From positions 125 through 64,124 of the forward strand of contig JBJXFR010000071.1 in NCBI GenBank assembly GCA_046155785.1: a stretch of DNA of 64,000 bases. The letters are read 5' to 3'. The position numbers were made by a program, and so were the translations under genes. This stretch comes from Blastocatellia bacterium (GTDB lineage Bacteria; Acidobacteriota; Blastocatellia; RBC074). The notes beneath the pieces are model-generated. The model did no database searches, had not been told where the DNA came from, and saw only the letters and a program-made list of their open reading frames with translations. This document shows positions 1 through 64,000 of the stretch, piece after piece (position 1 is the first letter of the stretch; the number at the start of each line of letters is the position of its first letter).

Positions 1-473
1 ACAAACTCGACGCAAAAGACTGGCAGATTTTCCGCTCAATGATGTCGTCGGAAAACGGATTGCTCTCGATCAAACTCGGCGGACAAGGCGATATGACCGC
101 GTCGGCGATTCGCTGGAAGTATCAGCGCCCGGTTCCACAGGTGCCTTCGACATTGCTTTACCAAGGCTCGCTGTTTATGGTCAACGACAGCGGCATTTTG
201 ATCTCGTTTGACCCGGCCACTGGCAATGTCATCAAACAGGGCAGGCTGAAAGGAGCGATTGATAAATACTTCGCTTCGCCGGTCGGAGCCGATGGCAAGG
301 TTTATCTGATCAGCCAGGACGGAACCGTTTCCGTCGTCAAAGCAGCGGGCGAATGGGACGTGCTGGCGGTTAATGCTCTTGGCGATGAGGTTTTTGCCAC
401 TCCGGCCATCGCCGATGGCAAGTTGTACATTCGCACAAAAGGCACACTTTATTGTTTTGCCAAACAAAATTGA
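1..473 (+). CDS. PQQ/BamB-like beta-propeller repeat protein, C-terminal part (5' end lies outside the window)
   Basis: Frame 3 is open from the window edge to TGA 471-473. The tail (..DAKDWQIF..WKYQRPVP..SPVGADGKVYLISQDGTVSVVKA..ATPAIADGKLYIRTKGTLYCF) closely parallels the C-terminus of the next gene, so this is a tandem paralog. Confidence 0.75.
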   Translation, partial: KLDAKDWQIFRSMMSSENGLLSIKLGGQGDMTASAIRWKYQRPVPQVPSTLLYQGSLFMVNDSGILISFDPATGNVIKQGRLKGAIDKYFASPVGADGKVYLISQDGTVSVVKAAGEWDVLAVNALGDEVFATPAIADGKLYIRTKGTLYCFAKQN

Positions 474-476
474 TAC

Positions 477-542
477 GGTACCGCGGCGTGAGCGAGCGGT
501 TGGCTGTGTGATGCGGAGCCGCTTGCTCACGCGCGCGGTACC
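477..542. repeat. GC-rich REP-like imperfect palindrome
   Basis: GGTACCGCGGCGTGAGCGAGCGG (477-499) pairs with CCGCTTGCTCACGCGCGCGGTACC (519-542). It contains the core GCGCGCGNNAGCAAGCGG, also seen at 26939-27004 and 46403-46442. Confidence 0.6.
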
Positions 543-564
543 GCATCTGTTGAGGACTCACCCA

Positions 565-2031
565 ATGTCAAAATGCAGTCTGGCAGTTCTTACAGGAATT
601 CTGTGTTTGCTGATGCTCGGCGGTTGGCCAGCTTTGACTAAGACAACTGGGGCCAGTGACGACTGGTCGCAGTTTCGTGGCCCGAACGGTTCGGGCGTTT
701 CAACTGCGGCCAACCTGCCTGCGGAGTTTGGGCCGGACAAGAACATGGTTTGGAAAACCACCTTGCCGCCGGGACATTCATCGCCGGTGCTGTCTGCGGA
801 TCGTATTTTCATTACGGCTTACGAACGCAATCAAACCACCAGCAAGCTGTTTGTCATCAGCCTGGATCGCGCGACCGGCAAAATCGTCTGGCAGCGCGAA
901 GTCCCAAGCCCGCGCAAACAAGACCTGCACAAATCGAACTCACCGGCCTCGCCTTCGCCTGTCACCGATGGGCAAAACGTTTTTGCCTTCTTCACGGACT
1001 TCGGAATGATTTCCTTTGACCGCGACGGTAAAGAGCGTTGGCGCTTGCCGCTCGGCCCCTTCAACAATCCATTTGGGATGGGAGCTTCGCCGGTTTTGGC
1101 CAATGGATTGGCGCTGCTAAATTGCGATTCTGAAAGCGAATCGTTTTTCATCGCCGTTGACCAGAAGACAGGAAAAGTGAAATGGCGGCTTGAACGCCCC
1201 GATTCCACGCGCGGTTTTTCTACGCCCGTGCTGTTTCAACCTGCGAAAGGCGGCTTGCAAGCGCTGGTTGCTGGTTCACTGCGGATGTCGGCTTACGAAG
1301 TCGCTACAGGAAAAGAAATCTGGTTTGTTCGCGGCCTGACCTGGCAGATCAAACCGACGCCGGTTTTTGGAGCCGACAGTTTGTACATTCTCGGATGGGC
1401 TGGCGGCGCCGACCCTGGTCAACAGGAAGACATTCCGGCGTTCGAGGAAACGTTGAAGAAATTCGACGCCAACAAAGACAGCAAACTTTCGCCCGATGAA
1501 CTCGACCCAAAGATCAAAAAGGCCTGGGTTGATTTTGACCTTGACCGCGATGGCTTTTTGAACGACCGCGACTGGAAGGCTTATCAAGCCAGGCGCACTG
1601 TGCAAAACGGCGTGCTGGCTTATCGAATTGATCGTCAGAAAGAAATGCGCGGCGATCTGACCGAATCGCACTTTCTGTGGAAGTATCAGCGCGCGTTGCC
1701 CAACACGCCTTCGCCACTGTTTTATCAGGACGTGGTTTATCTGATGAAAGAAGGCGGCATTCTGACTTCGCTCAACCCAAAGACCGGTGAAGTGCTCAAG
1801 CAAGGCCGTTTGCCGGGCGCGCTTGGCGATTATTACTCTTCGCCGGTCGGCGCTGACGGCAAGCTTTTTACTGTCAGCGAAGAAGGCAAAGTCACCGTAT
1901 TGAAAGCGGGTGGGAATTGGGAACCACTGGCGACCATCGCGCTTGGCGAACCCTGCCACGCGACACCGGCAATCGCTGACGGAAGGATTTACATACGCAC
2001 GCACGGCGCTCTTTACTGTTTTGGCAAGTAA
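565..2031 (+). CDS. Secreted PQQ/BamB-like beta-propeller repeat protein with an internal EF-hand pair
   Basis: ORF 373-2031. I prefer the ATG at 565 because it gives a signal peptide (MSKCSLAVLTGILCLLMLGG) and lies after the hairpin. Repeated propeller blades are present (SSPVL..DRIFIT, SPVTDGQNVFAF, SPVGADGKLFTV). Two Ca-binding loops are DANKDSKLSPDE and DLDRDGFLNDRD. Confidence 0.8.
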   Translation: MSKCSLAVLTGILCLLMLGGWPALTKTTGASDDWSQFRGPNGSGVSTAANLPAEFGPDKNMVWKTTLPPGHSSPVLSADRIFITAYERNQTTSKLFVISLDRATGKIVWQREVPSPRKQDLHKSNSPASPSPVTDGQNVFAFFTDFGMISFDRDGKERWRLPLGPFNNPFGMGASPVLANGLALLNCDSESESFFIAVDQKTGKVKWRLERPDSTRGFSTPVLFQPAKGGLQALVAGSLRMSAYEVATGKEIWFVRGLTWQIKPTPVFGADSLYILGWAGGADPGQQEDIPAFEETLKKFDANKDSKLSPDELDPKIKKAWVDFDLDRDGFLNDRDWKAYQARRTVQNGVLAYRIDRQKEMRGDLTESHFLWKYQRALPNTPSPLFYQDVVYLMKEGGILTSLNPKTGEVLKQGRLPGALGDYYSSPVGADGKLFTVSEEGKVTVLKAGGNWEPLATIALGEPCHATPAIADGRIYIRTHGALYCFGK

Positions 2032-2077
2032 CGACGCTTAAATTACAACCTTTACACTAAAACCAGGTTTAAACCAG

Positions 2078-2575
2078 ATGACACAAACCAAGGAGAAAAC
2101 AACTTCTATGACGTGGGCATTCTTTGCAATTGGCGCGGCTCTTTCGTGGGGCATTTACGGCGCTATGTTACATCAGGGACAAATGGCTTTGGGGTCGCCG
2201 CAGCATCGCGGGTTGCGCGCGCTGTTATGCGTCGGCATCGCATATTTTGTGATTGGCGTCATCGTCCCGGTTATTGCTTTGGCCTCGCAAGGCGAGTTGA
2301 AGCTGCAAGGCTTCACTGCCTACGGCGCGGGGACTGCGACTGCGGCTGGCGCTCTTGGAGCAATCGGCGCGGCATGCATCATCTGGGCGTTCAAATCGGG
2401 CGGCATTCCGACGTATGTCATGCCGCTGGTTTTTGGTGGCGCTCCGGTGATAAACACGATGGTGACGATGGCTCTGCATCCGCCGAAAACATCCATCAAT
2501 CCGCTGCTGTTTGTGGGGCTGTTGTTGGTTGTTCTGGGAGCAAGCATGGTCTTGTACTTCAAGCCGCAATCGTAA
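2078..2575 (+). CDS. Small multi-pass inner-membrane protein, function unknown
   Basis: 165-aa ORF with about 5 hydrophobic segments (FFAIGAALSWGIYGAML, LLCVGIAYFVIGVIVPVIAL, LLFVGLLLVVLGASMVLYF). An alternative ATG at 2108 is preceded by AAGGAG. Confidence 0.6.
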   Translation: MTQTKEKTTSMTWAFFAIGAALSWGIYGAMLHQGQMALGSPQHRGLRALLCVGIAYFVIGVIVPVIALASQGELKLQGFTAYGAGTATAAGALGAIGAACIIWAFKSGGIPTYVMPLVFGGAPVINTMVTMALHPPKTSINPLLFVGLLLVVLGASMVLYFKPQS

Positions 2576-2589
2576 TTTGGAGGTAGAAA

Positions 2590-3132
2590 ATGGCTTTTCA
2601 TACTGTCGCCGATATTCTGGCGTCGAACGAAGAGGCGACTTCGCGTTTTGTTGAAGGAGTTGCTGTCGTCACTGAAGCTCAATCCACTTTTCGTCCAGAT
2701 GCCGACGAATGGACTATTGGCGAAATCGTCGAACACGTCAACATAGTCAACGGCGGCTTCATTCGCATTGTGGGCCGGTTGTTGAAACAGGCCGAAGCCG
2801 ATCCGAAACCGGCTCCGGCGGATTTGAATCTGGGTGGGGTGATTGTTGATAAAGATGGCGTTCCGGCTCCGAAATTTCAGGCTCCTGAAATGGTACGCCC
2901 CAAAGGCGGAGTCGCCATCGCCGAAGCCGTTGCCGGTTTGCGACAAACCATCGCCGGATTCGCCGAGCTGCAAGCTCGACTGGAAGCCGTGGATTTGTCA
3001 GAGCAAAAGTTTCCGCATCCGGCTGCCGGGCCGCTCAGCGCTTATCAGTGGATGATTTTGCTGGCTGAACATTCCGACCGGCATCTCGGCCAGATTGAGC
3101 GAGTCAAAGCCGCGGCTGGTTTTCCGATGTAA
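2590..3132 (+). CDS. DinB-family (DinB_2-like) metal-dependent protein
   Basis: GGAGG SD lies before the ATG. A WTIGEIVEHV segment and a C-terminal LAEHSDRHLGQIERV motif are typical of DinB four-helix-bundle proteins. Confidence 0.75.
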   Translation: MAFHTVADILASNEEATSRFVEGVAVVTEAQSTFRPDADEWTIGEIVEHVNIVNGGFIRIVGRLLKQAEADPKPAPADLNLGGVIVDKDGVPAPKFQAPEMVRPKGGVAIAEAVAGLRQTIAGFAELQARLEAVDLSEQKFPHPAAGPLSAYQWMILLAEHSDRHLGQIERVKAAAGFPM

Positions 3133-3167
3133 AAGTTGTGGGGCAATTTTCTAAATCGCCCCACAAC

Positions 3168-4130
3168 TTAAGTTTTTTTCTTTGGCTTGTCTTCGTCGTC
3201 AATCAGCTTGCACTTGTTTTTAAAGTTGAGCAGTTTGGCTTTGACGGTTCCCGACGGAGTTTTCGCTTCCAGTTTGACCGGGATGTGCAAGTTGTCATCG
3301 GTCAGCCACATTGTCATTTGGCCTGCACGGGAAAACAGTTGGCCGGGGCCAAACAGCTTCGGTTCAATCTTGATGGTTTTGATTTTGCCGCAATCGGTTT
3401 TCAGCGATTCGCGTTTGCCGACGACGATGTCAAATCGGAAATTGTCGCCGTCGTCATTGACCGGAAACTGAATCAATTGGCCTTCTTTGAACTTCTGCAT
3501 CCGCACGAAGTAAAACGCCGACAATAAATCCAGCATGTTATCCGCCCGCACGGCGGATTTTTCTTTTGGCGCGCCCTCTGAGTTGTTTAAATCGTGTTCA
3601 GTGAATTTGACGGATTTGTCTTCAACGTTGAACACGGCGGTTTGCGCGCGATGCTTCTTCCCTTCCTTGATTTCCTTGAAGCTCAGCCGAGCGGAAAAAT
3701 CCTGAGCGTTGACCAGCGTTTCAAACCGGTCTTTCACGTCGTAACCGATGATGGCGGTCAGCAAGCCTTTGGAAATGGCCGAAGCTCGCAAACGAAAGAA
3801 ACGATCTTCGGGCGTAGGTTTGAATTCGACATTCAAGCCTTCAAAGATGGGCGGCGCGGAACCGTTTGTTGCCGTTTCGTTGAAGTTGGCTTCACCCAAA
3901 AACTCGAAGGTCACGATGCCAACGGTGACGTACAGCGGAAAGCGTGAATACCGAACTTCGTATTCCAGCTTTTCGCCCGTGGGAATCGGCAGCGCGATTT
4001 TGAAATCTCGGCGGAGCGGCGTCAGCGGCAGCTTGTCCCAGGAATTTGGTGGCGTTGGCTTGGCGTCCTGGAACGCCAAAGCTCCAAAAGGCAGGAATAA
4101 CAATCCGAAAATCAAAATCAGTCGTTTCAT
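3168..4130 (-). CDS. DUF3108-like secreted protein
   Basis: Signal peptide MKRLILIFGLLFLPFGALA. The C-terminal pattern ..MTMWLTDDNLHIPVKLEAKTPSGTVKAKL resembles DUF3108. Assigned from memory of the family. Confidence 0.55.
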   Translation of the reverse strand: MKRLILIFGLLFLPFGALAFQDAKPTPPNSWDKLPLTPLRRDFKIALPIPTGEKLEYEVRYSRFPLYVTVGIVTFEFLGEANFNETATNGSAPPIFEGLNVEFKPTPEDRFFRLRASAISKGLLTAIIGYDVKDRFETLVNAQDFSARLSFKEIKEGKKHRAQTAVFNVEDKSVKFTEHDLNNSEGAPKEKSAVRADNMLDLLSAFYFVRMQKFKEGQLIQFPVNDDGDNFRFDIVVGKRESLKTDCGKIKTIKIEPKLFGPGQLFSRAGQMTMWLTDDNLHIPVKLEAKTPSGTVKAKLLNFKNKCKLIDDEDKPKKKT

Positions 4131-4140
4131 ACAACTCGTT

Positions 4141-4728
4141 TCAGATTGAGAACAGTTTGGCGGCTTTCAAAATCAAAATGCCGAAAACGATTCCCAAGCC
4201 CATCAAAGCGCGCCATTCGCGGTGATGCAGGTATTGGTTAAAGTCGAACTGGCGCGCCTGACCAGATTGACTCAATTCATACGGCGTCAATCGCGGCAGA
4301 AACAGCGGGACTTCCGCCGCCCAGCGCGCATAAGATTCGCCAAACAGCGTTTGCATGTGAGCGACTTCGGCCTGCATCACCGGCCAGTAAATCGCCAGAA
4401 AAAACACGATCAGCCATACGCCGATCAGCCAACCGCCTCCGGCAATGGCGCAGCCAACGGCCATCACGAAGCTGCCGAAATACAGAGGGTTGCGCGTGTG
4501 AGCGTAAGGGCCGCAAGTCGCCAGTTCCGCGTTCTTTCGCAAATGGCCGGAAGCCCATCCGCGAATGGCGGCTCCGAGCAAGGCCAACGGAACGCCTACG
4601 ATCAACGACGACCAGGTCGGACGCGAAAAGACGACGAACAAAATCGCCGTCACAAATCCCATCGGCACGCGCAATCGTTGCAGCGAAGCTCGCCAGTTAA
4701 AATCCACTGTTTGCTGATTCTCACTCAT
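4141..4728 (-). CDS. Isoprenylcysteine carboxyl / phospholipid methyltransferase-family membrane protein
   Basis: Multi-TM protein with [15 protein letters not shown], the ICMT/PEMT-type RxPxYxG signature. The ATG at 4728 forms an ATGA overlap with the stop of the upstream gene. Confidence 0.7.
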
Positions 4729-5807
4729 AACGATGAAGACAAAATGGGTAACTCTTTGCCGCTTTGCAACCGCCTGACGACGGCGTCCCACACCAGTTCA
4801 ACCGGAAGTTTCATGCACGAAGTGTGACTGCAATACCGGCGATAACAATCGGTTCGGCAATCCAGATCATCGCGTTCGACAATCAGGTCGTCGCTGGCAA
4901 ATGGGCCGTTGCGACGTGACGAAGTCGGCCCAAACAAGGCCACAATCGGAGTTCGCGCCGCCGCCGCCAGATGCATTGGGCCGGTGTCGCCGCCCAAAAA
5001 CAATTTGGCGTGCTTGGCCAGCGCCCAAAACTGTTTCAGCGTGGAAGCCAACGGAAACGCCGCTCCGGTTTTTGATTGAGCGACCACCAATTGCGCCAGC
5101 GTCAATTCGCCGGGACCGTAAGTAATCGCCGAACGAATTCCGTAGGCTTGCCACAATCGGTCGGCAACCGCCGCGAATTCCGACGTGTGCCAGAGCTTGG
5201 TCGGCCAGCCTCCGCCGGGGTTCAAAATGGCCAAAGAGCCATTGTTCTGTTCGATTTGCTCTTTGGCGAATTGATGATCCGCCTCGTCCAGATAGATCGG
5301 AAATTCATACGACGGCGGCACGTCGTAACCGAGCGACGCCACCAACTGCAAATTCTTTTTGATGATGTGGTGGTCGTCGTTGGCTCTGGCGTGTTCGGTC
5401 AACAACCAACGGCTGGCCGGTTCGCGCAAAGCCTGCTTTTCAAATCCGACACGACGCGGAATCCGCGCCAACCAACCGACCGCCGCCGATTTCAACAACC
5501 CCTGAAAATCCAAAGCCAGATTGAATTTCGCTTCGCGCAACTTAGCCAAACTGGCCAGAGCCGCCGCGCGCGTTTCCGCAGCTTTCCAATTTTTTCGCCA
5601 GCCGCGCAAATCCAGTTCGATCAATTCGTCCAGATACGGATTGCCTTGCAACAGTTTTGACGCTCCGCCGCGTTCAACCGCCCAGGCCAAATGAGCTTCT
5701 GGCAAAGCATGACGCAACGCCGCCAAGGCCGGCAGTGTATGCACTACGTCGCCAATTGCGCCCAGCCGGATTATCAGGATTTTGGTTTGAATTCGTTGAT
5801 TACCCAT
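4725..5807 (-). CDS. waaC: Glycosyltransferase family 9, LPS heptosyltransferase I-like
   Basis: N-terminus [24 protein letters not shown], a RGWRKNWK segment, [10 protein letters not shown], and C-terminal [12 protein letters not shown]. The layout is WaaC/RfaC-like. Confidence 0.8.
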
Positions 5808-6406
5808 CGAACCGCTTCCAGCAGATTTGTTGCCACGTGATCGGGAGCTTCGGGCGAATTGGCCTCGTAAAGCTCCTCCTGTCCATAACCGGTCAGAACA
5901 AGAACGCTGCGCGAGCCGACAGGTTTAGCCATTCCAACATCACGCAAACGGTCGCCAATAACCGCGCACAACGACAAATCCAAATCGAAGTCTTTGGCCG
6001 CCCGCAACAGCAAGCCCGGCTGGGGTTTGCGACAATCGCAGACCTGGCGATAAGGCGTTTCGCCGATTTCAGGATGATGCGGGCAAAAGTAAATTCCATC
6101 CACTTGCGCGCCATTGTTTTCTAGCTTGGCCAGCATTTGAGCGTGGACTTGATTCAGAAATTCTTCGCTGAATTTTCCGCGAGCCACGCCAGATTGATTG
6201 GTTACGACGATAACCAGCCAACCAGCCTCGTTGACCAATCTGACGGCTTCTCCGGCAAAATCAAACAAGCGGAATTCGTCCAGATTGCGAACGTAGCCGA
6301 CCTCTTCATTCAACGTGCCATCACGATCCAGGAAAATCGCTCGTCGCAAATTTTGTGTTTGGGGTGTGGGGATCATGCGGGCGCATTCTAACCTTGAAAG
6401 AGTCAT
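5774..6406 (-). CDS. gmhB: D-glycero-D-manno-heptose 1,7-bisphosphate phosphatase (HAD-IIIA)
   Basis: [13 protein letters not shown] (DxDGT), [11 protein letters not shown], and the Zn-finger-like [16 protein letters not shown]. The start is uncertain: ATG 6406 or 6376. Confidence 0.85.
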
Positions 6407-6925
6407 TGTGGCGAGGTATGAAAAAGAAAGCGGGCGCCATCGAATCCGGTTCGGCAGTCGTCCCCTGATAGCCTAGCTCCGAATTCTGCGACGCCCTCTG
6501 ATGAAACCTTACAGCTTCATCAAATACTGCACGGACAGACCCGAGCAAACAGCATTCCACGAAGCAAACGATGAATTGTAAGGATTTATGGTTTTAGCGA
6601 GACGCCAAGCGACACTCTGCGGGGCATCAATTGCCTCACAACGGTCTCTTGACGTGACAGCCAGCGGACTTTGAGTAACCGCCAATTCGCCAAAAGCCTT
6701 TGGCTATAGCCTCACAAAGTTACACGACTTGAGTCTTCGCGGCACATTCAGTTACAAACCATTCTTACTATCGCGGAAGAGTCGCTGGAACCAAACCGAG
6801 CGATTGTTCTGCAAACACCACTCAATTCAGCAAACAGCCGGGCAATCTGAAGCTGCGGTCAGTCTGGAAAAAGAGTTGCAACGTTGGCAGCAACGTTGTT
6901 TGGAAAAAAACAGAGGAAACCTTAG

Positions 6926-8344
6926 ATGAGTCTTCATGGAAAAGTCTTGATCGTTGATGACGATCCCGAATTCGGCCTGGTCGCGCAAAGCCTGGTCGAA
7001 GTGGAAGGATTGTCGGCTCAATTGGTCAAAAATGGCGACGACGCCTTGCAGGTTTGCCGGGAGCAGGCTTGCGACGTGGTGTTGCTGGATTTGATGTTGG
7101 GCGATGTGTCCGGTCTGGATGTGTTGCGGCAAATTCGTCAGTTGACGGACAAATTGCCCGTGATCGTCGTCACCGCGCATGGTTCGATGGAATCCGCCGC
7201 CCAAGCCGTAAAAGCCGAAGCCTTCGATTACATCGGCAAACCGTTTCGCGCTGAAGAATTGATGTCCGCGTTGCGCCGCGCTCTGGAATGGCGAAAGCAA
7301 CGCCATCTGGTCAGTAGCCAAGAGCAGGTCAAGCCATCGGCTTCGCCCGCGATTGTCGGCCGCAGCCCGGCTATGGTTGCTGTTTACAGAGCCATTGCCC
7401 GCGTCGCCGCCACAGACTCCACCGTCCTGATTAGCGGTGAAAGCGGAACCGGCAAAGAGTTGGTGGCTCGCGCGCTGCACGACAACAGCCCACGCGCCAA
7501 GCGGCTATTCATTCCGGTCAATTGCGGAGCCTTCACTGAAACCTTGCTGGAATCCGAATTGTTCGGCCACGTGCGAGGTTCGTTCACCGGAGCGATGGCC
7601 AATCATCGAGGCATCTTTGAAACGGCCAACGGCGGGACGATCTTTCTGGATGAAATTTCTGAAACGTCTCCCGCCTTTCAGGTCAAATTGTTGCGCGTGT
7701 TGCAGGAACAGGAAGTTCGTCCGGTTGGCGCGCCGGAATCTCGCAAAGTGGACGCTCGCATCGTGGCCGCCACCAATCACCGCGTGCAGGATTTATTCAC
7801 CTCGGATGATTTTCGCCGAGACCTTTTGTACCGGTTGAGTGTCATTAACATTGACCTGCCACCATTGCGCGAGCGCCGCGAAGACATTCCGCTGTTGGTT
7901 GAACACTTTCTGCAACGGTTGAATTCCAAGCTCGGCAAAAACATTCTGGCTCCAAATGAAACGCTGGACTGGTTGTGCCAATTTGATTGGCTGGGCAATG
8001 TGCGCGAATTGGAAAACGCCGTCGAGCGCGCCGTCACGTTGAATGTCGGCGGCAAGCTGTTGCCCGAAGATTTCACGCAATTCACGCCGATGCCGCTGAC
8101 TCAAACCGCCGCGCAACCCACCATGGCTAAGAATGTTGTTGAAACAGTTCCCAACTCATCATCGTCTTTTTGGGTATGCGAGCTGCCGCAAACGCTGGAA
8201 GATGTCGAACGCCAACACATTCTGGCAATGCTTCGGTTTATGAAAGGCAACAAGCTGCGAACTTCGGAAATGCTGGGCATCGGACGCTATTCGCTCTACC
8301 GCAAAGCCGAACGGCTGGGCATTGATTTGAACAAGGAAAGTTGA
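6926..8344 (+). CDS. Sigma-54-dependent response regulator (NtrC/Fis family enhancer-binding protein)
   Basis: REC domain (KVLIVDDD..LLDLMLGD..KPF). AAA+ domain with GESGTGKELVARALH, ESELFGHVRGSFTGA and VRELENAVERA. C-terminal Fis-type HTH. GAGGAA SD. Confidence 0.9.
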   Translation: MSLHGKVLIVDDDPEFGLVAQSLVEVEGLSAQLVKNGDDALQVCREQACDVVLLDLMLGDVSGLDVLRQIRQLTDKLPVIVVTAHGSMESAAQAVKAEAFDYIGKPFRAEELMSALRRALEWRKQRHLVSSQEQVKPSASPAIVGRSPAMVAVYRAIARVAATDSTVLISGESGTGKELVARALHDNSPRAKRLFIPVNCGAFTETLLESELFGHVRGSFTGAMANHRGIFETANGGTIFLDEISETSPAFQVKLLRVLQEQEVRPVGAPESRKVDARIVAATNHRVQDLFTSDDFRRDLLYRLSVINIDLPPLRERREDIPLLVEHFLQRLNSKLGKNILAPNETLDWLCQFDWLGNVRELENAVERAVTLNVGGKLLPEDFTQFTPMPLTQTAAQPTMAKNVVETVPNSSSSFWVCELPQTLEDVERQHILAMLRFMKGNKLRTSEMLGIGRYSLYRKAERLGIDLNKES

Positions 8345-8345
8345 T

Positions 8346-8516
8346 TGAAAGTAACTGCTCAGGCCATCGAATAGGCCAGCAGTGAAGGTCTGGGAAAAAT
8401 TACGGAACAAACGGAAATAACTGAACAAACAGAAAAGAAGGACAAGAAATTTCCGTTTATTTCGTTATTTCCGTTTGTTCCGTAATCTCTTTTTTGTTTC
8501 TCCTGAGAAGTAACTA
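8346..8516. repeat. About 170-bp nested-palindromic intergenic element, copy 1 of 2
   Basis: The core arms ATTACGGAACAAACGGAAATAAC (8399-8421) and GTTATTTCCGTTTGTTCCGTAAT (8464-8486) pair perfectly over 23 bp. Outer arms are GAAAGTAACTGCTCAGG and CCTGAGAAGTAAC. Nearly the same sequence recurs at 36345-36509. Confidence 0.7.
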
Positions 8517-8525
8517 TTGGAATTG

Positions 8526-9251
8526 ATGATGCGATTATTGACCGTTTTTCTTTTCAGTTTGGTTTTGATGAATTCCTGGCCTGGAACCGGCAGCAAATCT
8601 GCTTTGACGATTGCCACAACCGTCAAAGGCCGAATCGAACTGGTGAATTCCAAATTGAGATCGCGCGACGCCAACAGCGTCGTCGTGTGGTTAAAACCCA
8701 ACGGAGCCGCGCTCCGTTCCGCGTCCAAACAGCGCAAAATCATTGACCAACGCGACAAACGGTTCACGCCGCATGTCGTGGCCGTTGAAGCCGGTTCGGA
8801 CGTGGATTTCCCGAATCATGACCCGTATTTCCATAATGTGTTTTCGGTCTTCAACGGACGGCAGTTCGATTTGGGGCTGTATGCCAGCGGAGCTTCTCGC
8901 CCAGTGAACTTCAATCGTCCTGGCGTTTCATACATCTTTTGCAATATTCACCCCAAGATGAGCGCTGTGGTTGTGGCGGTTGACACGCCGTATTTCGCCG
9001 TCAGCGACAAAGCCGGCAACATCACGATCAACAATGTTCCGGCAGGAAGTTACAAGCTACAGGTCTGGCACGAACGCGCCAAAAAAGAAACGCTGGACGC
9101 TTTGGAACGCACGGTTCAAATCGGAGCCGGTGATTTTGACTTGGGCGCGATCAAAGTCAGCGAAGAAGGTTATGTGCCACGACCGCATCCGAACAAATAC
9201 GGCCAGGAATATGACCATCAAGGCTACAAACCGGGCTACCGAAAACCTTAA
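8526..9251 (+). CDS. Secreted amicyanin-like cupredoxin fused to a CarboxypepD_reg-like domain
   Basis: Signal peptide present. Candidate type-1 Cu ligand set is FHNV ... C-N-I-H-P-K-M (C-x2-H-x2-M, as in amicyanin). This is followed by GNITINNVPAGSYKLQVWHE. The ORF track starts at TTG 8517; ATG 8526 or 8529 is more likely. Confidence 0.65.
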   Translation: MMRLLTVFLFSLVLMNSWPGTGSKSALTIATTVKGRIELVNSKLRSRDANSVVVWLKPNGAALRSASKQRKIIDQRDKRFTPHVVAVEAGSDVDFPNHDPYFHNVFSVFNGRQFDLGLYASGASRPVNFNRPGVSYIFCNIHPKMSAVVVAVDTPYFAVSDKAGNITINNVPAGSYKLQVWHERAKKETLDALERTVQIGAGDFDLGAIKVSEEGYVPRPHPNKYGQEYDHQGYKPGYRKP

Positions 9252-9300
9252 GAACTGCGGATTGGCCAGCGCGCCGAGCAAAAGAGAGAGTGATGAAAAG

Positions 9301-11142
9301 ATGAATCCGCAATCCGCAATCCGCAATCCGCAATCGTTAAAAGCGCAGCTCTTTTTCAGTTCCGCCCTGTTGACCAGCGCGTTGATCGCCTTAACGGCGT
9401 GGGTCATCAACTCTCAAGTCATTGGCCAGGTTCGCCAGCAAGTGCAGGCCGAAGTCGAAACATTGTTGCCGGTTTATGACGCCGTTTGGGCGGAGCACGC
9501 TCGACGATTGGCGACGATGGGAACGGCGATGGCCGATTCATCAATCGTCAAAGAAGTGTTTGGCAGCCCGGCGGCTTCGCGCGATCAACGAACTTTGCAT
9601 GAAATGGTTGCGGATGTTTGCGGCGACAACATTCAAGCGGATGATTTGGTTTTGGCCAGCGATGGAGGCGGGCAGGTGTTTTACACCGAACTGTGGGAAG
9701 GAATCGCGCCAGAACTTCGGCAGCTTGAAATTGCCCGGTCAGTCAGTGACAGCCAGCTACCAAACAAGGGCTTCACGATGATTGGCGGGCGGTTGTTTCA
9801 ACTGGTGTTGACGCCGTTGCTGACTCATTCCGGCAGCGCGGATTTCAACAACACGTTGGCGATCATTGGCATCGGCGAAGAAGTCAATCGCCGACAGGCC
9901 ACTGAAATCAAAGCCCGTTTGCACAGCGAAGTCGTCTTTCTGATCGAAGGCCAATTGCACACGTCGTCGCTGTCAGCAAAAAACGAACAAATTGCGTTTC
10001 AGGCAATCCAGGCGGGCAATTTCGCCGACGCTGCGCCGGGACGAACAATTGAAATCAATCTCAACGGCGAATTGTACCTGGCCTTTGCCCGGCCACTGAT
10101 GGATTTCGATGACAAGCCAATCGGCCAGGTGTTCATGCTGCGTTCGCTGGCCGGAGCCGGAAAATTGTTCGGGGCCATTTCCAATCGGCTGTTGGGGTTG
10201 TGGACGATGGCGATCATTGCCGCGTTGGGATTGAGTTACTTGATTGCCGGACGCATCTCTCGCCCGTTGGAAAAACTGGTCGTCAGCGCCAAGGAGTTGG
10301 GCCAGGGAAATTACGACGCCGTCGTGCCGACCGTTGCCGAAAGCGAAGTCGCTCAATTGGCTGCGGCCTTCGACCAGATGCGGCATTCGCTGCGTCAGAC
10401 TCAGGCGGCGCTGTTGAAAAACGAACGGCTGGCGACCATCGGCCAAATGGCTAGTTCGATCATTCACGATTTGCGAAACCCGCTGGCAACAATTTCGACC
10501 GCCGCCGAGGTGCTAAAAAACGAAGGCCTGTCGTTGGATCGTCGTCGGACAATGCTGGAAACGCAGTTGCGAGCCGCGACTCGCATGAACGCCATGCTGG
10601 GAGAGTTGCTGGAATTTTCGCGCGGCAATTACAAACTCAATTTGGATCAATTGCCGTTGGCGACGGTCGTCGAGCGTTCCCTTCAGGAATTAAACGGACG
10701 AGTTTCCTTTTCCGGGATTCAATTGCTGACCAATGTGCCCCCCGAAATTATGATCAACGCCGATGAAGAAAAGCTGGGGCGCGTGTTTGAAAATCTACTG
10801 ATCAATTCCTTGCAAGCCTTTCAGCAAGCGAACCAGCAAACCGGAACCATTCAAATTCTGGCTCAGTCAGAATCAGACGGGGTTCGAGTGGAAATTACAG
10901 ACAACGGCCCTGGCATTCCCGATGCGATTCTTGGCCGTTTGTTCGAGCCGTTTATCAGTTCCGGCAAACAAGGCGGAACCGGGTTGGGATTGGCAATTGC
11001 TCGCGGCATCGTTGAAGCTCACGGAGGAACCATAGGTCTGGCTGATTCCACCGCCGAAACAAACGGAGCGAATTTTGTGATTCAGTTACCCTCGGATTTA
11101 TCGCAAGGAGGTGTGAATGGCACGCAAAGTCTTGCTGGTTGA
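9301..11142 (+). CDS. Sensor histidine kinase (extracytoplasmic sensor, HAMP, HisKA, HATPase_c)
   Basis: Two TM helices flank a sensor region of about 290 aa. H-box is SSIIHDLRNPLATI. N box is ENLLINSLQA. G boxes are ITDNGPGIP and GGTGLGLAIARGIV. The upstream part of ORF 8971-11142 overlaps the previous gene and was rejected. Confidence 0.85.
   Translation: MNPQSAIRNPQSLKAQLFFSSALLTSALIALTAWVINSQVIGQVRQQVQAEVETLLPVYDAVWAEHARRLATMGTAMADSSIVKEVFGSPAASRDQRTLHEMVADVCGDNIQADDLVLASDGGGQVFYTELWEGIAPELRQLEIARSVSDSQLPNKGFTMIGGRLFQLVLTPLLTHSGSADFNNTLAIIGIGEEVNRRQATEIKARLHSEVVFLIEGQLHTSSLSAKNEQIAFQAIQAGNFADAAPGRTIEINLNGELYLAFARPLMDFDDKPIGQVFMLRSLAGAGKLFGAISNRLLGLWTMAIIAALGLSYLIAGRISRPLEKLVVSAKELGQGNYDAVVPTVAESEVAQLAAAFDQMRHSLRQTQAALLKNERLATIGQMASSIIHDLRNPLATISTAAEVLKNEGLSLDRRRTMLETQLRAATRMNAMLGELLEFSRGNYKLNLDQLPLATVVERSLQELNGRVSFSGIQLLTNVPPEIMINADEEKLGRVFENLLINSLQAFQQANQQTGTIQILAQSESDGVRVEITDNGPGIPDAILGRLFEPFISSGKQGGTGLGLAIARGIVEAHGGTIGLADSTAETNGANFVIQLPSDLSQGGVNGTQSLAG
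9304..9336 (+). repeat. Heptanucleotide tandem repeat (AATCCGC) x about 4.7, in frame at the 5' end of the kinase gene
   Basis: AATCCGCAATCCGCAATCCGCAATCCGCAATCG lies directly after ATG 9301 and encodes NPQSAIRNPQS. An identical 33-mer occurs in the coding strand at 37158-37190. Confidence 0.9.
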
Positions 11143-11500
11143 TGACGACAAAGAATTTCGCACAGTCGCCGTGCTGGTCTTGGAAAGCGCCGGTTATGTC
11201 GTGACTGAAGCGCCGGACGGATTGGCTGCGTTAGAACTGATGCGAACTGAAGCGCCGGATGTGATTATCTCCGACCTGCACATGCCGTTGATGGACGGCA
11301 GCATGCTCTGCAAACGAGTGCGCGCCGAACCTGAACTGGCCACCATTCCCTTCATCATACTTTCCGCCTACATCGAATCCGACGGATCAAACACATTGTC
11401 GGATACGCCTGCCGATTGCTGCTATAGCAAACAAGCTTCCTTCATTTCACTGTTGCCGCAATTGGAAACCTTGATCGCCAAAGCTACCGAAGCCAGATAA
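11117..11500 (+). CDS. Single-domain response regulator (CheY-like receiver)
   Basis: GGAGGTG SD. KVLLVDDDKEF .. VIISDLHMPLMDG .. FIILSA. Overlaps the kinase stop by 26 nt. Confidence 0.85.
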   Translation: MARKVLLVDDDKEFRTVAVLVLESAGYVVTEAPDGLAALELMRTEAPDVIISDLHMPLMDGSMLCKRVRAEPELATIPFIILSAYIESDGSNTLSDTPADCCYSKQASFISLLPQLETLIAKATEAR

Positions 11501-11540
11501 AAACGTTCTCCCACGAAACTATCGGCTTCAGCCTCCCCCG

Positions 11541-11560
11541 CGACAAACTGAAGTTTGTCG
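11541..11560. terminator. Short hairpin between convergent genes (weak terminator candidate)
   Basis: CGACAAAC-TGAA-GTTTGTCG, an 8-bp stem. No U-tract on either strand. Confidence 0.3.
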
Positions 11561-11568
11561 GACTCTTG

Positions 11569-12630
11569 TCAAGATTCGGCGCGAACGACTTCATCGGCCA
11601 AGTCGCCCTGATTGACGTGTTTCGGAAAGGATTCAGGAATGTCGAAAGGTTCTTGCGGAGCGCGCCAGTTGTCCAGCATCGCCACCTGTTGAACGCAGGC
11701 GATGGTGCAGAATTTGGCGCATGGTTTTTCTGTGCGGAATTCGTGCTCGATGTGTTCGCGCGTGTACTCGGCCAGCGGAATGCCCGGAAAGCCCCGTTGC
11801 TGAGAGCAATAATGAACCAGACCGTCTTCGCAAATGTACAAATAACGCGCTCCGGCTCGGCAGCGCCATTCGTGCTGGCGACCATAAGCCAGATCGTCCT
11901 GAAACTGATTCAGCCAGCCGAATTTCTTTTTGCCGAAGCGACGAAGCTTTTGGTAAACCGCTTCTTCGCGCCCGCTCAATGGTTTCAATTGGCCGCTGTG
12001 GTCGTGAATGATTCCCAGCGTCGAGCCGAAACCGAGTTCGACAGCGCGTTCTGAAACCGTCACGGCGTCTTCAGGGTTTTGAATCCCTCCGCCAATGACT
12101 GAGTTGATGTTTATGTGGAACTTGGCGAATTTCGACAGGTTGACCAGATAGCGGTCAATCACCTTCAAACTCTTCTGCGAGACTTTGTCCGGTTTGACGT
12201 TATCAATGCTGATTTGCAGATATTCCAGACCGGCCTGGTTGAGCTTTTCAATGTTTTCGCGGGTCATGTAATAGCCGTTGCTGATCAGACCGGCGATCAT
12301 TCCGTGAGAACGGATGTGGGTGATGATGTCGAAAATCTGCGGATGGAGCATTGGCTCGCCGCCGCTGATGGTGATGGTCGTCGTTCCGAACGACGCCAGT
12401 TTATCCAACCGCCGCTTCATTTCTTCAAAGGGCACGGGATCGGAAGTCTTGTCGTATTCGTTGCAATATCCGCAAGCCAGATTGCAGCGGCGCATTGGAA
12501 TGACGTGCGCCAGAATCGGGTGACTGGTCGAAGCCAGGCCTTTGGCAACGAGTTTGGCTTCGCGGATATGCCTGCTCATTTTGCTGCTGGTCAGGTCTGC
12601 CATTGAAAATTCCTTCGTATCGGATGGCAC
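11569..12630 (-). CDS. Radical SAM protein with a Cys-rich C-terminal extension
   Basis: [11 protein letters not shown] (CxxxCxxC), the SAM-binding GGEPMLHP, and extra Cys clusters ([28 protein letters not shown]). The substrate is unknown. Confidence 0.8.
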
Positions 12631-12679
12631 GGGTGAAGCGCCAATCCGCCTGATCGTTGTCAGGTTAATGTGATTGATG

Positions 12680-12710
12680 AAAAGGACGAGCCTGATTGGC
12701 TCGTCCTTTT
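12680..12710 (-). terminator. Rho-independent-type terminator after the LolA-like gene
   Basis: AAAAGGACGAGCC-TGATT-GGCTCGTCCTTTT. This is a 13-bp stem whose terminal pairs supply a U-run on the minus-strand transcript. Confidence 0.6.
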
Positions 12711-12754
12711 CAACACCGTTGAGTTCTTTGACTTGAAAGAGGTGAAAGAGAAAC

Positions 12755-13462
12755 TTACAGCTTGTCTAAGATTTTGGTTCCGCCCGGCAGATTGATGACA
12801 AACGCCGAATCGGCAATGTTCGTGTTGACCTGAGTATTTTTCAGTGTCGTGACCGTGTAATCGCCATTGCGTTCGACCATCTTCCATTGCACTGGCAAAC
12901 CGCTTTGCGCGACCCAGATGTCAATCGAGTTGTAATCGCCTTTGCTTTTCGGCAACAAACGTAAAACCGTAGTCTGCTGACCGTTAAGCGCCGCATCGCC
13001 AACAATGTCTATGTTGTAATTGCCGAGCAAACCTTTCAGCGAACCATCCAGCCCAACCAGATTGGCGGCGGTTTTGCCTTTGGTGGCTTTGCCGACAGTG
13101 CTCTTCATCGCCTGATTCAACTTCGGTTCGTAAAACGTGAAGCTTTCGCCGATGACGGACAGGCTTTTGACTCCGGGTTTGGTGAAATCAATTCGCAGCT
13201 TGCTTTTGTCTTTGCCAGCCGCCGGTTTGTAAATCACTGTGCCGAAATCGGAATCCTTGCTGCCGATCTGAGGATTGGTTCGTTCCTGAATCAGATCGGC
13301 TTTCAAACTTTTCATTTGCTTATGGGCAGTCTCCATCTTGTTGAGAATGCCGGTGAGAATTTGGGGCGTTGTTTTAGCATTTGCACTGGGCGCGCTGGGC
13401 AAAGTTCCGGCAACAGCCAAAGCCAAACCAGCGATTAGGGCTAATGTCATCATTTTTTTCAT
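12755..13462 (-). CDS. LolA-like outer-membrane lipoprotein carrier / sorting protein
   Basis: Signal peptide. The N-terminal pattern [31 protein letters not shown] and a size of about 235 aa are typical of LolA-fold proteins. Confidence 0.65.
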
Positions 13463-13513
13463 TCGGTATTACTCCATCTCCGTATGGCTTTCAGGTTTCA
13501 ACCGTTGGACTCG

Positions 13514-13957
13514 TTATTTGATCCAGACCTTGTAGCCACTAACTCGCCCCTGTGAATTGGGCGAGGCAATAAAAGGTTCAAATTTGCTGACGACAACATC
13601 CTGCTTCAATCGGTCACCCAGGTAAAGCCTGATGGCTTCGTTGGGCGCGTTCAACATCAATTCAGGTTTGTTCAGCCTGTTCAAAAACAACTGCAACTCG
13701 GTAACCGGAACTTCCAGAACCGTTTCGTCTGGCTCCGATGGCTCCGATGCAATCACGCGAATTCCATTTGCCTGAGCAATCGTTCTGATGCTTTGACTGA
13801 CGCTTTGAACGCGAGGGCGGTCACGGTCGCCAAAGTATTTGCTCGGAACCAAAAAGACCGCGCTGATAATCAACAAACACATCACGTCGTATTGCCAGGT
13901 CCCACGTTCATACGACCAGAGGATGATATTTTTGATTCCCACTAATAACGATTTCAT
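13514..13957 (-). CDS. Membrane-anchored hypothetical protein
   Basis: 147-aa ORF with one N-terminal TM helix (DVMCLLIISAVFLVP). GAGGATGAACA lies before the ATG. No family recognised. Confidence 0.55.
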   Translation of the reverse strand: MKSLLVGIKNIILWSYERGTWQYDVMCLLIISAVFLVPSKYFGDRDRPRVQSVSQSIRTIAQANGIRVIASEPSEPDETVLEVPVTELQLFLNRLNKPELMLNAPNEAIRLYLGDRLKQDVVVSKFEPFIASPNSQGRVSGYKVWIK

Positions 13958-14000
13958 TGTTCATCCTCGCCGCAACACAAAATCTAATCAAAACAAAAAA

Positions 14001-14131
14001 CATTGAGACAGGATGGACAGGATTTTTTTCAGGATGAACAGGATTGAACCCGACCGCTCCCGCTCTATCGTTGATGATCTTGTAAATCCTGCTGGAAATC
14101 TTGTTCATCCTGTCAAAACAGCGTCTCAATG
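14001..14131. repeat. CAGGAT-rich palindromic intergenic element, copy A
   Basis: CATTGAGAC..(CAGGAT at about 9-nt spacing x4)..loop..AATCCTG..TTGTTCATCCTGTC..GTCTCAATG. The terminal 9-bp and internal arms are inverted. Related copies are at 20751-21210, 29089-29176 and 41521-41635. Confidence 0.75.
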
Positions 14132-14176
14132 TTGCTTACTCTGATTTAGTCTGTTGTCCAAATTCCGCGACAACTG

Positions 14177-14869
14177 TCACTTTTCGCCGACAATCATTCC
14201 GTCACGCATTTCGATGGTTCTGGCAGCCACAGCCGCCGCTTCGGGGTTGTGCGTAATCATGACGATTGTCTGGTTCAGTTCGCGGTTCAGTTTCTGCAAC
14301 ATTTCCAGGACGATCTCGGAGTTTTCAGAGTCCAGATTGCCTGTTGGTTCATCGGCCAAGATGATGGCCGGACGATTGATGATTGCTCTGGCGATGGCGA
14401 CTCGTTGTTGCTCTCCGCCTGAAAGTTCCAGCGGCTTGTGGCTCATTTTATTTTCGAGCCTCAGCAACCGCAAGACTTCGCGGCGAGTGGCTTCGTCAAC
14501 TGTTTTCTTGCCGTTGCCGTGAATGTGTTCGGCCAGTCGCAAATTGCCTTCGGCGCTGAGCGTCGGAAACAAATTGAACCGTTGGAACACAAACCCGATC
14601 TTGCGGCGGCGCGTGTCTGTACGCTGAGCGTCGCCCATCGCAGCCATGTCTTCGCCATCCACGACGACTTTGCCTGAAGTCGGTTTCAGCAATCCACCCA
14701 GAATGTGCAGCATCGTGGATTTGCCGCAACCCGACGGCCCCATAATTGAGATGAATTCGCCACGTCCTACCGACAAATTGACTCCGCGCAAAGCGTTCAC
14801 GTCCACTTTGCCTACGCGATAAGTCATGACCAGATTTTCAGTTTGTAAAATTGCGTCCATTTGAATCAA
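14177..14869 (-). CDS. ABC transporter ATP-binding protein (LolD/MacB type)
   Basis: Walker [10 protein letters not shown], signature [14 protein letters not shown], Walker [12 protein letters not shown]. Confidence 0.9.
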
Positions 14870-15960
14870 TCGTAAGACAAAGCCTGTACCGCATCTTTAT
14901 TCGCCGCTCGAATTGCAGGGTACAGCGCGCCCAAAGCTCCCGCTCCCATTCCAATCAATCCGGCGCGCAGAATCCACGACCAGGTGAATTCCAGTTGCAG
15001 CGTTGTTACTCGTTCCATCACCGCGCCGGCAATCAGCGAAATCACCAGACCGATGACGACTCCGATCAGGCTAATAGCCAGAGCCTCTTTTTCAATTACG
15101 CCGATGATGTAGCTTTTGGGCGCTCCCAGCGATTTCAAGATTCCGATTTCGCGCGTTCGTTCGGTGATTGTGGTGTACATCGCCAGCAAGATTACCAGCG
15201 CGCTGACAATCACCGACAAAACCAGCACTGCGCGGACAAAACCTTTGATTCCTGGGATTTCGCGGCCTCCGCCCAATCCCAGATCGCGCGTCAAAATCAC
15301 TTTGTTGCCCGGCAATTCGGCGTCAATGCGCTGCTGAACTTCGGCCTGTTTATCCGGCTCTTTGACTTTGACCAGAATCGAAAAGCATTTGTTTTCAGCT
15401 CCCAACAACCGCTGCATTTCCGCCAACGAAACTTTCATTCGGGCGCCAGCCGACGGCGAGTAAATTCCGGCTACTTTCATTTTATTTCCGAAGACCTGAA
15501 TCTCACTGCCGACCTTCAGCTTGCCGTGCTGAGCTTTGTAATCGTCAATCAGAACTTCGCCATCGGATTGAAGGACACGCCCTTCGACAATCTTGATTCC
15601 AGTAATCGCGGAGTAGCTGGCAAACTCGACGCCTTCGACCAGTTCGATCCCCAAGCCACTGTTTCCTGATTGGACATAAAGACCATACGGACTGACCTGC
15701 TTGACGCCTTCAATCTTCCGCAAGTGGTCAACGTAACGAACGTCCACCGGGTTTCTGGAAGCCGGAGTCAGCAATGAAGCGTCACGACCAAACTGAATCT
15801 CCGCGCCGATGTTGCGTTCGCGGTTGATGCGGTCGTTCAGCATTCCTTCGACCAGACCGGTGTTCAACACAATCAGCACGACGCCCAAAGCAACGCCAGC
15901 GACGCTAATCAGCGTACGCATCGGTCGTTGGCGAATGTTGGAAGTGACAAGACTATCCAT
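14866..15960 (-). CDS. ABC transporter permease, FtsX/MacB-type (LolC/E-like)
   Basis: N-terminal TM, then a large periplasmic domain, then the C-terminal FtsX 3-TM bundle ([14 protein letters not shown]). 4-nt overlap with the ATPase gene. Confidence 0.85.
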
Positions 15961-15969
15961 AAATTTCGG

Positions 15970-16977
15970 TTACTCGGCTGGCGGTTTATCCAGATCAACT
16001 TCTTTCAGCTTTTCGGTGTTTTCCAGAGTGAATGCAGTAGCGGGCAGTTCTGGATTCACCTCGAAGTTCACTTCGTTAAACAACAATCGTGCCGAATATC
16101 CGTCGTGAGGGCGGCTGACCAAAATCATGCTCGGCCACAAATCGGCGCTGCTTTCGCTCAGTTTTTTGTAGTCGGAATAAGAAACTTCGGTGGTCAGCGT
16201 GCCTTTGACATCAAAAAGCTGTTGGCGAACGAATTTCACGCCATCGGTTCGATCAAACCAAAACCGGCGAGTGACGCGCGAAATTCCGGTTCCCATTCCC
16301 GGCACTCCAAGTTCGATTTCAGAGATAACGTAATAACTGCGAAGCACGCGCGAACCTTTTGGAGCTTTCGGAGTCGGATCGGCTTCTTCAATCAAGGCTT
16401 CTTCCAACGAATACGTAAACCGCGAATCATTCATCGCCAACGGACGCATCATCAATGCTTCGGTGAAATGAAACGGACGCGCGGAAACCAATCCGCTGCT
16501 GGCTTTTTCGCCAAGTTTTTCACGCCACATGCTGTAATCAGCGTCGTTCGTTCCAATCAAAAAGCTCGGCGCAGTTTTGTAAAGAGCGACCTTGAACTTG
16601 CTTGATTCCGAAACCATCTCGGCGATTTTGATCTTGCCGATTGGAGCGTTGATGATCAGCCGAATCCTGTCAGGGCGCATCAACACCAGATTGGAATCAG
16701 TTTCCGGCCAGCGTTCGGCCAAGCCCGTATCCTGAAACACAATTCCCACGCGAGTCCGCAAGGATTGCAGATCGGCGAAGGGTTTCAGTTGTTTAACCAG
16801 TTCTTCAAATCTGGCTTCGGTCAGTGGAGTGACAAGTTTAGGAATTGAGCGATCTTTGGTGACGATCAGGCTTTTGCACGACACGGCAACCAAAGACAGC
16901 GCGACGACTGCCAACGACACGCCGACGCGCAGAAATTGACGCCTGATTTCCCGCTGGAATCGGTCTGTTTGAACCAT
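15970..16977 (-). CDS. Lipoprotein, possibly LolB/DUF4292-like fold
   Basis: Lipobox-like LVAVSC. It is the first gene of the Lol-like operon. The fold assignment is an inference only. Confidence 0.5.
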   Translation of the reverse strand: MVQTDRFQREIRRQFLRVGVSLAVVALSLVAVSCKSLIVTKDRSIPKLVTPLTEARFEELVKQLKPFADLQSLRTRVGIVFQDTGLAERWPETDSNLVLMRPDRIRLIINAPIGKIKIAEMVSESSKFKVALYKTAPSFLIGTNDADYSMWREKLGEKASSGLVSARPFHFTEALMMRPLAMNDSRFTYSLEEALIEEADPTPKAPKGSRVLRSYYVISEIELGVPGMGTGISRVTRRFWFDRTDGVKFVRQQLFDVKGTLTTEVSYSDYKKLSESSADLWPSMILVSRPHDGYSARLLFNEVNFEVNPELPATAFTLENTEKLKEVDLDKPPAE

Positions 16978-17341
16978 AAAATCGTATGATAGCTGCTAAC
17001 CGCAATGAACAAGGGCGCGAAGCTAACAGATGGTTTTTTGTATGTCAAATTTTGACCTTTGACGCGAATGCAATTGCGCCAAGCCCTTGAACGACGCCAG
17101 CTTGACGCGATTTATACGGCTCGCGTACACTCCACGCCGTCCCAAACCTTCCAACTCGGGTTCAGGCGCTTACGAAGCTTAAACGGCTTTTTTTCATCTG
17201 TTGAGTCGAACGCGGCAAAACATTTTTAGCATTTTCAGCAAAGACTGTTGCCACCTGCGTTCTGACTTTGCCAACTCCGGCAGATCAAGCCCAAAAGCGA
17301 ATCACAAAATCAGGCCCACTACCGGGAGGAGAAAAGTCGTT

Positions 17342-19012
17342 ATGTTAAACAGATTGTTTTCAAAAAATGCCGCGCGTCGAACCGCGCTGTTGTTGATCGT
17401 CACGATGCTCGTTTCTTCGTTGTCCGTTTTCGCCCAGGAAAAGAAACAGGACAAAGACAAACAGAAACGCGCTCAGGAAGAAAAACTGAAGAGCGTTTAC
17501 AAACGCTGGGTCAACGAAGACGTGCTCTGGATCATCACCGACGAAGAGCGCAAAACCTTCAACTTGCTGAAAACCGACGACGAACGCGAATCGTTCATCG
17601 AACAGTTTTGGCTGCGCCGCGATCCCGATCCCGACACCGATGCCAACGAATATCGCGAAGAGTATTACCAGCGCATCGCCTACGCCAACGAACAATTCAC
17701 CAGTGGGATTCCCGGCTGGAAAACTGACCGCGGACGCATCTACATTATGTTCGGAGCGCCGCACCAAAAAGAATCTCATCCTTCAGGCGGCAGTTACGAC
17801 CGCCCAATTTGGGAAGGCGGCGGTTCGACTTCGACTTATCCGTTTGAAATCTGGTGGTATCGCTACATCGAAGGAGTCGGCTCTGACATTGAAATCGAAT
17901 TCGTTGACCCGACCGGTTCCGGCGAATACCGCATTGCCCGCAATGCCAACGAAAAAGACGCGCTGCTGTACACGCCCAACGCAGGATTGACGCTGGCGGA
18001 GCAACTGGGACTTTCCAGCAAAGCCGACCGTATTTCAGGCGGCATGTTTGGACAAAACAATGGCAGTGGCCAAGGTGGTCAGCTTTTCGGCGGTCGTGCC
18101 AAAGACCAGCCGTTTGAACGTCTGGATTTGCTGGCCAGATTGCAGAAACCGCCGAAAGTTAAATTCAACGACCTGGCTGCTTTGGCCGCAGAATCCGATT
18201 TACCGAAAGCCAGTTTTGACGTGTTGAGCGCCGGACTGAACATCAATCTGCTTCGCGTGACCGAAAACGCTGTGTTGTCTTCGTTTACCGTGCAATTGGA
18301 AAATCAGGATTTGGTTTACAAAGACATTGGTGGATTGCCGCAAGCGGCCATCAACGTTTACGCAAAAATCACCAGCGCAGCCGGTCGTCGCGCTGGCCAG
18401 TTTGAAGACGTGGTCACATCCAGCTACACGCCCGAAGCTTTGGAATCGGGCATGCAGCAACGTTCGGCGTATCAGAAAAACGTTGTGCTGGCTCCGGGCA
18501 TTTACAAAATTGACCTGGTTGTCCGCGACGTGAACAGCGGCAAAACCGGCGTCATCAAACAAGGCTTTGTCGTTCCGCGTTATGACGAAGGCAAGCTGGC
18601 GACTTCGACCATGATTCTGGCTTCCCGCATCGAACCGATGTCGGGTCGTTTGTCCAGCGGACAGTTTGTGTTGGGTTCGCTGAAAGTTATTCCGAATGCA
18701 ACTGGCGAATTCAAACAGGATCAACAACTCGGCGTTTACATGCAGGTGTACAACGTGGCCGTGGATCAGGCTACGCTGCGACCCAGCATAGACATTGAGT
18801 ACGTCATCACCCAACGCGACAAGGAAATCTTGCGCTTCAAGGAAGACGGCAAGAACGGTATGAGCAGCATCAACAGCCAGCAAATCACGCTGGCGCGTTC
18901 CTTCCCACTTAAACAGTTCAAACCCGGCTCCTATGACGTTCATGTGGTGGTCAAAGACAACGTTGCCGGTATGACGGTGACGACCGACAAAGACAACTTC
19001 CAGGTGAAATAG
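17342..19012 (+). CDS. GWxTD domain-containing secreted protein
   Basis: GGGAGGAG SD before ATG 17342. Signal peptide present. Signature [18 protein letters not shown] and WWYRYIEG. The ORF-track start at TTG 17201 was rejected. Confidence 0.8.
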
Positions 19013-19019
19013 AAGTAAT

Positions 19020-19066
19020 TGTGGATGTTGGGTTTTGAATCGAAAATTCAAAACCCAACATCCACA
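19020..19066 (+). terminator. Perfect 21-bp stem-loop directly after the GWxTD gene (terminator or REP-like element)
   Basis: TGTGGATGTTGGGTTTTGAAT-CGAAA-ATTCAAAACCCAACATCCACA, 8 nt after the stop. No U-tract follows. AAATTCG occurs twice downstream. Confidence 0.45.
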
Positions 19067-19156
19067 TCCAAAATTCGAAATTCGCCCCCTCCCTCTCGCG
19101 CCAGCCCCCAAACCGATTCCGCCCCCCATCCCAAGATTCTTCAACAGAGGTTTTCC

Positions 19157-19981
19157 ATGAACAATCCGACAAAACGAATGGCAATTTTCATTGCGGCGCT
19201 GTGTTTAATGCTGATGACGCTTGCCGTTTTTGGGCAAGAGAGGAGACTAAATTATGACGACTGGTATGGCGATGTGAAAAAGACATTGGCCGATCATTAC
19301 ACAGGCAAAATCGTCAAACTGCGGATGGCGATTCCCGCGACTCGGCGTGGGCTGGAATTGGTGGATGGTTCGTTTGGCAATGGAGCGGCAACATCCGAAA
19401 CATTGGCTCAATCCGGCGACGACCTAACGATCAAGAGCTTCATCGTCCGCGATCACGACATCGAGCTGTTGCTGAACAAAAATGGCGAAAAGCCAAAGGG
19501 TTGGTTCTTCCCCAAAAAGCCACGCATCAAGCTTCGTTTTTCGCGCGAACTGGTGGCCAAAGACTTGACCATCGAAACCATCAATCGCTGGCTGTCGGAG
19601 ACGATGGACGTAACGTCGTTGACGCCCGCAGGCGCTGACCCAGCCACGCAAGCCTCTGTCGCGCCATTAGCTGACCCCGTAGCCAAACCAGCCATGACAA
19701 AAGCCGCAACTGGAAACGTGATTGGGCTGCCTACACCAACAACCCTCAACGATTTGCCCCAAGCCGTTCCGGGGATTGCCGAGCTAACTATTGAATGTCC
19801 TGGGAAACACGCCCGCGTCTACATTGACGATACGTACAGCGGCTTCGCTCCGCGCACGATCAAGCTACGCGCCGGAGTTCATTCGATTTTAGTGATGGCG
19901 GATGGTTACGCGGCCTGGGAACAAAAGCTGTTCATTCCCGAAAGAAAAGCTTCAATAGTGAAAGCTGAGCTGAGCAAATGA
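19157..19981 (+). CDS. PEGA domain-containing secreted protein
   Basis: Signal peptide MAIFIAALCLMLMTLAVFG. The C-terminal ARVYIDDTYSGFAPRTIKLRAGVHSILVMADGYAAWEQKLFI is a PEGA-type module. Confidence 0.7.
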   Translation: MNNPTKRMAIFIAALCLMLMTLAVFGQERRLNYDDWYGDVKKTLADHYTGKIVKLRMAIPATRRGLELVDGSFGNGAATSETLAQSGDDLTIKSFIVRDHDIELLLNKNGEKPKGWFFPKKPRIKLRFSRELVAKDLTIETINRWLSETMDVTSLTPAGADPATQASVAPLADPVAKPAMTKAATGNVIGLPTPTTLNDLPQAVPGIAELTIECPGKHARVYIDDTYSGFAPRTIKLRAGVHSILVMADGYAAWEQKLFIPERKASIVKAELSK

Positions 19982-20068
19982 ACAGGAAATGGGATGGATT
20001 GGAGCAATGAAGGTGGGGCGGGATAGAAAATGCGGTCCTGTCCAACGCCCGCCTCCCTCGTCTCTCAA

Positions 20069-20752
20069 TCACCCATTCCCTCCGTCTTTTCGCCGCAACT
20101 GATTGACCAGCAAATGCGCCTGCCGAGTCGGCTCCGGTTGCCGACATTTCGTGACTGATTTCATCGCCAGATCAACCGCCGAATTCAAATCCATCAAATG
20201 TCCGGCGGAGATGTACACCGGATTTACTTTCTGCTTTGTCCGCAGCGCGACACCGACAATTTCATCCTTATCAATCAACGGAACATGGCTTCCGGCTTCT
20301 AAATCCAATTCACCGTGCCGACCGACCAGAATGCTTTTCGCGCAGCCAAGCGTTGGTAAATCCAAAATCAACCCGATGTGACACGCGATGCCAAACCGTC
20401 GCGGATGCGCCAAACCCTGTCCGTCCAACATCAACGCATCCGGCTTGGTTTTCAGCTTTTCCCAGCATTCCAAAAACGAAGGCGTTTCGCGGAAACTAAG
20501 CAATCCCGGCACATACGGAAATTTCGCCGTGCTGCGAACGCTGGCCGTTTCGACAATTCGCAAATCCGGCAGATTCAAAACAACAATGCCGGAGTAGATC
20601 ACTTCCGAAAACTTGTTGAAGGAAATGTCTGCTCCGGCAATTGTATTGATTTCGAGGTCGGGTGGCTGGATGCGAACCAACGAGCGCCATTCTTTTTGTG
20701 CCGCGACCGCTTCTTTCGGCGTCAGATTCCACTCGGTTAATGGGAAAAACAT
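20069..20752 (-). CDS. nfi: Endonuclease V (deoxyinosine 3' endonuclease)
   Basis: AGADISF, YVPGLLSFRE, LMLDGQGLAHPRRFGIACHIGL, PVYISAGH. These are the full set of Nfi motifs. Confidence 0.9.
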   Translation of the reverse strand: MFFPLTEWNLTPKEAVAAQKEWRSLVRIQPPDLEINTIAGADISFNKFSEVIYSGIVVLNLPDLRIVETASVRSTAKFPYVPGLLSFRETPSFLECWEKLKTKPDALMLDGQGLAHPRRFGIACHIGLILDLPTLGCAKSILVGRHGELDLEAGSHVPLIDKDEIVGVALRTKQKVNPVYISAGHLMDLNSAVDLAMKSVTKCRQPEPTRQAHLLVNQLRRKDGGNG

Positions 20753-21210
20753 AGACAGGATTTACAAGATTTACAGGATTGGTTTGGATGACAGGTTAAT
20801 TGGTTTGAACACACGATATTTTCACCTGACTTGAACGGACGAACCGAAGTTGAGCAATAAGCCTGATTCCGTTCCAGTTGCTGACAGATAGTTGACCAAT
20901 TGAACTTCGTGATCCCTGTTCAGAGATTGAACTGCCTTCAATTCGACGATGATCCTGTTTTCGACCCACAGATCGGCAAAATACTCACCAATGGCTTGGC
21001 CGTCATACAAAACACTAATGGGAGCTTCCACTCTGACCGATAGCCCAGCCTTTTCAAGTTCTATGCACAACGCTTTTTTGTAGAGCTTTTCCAGAAAACC
21101 CGCCCCCAGCGTGTTGTGAACCTTGTAGGCGCAACCAATGATAATTTTGGTCAACTCATCATCAGTCATAACCCATTCCCCATCCTGTGAATCTTGTAAA
21201 TCCTGTCTAT
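20751..21210. mobile_element. GxxExxY gene cassette bounded by 30-bp inverted CAGGAT-type repeats
   Basis: Left arm ATAGACAGGATTTACAAGATTTACAGGATT (20751-20780). The reverse complement of 21181-21210 is ATAGACAGGATTTACAAGATTCACAGGATG, a 28/30 match. The interior is AT-richer than its surroundings. Confidence 0.45.
20822..21169 (-). CDS. GxxExxY protein (PD-(D/E)XK nuclease superfamily)
   Basis: IIGCAYKVHNTLGAGFLEKLY, GEYFADLWVENRIIVELKAV, QLVNYLSATG..GLLLNFG. This is the characteristic layout of the GxxExxY family. Confidence 0.85.
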   Translation of the reverse strand: MTDDELTKIIIGCAYKVHNTLGAGFLEKLYKKALCIELEKAGLSVRVEAPISVLYDGQAIGEYFADLWVENRIIVELKAVQSLNRDHEVQLVNYLSATGTESGLLLNFGSSVQVR

Positions 21211-21219
21211 TCCGCTTGT

Positions 21220-21651
21220 TTAAGCGGCGATTTCGACCAGCTTCAGATCGAAATGAAGCTCTTCGCCAGCCAGCGGATGATTGGCGTCCAGCGTGACTGC
21301 GGTGTCGGTCAATTCGGTGATGACCAGCGGGATGCTGCCTTGCGGAGTTTGCATTTCAATCGCCAGGCCAAGCTCCGGTTCCATATCGCCCAGATTGAAT
21401 TGGTCGCGGCTTATGGTTTGCACCAGTTCTTCCATTCGCTCGCCGTAAGCTTGATCGGCGGGAATGACGACGGTTTTGGTTTCGCCGACCTGCATTCCTA
21501 CAAGCGCGGCGTCAAAGCCCGGAATGACATGACCTGCGCCAACGGTGAATCCGAGCGGTTCGTTGCCTTCGGAAGTGTCGAAGACCTGACCGTCATCGAA
21601 TTTGCCTGTGTAATGCACCTTCACGGCATCGCCGGTTTTAACTATAGACAT
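21220..21651 (-). CDS. slyD: FKBP-type peptidyl-prolyl isomerase, SlyD-like (with IF insert, no His tail)
   Basis: VKVHYTGKFDDGQVFDTS, GAGHVIPGFDAALVGM, DANHPLAGEELHFDLKLVEI. Confidence 0.8.
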   Translation of the reverse strand: MSIVKTGDAVKVHYTGKFDDGQVFDTSEGNEPLGFTVGAGHVIPGFDAALVGMQVGETKTVVIPADQAYGERMEELVQTISRDQFNLGDMEPELGLAIEMQTPQGSIPLVITELTDTAVTLDANHPLAGEELHFDLKLVEIAA

Positions 21652-21766
21652 TTAAGTTTTCCTTTTTGGTGATTTTGCTCCGAGATAAGCCGAAGCCGAA
21701 ATAAAACGCGCGCAGCTTCGCATAGCGATTTGCAAAAAGCCAGACAGTTCATTTAGCTTCGCGCGC

Positions 21767-22729
21767 GTGAAAGCATTACGTTTTGAACAAGGCGAATTGC
21801 GGTTGGCCGAAACCGCCGTGCCCAATCGCGCGGGCGAAGCTCTGGTGCGCGTGACGCTGGCCGGAATCTGCAACACCGATTTAGAAGTCGTTCGCGGCTA
21901 CGCGGGATTCAACGGCACGCTCGGCCACGAATTCGTCGGCGTCGTCGAAGCTTCGCCGGATGAATCGCAAATCGGTCGCCGAGTCGTCGGTGAAATCAAC
22001 GTTGGTTGCGGCGATTGCGAATGCTGCCTGGCCGGAGACGCTCGGCATTGCGTGACGCGAACCGCGCTGGGAATTCATCGCCGCGATGGAGCTTTTGCCG
22101 AATTCCTGACTCTGCCGCCGCAAAATCTGCGCCTCGTTCCCGACACCGTCAGCGACCGCCAAGCCGTCTTCACCGAACCGCTGGCCGCCGCCTGCGAAAT
22201 TCTGGATCAAGTCACAATCAATCCTTCCCACAAAGTCGCTGTCATCGGCGATGGCAAACTCGGTCAATTGATCGCTCGTGTGCTGGCAACGACTGGCTGT
22301 GAATTGAGTTTGATCGGCAAACACGCTGACAAGCTGGAACTTGCGGCGCAAGCCGGAATCAAAACACTGCGGGTTGGAGTTGAGATGCCACCGCCCAAAG
22401 GTTTTGATTTCGTGGTCGAAGCCAGCGGCTCTGCCAGCGGATTGCAAACGGCGCTGGAACTGGTCAAAGCGCGCGGCACGATCATACTGAAATCCACCTT
22501 TCACGGCGGAGTAGTTCCGGTGGACACAACGCGCATCGTTGTGGATGAAATCAACTTGATTGGCTCTCGCTGCGGACGATTTGAACAGGCGCTGAAGCTG
22601 CTGGAATCCGGCAAAGTCTCCGTCGAACCACTTATCGCCGCCGAATTCAAATTAACCGATGCCGTCAACGCAATGGCTTACGCTGCGACACCCGGCACAC
22701 TGAAAACCCTACTGACTACCGTCTACTGA
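21767..22729 (+). CDS. Zn-dependent alcohol dehydrogenase / MDR-family oxidoreductase
   Basis: GICNTDLEV, GHEFVGVV, a structural-Zn Cys cluster CGDCECCLAGDARHC, and the Rossmann motif VIGDGKLG. Confidence 0.85.
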   Translation: MKALRFEQGELRLAETAVPNRAGEALVRVTLAGICNTDLEVVRGYAGFNGTLGHEFVGVVEASPDESQIGRRVVGEINVGCGDCECCLAGDARHCVTRTALGIHRRDGAFAEFLTLPPQNLRLVPDTVSDRQAVFTEPLAAACEILDQVTINPSHKVAVIGDGKLGQLIARVLATTGCELSLIGKHADKLELAAQAGIKTLRVGVEMPPPKGFDFVVEASGSASGLQTALELVKARGTIILKSTFHGGVVPVDTTRIVVDEINLIGSRCGRFEQALKLLESGKVSVEPLIAAEFKLTDAVNAMAYAATPGTLKTLLTTVY

Positions 22730-22754
22730 CTACCGTTTACTCGAAGAAGAAGAT

Positions 22755-23387
22755 ATGTACCCTGCTGGCAACTTATTCATCCCCGCGCCCCACGGCCAAC
22801 TCGAAGCGATTTATCGCCCGCGAACCAACGACGCCGAACGAGTCGCATTGGCGCTGCACCCGCATCCGCTGCACGGAGGCACGATGCACAACAAAGTTGT
22901 GTTCCGCGCGGCAAAGGCTTTAACGGAATCAGGCTTTGAAACCTTGCGCTTCAACTTTCGCGGCGTAGGCGCAAGCACCGGCGTTTACGATGAAGGGATT
23001 GGCGAATGCGACGACGCGCGCGTGGCGTTGGAGTATTTGCTGGCCGATCAACCCAACGCCCGCGAAGTCCTCGTCGCTGGATTTTCCTTCGGTTCGATTG
23101 TCGGTTTGAACGTGGGCTGCGCTGATGCGCGAGTTCATCGGCTGATTGGGATTGGCGTTCCGGCGCGTTTGGGAAAACTGGATTGTTTGTTTGAATGCCC
23201 GAAACCGAAGCTGTTCGTTCACGGCGCGCTGGATGACATTGCGCCGCTGGAACCGTTCCAAGATTTTTTGGCCAAACTGCCCGCCACCAGCAATCATCAG
23301 TTGGTGAGCATCGCTGGCGCAGGCCATTTCTTCGATGACCAGGCCGACGAATTGATGCAAACGATCAAAGAGTTTGTCAGTTCGTAG
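22755..23387 (+). CDS. Alpha/beta-fold hydrolase
   Basis: HPHPLHGGTMHNKV and the nucleophile elbow GFSFGS. About 210 aa. Confidence 0.7.
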   Translation: MYPAGNLFIPAPHGQLEAIYRPRTNDAERVALALHPHPLHGGTMHNKVVFRAAKALTESGFETLRFNFRGVGASTGVYDEGIGECDDARVALEYLLADQPNAREVLVAGFSFGSIVGLNVGCADARVHRLIGIGVPARLGKLDCLFECPKPKLFVHGALDDIAPLEPFQDFLAKLPATSNHQLVSIAGAGHFFDDQADELMQTIKEFVSS

Positions 23388-23414
23388 CGTCGGCTTCAGC
23401 CGGAATCTTCAGTT

Positions 23415-24593
23415 ATGAAATTTCGACCATTCCAAGTTGCGCGATTGTTCGGCATCCCTGTCATGATTGATTACAGTTGGGTTCCGATGGCTTTGCTGCA
23501 TGTCTGGCTGGTAGCTCAATTCTGGCTGCCGTCCAGAGTCTTTCCGCCGCTGCCACTGTGGCAAAACCTGGCGCTGAGTTTGGTCATCACCGGCTTGTTC
23601 TTTGGTTCGGTGTTGGGCCACGAACTGGCGCATGCGCTGGTGGCCAGACTGGAAGGCATTCGCATTTACGATATTCAACTGCACATTTTCGGCGGATGGG
23701 CGCGATTGGTTGGCGAACCGGCTACGGCAATGGCCGAGTTTCGCGTTGCCGTAGCCGGGCCAGTCGCTTCGTTCCTGTTGGCATTTTTTTTCTGGCTGTG
23801 CCTGTTCACAGTGCAGGAATTCAGCAGCGGCGGTTTGCAGGCGCGAACCATCGCCGCCGGATTCTTTTACCTGGCCGCGGCCAATTTGCTGTTGGCGATG
23901 TTCAATCTGTTGCCGGGATTGCCCTTGGACGGAGGCCGCGCGCTGCGAGCTTATCTGTGGCACAAACGCGGAGACATTGTTTCGGCGACTCGCACGATGA
24001 CCAAAATGGGAGTCGGCATCGCGTACATGCTGATTTCGTATGCGTTGTTTCTGGTTGGGTTTGGCATGTTTCGCGGAACGCTGTGGCAGGATTTCGTCGT
24101 CGCCGTCTGGTTGTTGATCGTCGGCATATTTCTGAAAACCACCGCCGAAAGCGATTACCGCAATCGTTTTCGACACGCCAAACAACCCGCGCCCGTTCAG
24201 CGCGAAGCCGTCATCGAACCCGGCACAGTCGGCGCGGTGATGAACGCTCCAGCGGTGAGCGTCGCGCCGGAACTTCGTGTCAGCGAATTCCTGGATCGCG
24301 TGCTGCCCAAAAACCGGCTGACGTTTTTCGCCGTCGCTCACGAAGGCCGCTTGCACGGCGTGTTGTCACTGGCCAAATTGCGCGAACTTCCACAGGAACG
24401 CTGGGAACAAACCATCATCCGCGATGTCATGCTGCCCATCAGCGACGACCTGTTTATCACTATCCGCGCTTCCATCGAACACGCTCAGCGCAAACTGAAA
24501 ATGAACCAAATTGGTTTTTTGGTGGTGATAGATCAAGACGGTTTCTTGATCGGCTACCTGAACGATAAAGACCTGGAGCAAGCTGCCAGCTAA
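23415..24593 (+). CDS. Site-2 protease family (M50) metalloprotease with C-terminal CBS pair
   Basis: HELAHALVA (HExxH) and NLLPGLPLDGGR. The C-terminus carries two CBS-like repeats (VMNAPAVSV.., VMLPISDDL..). Confidence 0.85.
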   Translation: MKFRPFQVARLFGIPVMIDYSWVPMALLHVWLVAQFWLPSRVFPPLPLWQNLALSLVITGLFFGSVLGHELAHALVARLEGIRIYDIQLHIFGGWARLVGEPATAMAEFRVAVAGPVASFLLAFFFWLCLFTVQEFSSGGLQARTIAAGFFYLAAANLLLAMFNLLPGLPLDGGRALRAYLWHKRGDIVSATRTMTKMGVGIAYMLISYALFLVGFGMFRGTLWQDFVVAVWLLIVGIFLKTTAESDYRNRFRHAKQPAPVQREAVIEPGTVGAVMNAPAVSVAPELRVSEFLDRVLPKNRLTFFAVAHEGRLHGVLSLAKLRELPQERWEQTIIRDVMLPISDDLFITIRASIEHAQRKLKMNQIGFLVVIDQDGFLIGYLNDKDLEQAAS

Positions 24594-24626
24594 CGAATAG
24601 TTTTCTTCTGCTGGGCAAAGACCCAC

Positions 24627-24740
24627 CATCCATTTTCCATTTCTCATTTCCCATTTGAGATTTGTCATCGGCCAGTAGGTGCGAAGACACTCGGCAACCG
24701 ATGAAAAATGAAAAATCGCAACTGACAAATGGAAAATGAT
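24627..24740. repeat. Heptad-periodic hairpin element (CCATTTN arrays), copy 1 of 2
   Basis: The left arm CCATTTT/CCATTTC/TCATTTC/CCATTTG/AGATTTG/TCATCGG faces CCGATGA/AAAATGA/AAAATCG/CAACTGA/CAAATGG/AAAATGA. It shares TGACAAATGGAAAAT with 59345-59444. Confidence 0.7.
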
Positions 24741-24902
24741 AGACGGTTGTCGCCATTTTTCAGCTTTGGTGAAACTGACTACGCCGGTTGCCGCGTTTTT
24801 TTGTTCGCGGTACTCTCTGCGTCACCTGACAGACAAATGTGATTCATTTGGTCGGGTACACTTCACACGCAATTCATCTCAAATTTCAGAAGAGGTCGTC
24901 TT

Positions 24903-26936
24903 ATGTTTCTTTGGCGTCAATTCAGTCAAAACGTGTTCGCCTTGTTGGCCGCGCTTATTGTGCTATCCGTGACAGTTTCAGCGCAAAATTTGAACCCGGT
25001 GGAACTTTCCACCAAGCTCGACCCGAATCCGGTCAAAGCCGGGCAAAGCGCAAAAGTCATCATCACCGCGAAGATTGCGCCAGAGTGGCATTTGTATTCG
25101 TTGACGCAACCAGCCGGTGGCCCGCGCGCAACGCGAATCACGATTGACGAAACCAGCGCGTTCAAAGCCGACGGCAAAGCCACTCAGCCCAAACCCAAAG
25201 TCGCCGCCGATCCGAACTTTTCGATGCCCGGCCAGCCGCCATTTATGACGGAAACTTTTGACACCGAAGCCGTCTTCACGTTGCCGATCAAGGTGGCTGC
25301 GGACGCCGCCGTAGGTTCTCAGAAACTGATAGTCAAATTTGCGTTCCAAGCCTGTGACGATCATCAATGCCTGGCCCCGCGCACCAAACCATTGGAAGTG
25401 GACGTAACGATTGTCGCCGCCAATGCCAAACTGACCGCTGAAGTTTCGCCAACGCCAACCCCTTCTCCGGCGACAGAGGCGTCGCCGACGCCAGAAAGCG
25501 TGAGCGGCGCAATCACAACCGGAACTCCACCCGCTCCGCCAACCAACACTGACGAAGATCAAGCGGTGGCGCTGAAAAATCGCGGACTGTTCGGATTCAT
25601 TTGGTTCGCCGTCCTTCAAGGGCTGTTGGCGTTGCTGACTCCGTGCGTGTTCCCAATGATTCCGATCACGGTTTCGTTTTTCACCAAGCGCGAAAAACGT
25701 ACCAGCGGACAGGCTGTCGGACAGGCTTCATTCTTTTCTCTGGGAATCATTCTGACTTACACGGTGCTGGGATTGGCTTTGGCAGTGATTGCCGGGCCAA
25801 CGGGGTTGACCAAGTTCGCGGCCAATCCGTGGATGAACCTGTTTCTGACCGCGCTGTTCGTCATCTTCGCGTTGAATCTGTTCGGAATGTTTGAAATTCA
25901 GGTTCCGTCCGGGCTGGTCAACAAGTTAAACGCGCAGGCCGACAGCGGAACTGGCAATCAAACTTTCGCCACGATTTTGATGGGCATCACTTTCACGCTG
26001 ACTTCATTCACCTGCACAACGGCGTTTGTCGGAACGGTGTTGATTTACGCCACGCAAGGCGATTGGTTCTGGGCTGTCATCGGAATGGTCGCGTTTGCGA
26101 CGGCATTTGCGTTGCCGTTTTTCCTGTTCGCGCTGTTCCCGCAATGGCTGCAAAGCCTGCCGAAATCAGGCGGCTGGTTGAATTCAGTCAAAGTCGTCAT
26201 GGGTTTTTTGGAGCTTGGCGCGGCGTTCAAATTCCTGAGCAACGTTGATCTGGTTTGGGGCTGGCAAACGATCTCGCGCCCGCTGGTGTTGTCGGCCTGG
26301 ATAGCGATTGCGCTGGCGGCTGCGCTGTATTTGCTTGGCAAGATTCAGCTTCCGCACGATTCGCCGGTTGAACGATTGGGAGTTTTCAGAATGCTGATGG
26401 GGACGTTCTTTCTGGGTCTGGCGTTTTACCTCCTGACCGGATTGTTCGGCGGAGGCCTGGGAGAATTCGACGCCTGGTTGCCTCCTTCTTCGGCGAAAGA
26501 TTTTGCCTTGAACCGTTCGGGCGGAAATGCCGCCGAAGCCAAATGGATTGAGACTTACGAAGAAGTTCTGCAAAAAGCCAAAGCCGAAAATCGCCCGGCG
26601 TTTTTGAACTTCACCGGAGTCACCTGCACCAATTGCCGCTGGATGGAAAAGAACATGTTCCCTGATCCAGCCGTGAAAAAAGAGTTGGAGAAGTTCGTCC
26701 TGGCTGAACTGTACACCGACCGCGAAGACACGCCGGAGCACCAGAAAATTGACGAAGAAAATGGACGGCTTCAGGGAGAAAAATTTGGCTCTGTCGCTTT
26801 GCCGTTGTATGTGGTGGTGGATGCGAACGGAAACATACTGTCGAAATTCCCCGGCCTGACGCGCGACAAAAACGAATTCGTCGAATTCCTGCAACGTGGA
26901 GCCAGTCGCTTTCAACCGCTGACGGCGCAAAAATAA
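24903..26936 (+). CDS. dsbD: DsbD-like thiol:disulfide interchange protein (N-terminal Ig-like, DsbD TM core, C-terminal thioredoxin)
   Basis: TM core LLALLTPCVFPMIPIT. C-terminal thioredoxin fold with FTGVTCTNCRWMEKN (CxxC). A Pro/Thr-rich linker follows the N-terminal domain. Confidence 0.8.
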   Translation: MFLWRQFSQNVFALLAALIVLSVTVSAQNLNPVELSTKLDPNPVKAGQSAKVIITAKIAPEWHLYSLTQPAGGPRATRITIDETSAFKADGKATQPKPKVAADPNFSMPGQPPFMTETFDTEAVFTLPIKVAADAAVGSQKLIVKFAFQACDDHQCLAPRTKPLEVDVTIVAANAKLTAEVSPTPTPSPATEASPTPESVSGAITTGTPPAPPTNTDEDQAVALKNRGLFGFIWFAVLQGLLALLTPCVFPMIPITVSFFTKREKRTSGQAVGQASFFSLGIILTYTVLGLALAVIAGPTGLTKFAANPWMNLFLTALFVIFALNLFGMFEIQVPSGLVNKLNAQADSGTGNQTFATILMGITFTLTSFTCTTAFVGTVLIYATQGDWFWAVIGMVAFATAFALPFFLFALFPQWLQSLPKSGGWLNSVKVVMGFLELGAAFKFLSNVDLVWGWQTISRPLVLSAWIAIALAAALYLLGKIQLPHDSPVERLGVFRMLMGTFFLGLAFYLLTGLFGGGLGEFDAWLPPSSAKDFALNRSGGNAAEAKWIETYEEVLQKAKAENRPAFLNFTGVTCTNCRWMEKNMFPDPAVKKELEKFVLAELYTDREDTPEHQKIDEENGRLQGEKFGSVALPLYVVVDANGNILSKFPGLTRDKNEFVEFLQRGASRFQPLTAQK

Positions 26937-26938
26937 AA

Positions 26939-27004
26939 GTCAGCTCCGCGCGCGGTAGCAAGCGGGTTATGTTGGCTGCGCTCCCTAACGGTCGCGGCGC
27001 TGAC
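26939..27004. repeat. GC-rich REP-like element between convergent genes
   Basis: GTCAGCTCCGCG ... CGCGGCGCTGAC form inverted ends. It contains GCGCGCGGTAGCAAGCGG. The minus strand reads the widespread AATVRERS-type REP translation. Confidence 0.5.
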
Positions 27005-27009
27005 TCTTC

Positions 27010-27567
27010 TTACTGCTTGGGCCAATCGCCGTCATCGCCAGATTGCGGCGGGTTCCATTGCGGAGGCGGCGGCGGCTGAAATTGGTTTTGACGTTTCTCA
27101 AAAATCTTCACTCCAACCATTCCACCCAAAACCGTAAAGCCCAACAACAAAGCCGCTCCGATTAAAGTCCCGGGAATCATCCCAACAATTTGGCTGGTCA
27201 GACTTCTCCCGCTCATTTCATCTTTCATCGCCTGAACGAATTGCAGCAATTGAGGTTGATTCAATTCTTCCGCCGCGTTCCCCATAATTCTTAACATATA
27301 AGGCAGCGTCACTAACTCAACCGGCAAACCGATAACCACTCGAATAAAGGCGCCCAGCGCTCCGGCATATAAACCAATTTTTGCGCCGTCTTTGACCGTG
27401 ACGGGTTGTGGCGACCCATCAACCAGCAACTTGGCCGAAATGGCTCCGCCCAGCCAGGCCCATAAACAGCAACAGGTGTTGCCGGCATTCAAAAACGGAA
27501 CCACGGACAAAACACCCATGACCAGTCCGCCGACAATATAAGCCTTGCTCTGATCCTGTTGATTCAT
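27010..27567 (-). CDS. Multi-pass membrane protein with Pro-rich C-terminal tail
   Basis: The start at 27567 forms an ATGA overlap with the upstream gene. Four TM segments. Tail is QPPPPPQWNPPQSGDDGDWPKQ. Confidence 0.6.
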   Translation of the reverse strand: MNQQDQSKAYIVGGLVMGVLSVVPFLNAGNTCCCLWAWLGGAISAKLLVDGSPQPVTVKDGAKIGLYAGALGAFIRVVIGLPVELVTLPYMLRIMGNAAEELNQPQLLQFVQAMKDEMSGRSLTSQIVGMIPGTLIGAALLLGFTVLGGMVGVKIFEKRQNQFQPPPPPQWNPPQSGDDGDWPKQ

Positions 27568-28082
27568 GCTGAGTAATTCTCCTTGAAAGAATGATCCGAT
27601 GGTTTTGGCGAATCGGGTAAAACAATTGCTACCCAAGCGGGCAAAAGGAAAAACGCGGCAGTCGCGCCAACCAACAACCCGGTCGCCAGCCGCGAAAAAA
27701 AAGTGTTGCTGAATAAACCGATGTAGTCTCCGCCAAAATCAACCAGCATCGGCAAAGCAGCGCTAAACAACCAAAATCGCCGCGGAGCTTCCTGATTGCT
27801 CAGGCGGCGAAAAAAAGGATACAACGCCAATCCAACGATGAATCCAAAGTAAATTCCTGTGCAGCGCGAGCAAACCGCCAGCGGAAATCCCTGAAAACGA
27901 AATGACCTTTCAGGGATTTGATGGCAAACGGCGGACAACCCGCGATAAAGGCTCTCCGCCGAAAACAAATGACCGTTGGCCATTAACCACGACGGCAGAA
28001 AAATCACTGCCAGCCACGCCAGCCCAATCAGCAGCAACAGCGCGTACATCCATCGAGCTTTTAGGATTTCAGTTTGAGTCAT
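27564..28082 (-). CDS. DUF2085-like membrane protein
   Basis: CHQIPERSF .. PLAVCSRCTGIYFG signature. Confidence 0.75.
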   Translation of the reverse strand: MTQTEILKARWMYALLLLIGLAWLAVIFLPSWLMANGHLFSAESLYRGLSAVCHQIPERSFRFQGFPLAVCSRCTGIYFGFIVGLALYPFFRRLSNQEAPRRFWLFSAALPMLVDFGGDYIGLFSNTFFSRLATGLLVGATAAFFLLPAWVAIVLPDSPKPSDHSFKENYSA

Positions 28083-29071
28083 TTGACCGCGTCGAAGAAA
28101 TCGTAAACCACGCGCGCCAACCTGCCCATTTGCTCTTCGGCTTCGCCGCGCGAGGTTCGTTTGTCCATCGTGAACACGACCAGCGCAATCGGGTTGCCGC
28201 GAATGAACATGACCCCGGCGTCGTTGGTGGTCGAACCGATTGTTCCGGTTTTGTGCGCGAAGCCTGTGCCTTCGGGCAAATAACGCGGCAAGCGGTGATT
28301 GAATTGCTGGCGGTTCATGATCGTCATCATTTGCCGACAGGAATCTTCGCTGGCGGCTTTGCCTTTGACGATCATATCCAACAACCGAGCCATATCGTCT
28401 GGCGAAGCCACATCTTTCATGATCTTGGAAAATTCCAGATCGGCTTTGGCCACGCGCTCCGGCGAAGACGTGTTGAGCTGCGGACGATTCATCAACTGCT
28501 GTTTAGTCTTGCCAGCCGCCGCGTTGTCAATCAAAGCCAGATAATCGCGGATCAATTCAAAGGTCGTGCGATCCACACGGATGTTGTTCAGTCCCAGCTT
28601 CCGCATCGTCGCCGTCACATTTTCGGCTCCAACTTTGTTCACCAGCATGTCCGTCGCCTGATTGTCGCTGAGGATAATCATCAACAACGCCAGATCGCGA
28701 ATCGTCAGCTTCAACCCCGGAGCCATCAACGTCAACACTCCGCTGCCCAGTGTGCGGTCGCTGTCGGTCAATTCGACTCGATCATCCAGCGAGAATTTTT
28801 TGGCTTCAGCCTGACGAAAAACTTCGACCAGAATCGGAATCTTGTAGGCGCTGGCCATCGGAAATTCCTTATCTCCGTTGATCGAAATCTGCTGGCCCGT
28901 GGCAATGTCTCGAACGGCGACTCCCATCACGCCGGGAAAAGCGTTGGCCAATTCCTGCAAACGAGCGCGCAACCGTTCGATGTTCGGCACAGGTTTGGTT
29001 GATTGGCTGAAAGCCGAAAGCGAAAGCAGGCAAAGCAGAATCGTCAGACAGAACAATCGTTTTCCGAACAT
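28079..29071 (-). CDS. Class A beta-lactamase-family serine hydrolase (secreted)
   Basis: SxxK (MASAYK), SDN (ILSDNQATD), KTG (HKTGTI). Signal peptide from ATG 29071, which is preceded by GAGGGA. The upstream part of the ORF lies in a repeat. Confidence 0.8.
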   Translation of the reverse strand: MFGKRLFCLTILLCLLSLSAFSQSTKPVPNIERLRARLQELANAFPGVMGVAVRDIATGQQISINGDKEFPMASAYKIPILVEVFRQAEAKKFSLDDRVELTDSDRTLGSGVLTLMAPGLKLTIRDLALLMIILSDNQATDMLVNKVGAENVTATMRKLGLNNIRVDRTTFELIRDYLALIDNAAAGKTKQQLMNRPQLNTSSPERVAKADLEFSKIMKDVASPDDMARLLDMIVKGKAASEDSCRQMMTIMNRQQFNHRLPRYLPEGTGFAHKTGTIGSTTNDAGVMFIRGNPIALVVFTMDKRTSRGEAEEQMGRLARVVYDFFDAVK

Positions 29072-29088
29072 GGTTTCCCTCGAAATTG

Positions 29089-29176
29089 AATAGACAGGAT
29101 GCACAGGATTTTCTCTCAGGATTAACAGGGTTGATTCGGTTCTTGTAAATCCTGAGAGAATCCTGTTCATTCTGTC
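29089..29176. repeat. CAGGAT-rich palindromic intergenic element, copy B
   Basis: AATAGACAGGATGCACAGGATTTTCTCTCAGGATT..AATCCTGAGAGAATCCTGTTCATTCTGTC. The 13-bp arm TTCTCTCAGGATT pairs with AATCCTGAGAGAA. Confidence 0.7.
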
Positions 29177-29193
29177 GAAAAACTTCCGGCAAG

Positions 29194-30252
29194 CTAAATT
29201 CGATCAAAGCGGACAAACGAATCTGGCCCACCTTCGACGTGGACAGTATCAACGAATCGCACGTGCATCGTTTCAGTAGTCATCACCAACGATTGAGTTC
29301 GTTTGCCTGTGCCGAAAAAACGGACTCCGCGCAGGATCGTTCCGTCTGTGACTCCGGTGGCGGCGAAGATGATTCGTTTGCCCGGAGCCAGTTCATTCGT
29401 GTCGAACACGCGGGAAGGGTCTTTGATGCCCATCTTGGCCATGCGGTCGGCAATGTCCGGCGCGATGCGGGAGCGCTCTGCTTCTTCCAATTCTTCGGGC
29501 ATCATAAAGCGCGCCTGGATTTCTCCGTTCAGACATTTCATCGCTGCTGCGGTGATAACGCCTTCGGGGCCGCCACCGATTCCCATCAAAGCGTGAACGC
29601 CCGAACCGGCTACCGCAGCCGAAATTCCAGCAGACAAATCTCCGTCAGTAATCAGCCGAATGCGAGCGCCTGCGTCCCGAATGTCTCTAACCAGTTGGCG
29701 ATGGCGCGGGCGATCCATGACAACAATTGTCAGGTCTTCGACTTTGCGCTTCAGCCGTGAAGCGATGGCGTGCAGGTTGTCTTTGACCGGAGCGTCAATG
29801 TCCACAGCGCCTTTGACCGAAGGGCCAACCACCAGCTTTTTCATGTAAACATCCGGCGCATGCAGCAACCCGCCTTTTTCTGCCGCAGCCAAAACCGCAA
29901 TCGCGTTGTCGGCTCCAACCGCGCAAAGGTTCGTGCCTTCCAGCGGATCAACAGCGATGTCCACCGAACGATATTTGCCTTCGTTGCCGGGTTTCGCGCC
30001 CAGCCCAACGCGCTCGCCGATGTACAGCATCGGAGCTTCATCGCGCTCGCCTTCACCGATGACGATGGTTCCTTCCATCGGAATGGTGTCCATCACTTCG
30101 CGCATTTTTTCGACGGCGACTTGATCGGAGTATTTGCGCTCGCCCTGCCCCATCGTGCGCGCAGCTTCGACGGCAGCGCCTTCGACCACGCGCAGGAAAT
30201 CGAAAAGCAGATCGTGTTCCAACGGACGCTCGGCTGAATTTTGTGTGCTCAT
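29194..30252 (-). CDS. glpX: Class II fructose-1,6-bisphosphatase
   Basis: Full-length GlpX-like sequence ([41 protein letters not shown]). ATG 30252 is preceded by GAGG; 30279 is an alternative start. Confidence 0.9.
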
Positions 30253-30315
30253 AAACGTGACCTCATTGTGATTGGCCATAAGCTTTTCATCCAACAAAAC
30301 CGCAAAATAAATCAC

Positions 30316-30900
30316 TCAATCGGTTTCGTTTGACTGCCCTAAGTTCGGATCGAAACACGCTCGACAACGAGCCTCGTAAGCGTCCGAAGCTCCAACCACG
30401 ACTCGTTCGCGGCTGGCAATCAATCGTTGAGTGTAAGTCGCCGGGCTGCCGCATTGCATGCAGATGGCTCGTGTTTTGGTGATGTCTTCGGCAATTGCCA
30501 GCAACAGTGGCATAGGTTCAAAAGGGCGACCGAGATAATCCATATCCAGTCCGGCGATTATGACTCGCTTGCCTTGCGCGGCCAGTTGATTGGCAACGGC
30601 GACCAGATCGCTGTCAAAGAACTGACCTTCATCAATGCCCACCACTTCGGTGTCGGCGGTGACGGATTCCAGAATTTCGCGCGTTGAAGCCACCAGTTGC
30701 GAAGCGAGTTTCATTTCGGAATGCGAAACGATGTGTTCTTCGGAATACCGCAAATCAATCGCGGGTTTGAAACTTTGGACCTTCAGTCTGGCGATCTGCG
30801 CTCGGCGCAATCGCCGAATCAGTTCTTCGCTTTTGCCGCTGAACATCGAACCGGTGATGACTTCGATCCAGCCGGAATCATTTGAATGACGCTCTACCAA
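30316..30900 (-). CDS. tdk: Thymidine kinase
   Basis: [14 protein letters not shown] (P-loop), IDEGQFF, and the Zn ribbon C..CG..A. The likely start is TTG 30900 (AGAAGGGA 9 nt upstream), giving about 195 aa. The 44 upstream codons of the ORF have no TK counterpart. Confidence 0.9.
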
Positions 30901-31035
30901 CGTTGGATTTTCCCTTCTGAGTTGTCTATTTGAATGCCCGCACGTTCTACACCATAAACTGACGGCGGCGCAAGATTCGTTTCCGAAAGGCTTTTCGAGC
31001 GTTAAGCTTGGCCAGACAGGAGCGATTATCACCTT

Positions 31036-32022
31036 ATGAAAACTGCAAAAAACGATTATGTTCGCCTTTGCCGAACCATCTCTCTGATCGGCGGAATCGT
31101 TTGGCTGACATTGTTGCTGCCGCTTTCAGATTGGCTGAACCTGCCGGTTGAAAGCACAGGCGAAACCTGGTTGATCGAACGATTGCTGATGCTGGCCGTG
31201 CTGGTCTTTGTGCCGCTGGCTCTGCCTCTGGTGACGACGAATGAAAGTGGTTTGGCATTTGCCTGTGCCATACGCCTGCAACCAATCGGAGCCGCTCTGG
31301 TCGTGGTTTCGTTTTTCCTCAGAACTGGTTTGGTTGCGGCTGCAACCACGCTGGCCTGGATGCTGATTACGTTTTTGATTGCGCTGTTCGGATTGTGGCG
31401 ATTGTGGCAACGATGGAAAAACACCGCCAGCATTTTGCCAATTGAAGAACTCTGCATTGACGCGGGATTGGCTTACGTCGTCGTCGGCAGCGGCTGGTTG
31501 TTCCTCTCGCGTTGGGGACAAAACCCTATGAACTTTTCCGACACCATCGTGTTGCTGACGGCGGTGCATTTTCATTACGCCGGATTCGCCGCGCCAATTC
31601 TGACAGGCTTGGCCGGGCGGAAAATCAAAAACGGCATTGCCCGCAAGTTTTATCTGGTCGCCACGACCGGAGTCATCGCGGGGCCTCCGCTGGTCGCAGT
31701 CGGAATTACTCTGTCGCGCGCGGTCGAAGTTTTCTCAGCCGTCACTTTGGCTCTAAGCCTGTTCACGTTGGCGATGCTGATGATGTTCATTGTCGCTCCG
31801 TCAATGAAACCGTTGCCCAGACTCCTGCTGATTCTTTCCTCAATGTCCGTTGTCGTGACAATGATCTTCGCCTGCCTTTATGCCTTCGGGCGATTTGCCG
31901 GTATCGAAACGGTCAGCATTCCGTTGATGGCTCAAGTTCACGGCGTCAGTAACGCTTTGGGATTTGTGCTGTGCGGCTTGCTGGCGTGGTGGGTCGTTGA
32001 ACGTCAGTCAGCCAATCGCTGA
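31036..32022 (+). CDS. Polytopic integral membrane protein (8-9 TM), function unknown
   Basis: 328-aa hydrophobic ORF. No motif recognised with confidence. Confidence 0.6.
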
Positions 32023-32093
32023 GCCGAAGTTTGCAATTTGCCCAACAGAATTGAACAATCCGGCTTCCAAATTTCAATCCTGTCGGAGCATCA

Positions 32094-33329
32094 ATGTCTG
32101 CTTCCATCATTTCCATCGCCGACCGTTTTCGTTCACTTTCAATCGCGGATTTGCTGGATGACAAACCAGTCGCAACGGCGTTTGAATTTATTGACACCTC
32201 TTCAGCCCGTTTCACTTCCGAACTAATCCGCATTTGCGAAATTCCGGCTCCGCCTTTCAAAGAACATGAACGCGGGCGTTACTTTGTCACCCGATTTAAC
32301 GAACTTGGCCTGGACGACGTTCACACCGACGGCGAAGGCAACGTCATTGGCTTTTATCGAGGCGAACGCGAACAGCCATTGACCGTTTTGTCGGCGCATT
32401 TGGACACGGTTTTCCCCGAAGAAACTGATGTCAAAGTCCGTCACGTCGGTTCGCGTATATGCGCTCCGGGCATTGCCGACAACTGCGCGGGCTTGGCCGC
32501 GATGGTTGGTTTGATTCAGGCGATGAATGCCGGGCAGATTAAATTGCGCGGAACGATTGCGTTTGTGGCTACGGTGGGCGAAGAGGGCGAGGGCGATTTG
32601 CGTGGAGTTCGTTATTTGTTCAACAAAGGCAAACTGGCCAAACGAATCACTTCTTTTATCTCGTTTGACGGAACCGGCGTTGATTTCATCACGCATCAAG
32701 CGCTGGGTTCGCGGCGTTATCGTATTCGGCTGGAAGGCCCCGGCGGTCACAGTTGGGCGGATTTTGGCGTAGTCAATCCGGTTCACGCGCTGGGCCGAGC
32801 CGTCGCCCGAATGGCCGATTACCACGCGCCTGCCGAACCGCGCACCACTTACAGCATTGGCCGCATCGAAGGCGGTGAGTCCGTCAACGTCATTCCTCAA
32901 ACAGCTTCGATGGATGTGGATTTGCGTTCGGCGTCGGAGAGCGAATTGTCGCGGCTGGAAGATTTTCTGCTGGCGGCGCTGAACCGCGCGGTGATTGATG
33001 AAAACGTCATGCGCTCGGCATCGGGCAAAAAACTGAAAGCCGAGGTCAAAGCGATTGGCAATCGGCCTTCGGGCGAAACGCCGCGCGAATCTTATCTGGT
33101 GCGAACCGCGATGGAGGCTTCGCGGCTGATGGGCATCACTCCGATTTTGAACCGAGCCTCAACCGATTCCAACATTCCAATCAGTTTGGGAATTCCCGCC
33201 ATCACCATCGGCGCGGGCGGCAAATCAAGCGACTCTCACCGGTTGAGCGAATGGTTCGATCCAACCGGACGCGAGCTTGGTTACAAACGAGCTTTGTTAC
33301 TGGCTTTGGGAATGACTGGCGTAGCTTAA
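32094..33329 (+). CDS. M20/M25/M40-family metallopeptidase (peptidase T / deacylase-like)
   Basis: [27 protein letters not shown], and C-terminal STDSN. These are the M20 metal-ligand pattern. Confidence 0.85.
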
Positions 33330-34768
33330 GCCAAAATCTGCTTGACCACATTCCCGTGAACGTCTGTCAGCCGGTAATAACGGCCTTGAAACTTGAATGT
33401 CAGCCGAGTGTGATCAATGCCTAGACATTGCAAAATCGTCGCGTTCAAATCGTGAACGTGAACCGGGTCGCGCGCGGTGTTGTAACTGAAATCGTCTGTT
33501 TCGCCGACTGTCACTCCGGGTTTGACGCCTCCGCCCGCCATCCAGATCGTGAAGCAGCGCGGATGATGATCGCGCCCGTAATCTTCCGCCGTCAGTTTGC
33601 CTTGCGAATAAACCGTGCGGCCAAATTCTCCGCCCCAAATCACCAAGGTGTCGTCCAACATGCCACGCTGTTTCAAATCCTGAATCAACGCCGCCGAGGG
33701 CTGATCAGTGTCTTCGGTTTGTTTTTTGATGTTGCGCGGCAAGCCTCCGTGTTGATCCCAACCGCGATGGAACAGTTGAATGAAGCGCACCCCGCGTTCG
33801 GCCAATCGCCTGGCTTGAATGCAGTTGTAAGCGAACGTGCCGGGTTTGCGCGCGTCAGGGCCGTAAGCTTCCAGCGCCTTATCGGATTCTTTCGACAGGT
33901 CTGTCAGTTCAGGCACTGAAGTCTGCATGCGATAAGCCATCTCGTATTGAGCGATACGCGCCTGAATTTCAGGGTCGCCGTATTCTTTCGCGTTGAGCTG
34001 ATTCATCTCCGCCAGATCGTCCAGAAACTTGCGGCGAACTTCTTTGCTGATGCCCGGCGGGTTCGACAAATACAAAACCGGGTCAGCGCCGTTGTGAAAC
34101 TTCACGCCTTGATGTTGCGAAGGCAAAAATCCGCTGCCCCACAACCGGTCATAAAGCGGCTGATCTCCGCCAGTTCGGCCTACGGAAACCAGCACGACAA
34201 ACGCGGGCAAATCTTTGTTCTCGCTGCCCAAACCATAAGCCAACCACGAACCCAGACTTGGCCGCCCGGCAAGCTGGAATCCAGTCAGCGCAAAAGTCTG
34301 CGCCGGATCGTGGTTGATTTGTTCGGTGTGCATGGATTTGATGAAGCTGATGTCATCCGCAATCTTCGCTGTGTGGGGCAGCAATTCGCTTAACCACGCG
34401 CCGGACTTTCCGTGCTGGGCGAATTTGTACAACGACGGCGCGGTCGGAAAGCTGGATTGATGCGCGGTCATTCCGGTCAGCCGCTGCCCCTGACGAATTG
34501 AGTCCGGCAGATTTTGCGCGCGGAATTTTTCCAGATTCGGCTTGGCGTCAAAGAGTTCAAGTTGCGAAGGGCCGCCCGCCTGAAACAGAAAAATCACGCG
34601 CTTGGCTTTCGGCGCGAAATGCGGGATTCCGGGCGCGGCGGTGTTCTCTTCGGCAAAACCGCTTTCGCCCAACAGCGAAGCCAGCGCAGCAGTTCCAATG
34701 CCCAAGCCAAAGCGGCTGAAAAACGAGCGGCGAGTAAGCGTCAATTGAAGTTCATTGAGTGGGTTCAT
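33326..34768 (-). CDS. DUF1501 domain protein (sulfatase-like fold, Tat signal)
   Basis: Twin-arginine [33 protein letters not shown] near the C-terminus is typical of DUF1501. Confidence 0.9.
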
Positions 34769-35093
34769 TATTGTTTATTGGTTTGGAAAGCTGTTTATGT
34801 TCAACCGATGGCAGGCCACGATCATGTCGAAGAAGATAGTTTTCAAGCTCAACCTTCAAAAGCCTTTGTTCGGATTCCGCGATTTCGCGTTGATGCTTCA
34901 GTTCATCTGTCAGTCGCCGAATTTCATGACCAAGCCGTTCATTGGCCAGTTGCGACTCGTAAAACTTCTTTTCCATGGCAGTAACGACTTCACTGTACAG
35001 CTTCTCAAGCTCTTTGATGCTCTGCCGGTTTCGATCAGTTTCTTGAGTCAAACGAACGATTTTCCAAAACGCAGCTAATACCCGCTTCCACAT
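34752..35093 (-). CDS. Hypothetical coiled-coil protein (113 aa)
   Basis: The ATG immediately follows the stop of the upstream 61-aa gene and AAGGGGG lies upstream. Heptad-rich charged sequence. The 3' end overlaps the DUF1501 start by 17 nt. Confidence 0.5.
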
Positions 35094-35279
35094 CTATGCC
35101 CCCTTTGCTTGCAACCTATCCAGAACAGCCCGCGTTTGGGCGTGATACATCTCAATCTCAACTTGATCCTTGTCCATCTTCTCAAAGATTTTATCTATCT
35201 TTTCCAGACACTCATCCATCAGCCTGGTAATTTCAAAAGCTTCTTTTTCCGTCATTTCGAGTTTGATTGTTTCAGGCAT
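35094..35279 (-). CDS. Hypothetical small acidic helical protein (61 aa)
   Basis: A strong AGGAGG lies 8 nt upstream of ATG 35279. MPETIKLEMTEKEAFEITRLMDECLEKIDKIFEKMDKDQVEIEM.. AT-richer than the neighbouring sequence. Confidence 0.5.
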   Translation of the reverse strand: MPETIKLEMTEKEAFEITRLMDECLEKIDKIFEKMDKDQVEIEMYHAQTRAVLDRLQAKGA

Positions 35280-35316
35280 AACTGATTCCTCCTGGCCAAA
35301 TGCTAGCACGATCAAT

Positions 35317-36324
35317 TTAGAAAGTAGCAATCGGATTGAGCGGCGAGCCAGTTCCGCCAGTAATCGGAATCGGAGCAGCCGTCAGCAGAAACGACCAGCG
35401 TTTACGTTTGGCCGTCGCTTCGCTCAGCGCTTCCAGGTCGCAATTGTCGAAGATATGGACGCCCATCGCCGTCAGCGTCAGCAAATGAACCGGATGGGTG
35501 ACGCCTTCAATGCCAGAAGGCAAAACGTCGCTGGCGGCGTCGCTCCCTAAAATTGCTACGTCACGAGCTTTCAACCAACGAGCGCACGAAGCGTGCAATC
35601 CAGCCGAGCCATCTTTTTCAACATCCCATGAACCTTTGACCGCTCGACGCGCCCAGCGACCTGTGCGAATGAAAACCGCGTCGCCCGCGCCGACTTTGAT
35701 TCCGGATTTCTTTTCCCAGGCGTCCAGGTCTTCGGGGTAAATCGTCTCGCTGAGTTCCAGATAAGGTTTGCCCTTCAACGCAGCCATGTCCATCAAAATG
35801 CCTCGCGTGAAAATGCCCTGCTTCAAGTTGGTGATCGCCAGTTTCTGCGCGCCTTTGGCGGTGACTTCCTTCTGCGAAAATCCGTTGTACATCTTGCCCT
35901 GGTAAAAGATGTGGCAGAGCGAATCCATATGCGTGTGTTGGTATCCGTGAAAGAGAACCGAAAACGTATCCACGCTCCATTGGCCTTCGCCGTCGCCTGT
36001 CAGGTTCATCGTATGGCTGTAAGGATTCGAATTGTCGGTGTCCGTTTCCGAATTCGTGTTGCGAGCCAGCGAAACGCTCCCGCCTTCTGTCACCAACGCG
36101 ACAGCCTGTTTGCGCTTGGCGGCGGTAATCAAATTCAACGCGCCGAGTTGATCGTCTTTGCCCCAGCGTCCCCAGTTGGAAAGCTCCGTCATCATTCGGT
36201 CAATGTCGGCTTTGGTCAGCTTCGCCCGCGATTGCGCTGCGGTTGAGTCAGCAAAATTGACAGCGGCGGCAATCACCGAAGCCAGCGCAATCAGCGAAAG
36301 AGTTTGAAAGATTCTGCGATTCAT
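35317..36324 (-). CDS. Putative cyclase / kynurenine-formamidase-like hydrolase (secreted)
   Basis: Signal peptide. The metal motif HGYQHTHMDSLCH resembles HxGTHxDxPxH of the cyclase family. Confidence 0.75.
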   Translation of the reverse strand: MNRRIFQTLSLIALASVIAAAVNFADSTAAQSRAKLTKADIDRMMTELSNWGRWGKDDQLGALNLITAAKRKQAVALVTEGGSVSLARNTNSETDTDNSNPYSHTMNLTGDGEGQWSVDTFSVLFHGYQHTHMDSLCHIFYQGKMYNGFSQKEVTAKGAQKLAITNLKQGIFTRGILMDMAALKGKPYLELSETIYPEDLDAWEKKSGIKVGAGDAVFIRTGRWARRAVKGSWDVEKDGSAGLHASCARWLKARDVAILGSDAASDVLPSGIEGVTHPVHLLTLTAMGVHIFDNCDLEALSEATAKRKRWSFLLTAAPIPITGGTGSPLNPIATF

Positions 36325-36344
36325 TTTGTCTCCTTGTTTGGGCG

Positions 36345-36509
36345 CTATTCAGGTTATCGAATGCTTTTGCCTTGAATGACCTGAAATGGATAACGGAACA
36401 AACGGAAATAACTGAACAGACGGAAAGAAAAGATGGATTTCAGTTTATTCCGTTATTTCCGTTTGTTCCGTTATCTCTCTGACCGTTTCTTTGAGCAGTT
36501 ACTTTCGAG
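36345..36509. repeat. About 170-bp nested-palindromic intergenic element, copy 2 of 2
   Basis: Core arms GATAACGGAACAAACGGAAATAAC (36389-36412) and GTTATTTCCGTTTGTTCCGTTATC (36452-36475) form a perfect 24-bp stem. The flank TTGAGCAGTTACTTTC is the inverse of GAAAGTAACTGCTCA in copy 1. Confidence 0.7.
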
Positions 36510-39500
36510 TTACTGCCGTGTAATCACTTCGTCCAGATTCAACATCAAGCTGGCCGTGGTCGCGTAAGCCGCAAGCTCAGCGCGATTCAGTTTTTCGTCA
36601 TTGCGCCGTTCGCCGACGGACAACAGCTTTTCAGCTTCCGTCGAATTGCGCGTGAAGTATTCCAACTGAGATTTCAGATTTCTGACCAGAGCTTTGATTT
36701 CCGCTTCGCTGGGCTGGCGCGAAGTCACTCGGCGAAAAGCCCAGACCAGTCGTTGTTCAGCGGTCGCGCCGCCTTCTTTCAACATCAATTCGGCCAGCAT
36801 TCTGGCGGCTTCGATGTAAGTCACATCGTTCATCAGGTTCAGCGATTGCAGCGGAGTATTCGTTCGCGTGTCGCGCACTGTGCAGAATTCGCGCGCCGAA
36901 GCGTCGAACACCTGCATCGTTGGCGACAGCACAGTGCGCTTCCAAAACGTATACAGGCTGCGCCGCCACAAGCCTTCGCCTTTGTCTGTGTTGTAGCCGG
37001 TCAAGCCGGAAAAAGCCATGTCTTTGTACAGGCCATCTGGTTGATAAGGTTTGACCGAAGCTCCGCCGAGTTTTTCAACCAGCAAACCGGAAACAGCCAG
37101 CGCTTGATCTCGAATCATTTCCGCCGACAGTCGAAAGCGCGGCGCTTGCGCCAGGAGCGATTGCGGATTGCGGATTGCGGATTGCGGATTCTGTTTTGAC
37201 GACTGCCGATAAGTCGCGCTCATCACGATGGTTTTCAGCAAGGCCTTCACATCCCAAGGCTGAATGATGAATGATGAATGATGAATATTTTTGTCGTCAG
37301 CTCGCCTTTCTTTCATCATTCCGCCTTCATCCTTCATCATTCCGTCGCGCAACACGACCGCCAGCCAATCCAGCAACTCCGGGTGGGACGGCAATTCGCC
37401 TTGTGCGCCGAAATCTTCGGACGTTTTTACCAATCCAGCGCCGAACAGCATTTGCCAAAACCGATTAACCGTCACGCGAGCAGTCAACGGATGTTCTTTG
37501 CTGACCAACCATTTAGCAAAGCCCAAACGATTGTTTGGCAAACCCGCAGCCATCGGTGGCAACACGGCGGGAACGGCTCGCTGAACCGTTTCGCCAGGAG
37601 CATCGTAAGCGCCTCGCCTGAGAATTTGCGCCGGACGCGGCTGCGGCAATTCCTGCATGACCATCAGCGGCGGCAAATCGTCCACGAACTTTTGCCGTTG
37701 AGCTTTCAGCTCAATCAGCTTTGATTGTGCTTGCTTCAAATCGTCGGGCGCGGCTGAATCAAGAAAAGCTCTGTGGAGTTTTGCGGCTTGAGCAGGTGAA
37801 CGTTTCTTAGTCGGAATCGCCGCGATAATCTCCAGTGAATCAGCGCAAGCCAGCACAGCGACTTCTTCTTCGTTTAACGTGCGGCTGTAAATTCTAACTT
37901 CATCAATCGCGCCGTTGAATCGAAACCGCGGGCCTCCGCCAGCGCCGATTTTCAGCGTGTTGCGGCTGCCGCCAAACAGCAGGAAGAAGTTCCGCTGAGT
38001 CCATTTCAGCCTGGCTTCGTGGCCGTTGACGAAAACTTTCAACCGATCTTCCCACTGCTTCAAACCGTCGAAGACGACGACGACGTGTTGCCATTGCCGT
38101 TGCGGCAATGGCTGCTCAGTTTCAACACGCAGCGCGTCTTCGCCCCAACGGAAAACCATATTGAAATGCAGCTTGCCGTTCAGGAAATACAACCCGTAAC
38201 CGTCAGCGCGAGGGACTCCGTTTTCAACTTCAGCCGGAGCGTCGCTGACTTTGGTCACGATTGATCCAGCAGATTCCGTTTCGGGATAAACCCACGCCGC
38301 AATGCTGAACCGTTCGCGGTAATCGCTGGACGTGGTTTTGTATCGAAGGTCGGCGTTCAATCCGCCATCGAAATACAGCTTGCCGTCGAAAGCAGTTCCC
38401 TGTCCCAACGGAGAAGCTACAAAACGAGGTTGGCCGTCTTTGAAGCCGCCTGGTTCGCCCATCTTGTCTTTGGTTTTGACGTCTTGCTGGTTGTGATGCG
38501 TGCGGTCGGAAGGCGTGAACACCGGCGTTTGGTTTTCATCAAACGGAATTCGCACGATCAGCTTTTCTGCGGGGAAGCCGCCGCTGCCGCCTGAAGGCGG
38601 AGCTACGAACGTCTTTTCCCAATCGCGCTGTTTGCCTGAAAATTTCTTTGCCAGTCGGTTGTAATCGTTTTCAGCCACAGCAATCTGTTGATCGAACTGT
38701 TTCAACTGCGCTTGCTGTTCGCGCGTAGGAGCGGCCATCACCGGCGGCGAATCGCCTTGATCGAACGAATGCCCGTCTTCGTCAATGCTGTTGAAGTAAG
38801 CCGACAGTTGGTAAAACTCTTTTTGCGACAGCGGATCGAATTTGTGGTTGTGGCAACGCGCGCATCCGAACGTCAGCCCCATAAACACAGTCGAAGTCGT
38901 ATCCACTCGGTCAACGACGTATTCGATTCGGTACTCTTCCGGCACGATTCCGCCTTCGGCGTTGATGCGGTGGTTGCGGTTGAACGCGGTGGCTATGCGC
39001 TGATCCAAACTGGGATTTGGCAACAAATCCCCGGCAAGCTGTTCGATCACAAATTCGTCAAACGGCTTGTTTTGGTTGAAAGCTTCGATCACCCAATCGC
39101 GCCAGCGCCAGGCCGAACGGTCGCCGTCAATTTGATAACCGTTCGTGTCGGCGTAACGCGCAGCGTCCAGCCAGCGAAAAGCCATTCGTTCGCCGTAACG
39201 CGACGAAGCCAACAAACGGTCAACGACTTTTTCATAAGCGTTCGGCGAAGCGTCATTGAGAAAATCATCAAGCTCTTTGGTCGTTGGCGGCAATCCGGTC
39301 AGATCAAACGAAACTCGGCGCAGCAAAGTCGCGCGGTCAGCTTCGGGCGAAGGCGACAAAGCTTCTGCTTCCAAACTGGCCAGAACAAAATAATCAATCG
39401 CGTTTTTCGGCCAGGCAGTGTTTTTGACTGCCGGCAACGCAGGCCGAGTCGGCGTGACAAATGACCAATGCTGTTGCCATCGCGCGCCTTGGCGAATCCA

Positions 39501-39884
39501 TTCGGCAAGCAATTCGATTTCGGCCTGGTTGAGTTTGCGCTCTGAATCGCTCGGCGGCATTCGCATGTTTTCGTCGGAGTGCTTGATGCGCTGAACCAGC
39601 AGGCTTTTTTCAGCATCGCCGGGAACGATGGCTCGGCGGCCTCGCCCAAGATCGGCAGTCGCGGCGGCTTCAGAATCCAATCGCAGCTTGATCTTCAAAT
39701 TCGCGGCGTCAGGGCCGTGGCAAGCCAAACATTTGTCCGAAAGAATCGGGCGAACGTCTCTGTTGAAATCAATCCGGCGAGCCGATTGCTGAACTGATTG
39801 TTGAGCCTGGCTGACCGGCTGCAAATACGCCGCGACGATAACCAACAGAACAAATGCTGTTGTGACTTTAAGCTTCAAGTTCAT
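36510..39884 (-). CDS. PSCyt1 / DUF1549 / LamG / DUF1553 multidomain protein
   Basis: N-terminal planctomycete-type cytochrome c motif CLACHGPD. DUF1549 (FDLTGLPPT, RLLASSRYGERMA), CARCHNHKFDP, a concanavalin/LamG-like middle region (AAWVYP..IDEVRIYSR), and DUF1553 (HPELLDWLA .. TYRQSS .. PRFRLSAEMIRD). Confidence 0.9.
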   Translation of the reverse strand: MNLKLKVTTAFVLLVIVAAYLQPVSQAQQSVQQSARRIDFNRDVRPILSDKCLACHGPDAANLKIKLRLDSEAAATADLGRGRRAIVPGDAEKSLLVQRIKHSDENMRMPPSDSERKLNQAEIELLAEWIRQGARWQQHWSFVTPTRPALPAVKNTAWPKNAIDYFVLASLEAEALSPSPEADRATLLRRVSFDLTGLPPTTKELDDFLNDASPNAYEKVVDRLLASSRYGERMAFRWLDAARYADTNGYQIDGDRSAWRWRDWVIEAFNQNKPFDEFVIEQLAGDLLPNPSLDQRIATAFNRNHRINAEGGIVPEEYRIEYVVDRVDTTSTVFMGLTFGCARCHNHKFDPLSQKEFYQLSAYFNSIDEDGHSFDQGDSPPVMAAPTREQQAQLKQFDQQIAVAENDYNRLAKKFSGKQRDWEKTFVAPPSGGSGGFPAEKLIVRIPFDENQTPVFTPSDRTHHNQQDVKTKDKMGEPGGFKDGQPRFVASPLGQGTAFDGKLYFDGGLNADLRYKTTSSDYRERFSIAAWVYPETESAGSIVTKVSDAPAEVENGVPRADGYGLYFLNGKLHFNMVFRWGEDALRVETEQPLPQRQWQHVVVVFDGLKQWEDRLKVFVNGHEARLKWTQRNFFLLFGGSRNTLKIGAGGGPRFRFNGAIDEVRIYSRTLNEEEVAVLACADSLEIIAAIPTKKRSPAQAAKLHRAFLDSAAPDDLKQAQSKLIELKAQRQKFVDDLPPLMVMQELPQPRPAQILRRGAYDAPGETVQRAVPAVLPPMAAGLPNNRLGFAKWLVSKEHPLTARVTVNRFWQMLFGAGLVKTSEDFGAQGELPSHPELLDWLAVVLRDGMMKDEGGMMKERRADDKNIHHSSFIIQPWDVKALLKTIVMSATYRQSSKQNPQSAIRNPQSLLAQAPRFRLSAEMIRDQALAVSGLLVEKLGGASVKPYQPDGLYKDMAFSGLTGYNTDKGEGLWRRSLYTFWKRTVLSPTMQVFDASAREFCTVRDTRTNTPLQSLNLMNDVTYIEAARMLAELMLKEGGATAEQRLVWAFRRVTSRQPSEAEIKALVRNLKSQLEYFTRNSTEAEKLLSVGERRNDEKLNRAELAAYATTASLMLNLDEVITRQ
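37158..37190 (-). repeat. Heptanucleotide tandem repeat (AATCCGC) x about 4.7 inside the DUF1553 region
   Basis: The coding strand is identical to 9304-9336 and is read in the same frame (NPQSAIRNPQS). Confidence 0.9.
37261..37343. repeat. Intragenic palindromic heptad-repeat element, in frame (about 28 codons)
   Basis: TGAATGA x3.7 (37261-37287) faces TTCATCATTCCGCCTTCATCCTTCATCATTC (37310-37341). It encodes MMKDEGGMMKERRADDKNIHHSSFIIQP between LLDWLAVVLRDG and WDVKALLKTIVMSATYRQSS. Confidence 0.7.
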
Positions 39885-39887
39885 AGC

Positions 39888-40868
39888 TCAGTTTTTGAGT
39901 GCGATGGAAGTGATACTGCGAAGCCCGGCCAGCAAAGCGCCTTCGCTCTGGTCACCGGAAATGATCTGCGATTGAATTTCAAATTGAGCCAGCGCGTGCC
40001 GCCACGCTTCGGCCAATCCGCCGCTGCCAACGATGACTACGGAATCGGAAAGAACTCCGCGAGTGGAAAGCGCGTCCAAATCGGCGGCGATAAACGCGCC
40101 AATCAAAAAGCTCAGACGGTCTTCGGAGCTTCCTTGTTTCGACTGTTCCAGCAAACGAACGCAAAACAAAGCGCGCGACAAACCGGCAGTTCTCTGTTCG
40201 CGCATTCCGGCTTCCAGCCAATCGAAGTTCACCGTCGTCGGGCGTTCGTGCAGAACGGCGCTGGCCAAAATTGTCTGAGTCTGCGCAGCGTAAACCAGTT
40301 CACCAGCCAACGAAGTCACGCTGGCGGCAATGCGTCCATCTTTATCCAGCTTAATCGCTTTCCAGTGCGAACCCAAATTCAAAACCGTCGCCGGAGTTTT
40401 TGCCAACCCCAGCATCACCAATCCCGCGCACAGCGTTTCTTCGCCGCGCATCAAATCTGCCGAGCCAACTGTAGCCAGTTCGCAAGGCATCTGGCCAGAC
40501 TTCACTCCGGGAACCAGCAGCACTGGCAAATCCGTGACTTCAGAAAATTGATGAACGCGAGTCGCCACAGCCAGTTCTGCAATTCCAGCAGGCGCGAGCA
40601 AATGCGGAACGTCGGCCAGTCCCAGCGACGAAGTAATCATTCCGGCTGCAGCAACACAAACCGGCTTCGAGTCTTCGGCTTTCGTGCGAACCTCTTCGAT
40701 CAATTCGCGCAACGACGAACGCAGCCGAACCGAAGAACCGTCTTTGGCCGTGTCACGCACTCCGACTTGAGCTTCGGCTTTGGCTAGAATTTCTTCGCCG
40801 CGCGCCAGCCAGACGCGACTGTTGGTCGTGCCTGTGTCCACATAAACCGCGCACAATTCGTTAGCCAT
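39888..40868 (-). CDS. dgoK: 2-dehydro-3-deoxygalactonokinase
   Basis: [14 protein letters not shown] at the N-terminus and LGSHWK internally. It sits immediately downstream of the aldolase gene with an 8-nt overlap. Confidence 0.75.
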
Positions 40869-41496
40869 TCTTTCTCCCTGCCGCCACAAAAGCCGCCGTT
40901 CGTTCGCGCAGCTTTTCCAATCCGCTTTCGGCAAACCAATCCTTGCCGATCAATTCCGAACCAGCGCCAATGGCCCAGGCTCCGGCGGCGAAATATTCGC
41001 GCGCCAGTTCAGCCGTCACTCCGCCAGTTGGAACTGTGCGAATGTTTGGCAGCGGCCCGCGCAACGCTTTCACAAAAGCCGGGCCAAGCGAATTTGCAGG
41101 AAAGAGTTTTGCGGCGTCGGCTCCGGCGTTGACGGCTTCGACAACTTCGGAAGGCGTGAAACAGCCGGGCAGCGAAACCAGATTGAGTTTCTTTGTCGCT
41201 TCGATGACTGCCAAATCGCGGTTGGGCGAAACGATGAACGTGGCTCCGGCGTCGGCGGCTCGCAAGACTTCGTTCGGCGTCAGCACGGTTCCCGCGCCGA
41301 CTGCCATTTCAGAGCCAAAGCGTTTTGACAGCCGATTGATCGCCGCAAAAGCCTCGCGGGAATTCAGCGTGACTTCGACGGCGGTTAAGCCGCCAGCAAT
41401 CATTGAGGCGACGATGTCTTCTTCACGACCGGCGAAGTCTCCGCGCAGAATGGCGACGATCTTACCGGCTTCGATGTGTTGGATGGTTGGGTGCAT
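40861..41496 (-). CDS. dgoA: 2-dehydro-3-deoxy-6-phosphogalactonate / KDPG-type aldolase
   Basis: [46 protein letters not shown]. This is the Eda/DgoA class I aldolase pattern. Confidence 0.85.
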
Positions 41497-41520
41497 TTCA
41501 GATCACGAAACATTGAAACA

Positions 41521-41635
41521 AGATGAGCAGGATTCTTTACAGGATTTACAGGACAAACAAACGTGAACCTGAGTTATTGCCTTGATTCGATCATCCTGTT
41601 CATCCTGAAAAGAAATCATGTCAATCCTGTTTCCA
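41521..41635. repeat. CAGGAT-rich palindromic intergenic element, copy C
   Basis: GAGCAGGATTCTTTACAGGATTTACAGGAC ... ATCATCCTGTTCATCCTG ... CAATCCTGT. Confidence 0.65.
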
Positions 41636-41646
41636 GGTTGTCTGGT

Positions 41647-42291
41647 TTAGTTGCGAGTGATGTTGACCGGCAAATGCGGCAACTTTTTGGTTTCGGCTTC
41701 CAGCTTTCCATCGCGGCCAAGTTCGATAGCGCGAATCAAAACGGCTTCGTCCTGAACTCCGGCCAGCACGTGGCCTGCGATGACGAAACTGGGAACCATC
41801 GTCACGCCGTAAGTCCGAGCGATCAACAAATCTTCATCAACTTCGTCGGCCATTCGGTTTTCTTTGAGCGCGGCTTCCAAATCAGACGGATTCAAGCCCG
41901 CTTGCCAGGCAATTTCTTTCAGCACAGCCAGTTCGCCAATGTCTTTGTCTTCAAGGAAAAAGGCTTTGAACAATCTTTGATGAAACGGCTCGAAACTGTG
42001 TCTGGCCTTAGCCCAGGCGACAGCTTCGTGCGCCAGCCGAGTCAGCGGCGCGCGCGAAGGCTGGTGAATTTCGACGCCCAAGCGTTCGGCCATTGGATAA
42101 ACAGAATTTTTCCAACCCGTGTTCGCGCGTTCGCCGCGAGGTTCAAATTTGGGCGGACCGGATTCGCGCAGTTGAAATGCTCTATGGACGATTTCAACGC
42201 CAGTCACAGCGGCAGCATTTTTGAGGGGAAACTCCCCAAGATAACAATACGGTCAGACGTAATCGGAAAAGACCTGAACAACAACAGGCAT
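41647..42291 (-). CDS. DsbA/FrnE-like thiol:disulfide oxidoreductase with in-frame TGA at the CxxC cysteine (candidate selenoprotein; pseudogene as alternative)
   Basis: The frame continues upstream of ORF 41647-42207: ATG 42291 (AAGGAG 7 nt upstream), PVVVQVFSDYV, TGA (42255-42253), PYCYLGEFPL... This matches the SDxxCPWCYxG signature of the DsbA family. Total length is 214 codons, a normal size. Confidence 0.6.
42221..42239 (-). promoter_or_regulatory. SECIS-like stem-loop downstream of the in-frame UGA
   Basis: mRNA UUGGGG-AGUUU-CCCC(UC)AA starts 14 nt after the UGA. The apical loop at +20 to +24 contains a G. Confidence 0.35.
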
Positions 42292-42394
42292 TGGCAAGCT
42301 CCTTTTGGTGAATGAATCGCGGCGTAGTATAAAAGCCCCCTACCGAACAACAAAATCATTCACGGCCAACGACGCCAAAAGGAGCAACAAACAA

Positions 42395-42649
42395 ATGCAA
42401 AATGGATATGCCGAAGAGGGTTATTCCGATTACGAACTGGATTTTTTCCAGGCCATTGACCTGAACACTGCGGCTGAACAGGCGATCTTTGACGCGCTGA
42501 TAGAAATCGGCGACGACCAGTATTACACCCTGTTTGAAGTCAACGTCCAGCACACCTGTGGACCGGCCAAAGTTCAGGTTTTCCCAGAACGCGCTGGCAC
42601 TTTGTACCGTTGCCTGAAGTGCGGTGTGGCCGGAGTCATCGGCGGATAA
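42395..42649 (+). CDS. Hypothetical small protein (84 aa) with C-terminal CxxC
   Basis: AAGGAG lies 9 nt upstream of ATG 42395. Acidic N-terminus. ..HTCGP..YRCLKCGVAG.. may be a zinc-ribbon-like tail. Confidence 0.5.
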   Translation: MQNGYAEEGYSDYELDFFQAIDLNTAAEQAIFDALIEIGDDQYYTLFEVNVQHTCGPAKVQVFPERAGTLYRCLKCGVAGVIGG

Positions 42650-42672
42650 TTCAGAAAGTTTCGATTGACCCG

Positions 42673-42701
42673 TTGACAAAACTAGGATCGGCCTCTACAT
42701 T
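42673..42701 (+). promoter_or_regulatory. Sigma-70-type promoter for the tRNA gene
   Basis: TTGACA (42673-42678), a 17-nt spacer, then TACATT (42696-42701). It lies 17 nt upstream of the mature tRNA 5' end. Confidence 0.4.
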
Positions 42702-42717
42702 CGCGATTCGTTTTTGA

Positions 42718-42791
<74 letters not shown>

Positions 42792-42800
42792 TCCAAACTG

Positions 42801-42837
42801 AAAGGGATCGGACAATAGTTCGATCCCTTTTGTTTTT
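42801..42837 (+). terminator. Rho-independent terminator of the tRNA gene
   Basis: AAAGGGATCG-GACAATAGTT-CGATCCCTTT followed by TGTTTTT. Confidence 0.8.
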
Positions 42838-43104
42838 CCATTCCTTGCCCTGCATTCGCAGGCGGTGTATAACCCGTCGCCGGTTACCAATTGGTCAAAC
42901 AAAATCATGAAACTCAACGGAATCTACTCCGTCTCTGAAATCAGACTCAGGGCTTAAATTTCCGCTCGCTCTGAGCCGGTTCAAGGTTTCATCACTCTAA
43001 TTGCTGACGATACTTTCAAAAAAATCTGCACAGGACTGACTGTGCCAACACCACTTTCACGAACGGCGTCAGCCGACGTGACAAATCACAATGGAGTATT
43101 CCCA

Positions 43105-44742
43105 GTGGAATATCGAAATTTCGCAAAAATTTTAGGACTGTCGCTGTTATTGCTGGCTGTCAGCCTTGCTGTGTGGACTCCGCGCCAATCGGCTCAAAGC
43201 GGCAAAGTTGCCGACTGGCTGACCGATGGCGGAGACATTGAACGCACCGGCTGGCAAAAGAACGAAACGATTCTTTCCACCGCCACAGCCAAAAACATGA
43301 AGCTGTTGTGGAAAACCAAACTCGACAACGAACCGCGCCAGATGCACAACCTGCTGCCGGTGTTGATCGCTGGCCGAGTCACCACCGACAAAGGGCCGAA
43401 AGAAATCGTGCTGGCTACCGGAGTCACGGACAATCTGTACGCAATGGATGCCGCCAACGGCGAATTGCTGTGGAAACATCACTTTGCGACCGATTGGACT
43501 CCGCCGCCGAACGGTCGCGGCGCAGGCATTCTTTGCCCCGGAGGCATAACCGCTACGCCGGTCATCGGTCCAGCAGGAACACCGGGCAAATACATCATTT
43601 ACGCTGCGGCTTGGGATGGAACCTTGCGCCGGTTGGATTTGGCCACAGGCAAGGAAATCAAACCTCCCGCCAAGTTCATGCCGCCCAACGGCAAACCTTA
43701 CGCGCTGAATCTGCGAAACAACGTGATTTACGTCCACACGGCGCAAGGCTGCGGCGGAAATCCGAACATGGTTTACATCTACGATCTGGCTACGGACAAA
43801 GTCGGTTCGTGGGGACCAGCAGGCGGAGGCATGTGGGGGCGCACCGGCGGAGCGATTGATTCCAAAGGCGTGATGTACACCGGCACAGGTGACGGCCCTT
43901 GGAATCCTGAAAACGGAATTTACGGCAACGGCATCATCGGCGTCGCTCAAGACCCGGTCACCAAAGCCGCCAAGTTGATGGATTATTACGGCCCGTCCAA
44001 CGCCGAATGGTTGTGGAAACGTGACCTGGATATGCAGGTCAGTTGCGCGATCTTCAAATTCAAAGGCAAAGAGTTGATGGTGGATTCAGGCAAAGAAGGC
44101 GTCATGTATCTGATGGACACTGAATCAATCGGCGGAGACGATCACCGCACACCGCTTTATCGCACGCCGCTGTTTTGCAACGAAGAAGTCAATTTCGCTT
44201 CGGCGGGAGTTTGGGGTTCGCTGGCAACCTGGGAAGACGCGAAAGGAACTCGATGGGTGCTGACGCCGTTCTGGGGGCCGAAACATTCCAAGTTCACCGT
44301 TCCAGTCCAAAATGGCGCGGTCAAATACGGCGCAGTTCTGGCTTTCAAAGTTGAAGAAAAAGCGGGCAAGTTCACGCTCGTTCCCGCCTGGATTTCGCGC
44401 GATATGAACCGCGCCGAACCGCCAGTCATTGCCAACGGAGTCATCTTCGCTTACGGCAGCGGCGAAGACACCGACCAAGCGGCCTTCGACATCGGGCTGG
44501 CTTATAACCACGATTCATCCTACCGCATCAAGAATTCCAAGAAAGCTGTGCTTTATGCGCTGGACGCTCAAACCGGCAAAGAGCTTTGGAATAGCGGCGA
44601 TGCGATTGCTTCGTGGAGTCATTGGGGCGGCTTGTCCGTCGCCAACGGCAAGGTCTACATCAATACATTTGACGGCTATCAATATTGCTTCGGCATCAAA
44701 TCCGGCGATCAAGCCGCGTCAGCCGCGAAAGGAGGCAAGTAA
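43105..44742 (+). CDS. Secreted PQQ-like beta-propeller repeat protein
   Basis: ORF 43042-44742 starts at GTG. I prefer GTG 43105 (GGAG 8 nt upstream, then a signal peptide). Repeated blades with ..[15 protein letters not shown].., ..[11 protein letters not shown].., ..[14 protein letters not shown].., ..[16 protein letters not shown]. Confidence 0.75.
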
Positions 44743-46389
44743 ATGAAAAAGCTTCTCTGCTTCTTTCTGGTCAGCTTTGCGCTGACTGTTTCAGCAAACG
44801 CGCAACGTGGCAACGTAGATTGGATGACCGACAACGCCGACGCGCAACGGTCTTCGTGGATCAGAGCCGATGGCAAAATTTCCACTGAGCAAATCGAAAA
44901 GAAAAAATCCGATAAGCCAAACGCTTTCCAGTTTTTGTGGAAGGCCAAAGTCAAAAACGCGCCGAAACAGTTGAACAACCTGATGCCGCCATCCACTCTG
45001 GATCGGCTGATTGGGTATCGCGGCTTTCGCATGCTGGGATTTTTCGGCGGCAGTTCCGACAACATCATCACCTATGACACTGATCTGGGCAGGTTGGAGT
45101 GGGAAAAACATCTGAAAACCAACACTCCGGCTTCGGCTGGAACGTGGGCTTGCCCGGGTGGAATGACCACGGGAGTCGCCAAGCCAATGTTGACGGCAAT
45201 TCCGCCGTCTCCAACCGCAGCGGCATCCGGTCCCGGTCGCAGCAATCCAGCCAAAAGCGCCGTTGGCGACGCCGGTCAAGGCGCAGTAACGTTGGCAAAT
45301 GTTCGCCCAAATCCTCCCGGCGGAGCAGCCCCAAACCCAATGCTGGTTCAACAGACTCGCGTCAATCCGGCGAATCCTCCGGGCGGACAGTTGGGAGCCG
45401 GGCCGTTTTTGGTTTACGCGCTGGCCAGCGACGGCATGCTGCATTCGCTGCATTTGTCGAACGGAGCCGATTACGAAGCTCCGACCAGATTCATTCCCGC
45501 CGGAGCCAACGCCAGCGGATTGGCAATCGTTGACCAGGTGGCCTATGTCGTCACTTCCGGCGCTTGCAACGGAACCGACAACGGCGTCTGGGCGCTCGAC
45601 CTGATTTCAAAACGGGTCAGCGTCTGGAAAGGTAACGTCGTCGGGTCGGCTGGCCCCAGCTTTGGCGGAGACGGAACTCTTTACGTTGCAACAGGAAGCG
45701 GCGGCGATTCGCCAAACTCAATCGTCGCGCTGGAAGCCAAAACGCTGAAATTGAAAGCTTCGTTTTCAGCCGGAGCAGAATTCGCCACAACGCCTGTGTT
45801 GTTCAGTCACGGCAGCAAAACTCTGATTGCCGCCGCAACCAAAGACGGCAAGATTCATTTGCTGGACGCCGCGAACTTGAGCGCCGGAGCGTTGTCGAGT
45901 TCCGCTTCAACTGGAAAAGAACTGGCTTCGGGCGCGTTGGCAAGCTGGCAGGATCGTAACGGCGTTCGCTGGATTCTGGCTTCGATTGTTGGTGTTTTGC
46001 CCGCGGGCTTCACCGGCAATGTCACCAAAGGCGCAGTCGTCGCCTGGAAACTGGTTGAGCAAGGCGGCAAGCCGACATTGCAACCGGGCTGGGCTTCGCC
46101 TGACCTGACCTCGCCGTTGACGCCGACGATCATAAACAACGTGGTTTTCGTCACTTCCAGCGGAGAGTTCCGCGCTTCGGACAAGACTCCGGCGGCAATG
46201 CGCGCGGCGCGTTCAGGCAAAGCGGTCGTTTACGCTTTGGACGGAGCCACCGGCAAGGAACTTTGGAACAGCGGAACGACGATCACATCGTTTGCTCACG
46301 GCGGAGCGATTTCCGGCGGAATGGGGCAGATTTATCTGACCACTTACGACGGGACGATCTACACTTTCGGTTTCCCGATGGAGCACTAA
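44743..46389 (+). CDS. Secreted PQQ-like beta-propeller repeat protein (paralog) with a Pro/Gly-rich insert
   Basis: The start abuts the previous stop. Signal peptide [20 protein letters not shown]. ..[16 protein letters not shown].., ..[16 protein letters not shown]. Confidence 0.8.
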
Positions 46390-46402
46390 TTCAGTAACGG
46401 CG

Positions 46403-46442
46403 CTGCGCGCGCCAGCAAGCGGACGCTTGCTGGCGCGCGCAG
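46403..46442. repeat. Perfect 18-bp GC-rich hairpin (REP-like family / terminator)
   Basis: CTGCGCGCGCCAGCAAGC-GGAC-GCTTGCTGGCGCGCGCAG. It shares GCGCGCGNNAGCAAGCGG and GTACCGCA with 477-542. Confidence 0.6.
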
Positions 46443-46461
46443 TACCGCACCGGAATCTTTT

Positions 46462-46980
46462 ATGTATTTACGTTTTAATCCCACTTATCAACGCCTGTGG
46501 CGCTGTGTTTTTCTTGGCGTTGCCTTCGCGCTTTTCGTCACCGGCAACTGGATGCAATCTTCCGCCGGTCAAGGCCGCCCAATGCCCGATGGCCCTGGCA
46601 AGGAAGAAGCCACCAAACTTTGCAAAGGCTGCCACGAACTGGAAAAGTCTTTTTCGGTGCGGCAGGACAAAGCCGGTTGGCAAATTACGCTGGATAAAAT
46701 GGTTGCGTATGGCATGAAAGCCAAAGACGAAGACCTGAGTCTGGTTCTGGAGTACGTCACCAAGAATTACCCCGCCGACGACGTGCCGCGTTTGAACGTC
46801 AACAAAGCCGAAGCCATTGATCTGGAAAGCGCGTTGTCGTTGAAACGTTCGCAAGCTAAAGCGGTCATCCAGTACCGCGAGAAAAACGGTAAGTTCAAAT
46901 CCATCGAAGATTTGAAGAAGGTCCCTGGAATTGATCCTGCCAAGATCGAAGCGAAAAAGGATCGCCTGATTTTTGAATGA
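46462..46980 (+). CDS. Mono-haem c-type cytochrome domain fused to a ComEA-like helix-hairpin-helix domain
   Basis: The CKGCH haem-binding site is followed by W..TL.KM, resembling quinohemoprotein amine dehydrogenase haem-binding domains. The C-terminus [44 protein letters not shown] is ComEA-type. Confidence 0.7.
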
Positions 46981-47729
46981 AAACTCTGGTCATCAAAATT
47001 TTGCTCGGCGTGTTGCTGCTTGGCGCAGTCATTGCCGCTCGTTCGCCACAGGATTGCGCGTCAGCAATTGCCGAACTTGAGCAGCGCGTAGAGCTTCAAC
47101 GCAAATTGCTGGCGGATTGGGCGGGGCTGATTCGTTACGGCAGCGAAAACACAGAGCTTCCAAAACTTAAACCTGAGGAAGACCGCGTAGTTTTTATGGG
47201 CGACGAAATCACCGAACGGTGGGGCGAAGGCAAAACGCCCTTCTTCCCTGGCAAGCCTTATCTGAATCGCGGAATCAAAGGTCAGACTTCGCCGCAAATG
47301 CTGGTTCGATTCCGGCAGGATGTCATCAAGCTGAAACCTAAAGTCGTAGTCATTCAGGCCGGCCTGAATGACATTGCCAGTTTTTACGAACCGATCACAC
47401 AACAGATGACGGCGGAAAACATCACTTCCATCGTCGAACTGGCCAAAGCGAACAACATACGCGTCGTGCTTTGTTCGCTGACGCCGATCAACGATGTTTA
47501 CAAGAAACAATCGCTGTTGCGTCCGTTCGGCAAAATCATCGGCACGAACGGCTGGTTGAAAGATTACGCGGCGGCAAGCGGCTTGGTTTATCTGGATTAC
47601 TATTCGGCAATGGCCGAAGGCCGCAACTTGAAAAAAGAGTTGAGTGACGACGGCTTGCTGCCGAACGACGCCGGTTACGCGGCGATGGCTAAGCTGGCTG
47701 AAACCGCAATCGCTCAGGCGCTGAAGTAA
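46977..47729 (+). CDS. SGNH/GDSL-fold protein lacking the catalytic Ser and His (probable pseudoenzyme)
   Basis: Block I reads FMGDEIT (Glu where GDS Ser is expected). Blocks II and III are intact (NRGIKGQ, QAGLNDI). Block V reads DDGLLPN (Leu where the DxxH His is expected). Confidence 0.7.
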
Positions 47730-47735
47730 GAATTT

Positions 47736-47829
47736 GGGTACGCACCGCCCTCGCGTGCCTGTCTCGAAAGTTGTTTTCTTCAATAAACAAACGTTATTTC
47801 ATTACGCACGCGAGGGCACGTGCGTACCC
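47736..47829. repeat. GC-rich inverted repeat with an AT-rich 47-nt centre
   Basis: GGGTACGCACCGCCCTCGCGTGC (47736-47758) faces GCACGCGAGGGCACGTGCGTACCC (47806-47829). It ends 12 nt before the next start codon. Confidence 0.55.
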
Positions 47830-47841
47830 AGGAGCAAACCA

Positions 47842-48885
<1,044 letters not shown>

Positions 48886-48897
48886 TTGGTTGATTGC

Positions 48898-48933
48898 CCG
48901 CCCGCAACAATACTGCTATTCCGTTGCGGGCGG
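48898..48933 (+). terminator. Stem-loop after the TIM-barrel gene
   Basis: CCGCCCGCAAC, a 14-nt loop, then GTTGCGGGCGG. No clear U-tract. Confidence 0.4.
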
Positions 48934-48963
48934 AGCATCATTCTAGAAGTACAAAGGTAAGCG

Positions 48964-49158
48964 ATGAACGCAACACTCCCTGATTCGATAACAAATTGTT
49001 TGATTGATGACGGTTGGCTGGATGTTGAATATATGGTTGCCTGTGCTCAGGAAGCCGATTCATCTGTGACGCTTGAATCAGTGCGTCAGATATTAGCCAA
49101 GCTTTCCGACTCTTTGGCAAATGCCATCATTGCCGAACGAGGTGAGCGATTCTGTTGA
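48964..49158 (+). CDS. Hypothetical small acidic protein (64 aa), doubtful
   Basis: ORF only. Weak SD. It lies in an AT-richer stretch next to the transposase element. Confidence 0.3.
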   Translation: MNATLPDSITNCLIDDGWLDVEYMVACAQEADSSVTLESVRQILAKLSDSLANAIIAERGERFC

Positions 49159-49171
49159 CACAATTCACACT

Positions 49172-49829
49172 TTCTTCGCCGCGTAGCGGCGGCTGACTTT
49201 AGCCGTGGGTTTTCAACCCACGGTAAGCAATCGAATAAATCCCGCGTCGCGTCAGCGACGCCTGAATTTGGTGAGGGAAAAATGGCCAACACCTACACCG
49301 CTTTGTTTTATCACATTGTTTTCAGCACCAAGAATCGCGCTCCGTTTATCAAACCGGAACTTGAAACACGCATTTGGGAATACGTCGGCGGTGTAGCTCG
49401 TCATCACAAAATGACGGCCATTCAAATCGGCGGCATCGAAGATCATTTGCATGCTTTGGTTATGGCTCCGGCAACCTTGTCGCCGTCCGAAATTGCTAAG
49501 TACCTGAAAGGCGATTCGTCCAGTTGGATTCACGAAGAGTTTCCCGATTTGCGAGATTTCGGTTGGCAGGATGGTTATGGAGCCTTCACCGTCAGCAAAG
49601 CGAATGTGCCGAACATCGTTGGGTATATCCAAAACCAACGAACGCATCACCAGAAGCAGAGCTTCCAGGAAGAGTATGTCGAGTTTTTGAAGAAGGCTGG
49701 CGTGGATTATGACGAGCGGTACTTGTGGGGATGATTCAGGCGTCGCTACGCGACGCGGATTTTGTTTTGACGCTTTCCGTGGGTTGAAAACCCACGGCTA
49801 AAGTCAGCCGCCGCTAGCGCGGCGAAGAA
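49172..49829 (+). mobile_element. IS200-type element / REPtron: Y1 transposase gene flanked by two nested pairs of REP-like inverted repeats
   Basis: The outer IR TTCTTCGCCGCGTAGCGGCGGCTGACTTTAGCCGTGGGTTTTCAACCCACGG (49172-49223) faces its inverse at 49777-49829. The inner IR CCCGCGTCGCGTCAGCGACGCCTGAAT (49241-49267) faces 49734-49758. Each arm contains its own hairpins. Confidence 0.75.
49282..49734 (+). CDS. tnpA: IS200/IS605-family Y1 (HUH) transposase TnpA
   Basis: LFYHIVFSTKNRAPFI, the HUH motif DHLHALV, and the catalytic Tyr region GYIQNQRTHH. 150 aa. Confidence 0.9.
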   Translation: MANTYTALFYHIVFSTKNRAPFIKPELETRIWEYVGGVARHHKMTAIQIGGIEDHLHALVMAPATLSPSEIAKYLKGDSSSWIHEEFPDLRDFGWQDGYGAFTVSKANVPNIVGYIQNQRTHHQKQSFQEEYVEFLKKAGVDYDERYLWG

Positions 49830-49850
49830 AATAAGAGGCACTAAAGAGCC

Positions 49851-50441
49851 ATGGACATTATTTCTGGGATAAAAAGCGAAGTTATTCAGCCACTTGCGAC
49901 CTTAGTAGTTCCAGGTTGCGTAGCGGTTGGGCCTTATATTCTCGTAGCTAAACACCACATCCCGAAAATTGTCGAGTTTTGGGAAAAATACCCGTCGGCT
50001 TTTACAGTAATCGTTCTTGTTATTGTGATTGCTTTAGGAATGCTATTGGAGGACATAGGCACATACATTGAATCAAGATTCTGGGATAAGCGGTTAAGCA
50101 AGCGTGACCCAGATCACGATGATTCTTGGGACAAATACCTGAAACTCAAGACTAAGGACGAATATGTTGGACAACGTTATTTAAGGACAATTCTCGTCAG
50201 AATGAAATTTGAGCTAGCAATGGTCCCATCAACAATTCTGTGTTGTCTTGGCTTGTCGTGGGTGAACAAGATTTACCACGTTTGGCATTGGTTCGGCGGA
50301 TACCTTTTTATAACTGTAGTGTTACTCGCCATTGCAGGATATTTATTCTATGAATCTCGCAACAGCGCAGAGGTTCTAGCCAAAACAAGAAAGAAACTGA
50401 TCCAAGCAATTCAAGAAGAGAAGGCACAAACTAAATTGTAA
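49851..50441 (+). CDS. Hypothetical 4-TM membrane protein, AT-rich orphan
   Basis: 196-aa ORF whose composition is clearly AT-richer than the flanks. TM segments LATLVVPGCVAVGPYILV, FTVIVLVIVIALGMLL, VPSTILCCLGLSWV, YLFITVVLLAIAGYLFY. Confidence 0.55.
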   Translation: MDIISGIKSEVIQPLATLVVPGCVAVGPYILVAKHHIPKIVEFWEKYPSAFTVIVLVIVIALGMLLEDIGTYIESRFWDKRLSKRDPDHDDSWDKYLKLKTKDEYVGQRYLRTILVRMKFELAMVPSTILCCLGLSWVNKIYHVWHWFGGYLFITVVLLAIAGYLFYESRNSAEVLAKTRKKLIQAIQEEKAQTKL

Positions 50442-50453
50442 GTAGGAAAGTCT

Positions 50454-51596
50454 ATGAGTAAAAAAACTTTGAACATCGGTTTAGTCGGGTACGGTTTTAT
50501 GGGGCGCACGCATTCCAACGCGTTCCTGCAAGCCGGGCGTTTCTTTGATCTTCCGTATCAGCCGGTTCTGAAGGCCGTCTGCGCGCGGAATCCTGATCGA
50601 GTGAAATCGTTTGCAGATAACTGGGGCTATGAGTCCATCGAAACCGACTGGCGCAAGATGGTCGAGCGCAAGGACATTGATCTGATTGACATCGCCAGTC
50701 CGAACGACACGCACGCGGAAATCGCCATTGCCGCCGCCAAGGCTGGCAAGATGGTCATGTGCGAAAAGCCTCTGGGTCGCAATGCCGCAGAGGCTCAGGC
50801 AATGGTTGATGCCGTCGAAGCCGCCAAAGTCCCGAACACGGTCTGGTACAACTACCGCCGAGTTCCCGCAGTGACGATGTTGAAGAATCTGATTGACGAA
50901 GGCCGCTTTGGGCGAATCTTCCATTACCGCGCTAAGTTCTTGCAGGATTGGACGATTTCGCAGGATTTACCTCAGGGCGGCGAAGGATTGTGGCGTTTGG
51001 ACGTAGCCGTCGCAGGCAGCGGCGTGACTGGCGATTTGCTGGCTCACAACATTGACACAGCGATGTGGCTGAACGGTTCGATCAAGGAAGTTTCGGCAAT
51101 GACCGAAACCTTCATCAAAGAGCGCAAGCACAATCTGACCGGTGAAGTTCAGCCCGTATGCATTGACGATGCCAGTTTGTTTATGTGCCGGTTTGATAAC
51201 GGCTCGCTGGCTTCGTTTGAAGCGACTAGGTACGCGCGCGGTCACAAGGCGCTTTACACGCTGGAAATCAACGGCGAGCACGCTTCGGCTTTCTGGGATT
51301 TGCACGACCTGCATCGCATTCAATACTTCGATCATCGCGACGAAGGTCAGTTGCGCGGCTGGCGCAGCATTCACATCACGGACGGCGATCATCCGTACAT
51401 GAATCGCTGGTGGGTTCCGGGTTTACAGATTGGTTACGAACACACCTTCATTCACCAGTTCGCCGACTTTGCCCAGGCCGTTGGCGAAGGCAAAGAATGC
51501 GCGCCGACTTTCCGCGATGGTTTGGCGACGGATGCCGTGTGCGACGCCGTTCTGAAATCCGCGAAATCCCGGCAGTGGGAAAACGTCGCCAAGTAA
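50454..51596 (+). CDS. Gfo/Idh/MocA-family NAD(P)-dependent oxidoreductase
   Basis: N-terminal Rossmann motif [20 protein letters not shown] motif (CEKPLGRN). C-terminal alpha/beta dimerisation domain. Confidence 0.9.
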
Positions 51597-51610
51597 ACCT
51601 GCCCAACACT

Positions 51611-51952
51611 ATGGTCGAATTGACCGGTAAAACTTTCAGAGCTGTTATCAATTCAACCAACGGCACCATCAATTCAGAAACGACCATGACGTTCGTTTCT
51701 GAAGATGGCGCGTTGGTTGGAGTTTACAGCGGCGGAACTGTTGCCAGCGGCAGCGTTATCGCTCGGCGAACTGGCGAACAAACCATTGAAATGCTTTATC
51801 AATGCCTGACCGTGACTGGCGAATTGCGCGCGGGGCATGCTTTGGGAAGATTTGAAGCCGATGATCGCCAGCAATTGCGAATGCATCTGGATTGGCAATG
51901 GCTGACCGGCGATCAATCAACAGGTCAGTCTGAATGGGTCTGGGAGCGATAA
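51611..51952 (+). CDS. Hypothetical small protein (113 aa)
   Basis: ATG 51611 lies 15 nt after the previous stop. The upstream part of ORF 51410-51952 overlaps the oxidoreductase gene. Confidence 0.5.
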
Positions 51953-52005
51953 ACTCACCGACAAAATTTCCGCGAAATAACCCCTGTGAACCAATGGAGA
52001 ACCAA

Positions 52006-52800
52006 ATGAAAAGACTTGCTGTAATTTCTGCCGCTTTGTTTGCGATGACGCTTTTGACCTTTGCAGTCATTGCTCAACAAGGGCAACAAGGCCCGCCACC
52101 GCAAGGTGGGCAACCGCGCCCTGCTGGCGGGCAAGGTCGCGGGCCGGGCATTGAAGCTCTGGTAATGGACGACCACTCCGGATTTGAATCGCTCTTTGAC
52201 GGCGCTACTTTGAAAGGCTGGGACGGCGATCCGCAATTCTGGCGCGCTGAAAACGGCACGATCATCGGCGAAAGCACGGCGGAAAAACCGGTCAAGCTCA
52301 ACACGTTTTTGATCTATCGCGGCAGCATGCCGGGCGACTTTGAGTTGAAAGTAGACCTCAAAATGAACTCGACCAACACCGGCATTCAATACCGCAGCAT
52401 CGAATTGCCCGGCGTAGACAAGTGGGTGCTCAAGGGGTATCAGGCTGATATGGATTTTGCCAACCAATACACCGGCCTTTTATATGAAGAGCGTGGACGC
52501 GCCTTTCTCGCGCCGCGCGGGCAAATGGTGCATGTTGGGCCGGGCGGCAAAAAGCGCGTCATCGCCAACTTGCGCAATGCCGATGAACTTAAGGCTACGA
52601 TCAAAACTAACGACTGGAACACCTATCACATCATCGCGCGCGGCAACCGGCTGACGCACATAATCAACGGCAACCTGTTTTCAGAAGCGATTGACGACGA
52701 CCCAGCGGGGCGTTCGATGGGCGGTTTGCTAGGATTCCAAATACACACAGGCCCGCCGATGAAGCTGGAACTGCGTAACATCTGGTTGAAAAATTTGTAA
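52006..52800 (+). CDS. DUF1080 (3-keto-disaccharide hydrolase-like, concanavalin fold) secreted protein
   Basis: GGAGA SD. Signal peptide. [69 protein letters not shown]. Confidence 0.85.
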
Positions 52801-52815
52801 GCCACACAGTCCGCC

Positions 52816-52855
52816 ATTACGGCCTGATTTTTTTTCTTTCAGGCCGTAATTTTTC
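52816..52855 (+). terminator. Rho-independent terminator
   Basis: ATTACGGCCTG, a T-rich loop, then CAGGCCGTAAT followed by TTTTT. Confidence 0.7.
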
Positions 52856-53097
52856 CTCGCCTACCTTGATCGAACTCTCTGCAGGTTTTAGTATCCGCGC
52901 ATCCTAAACAGGTCATACCAATCTTCCCGGAAAACTACGGGAAGTTCACTTTCAAAGCTTTGCTGATTTCTGACGTTGTTCTTGCACTGTTACGCCTGAA
53001 GACCCAAACACGATGGGCCTTGCGCTCTTTGGGGTTCAATCGTAATCCCCGTAAATCAGGCTGGTTTTCAGCCTCGAACCTTTGTTCAGGAGGAACT

Positions 53098-56000
53098 ATG
53101 TTACGAAGCTTTTTGAAATGGTCGCTGGCCGTCCTGGCAGCGGCAATTCTTTCGATACCGGTTGCCGCTCAAGGCCTAACTGGACAAATTTCCGGCACGC
53201 TGACCGACTCCAACGGCGGCGTCGTGCCAAATGCCAAAATCGTTGTCACCAATGAAGAAACAGCTTTGACACGCGAAATCACGTCTGACAGCGATGGCAA
53301 TTTCGTTGTGCCGCAATTGCTGTCCGGCACGTACAGGATTTCTATCACCGCCAGCGGCTTCAAAAAGTTTGAGCAAAAAGGAATCGTGCTGACCGCCAAC
53401 GAACGTGTCGCCGTTCGCAAACTCACTCTGGAAGTCGGCGATGTCAGCCAAACCGTTACGGTCACAGCCGAGCAGGCTTTGGTCAAAACCGAAAGCGCCG
53501 AACGCGCGGGGTTGATTGACGAACAACAGATTCAAAGCATCGCGCTGAAAGGCCGCGATTACATGGGCTTGGTCAAGTTGCTGCCCGGCGTGGTGGACAC
53601 CGCGAACCGCGAAGCGCCCGGCTGGAATAATCTGGTCGGAGTCAGCATCAACGGCAGCCGTCCAGGCACGATCAATCTGACGCTCGACGGTGTTTCGTCG
53701 CTCGACACCGGATCGCAACTTGGGCCGTATCTGGCGCCCGGACTCGATGCCATTGGCGAAGTCAAAGTGTTGCTGACGAATTATCAGGCTGAGTATGGGC
53801 GAAGCTCCGGCGGCACAATCAATGTGGTCATCAAAAACGGCACGCGCGATTTTCACGGCGGCGGTTTTTATTTCAAACGCCACGAGCAATTCAACGCCAA
53901 CGAATTTTTCAATAACCTGCGCAACGTGTCTAAACCACGCTACCGGTTCAATTACTGGGGCGGCAACATCGGCGGTCCAGTGTATATTCCTGGCACCAAC
54001 TTTAACAAAAACAAAGACAAGCTTTTTTTCTTCTGGTCGCAGGAATATTTGCCGCGCCTGTATCCCACGCGGCAAGGCACGATCACTTATCCGACGGCGT
54101 TGGAACGCGCAGGCGATTTCTCGCAAAGCCTTGATACCAATGGCCGTTTGATCCCTGTGCGCGACCCATCGAAAACCGGCGCTTGCACGTTGACCGATAC
54201 TACGGCGTGCTTCCCCGGCAACAAAATTCCAGCCAATCGCATTGACGCCAACGGGCAAAAACTGTTGAGCATTTTCCCATTGCCGAATTTCAGCAATTCG
54301 GCGAACACCTTCAATAACGTCTTCCAGAGTCAGGTAGATCAACCGCGCCGCGAAGAGATTTTGCGCATGGACTGGAACATTTCTGACAAGACGACTTTTT
54401 ATGCTCGCGGCATTCAGAATTACGAAGCATTCAAAGGCGATTTCAATTTCGTGCTGGCTTCAAACGTCTGGCCGCAATTCCCGATCAAGTATCAAATCGA
54501 AAGCCGCGGGGTGGTCAGCACTTTGATTCACAGCTTTTCGCCTACGCTAACTAATGAATTCACCTTTGGAATCAATCGCGCGCTGCAAACCGTCAATCCG
54601 CTCAATCAGGAAGGTATTGACCGTAACGACCGCGTCAAGCTGGGACTGACCTTGCCGCAATTTTTCCCCGGAGCAAATCCGTTGCGCCTGATTCCGAATG
54701 CCACTTTCGGCGGCATTTCCAATGCGCCGCAGTTCAACATCGAACAACGGTTTCCGTTTTTCGGCACGAACAACATCTGGAATTACTCCGATAACCTGTC
54801 CTGGATCAAAGGCAATCACAACATGAAAGCCGGGTTTTACTTCGAGTACACCACGCGCAACGCGGCACGCTCGGCGGCATTCAATGGCACGTTCAATTTT
54901 GATCGCAACGTCAACAACCCCCAGGACACCAATCACCCGTTTGCCAATGCGCTGATCGGCTCAGTCAACGCTTATACCGAATCGAACAATAAGCTTGATG
55001 GTCACGCGCGGTATCGCAATATTGAATGGTTCGCGCAAGACAACTGGAAGGTGGCCAAGCGGTTCTCGGTGGACGCGGGCATACGCTTCTATTACATCGA
55101 ACCGACCTACAGCGAAAGTGATCCGTTGGTCTATTTCGACCGTTCACTGTATGACGCCACGAAACAGCCAGTACTAATCGCGCCGCATTGCCTGACGGCA
55201 AATCCGTGTTCGGGCAATAACCGCGTAGGGCGAAACCCTGTGACGGGCGCAATCCTGCCGTCTGTCAAAATCGGCACTTTTGCCGACGGCTCAGGCACGC
55301 AGTTTCAGGGCATGAAGCAAGTGTCCGAGCGCGTCTTCAAAACGCCGCCGATTCAGGTAGCGCCGCGCCTAGGCTTTGCCTACGACCTTTTCGGGGACGG
55401 CAAGACTTCGGTGCGTGGTGGCATCGGCGTTTTTTATGATCGTTTCAACGACGATCAAGTGTTGCAACAACGCGAACAGCCGCCGAACATCATTACGCGC
55501 ACGGCTAATTTCACAACCATCAAAGACCTGCTGGCAACACCGCTCAGCACCAGCCCGGCGGGCGTCAATGCCGTAGACCCGACATTTTCCCCGACGGCTG
55601 TCTATAACTTCAGCCTCGGTGTGCAACGCGACATTGGATTCAACACGGTGCTGGACGTGGCGTATGCCGGTTCGCTGGCGCGTCACCTGCTGCAACGGCT
55701 TAGCCTGAACGCTGTGCCGTATGGCGCGCGCTTCCTGCCATCGAGCATTGATTCAACAGTCGCCGGCGGAACGACACCGTTGCCGGACAATTTCCTGCGT
55801 CCGATCAAAGGCTACGCCGATATTCAGTTGATCGAAACGGGCGGCAACTCTAACTACCATTCATTACAAGTGCAGTTGAATCGCCGTATGTCGAAAAGCT
55901 TGTCTTACGGAGTGAGTTACACCTGGTCGAAGGCGATGAGCCTGGTCAACGGCAACGGTGACGCCATCAATCCGTTCATTGATCGCCAGGTGCGCAATTA

Positions 56001-56661
56001 CGGCAGATTCAGTTTCGACCGCACGCACAACTTCGTCCTCAATTACGTCTACCGGATTCCCAGTCTGAGTCAATATTGGGACAACGGTGTGTCGCGCCAA
56101 GTTTTTGGTGGCTGGGAATTGTCTGGCGTCACATCCTTCGTCAGTGGCGCGCCTTCGGGCATCGGTTACGCACTGGTGGCAGCGCGTGACCTGGTCGGCG
56201 GCGGCGGCGCGGGCGTTGACAGCCGTGTCGTGTTGGTTGCCAACCCTGTGCTGGCGCGCGATCAGCGTAATGGAGTCTGCGCTCACGCCTTTGCCGCCAC
56301 AGCAACGGCAGCGCAAACGACCGCGGTAGGAGGATGTCATCTGAATGTCAACTCCGTCTTGGCCCCCACGGCGGCGGGCGATTTCGGCAGAGGAAACGCA
56401 GCGAAAGACCTGTTCCGCTTGCCCGGCACTAACAACTGGGACATCTCTTTGTTCAAGACCTTCAACCTTGCGCCCGAAGGCAAAGTGCGTTTGCAGTATC
56501 GTCTGGAAATGTACAACGCCTTCAACCACACGCAATTCAACGGCGTAGACACCACCGCCCGCTTTGACGCGAATAACAATCAAGTCAACGCGCTGTTCGG
56601 TTCTTACACCGGCGCCGCCAACGCGCGCCGCATCGTCATGGGATTGAAATTGAACTTCTAA
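53098..56661 (+). CDS. TonB-dependent outer-membrane receptor with N-terminal CarboxypepD_reg domain
   Basis: AGGAGG SD. Signal peptide. GQISGTLTDSNGGVVPNAKIVVTNEET..GNFVVPQLLSGTYRISI. A plug region follows, then a long beta-barrel ending ..RRIVMGLKLNF (terminal Phe). Confidence 0.85.
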   Translation: MLRSFLKWSLAVLAAAILSIPVAAQGLTGQISGTLTDSNGGVVPNAKIVVTNEETALTREITSDSDGNFVVPQLLSGTYRISITASGFKKFEQKGIVLTANERVAVRKLTLEVGDVSQTVTVTAEQALVKTESAERAGLIDEQQIQSIALKGRDYMGLVKLLPGVVDTANREAPGWNNLVGVSINGSRPGTINLTLDGVSSLDTGSQLGPYLAPGLDAIGEVKVLLTNYQAEYGRSSGGTINVVIKNGTRDFHGGGFYFKRHEQFNANEFFNNLRNVSKPRYRFNYWGGNIGGPVYIPGTNFNKNKDKLFFFWSQEYLPRLYPTRQGTITYPTALERAGDFSQSLDTNGRLIPVRDPSKTGACTLTDTTACFPGNKIPANRIDANGQKLLSIFPLPNFSNSANTFNNVFQSQVDQPRREEILRMDWNISDKTTFYARGIQNYEAFKGDFNFVLASNVWPQFPIKYQIESRGVVSTLIHSFSPTLTNEFTFGINRALQTVNPLNQEGIDRNDRVKLGLTLPQFFPGANPLRLIPNATFGGISNAPQFNIEQRFPFFGTNNIWNYSDNLSWIKGNHNMKAGFYFEYTTRNAARSAAFNGTFNFDRNVNNPQDTNHPFANALIGSVNAYTESNNKLDGHARYRNIEWFAQDNWKVAKRFSVDAGIRFYYIEPTYSESDPLVYFDRSLYDATKQPVLIAPHCLTANPCSGNNRVGRNPVTGAILPSVKIGTFADGSGTQFQGMKQVSERVFKTPPIQVAPRLGFAYDLFGDGKTSVRGGIGVFYDRFNDDQVLQQREQPPNIITRTANFTTIKDLLATPLSTSPAGVNAVDPTFSPTAVYNFSLGVQRDIGFNTVLDVAYAGSLARHLLQRLSLNAVPYGARFLPSSIDSTVAGGTTPLPDNFLRPIKGYADIQLIETGGNSNYHSLQVQLNRRMSKSLSYGVSYTWSKAMSLVNGNGDAINPFIDRQVRNYGRFSFDRTHNFVLNYVYRIPSLSQYWDNGVSRQVFGGWELSGVTSFVSGAPSGIGYALVAARDLVGGGGAGVDSRVVLVANPVLARDQRNGVCAHAFAATATAAQTTAVGGCHLNVNSVLAPTAAGDFGRGNAAKDLFRLPGTNNWDISLFKTFNLAPEGKVRLQYRLEMYNAFNHTQFNGVDTTARFDANNNQVNALFGSYTGAANARRIVMGLKLNF

Positions 56662-56679
56662 AGTTCGGAATCTATCTCC

Positions 56680-56732
56680 AAAACAAAATTGCCGCAGTGG
56701 AGAGTCTTCTCCGCTGCGGCGATTTTGTTTTT
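56680..56732. terminator. Bidirectional terminator between convergent genes
   Basis: AAAACAAAATTGCCGCAG..(inner GGAGA/TCTCC)..CTGCGGCGATTTTGTTTT. This is an 18-bp outer stem with A/T runs on both sides. Confidence 0.7.
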
Positions 56733-56747
56733 GGAAACAACTCGGAA

Positions 56748-57842
56748 CTACTTGCTCAGAACCAAAACTCCCCAGGGATTTCCGGGCAGCTTCAGCCTCT
56801 TCGTCACCGTCTGGCTGGCGACATCAACCACCGAAACATCCTGAGCCGGGCCGTTGGCCGTGAACAAAGTCTTGCCATCCGGCGAAAGCCCAATTCCCCA
56901 AGGACGCACGCCAACTTCAAACGAGCCGGTCACCGTGTTGGTTTTGGTGTCAATCACAAAGACTTTTTTGCCGCGCCCGGCGCTGACAAAAAGCTGTGCG
57001 GCATCCGCCGACAACGCAAAGCCCATCGGTTTGATTTCTCCAGCCGCGCCAAGCTGGATCGTTTGCGTCATCGTATTTTTCACCGCATCGAACACAGCAA
57101 CCGTGCCATCATTTTCCGCCGTCACGTAAGCCCGTTTGCCGTCGGGCAAAAATTGAATATTGCGCGGGCGACGGCCAATCTTGAAGCTTTTGATTTTCTT
57201 TCGCGCGGCGACATCCACAACGGTGACAGTTCCGTCATTTTCTTCTGTCGTGTAAACCATCTTGCCGTCGGGAGCCAAAGCCACGCCTTCGGCTTCGCCG
57301 CCAGTCAAAACGGTTTGAATCAATTTGCCGGTTGGAACATCCACAAAGCTGACACCGCCAATGTCTTCGTTTGAAACAAAAATCGTGTTTCCGTCACGGC
57401 TGATGTCAAAGTTTTCCGGGTCGGAGCCGCTTTCCAGAATTCTGACGATCTTGTTTTGCTCAACGTCGTAAACGCCTATGCCATCTGCGCTTTTATCCGG
57501 CGGAGGCAGCGTGCTTTCGTCCACTCCCGGCGGAGCCATCGGCGAACCGCTCAGCGCCACGTAAATCGTTTTGCCGTCAGGGCTGGCGTGAATGCCTCGC
57601 GGACGTTTGCCCAAGGGAACCGTGCCGATGACTTCCAGCGTAGTCCCGTCAATGATGCTCAGGTCGCCGGAAGTTTCATTGGTCACAAAAATGCGATAGC
57701 CCGATTTCCACTCAGGGATTTTTGCCGCCGTCGCAGCGGGAGCGGTTGCCGCTTCTTTCGTCGCAGGCTTCGGCGATTCTTTCGAGCATCCGACAGCAGC
57801 GACCAGCAATATGGCAACAAACAAACAAACAAACTTATTCAT
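56748..57842 (-). CDS. YVTN-family beta-propeller repeat lipoprotein
   Basis: Lipobox VAAVGC. Repeats of about 40 residues (..PRGIHASPDGKTIYVA.., ..PENFDISRDGNTIFVSNE.., ..AEGVALAPDGKMVYTT.., ..PWGIGLSPDGKTLFTAN..). Confidence 0.8.
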   Translation of the reverse strand: MNKFVCLFVAILLVAAVGCSKESPKPATKEAATAPAATAAKIPEWKSGYRIFVTNETSGDLSIIDGTTLEVIGTVPLGKRPRGIHASPDGKTIYVALSGSPMAPPGVDESTLPPPDKSADGIGVYDVEQNKIVRILESGSDPENFDISRDGNTIFVSNEDIGGVSFVDVPTGKLIQTVLTGGEAEGVALAPDGKMVYTTEENDGTVTVVDVAARKKIKSFKIGRRPRNIQFLPDGKRAYVTAENDGTVAVFDAVKNTMTQTIQLGAAGEIKPMGFALSADAAQLFVSAGRGKKVFVIDTKTNTVTGSFEVGVRPWGIGLSPDGKTLFTANGPAQDVSVVDVASQTVTKRLKLPGNPWGVLVLSK

Positions 57843-57965
57843 TGAACTGATTCTCCTCAGAGGTGATGTTGCGCGAGCTGTCCAGATTGCGGTTTCGGTC
57901 AGTCACGCTTTGTGCTTCAAGAGTTCTTTCCGCGATAGGCAAACTGGACAGTTCGCCCAACATCG

Positions 57966-59333
57966 CTACTTACTAGCGCGATAACCTGAACGCGAACGAA
58001 TAACCACGTCTTTGCGCGAAGTCTGAACTTTGATCTTGCGGTATTTGCCGTCACGCACGGCGTTGGTCGAGTAATAACCGAGCAGGTATTGATGGCGCAA
58101 ATCACTGCTGATTCGCTGGAAAATATCCGGCAAATCCGGAATCTTCTCGGTTCGGTGCAACTCTCCGCCGGTGGTTTCAGCCATTGTTTTCAGGTATTGA
58201 TCCGCCGTGTTGTACGCCTTGTCCAGAGTTGTACTTATGTCGCCTGTTGGCAAACGCCCAGCAGTTTTTGGAGTTTTCGCGGCGCTTGGAACGTCTGGCT
58301 GTTTTGACTCGGAGCGAGTGTTGTCAGGGTAATCGCGCGGATCAGGCGGTCGCCGCATGTCCGGCTGGCCACCGGGTTCGCCTGGCAACGGCAAGTCTCT
58401 GCCGTCGGAAGGACGATTGTCAGGATTAGGAGCGCGTCCCGCTGGCGGCCTGCCATTCGGAGTCGGCAATTTCCACGAAGGCTGTTGATCGGCCTGACCA
58501 GATTGACCGGACTGTTGCGTTGGGACACGAGTGTCCACAGCGACTGTCGTCGAACCTGCTCTGCCAATTCCATTAACTCCAAAAACCGCGTCGAAGTCCG
58601 TCACTCGTTGTTTTCGCAACATCGTTTCAACCTGAGAGCGATTGTCATATCGAATCGGAAAAACAAGCGCTCCAGACTCTTCCACTTCCTGAATGCTGCT
58701 CTCAAAAGTGGCCGAATCGCTGCGCCAGTCAACGCCGTCAGTCAACAGGATTATCGCGCTGCGTTTGGCTTTCGCCCGCTTCAAACTGCCCAACGCATAA
58801 GCCATCGCGTCGTAAACTTTGGTTCCGCCGCTGGCCGGAATGCTGTTGATCGCATTGCGTAAAGCGTTGTGGTCGCCAGTGAAGTCGCAGCCCTCTTTGA
58901 CGGAATCATTGAAGGAAATCACGCTGACACGGTCGCTACCTCGAAGCTGTTCCAGAAACTCACGAGCCGCCATTTTGACTCGCCGCAAATCTTCCGGGTT
59001 CAGGCTTAAACCGCTGTCTATCAAAAGCACGATGTGGAACGGTTCTTTGACGTCGGCAAAAAAAGCGATGGGTTGTTTAACGCCGTCTTCGGTGATGACG
59101 AATTCTTCTTTGCGAAGGTCGGAGACATACGCATCGCTGCGGTCGCTGGCAAGAGCCGGAATCAGCGCCAGATCAGCTTCATTTTTGCCGATGGCTTGTT
59201 TGATGGCAGCTTGTTGTTCGACGGGCTGAGCTTTTTTCCCTTCGGCTGGTTTTTGAGCAGTAACGGGAACCGTGTTGAGCGCAACGAAAACGACCAACAC
59301 CAAGGCGCAAAAACGGTGAAACGCTGTTCGCAT
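57966..59333 (-). CDS. VWA domain protein of the acidobacterial VWFA-related type
   Basis: GAAGGAGG SD before ATG 59333. Signal peptide. VWA core (HIVLLIDSGLS .. GGTKVYDA .. ILLTDG). A Pro-rich spacer. C-terminal YLLGYYSTN..GKYRKIKVQTSRKDVVIRSRSGY. Confidence 0.8.
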   Translation of the reverse strand: MRTAFHRFCALVLVVFVALNTVPVTAQKPAEGKKAQPVEQQAAIKQAIGKNEADLALIPALASDRSDAYVSDLRKEEFVITEDGVKQPIAFFADVKEPFHIVLLIDSGLSLNPEDLRRVKMAAREFLEQLRGSDRVSVISFNDSVKEGCDFTGDHNALRNAINSIPASGGTKVYDAMAYALGSLKRAKAKRSAIILLTDGVDWRSDSATFESSIQEVEESGALVFPIRYDNRSQVETMLRKQRVTDFDAVFGVNGIGRAGSTTVAVDTRVPTQQSGQSGQADQQPSWKLPTPNGRPPAGRAPNPDNRPSDGRDLPLPGEPGGQPDMRRPPDPRDYPDNTRSESKQPDVPSAAKTPKTAGRLPTGDISTTLDKAYNTADQYLKTMAETTGGELHRTEKIPDLPDIFQRISSDLRHQYLLGYYSTNAVRDGKYRKIKVQTSRKDVVIRSRSGYRASK

Positions 59334-59344
59334 ACGACCTCCTT

Positions 59345-59444
59345 CATTTTCCATTTGTCATTTGGGATTTTTCAATTGTCATTGGGTGGCTGGCGCGCAA
59401 AGCCAATGACAAATATCAAATCTCAAATGACAAATGGAAAATTG
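59345..59444. repeat. Heptad-periodic hairpin element, copy 2 of 2
   Basis: CATTTTCCATTTGTCATTTGGGATTTTTCAATTGTCATTGG .. CCAATGACAAATATCAAATCTCAAATGACAAATGGAAAATTG. Confidence 0.7.
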
Positions 59445-59451
59445 ACTTGCC

Positions 59452-60156
59452 TTATCCGCGACGCTGTTGGCCGCCTCTGAACTGATCTTGCTTCACATCT
59501 TCAGGCGTGGTTCCAAGCACGATTTCAAAGTGCGTAGCCAGTTCGCCAATCTTGGAATCCTTGATCGGTTTGAATTCGGTCGTCACCAAACTGGCTTTCT
59601 CTTTCAACCCTTTCCAGATGCCGTCCTTTTCATTTCCGGCAAAGCCTTTGACGTACAACTGAGTCGTCAGCATGCGCTTATCGCCCTGTTTGACGATGTA
59701 ATGAATGTGCGGAGCGCGTCCGGGATACGGAACCGGTTTGATCGTGCGGAAGTAATACTCGCCGGTCGAGCCGGTGACGAAACGGCCAAAGCCCTGAAAG
59801 TTCAAATCGGGCGTAACCTTGTTGGTGTCGCCCGTGTGAAGGTATTTGCCATTGTTGTCGCATTGCCAGATTTCGACGACGGCGTTTCGAACCGGTTCGC
59901 CTTTAGCGTTGAGCACTCGACCGGTCAGATGAGTGACCGCGCCGACAGCCGGCGTGATGCTGTCATTCAAAACCAGAAGGTCGTTGTCAGTGTCCAGCGG
60001 CAGTTTGTTGGGATAAAACGGCCCTTCGGTTTGGCGCGGAGTCTGCTGCAATTGCTGGGCGAATACGCCCGGCACGTAAAGCGCGGCTGTTCCGGCTGCG
60101 AGCGTCCAGGCTGCGCTGCCCAGAAAATCGCGGCGCGTGTAAATCGAATTGTTCAT
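59452..60156 (-). CDS. Tat-exported intradiol ring-cleavage dioxygenase-family protein
   Basis: AAGGAG SD. Twin-arginine YTRRDFLGSAAW. TEGPFYP and GRAPHIHY (Fe ligand region). Confidence 0.8.
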   Translation of the reverse strand: MNNSIYTRRDFLGSAAWTLAAGTAALYVPGVFAQQLQQTPRQTEGPFYPNKLPLDTDNDLLVLNDSITPAVGAVTHLTGRVLNAKGEPVRNAVVEIWQCDNNGKYLHTGDTNKVTPDLNFQGFGRFVTGSTGEYYFRTIKPVPYPGRAPHIHYIVKQGDKRMLTTQLYVKGFAGNEKDGIWKGLKEKASLVTTEFKPIKDSKIGELATHFEIVLGTTPEDVKQDQFRGGQQRRG

Positions 60157-60302
60157 GAATTGTTCTCCTTTGGAAGAAGTGGCGCAATTTTCCAAATTGA
60201 GCCACCGTACTGTGGAAGCAGGGTTGTTGGAATACGCCCTATGGTTTTTCTGAATTTATCTGACTTGCGATGCCGATACTACAAGAGACAACCCCAAGCC
60301 CG

Positions 60303-61001
60303 CTACGGTTTCTGAAGCCTGTGAAATAAGGTTGATCTGCCGCTGCCAAATCCTGCGGCTCTGAGAAATAACGAAAGCAACAGCGCCAGGCAAAGGCCAA
60401 TCAATAACGCACCTATCCAGCCAGGCCAGACACGGCCAGGCCAGACACGGCCATCAATGGCCAACACACTAAAACTCACCCGTAATCCGTGCTGCAATGC
60501 GTCGCGTTGCTGTCCGTTGATTTTTATCGCATCGGTTTGCGGAACCATGGCGTTGACCAGATAAACGCCTAGTTCCGGCAGATGGTCGTTGCGGAAAAAG
60601 AGTTGATGTTCGCCCGTCATGTTCAACGCCGCTTCCACCGCCAGGTTGAGGCGAATCGCGCCGTTGCCTTCGTTCATCTCGTGCCGCGTAGGAAATTGAA
60701 TCCCGGTCAGAGCCAACGGCGCGCGATGCCCGTCAACTTCCAGCGCCAGGTCTTGCAACACTTGCCGCGCATAAGCCTGTTCTTCCGCGGATGAAATTTG
60801 CCCGTCGCCATCAACATCAATCAGCGCAAAGACTCGCTCTGCCACTTGCGCGCCGGGAACCAAACGCAATTCGATGCGCGCGCCATCTGGCGTCAACGCG
60901 ATTTGCGTGACCTGCAAATACTGATCCAGCACGTGCGCCTTGATCGTCACTGACAAGACGCACGCACAGATCAAATTGAACAACAACCGCTTCATGTTCA
61001 T
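60303..61001 (-). CDS. Secreted, C-terminally membrane-anchored protein with an EF-hand loop
   Basis: Signal peptide MKRLLFNLICACVLS. DVDGDGQISSAEE Ca-binding loop. C-terminal TM IGALLIGLCLALLLSLFL. Contains a 15-bp tandem duplication (GRVWPGRVWPG). Confidence 0.6.
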   Translation of the reverse strand: MNMKRLLFNLICACVLSVTIKAHVLDQYLQVTQIALTPDGARIELRLVPGAQVAERVFALIDVDGDGQISSAEEQAYARQVLQDLALEVDGHRAPLALTGIQFPTRHEMNEGNGAIRLNLAVEAALNMTGEHQLFFRNDHLPELGVYLVNAMVPQTDAIKINGQQRDALQHGLRVSFSVLAIDGRVWPGRVWPGWIGALLIGLCLALLLSLFLRAAGFGSGRSTLFHRLQKP

Positions 61002-61011
61002 GGCTTCACCT

Positions 61012-62100
61012 TCATCGCTTGACCAGGCGCGCGCCGTAATCGTTGGTCGGGTCGCGGTAAATCGTGTGGATGTGTTCCGTACTTCCTTGCGGCGAAAATT
61101 CAATCAGCAGCGTCGGCCCTTGAATGCGATAGTAAGCCGTGCTGCCTTTGGTCGTCGGGCCGCTCCACGCAAAAAACGTTTGACTCAGATTGGCTTTGAT
61201 CTCGGCCATTTTCTTCGCTGCCGCTTCGTCATTAAGAATGCCGACCCATTCGTGGATTACATCCCAGAGTTGTTCTTGTTGCGCTTTATTCAAAGCTGAA
61301 ACCTTGATGCCTTCAGGTTGAATCGTCTTGCCGTCTTCGCCCGCGCCCAACACCAGATTGCGGACTTGATAAGGCAGAATCGCCTGCTTCTGTTGCTCGG
61401 CGTCAAGCGCGTTGATGAGCGCGAAGCCTTTGTCATATTCATCTCCCAGCGGCCTGACGGTCTCGCCGTTCATCTGAAACGTGCCGGGTTGCGTGGCGGG
61501 CAGACTCGGCGCCATCACATTGGCCTTGCCCGCCAGCGTCAGATTGATCGCCAGATGATGGCCGCCGAATTGCAGCATCCAGGGTTCGGTCAACGAAGGC
61601 GCGCCAAGCAAGGCCAGATAGTATTCATCGCGGCCAAACATTGGCCTGCCGCCGCGTCCACTTGCGCCAACACGCAGAACTTCGTCGCCTTCCATAATCT
61701 CTTTGACCTTTTGCAGCCCTGGCTTGCTCAACGCGGTTGCCAGCAGTTTCAGCGCGGCGTCACGTTGCGGTTGCGAAAGATCGCCCCAGCGCACGCCGTT
61801 GCGTGGGTTACCAACGCCTACCGGTAAATTCGTCCATCGGCTTTTCAGGTTGCTGTCGAAAGCCAGACTGACTTTGGCGCGTCCAGCGTCGTCCAGCGTT
61901 GCCAGAAAAACTTTGGCGGCGGCTACGGTTTTGCCGGTGGCGTCACTGTCTTTCGCCGGTTCAATCTTCAACGGCGTCGCGGGCGTCGTATTGATTTTTT
62001 GCGTCTGCTGTTGCGCCGTCATCGCTTGTTGGCGCCAAACCCAACCGGCGGAAAGCAGCACAAACAAACACAGTCCCGTAATGATGATCTTTCGTTTCAT
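61012..62100 (-). CDS. DUF3500-like secreted protein
   Basis: AAGGAG SD before ATG 62100. Signal peptide. LQFGGHHLAINL motif. The family assignment is from memory. Confidence 0.6.
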   Translation of the reverse strand: MKRKIIITGLCLFVLLSAGWVWRQQAMTAQQQTQKINTTPATPLKIEPAKDSDATGKTVAAAKVFLATLDDAGRAKVSLAFDSNLKSRWTNLPVGVGNPRNGVRWGDLSQPQRDAALKLLATALSKPGLQKVKEIMEGDEVLRVGASGRGGRPMFGRDEYYLALLGAPSLTEPWMLQFGGHHLAINLTLAGKANVMAPSLPATQPGTFQMNGETVRPLGDEYDKGFALINALDAEQQKQAILPYQVRNLVLGAGEDGKTIQPEGIKVSALNKAQQEQLWDVIHEWVGILNDEAAAKKMAEIKANLSQTFFAWSGPTTKGSTAYYRIQGPTLLIEFSPQGSTEHIHTIYRDPTNDYGARLVKR

Positions 62101-62209
62101 TGAATGCTCCTTTTGGTTTTTACCGAATTCGTTCGCCAAGAACGTACTGAAAAAAGCGCGACAACGGATAAGGCAATTCGCTTTTTCATGTTCGCCTTCA
62201 TTTGAACCC

Positions 62210-64000
62210 TCATTTGAAATTGACGGTTACAGTATTCGCGGTTTTGCCATCAACTCGCACCAACACGTCCAGATTGCCGCGTCCGGCCAGCGAACGAAGC
62301 AGGCGCAGATTCATTTGGTCAACGCCGACAAGATTGCCTTGCGCTCCGGCAAAAATCACCTCAGCGTTTGTCTCGCCTATCGTCGCCGTAACCGTAGCCA
62401 ACCCGCCGTTCAGACGAAAGCCAGTCCCGAAAGCTACCAGAAAAAGCTGGTCAGTTTGCGCGCCGAAATCAATCGGCGCCGGTTCGTAACGATTGGTGGC
62501 GGAATCAAATCGCGCTATGGCTTCGTAACTTTGCGCGCCATCGGCTTTGACGCGCAGCACAGTGGCCGCAGGCAGGCCGCGTCCGCTGGCATCAACCGTG
62601 AACAAACCGGGCGCAACTCGCGCAATCTGCAACAAGCCCGCGGCAACCGGATTGTTTTGGTTGTTGTTTTGCTTGATGAAAACCGCCGCTTCGCCGAGAG
62701 CAACGCCAGCGGGCAGTTGGTAATTGACCTGTCCGGGCGAAACGAAAAACAGAGGCGCGGCGCGCTCAACGCCCAGCACGTCTTTGATCGTTACAGTCAC
62801 ACCGCCCAGAGTTTCAGGCAGCGGCAAGCTGTTGGCGACAACCGTCGCCGACGCCAGATTAGCTCCGAAACCGGCCAGGATTGATTCAGGCGCGACTGTT
62901 CCCAACGCATAACTGGCGGCAGACAAGCTGGAAAAAGTCGGAGCGGTGTTGCTGCTGCTGCCGAAGATGGTGAATTTGAACGCGGGCGAAACGGCCACGC
63001 CCTGAGTTTCGTTGACGTACCAACGTCCGTAAAGCGTTTTGCCAACCAAACTGGCGTGATCGGGAATCGCCAGACTCACCGAACCGTGACCGTTGCCCGC
63101 GCCAGTTCCGCTGAGCGTCACCGATGTGTGCGCGAATGAAGCCGACGCGGGAACGCTCGTCGTCGCGCCGGGATCGTTTTCATCAATCACCAGAGTTGCC
63201 ATCGCGCCGCCCAGCGCGTTTTGCACTCCAACCGTGAAGCGCGGATTGCCGACGATTGGCGGTTCAATGGCGATGGCTTGCGGCGTTTGCCCGCCCGCTC
63301 CCGCAAGGCCGCTGCCGATGATTTGCGGTACGCGCATGGATTCGGAATACAGCATTGGACGATCAAATGGCGGCAACTCCGCCACGACGCGCGGGTCAGT
63401 CAGCGGACGTTTGAGAAAGGCTGCCAGATCGGCTTTTTGTTGCGCGGTCAGATTCAACGGGCGAACTTCGTTGCGATTGGTGTTGGGGCCGGGATGATCG
63501 CCGCCGCGATTGTAAAACTCCACCACATCTTCCAGCGTGTTGAAACGCCCGTTGTGAAAGTAAGGCGCGCGCAATTCGACGTTACGCAAACTGATCGAAC
63601 GAAAACGTCCGAGATCGTTTTGGTTATTCGTCACGGCGAAACGTCCGGGGTCATCTGCCTGCGGACGGACACCCGTGTTTTGAAATTGATTGGTTCCGAA
63701 CAGCGGCGAGTTGTGGCAATCGTTGCATTCGTTCGCGTTGAAGACCTGACGGCCACGAGCTTCCTGCTCCGTCAAATCGCCGCGATCAACCGGCGCGCGG
63801 TCGGAGTTGAGCGTGCGTTGATAAGTCGCCAATGCCAACGCCACACGCGCAGGCGTGATTTCCGGTGTGCCAAAAGCTTCGGCGAAAAGTTCGGGATAGC
63901 GGCGTTCGCCTATCCAGGCAACAAGCGCGGCGGGCACAGTCGGAGCTAGCGCCAGCGGTTTGACCGTGGCAACCCGCGCCACAAGATCGTTCACATCGCG
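62210..64000 (-). CDS. Di-haem cytochrome c peroxidase/MauG-family protein fused to Ig-like repeats and a Solibacter-type C-terminal domain (5' end outside the window)
   Basis: Second haem site CNDCHNSPLFGTNQFQNTG. SLRNVELRAPYFHNGRFNTLEDVV. The C-terminus ..APGLFTVDASGRG..AGAQGNLVGVDQMNLRL.. resembles the TIGR03437-type domain. The frame is open to the window edge. Confidence 0.8.
   Translation of the reverse strand, partial: RDVNDLVARVATVKPLALAPTVPAALVAWIGERRYPELFAEAFGTPEITPARVALALATYQRTLNSDRAPVDRGDLTEQEARGRQVFNANECNDCHNSPLFGTNQFQNTGVRPQADDPGRFAVTNNQNDLGRFRSISLRNVELRAPYFHNGRFNTLEDVVEFYNRGGDHPGPNTNRNEVRPLNLTAQQKADLAAFLKRPLTDPRVVAELPPFDRPMLYSESMRVPQIIGSGLAGAGGQTPQAIAIEPPIVGNPRFTVGVQNALGGAMATLVIDENDPGATTSVPASASFAHTSVTLSGTGAGNGHGSVSLAIPDHASLVGKTLYGRWYVNETQGVAVSPAFKFTIFGSSSNTAPTFSSLSAASYALGTVAPESILAGFGANLASATVVANSLPLPETLGGVTVTIKDVLGVERAAPLFFVSPGQVNYQLPAGVALGEAAVFIKQNNNQNNPVAAGLLQIARVAPGLFTVDASGRGLPAATVLRVKADGAQSYEAIARFDSATNRYEPAPIDFGAQTDQLFLVAFGTGFRLNGGLATVTATIGETNAEVIFAGAQGNLVGVDQMNLRLLRSLAGRGNLDVLVRVDGKTANTVTVNFK

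Follow-up and report, generated by a model that had tools for sequence, protein, structure and literature searches.

DsbA-like selenoproteins with a UxxC motif (COG2761, PF01323) were first described from nine Sargasso Sea metagenome sequences (Zhang, Fomenko & Gladyshev 2005; PMC1088965). They were reported from the genomes of Anaeromyxobacter, Desulfovibrio and Desulfotomaculum in 2006 (PMC1794560), numbered 45 genes from 41 organisms by a 2016 count (PMC5029168), and were entered in a 2026 review as "DsbA-like protein form 1, PF01323, UxxC" (PMC13188914); UxxC selenoproteins of the thioredoxin fold are, as a preliminary description of the present locus had assumed, an established class. Frequent and dynamic exchange of selenocysteine (Sec) and cysteine in bacterial thiol oxidoreductases has already been described (PMC1794560). 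Our literature search found no paper pairing Blastocatellia with selenocysteine.

The DNA analysed here is a 64,000-nucleotide stretch from a Blastocatellia bacterium (the window). Its minus strand carries, from 42291 to 41647, what we take with a probability of about 0.9 to be one intact gene for a 214-residue cytoplasmic DsbA/FrnE-type oxidoreductase in which a UGA codon is read as Sec. The frame translates as MPVVVQVFSDYV*PYCYLGEFPLKNAAAVTGVEIV... (over a longer stretch, MPVVVQVFSDYV*PYCYLGEFPLKNAAAVTGVEIVHRAF...NITRN*; asterisks are stops). Its 214 codons, closed by TAA, contain one internal stop, the TGA at 42255-42253, which falls on the CxxC motif's first Cys (UPYC). The preliminary description had placed this TGA at the nucleophilic Cys of a DsbA/FrnE-like CxxC, which the translation, the PF01323 match and the orthologs with Cys at the same codon bear out. 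The features of the locus are:

41647-42291, minus strand: complete coding sequence of the predicted DsbA/FrnE-like selenoprotein (214 codons plus TAA, Sec at codon 13), from the translation, PF01323, orthologs of 212-219 aa and the FrnE structure.

42299-42304, minus strand: Shine-Dalgarno sequence AAGGAG, 7 nt before the ATG, read from the sequence.

42289-42291, minus strand: ATG, the true start codon; full-length Cys orthologs begin MP(V/A/I)... here, and the ATG is shared by all TGA forms.

42253-42255, minus strand: in-frame UGA, predicted to be read as Sec, standing where CxxC has its N-terminal (nucleophilic) Cys; TGA in 10 other orthologs, Cys in about 60.

42244-42246, minus strand: TGT, the resolving Cys16 of UPYC, sole Cys of the protein and Cys in all TGA forms.

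42225-42237, minus strand: SECIS-like hairpin GGGGA-GUU-UCCCC, with a 5-bp stem that begins 15 nt after the UGA and a triloop opening G-U, from the RNAfold centroid.

42205-42207, minus strand: GTG, the gene callers' start in the ORF list, which lacks a Shine-Dalgarno sequence and is internal Val29, not a start.

With Cys in place of the stop, the protein matches the Pfam family DSBA (PF01323) at positions 2-190 of 191 (E = 6.7e-30), and its closest solved structures are FrnE of Deinococcus radiodurans (5CNW/5CP1, E = 1.2e-14) and also SCO1869 of Streptomyces. Residues 4-189 align to FrnE residues 13-215, with the stop opposite the first Cys of FrnE CPWC; in the family motif SDYxCPxCY, too, it sits exactly at the first Cys. 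A signal peptide is absent, and Cys16 is the only cysteine. Membership in the periplasmic DsbA group of the E. coli type was considered and rejected: the protein starts with MPVVVQVFSDYV at the first beta strand, has no leader, and carries UPYC, not CPHC. Judged by sequence, the predicted protein belongs to the cytoplasmic FrnE-type branch.

The program-made ORF list contains only a GTG-started piece of 186 aa (41647-42207), which lacks the active site, as the preliminary description had pointed out. Were the UGA a real stop, the product would be of this kind: a truncated DsbA-fold protein without a redox motif, started from GTG 42207 or later and preceded by a 12-codon leader or uORF. The ORF list and the public gene calls, at 186, 162 and 148 aa, are what one would expect in that case. 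The calls of those lengths in relatives begin at residues 29, 53 and 67, three different internal starts, and there is therefore no conserved alternative start. No Shine-Dalgarno-like sequence was seen before GTG 42207 in the sequence read, whereas ATG 42291 has a strong one, in agreement with what had been claimed for both sites. Most TGA-form orthologs have AAGGAG or AGGAG at the matching distance (GAGGGA in locus L007), and an ungapped comparison finds the remaining upstream 36 nt variable at 34 of 36 positions. Codons 1-28 retain SDYVxPYCYLGE and have a synonymous share like that of the remaining gene, and a product begun downstream would miss strand beta-1 and the start of the active-site helix, whereas the Pfam and FrnE alignments begin at residues 4-5. 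We give termination at the UGA a very small probability. In public collections the window gene and its relatives stand as "DsbA family" proteins of 148-197 aa whose N-terminus, with the active site, is cut off; the correct product of the misannotated gene would be a 214-aa selenoprotein.

A search of 5.8 billion proteins returned about 60 full-length orthologs of 212-219 aa, among which the restored length of 214 codons is as normal as had been supposed. Nearly all contain CPYC or CPFC (one has CPFS), and the full-length orthologs with a named source are from Blastocatellia or Acidobacteriota MAGs. A handful of protein matches are N-terminally truncated, and the DNA of all six that were examined (P0013, P0058, P0066, P0067, P0069 and P0073) shares the architecture of the window: a Shine-Dalgarno sequence, ATG, 12 codons, TGA at the Cys codon, and an intact frame. 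The active-site codon is Cys in the full-length orthologs and TGA in 10 other distinct orthologs, in the contexts FSDYV*PYC, FSDYV*PFC and FSDYT*PYC. Including the window, there are 11 distinct TGA forms, the other ten having 54-91% protein identity to it. Their sources are independent: Logan runs ERR13655531, SRR28962010 and SRR18313638, ENA ERZ27279688, and MAGs (GCA_975093895.1, GCA_035560235.1, JBGAPB01, JAGNMH01, JAXLQP01 and DASRDU01). A GTDB scan with one genome per species found 24 Blastocatellia orthologs, with TGA in 5 (JBGAPB01, JAGNMH01, JAXLQP01, DATMAG01 and DASRDU01) and TGC or TGT in 19; the closest GTDB DsbA match to the window is 87% identical. Since 19 of these 24 species-level orthologs use Cys, Sec is not required for function.

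These comparisons bear on whether the TGA is a lesion, either a nonsense mutation from TGC or TGT or a sequencing or assembly error in a Cys-type dsbA/frnE gene. A single base change would suffice, the Cys codons predominate at species level, and Sec machinery was not seen in the window. Against this, the identical TGA recurs in ten other distinct sequences from independent assemblies and different species; the ATG, the 12 upstream codons and the full downstream frame are intact in all of them, and no frameshift or second stop was found in any. The divergence of the TGA contigs also excludes a single contaminating template. Codon changes before and after the TGA show the coding pattern of the remaining gene: the synonymous share of codon differences among TGA forms is 0.47 in codons 1-12, 0.43 in codons 14-28 and 0.47 in codons 29-200, and the frame would therefore be read continuously across the UGA. 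A specific hairpin, described below, accompanies the TGA in every case. Given TGA in 10 other distinct orthologs, the position of the codon exceeds, on this sequence comparison, what chance would give. A lesion has a practically negligible probability, and the preliminary description was right to see no decay in the gene, which has the one internal stop.

A neighbour-joining tree places the TGA forms in at least three clades, with one Cys form, L011, lying inside the TGA clade of the window. In this gene (L011:6001-6642; CAZXZU010000257.1) TGA is replaced by TGC, and one synonymous substitution (CCC to CCG) alters the hairpin. The gene has the look of a recent conversion from Sec to Cys, with a putative SECIS that is beginning to decay.

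Counting the U of the UGA as 0, GGGG-A at positions 18-22 pairs with U-CCC(C) at 26-30 in 11/11 TGA forms, enclosing a loop of GUU, GGU or GG(C)U. A fixed-structure test found 5/5 pairs with G as first loop base in 11/11 TGA forms and 0/19 Cys forms, and the local MFE averages -9.2 kcal/mol in TGA forms versus -5.9 kcal/mol in Cys forms (Mann-Whitney p = 6e-5), a contrast of 11 with 19 that amounts to about three clades and not to 30 independent observations. TGA forms always have GGG GAG; most other Cys forms have GGC/GGA and GAA. The Cys forms L011 and L021 encode an identical LGEFPL, with the Pro codon CCG, not CCC, breaking the stem. The same peptide is thus compatible with a broken stem, and the constraint therefore appears to act on the RNA, not on the protein, and to be tied to the UGA. 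The preliminary description had proposed a foldable hairpin with a G in its loop after the UGA, and named an ortholog alignment as a check; the hairpin is recovered in the RNAfold centroid, and the alignment has Cys at the codon in some orthologs and TGA in others, with the hairpin accompanying the TGA forms only.

The geometry it had ascribed to a bacterial SECIS also holds: the loop G-U is at positions 23-24 in the window, within 1-2 nt of its position in E. coli fdhF, where the loop GGUC is at 21-24 (read from MG1655). A stem-loop within the coding sequence, shortly 3' of the UGA and with a G in a small apical loop, is how such elements have been recognized (PMC1088965), and one is found here; loss of the hairpin together with loss of the UGA is what selection for a SECIS would leave. 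The element is short (5 bp), with an energy of about -6.4 kcal/mol for the fixed stem-loop and -7.6 for the RNAfold centroid, and the lower stem beneath it is weak and variable. Taken whole, the 71-nt region has a folding energy typical of shuffled sequence (z = 0.16), so only the short hairpin is meaningful. An Rfam scan of 42150-42300 gave no match except noise (E > 1); Rfam's curated SECIS families are not expected to cover short, lineage-specific bacterial elements, and this negative result therefore weighs little. The stem bases double as codons for a conserved Gly-Glu-x-Pro, and because the stem is almost invariant (a single G-C to G-U change, in the L029/L030 pair), compensatory changes cannot be shown.

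TGA is the commonest stop in the window, where it ends 23 of 47 long non-overlapping ORFs, and being an ordinary stop there, it leaves no place for a reassigned code, which we rejected. As had been stated beforehand, the window carries no Sec machinery: ARAGORN and Rfam found only a tRNA-Met and no tRNA-Sec in the 64 kb, and tblastn with E. coli queries found no homologs of SelA, SelB or SelD. About 2.2 Mb of related loci likewise gave no SelA, SelB, SelD or tRNA-Sec with tblastn (E. coli proteins) and ARAGORN. A search that started from Aquifex SelD, its sequence reconstructed from a PDB alignment, returned Aquificota-like proteins for all of the best 120 matches, and Aquificaceae for the GTDB loci. 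Many of these Aquificaceae-related SelD proteins (P0160-P0225, loci L170-L183) have gene calls of 296-306 aa that lack about 35 N-terminal residues, as would fit a UGA-encoded Sec near the SelD N-terminus that cuts the gene call. Scans of the window for further TGA-interrupted genes gave many chance matches and no second convincing selenoprotein; a thymidine kinase and GlpX pair joined by a TGA proved to be merely two adjacent genes.

Two other genes of the lineage have a TGA at a catalytic Cys. One is a GrdB/PrdB-like gene (PF07355) with an in-frame TGA at LTGG*P(N/E/Q)VCHRT (LTGG*PNVCHRT in L009, L029 and L030). The best 80 GTDB loci (species representatives) for a probe with this gene are all from Blastocatellia or Acidobacteriota, 75 with TGA and 5 with Cys. 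The TGA carriers include the nearest species to the window (CADECP01, JANRKX01, CAZXZU01, JAEUQP01, JBGAPB01, CAYYDG01, CAZMXG01 and DAOMFR01), several of which have a Cys-form DsbA. The gene is found at L009:2390-3097, where it is called as a truncated 142-aa product, in L029 and L030, and in L090-L169 at about 10001-10705. Its hairpin, ACCGC...GCGGU, presents GGU at positions 23-25; a change of GCGGU to GCCGU breaks the stem in the 5 Cys forms. It has in common with the dsbA-like gene a GC-rich 5-bp hairpin with G-U about 20 nt downstream of the UGA; two unrelated genes obeying the same rule of UGA and hairpin is what a shared SelB would require. The other gene encodes a peroxiredoxin whose peroxidatic Cys codon is TGA (FYPLAWTPV*T; L009:1813-2277, L029:2816-3277 and L030:2864-3325). 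In these three loci the Sec-type dsbA has the peroxiredoxin and GrdB/PrdB-like genes 2-3 kb upstream of it, and the three putative selenoprotein genes are clustered within about 3.5 kb. The NCBI gene call for the TGA peroxiredoxin spans the TGA (154 aa) and is seemingly annotated as read through.

These genes weigh on the possibility that the UGA is read through without Sec, by a near-cognate tRNA-Trp or tRNA-Cys, the hairpin being a stimulator of readthrough or incidental. Such a process would accord with the window's unseen Sec machinery, with the small size of the hairpin, and with the functional Cys at this site in most orthologs. Trp at the nucleophilic position would, however, kill redox function, and inefficient decoding would not persist where TGC or TGT is reachable by simple mutation. 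The GrdB/PrdB-like and peroxiredoxin genes of the lineage have their TGA exactly at the catalytic Cys, the former shares the loop geometry, and the hairpin geometry matches that of the fdhF SECIS. We regard readthrough without Sec as very unlikely. The Blastocatellia lineage appears, from these genes, to decode Sec, and the organism of the window very likely does so; the UxxC selenoprotein reading of the preliminary description is supported by the ortholog, hairpin and coding-constraint comparisons alike.

Under the Sec reading, the UGA at 42255-42253 would be translated as Sec13. The hairpin at 42237-42225, inside the coding sequence and 15 nt past the UGA, would present its loop G-U to SelB, and SelB carrying Sec-tRNA(Sec) and GTP would bind it when the UGA comes up for decoding on the ribosome. 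The presence of selA, selB, selC and selD in the genome, the binding of SelB to the hairpin, and the incorporation of selenium are all parts of this model that we infer. In the protein, a selenolate would take the place of the cysteine thiolate as the attacking nucleophile of U13-P-Y-C16, and Sec13 would cycle with Cys16 via a selenenylsulfide in a cytoplasmic oxidoreductase/isomerase of the FrnE type.

The neighbours of the dsbA-like gene are a KDPG aldolase gene downstream and a small divergent ORF and tRNA-Met upstream, with no functional link given. The divergent ORF (42305-42649, plus strand) has a Cys-rich C-terminus (HTCGP...YRCLKCG), and its likely real start is internal, an ATG from which the product reads MQNGYAEEGYSDYELDFF...; in L001, L003, L004, L007 and L009 the corresponding position beside dsbA is taken by a gene of 79-84 aa that has no Pfam match. 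The tRNA-Met (CAT; 42718-42791, plus strand) is the only RNA gene that ARAGORN and Rfam report in the window. A TATACT (42326-42331, minus strand) lies within TTATACTAC, about 35 nt before the dsbA-like ATG; nearly all TGA-form orthologs retain it upstream of the gene, amid variable non-coding sequence, and it may be a -10 promoter element. Other neighbouring genes encode a 1124-aa protein (36510-39884, minus strand), by reading alone a putative cytochrome-c-domain protein of the DUF1549/DUF1553 (PSD1-like) kind, and two proteins of about 550 aa each, in tandem, that resemble PQQ-type beta-propellers (43042-46389, plus strand). A mix of PSD1-like and PQQ-type genes is typical of soil Acidobacteria and Planctomycetes, and these neighbours have no apparent link to selenoproteins.

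The window gene is thus predicted to join a selenoprotein family known since 2005, from a new lineage, and to add the soil Acidobacteria (Blastocatellia) to the users of a UxxC DsbA/FrnE-type selenoprotein. Sec and Cys would alternate among close relatives, with the SECIS hairpin decaying once Cys takes over; this alternation fits the known picture of exchange (PMC1794560) and opens no new question. A broader proposal is possible, and we lean somewhat against it: that Blastocatellia as a whole are an undescribed Sec-using lineage, that a 13-nt hairpin (5 bp and a G-U triloop) is a sufficient SECIS, and that near-identical species switch their DsbA/FrnE active site from Sec to Cys or back without losing the Sec machinery, the GrdB-like gene remaining TGA in the same genomes. 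If true, it would provide a natural series on selection for Sec over Cys (e.g. by selenium supply) and on the minimal size of a bacterial SECIS.

Among described systems, the predicted protein resembles DsbA-like selenoprotein form 1 in its Pfam domain, in a UxxC with Sec as the first Cys, in its widespread Cys homologs, and in a SECIS-like hairpin that follows the UGA directly and has G in its apical loop. The likeness is drawn from domain, motif and hairpin, and unlike the known members this one comes from the Blastocatellia (Acidobacteriota). FrnE of D. radiodurans (PDB 5CNW, 5CP1 and others) is a cytoplasmic DsbA-like disulfide oxidoreductase/isomerase whose C-P-W-C aligns to U13-P-Y-C16; both proteins lack a signal peptide and have a conserved (V/T)-P cis-proline loop. 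The window protein differs in its predicted Sec for the first Cys and in its length (214 versus 260 residues), and the aligned sequences are only distantly similar. FrnE carries an additional C-terminal Cys pair, whereas the window protein has no further pair, C16 being its single Cys. The GrdB/PrdB-like protein and the Sec-peroxiredoxin of the lineage share with the dsbA-like gene a TGA at the catalytic Cys; they have unrelated folds, and neither is in the window. The SECIS of E. coli fdhF likewise lies inside the coding sequence directly 3' of the UGA, with its G-U at 22-23 versus 23-24 here. There the stem-loop is longer, at about 40 nt, and is interrupted by internal bulges (-14.9 kcal/mol for 48 nt), whereas here just the 5-bp stem and triloop of the putative SECIS are conserved.
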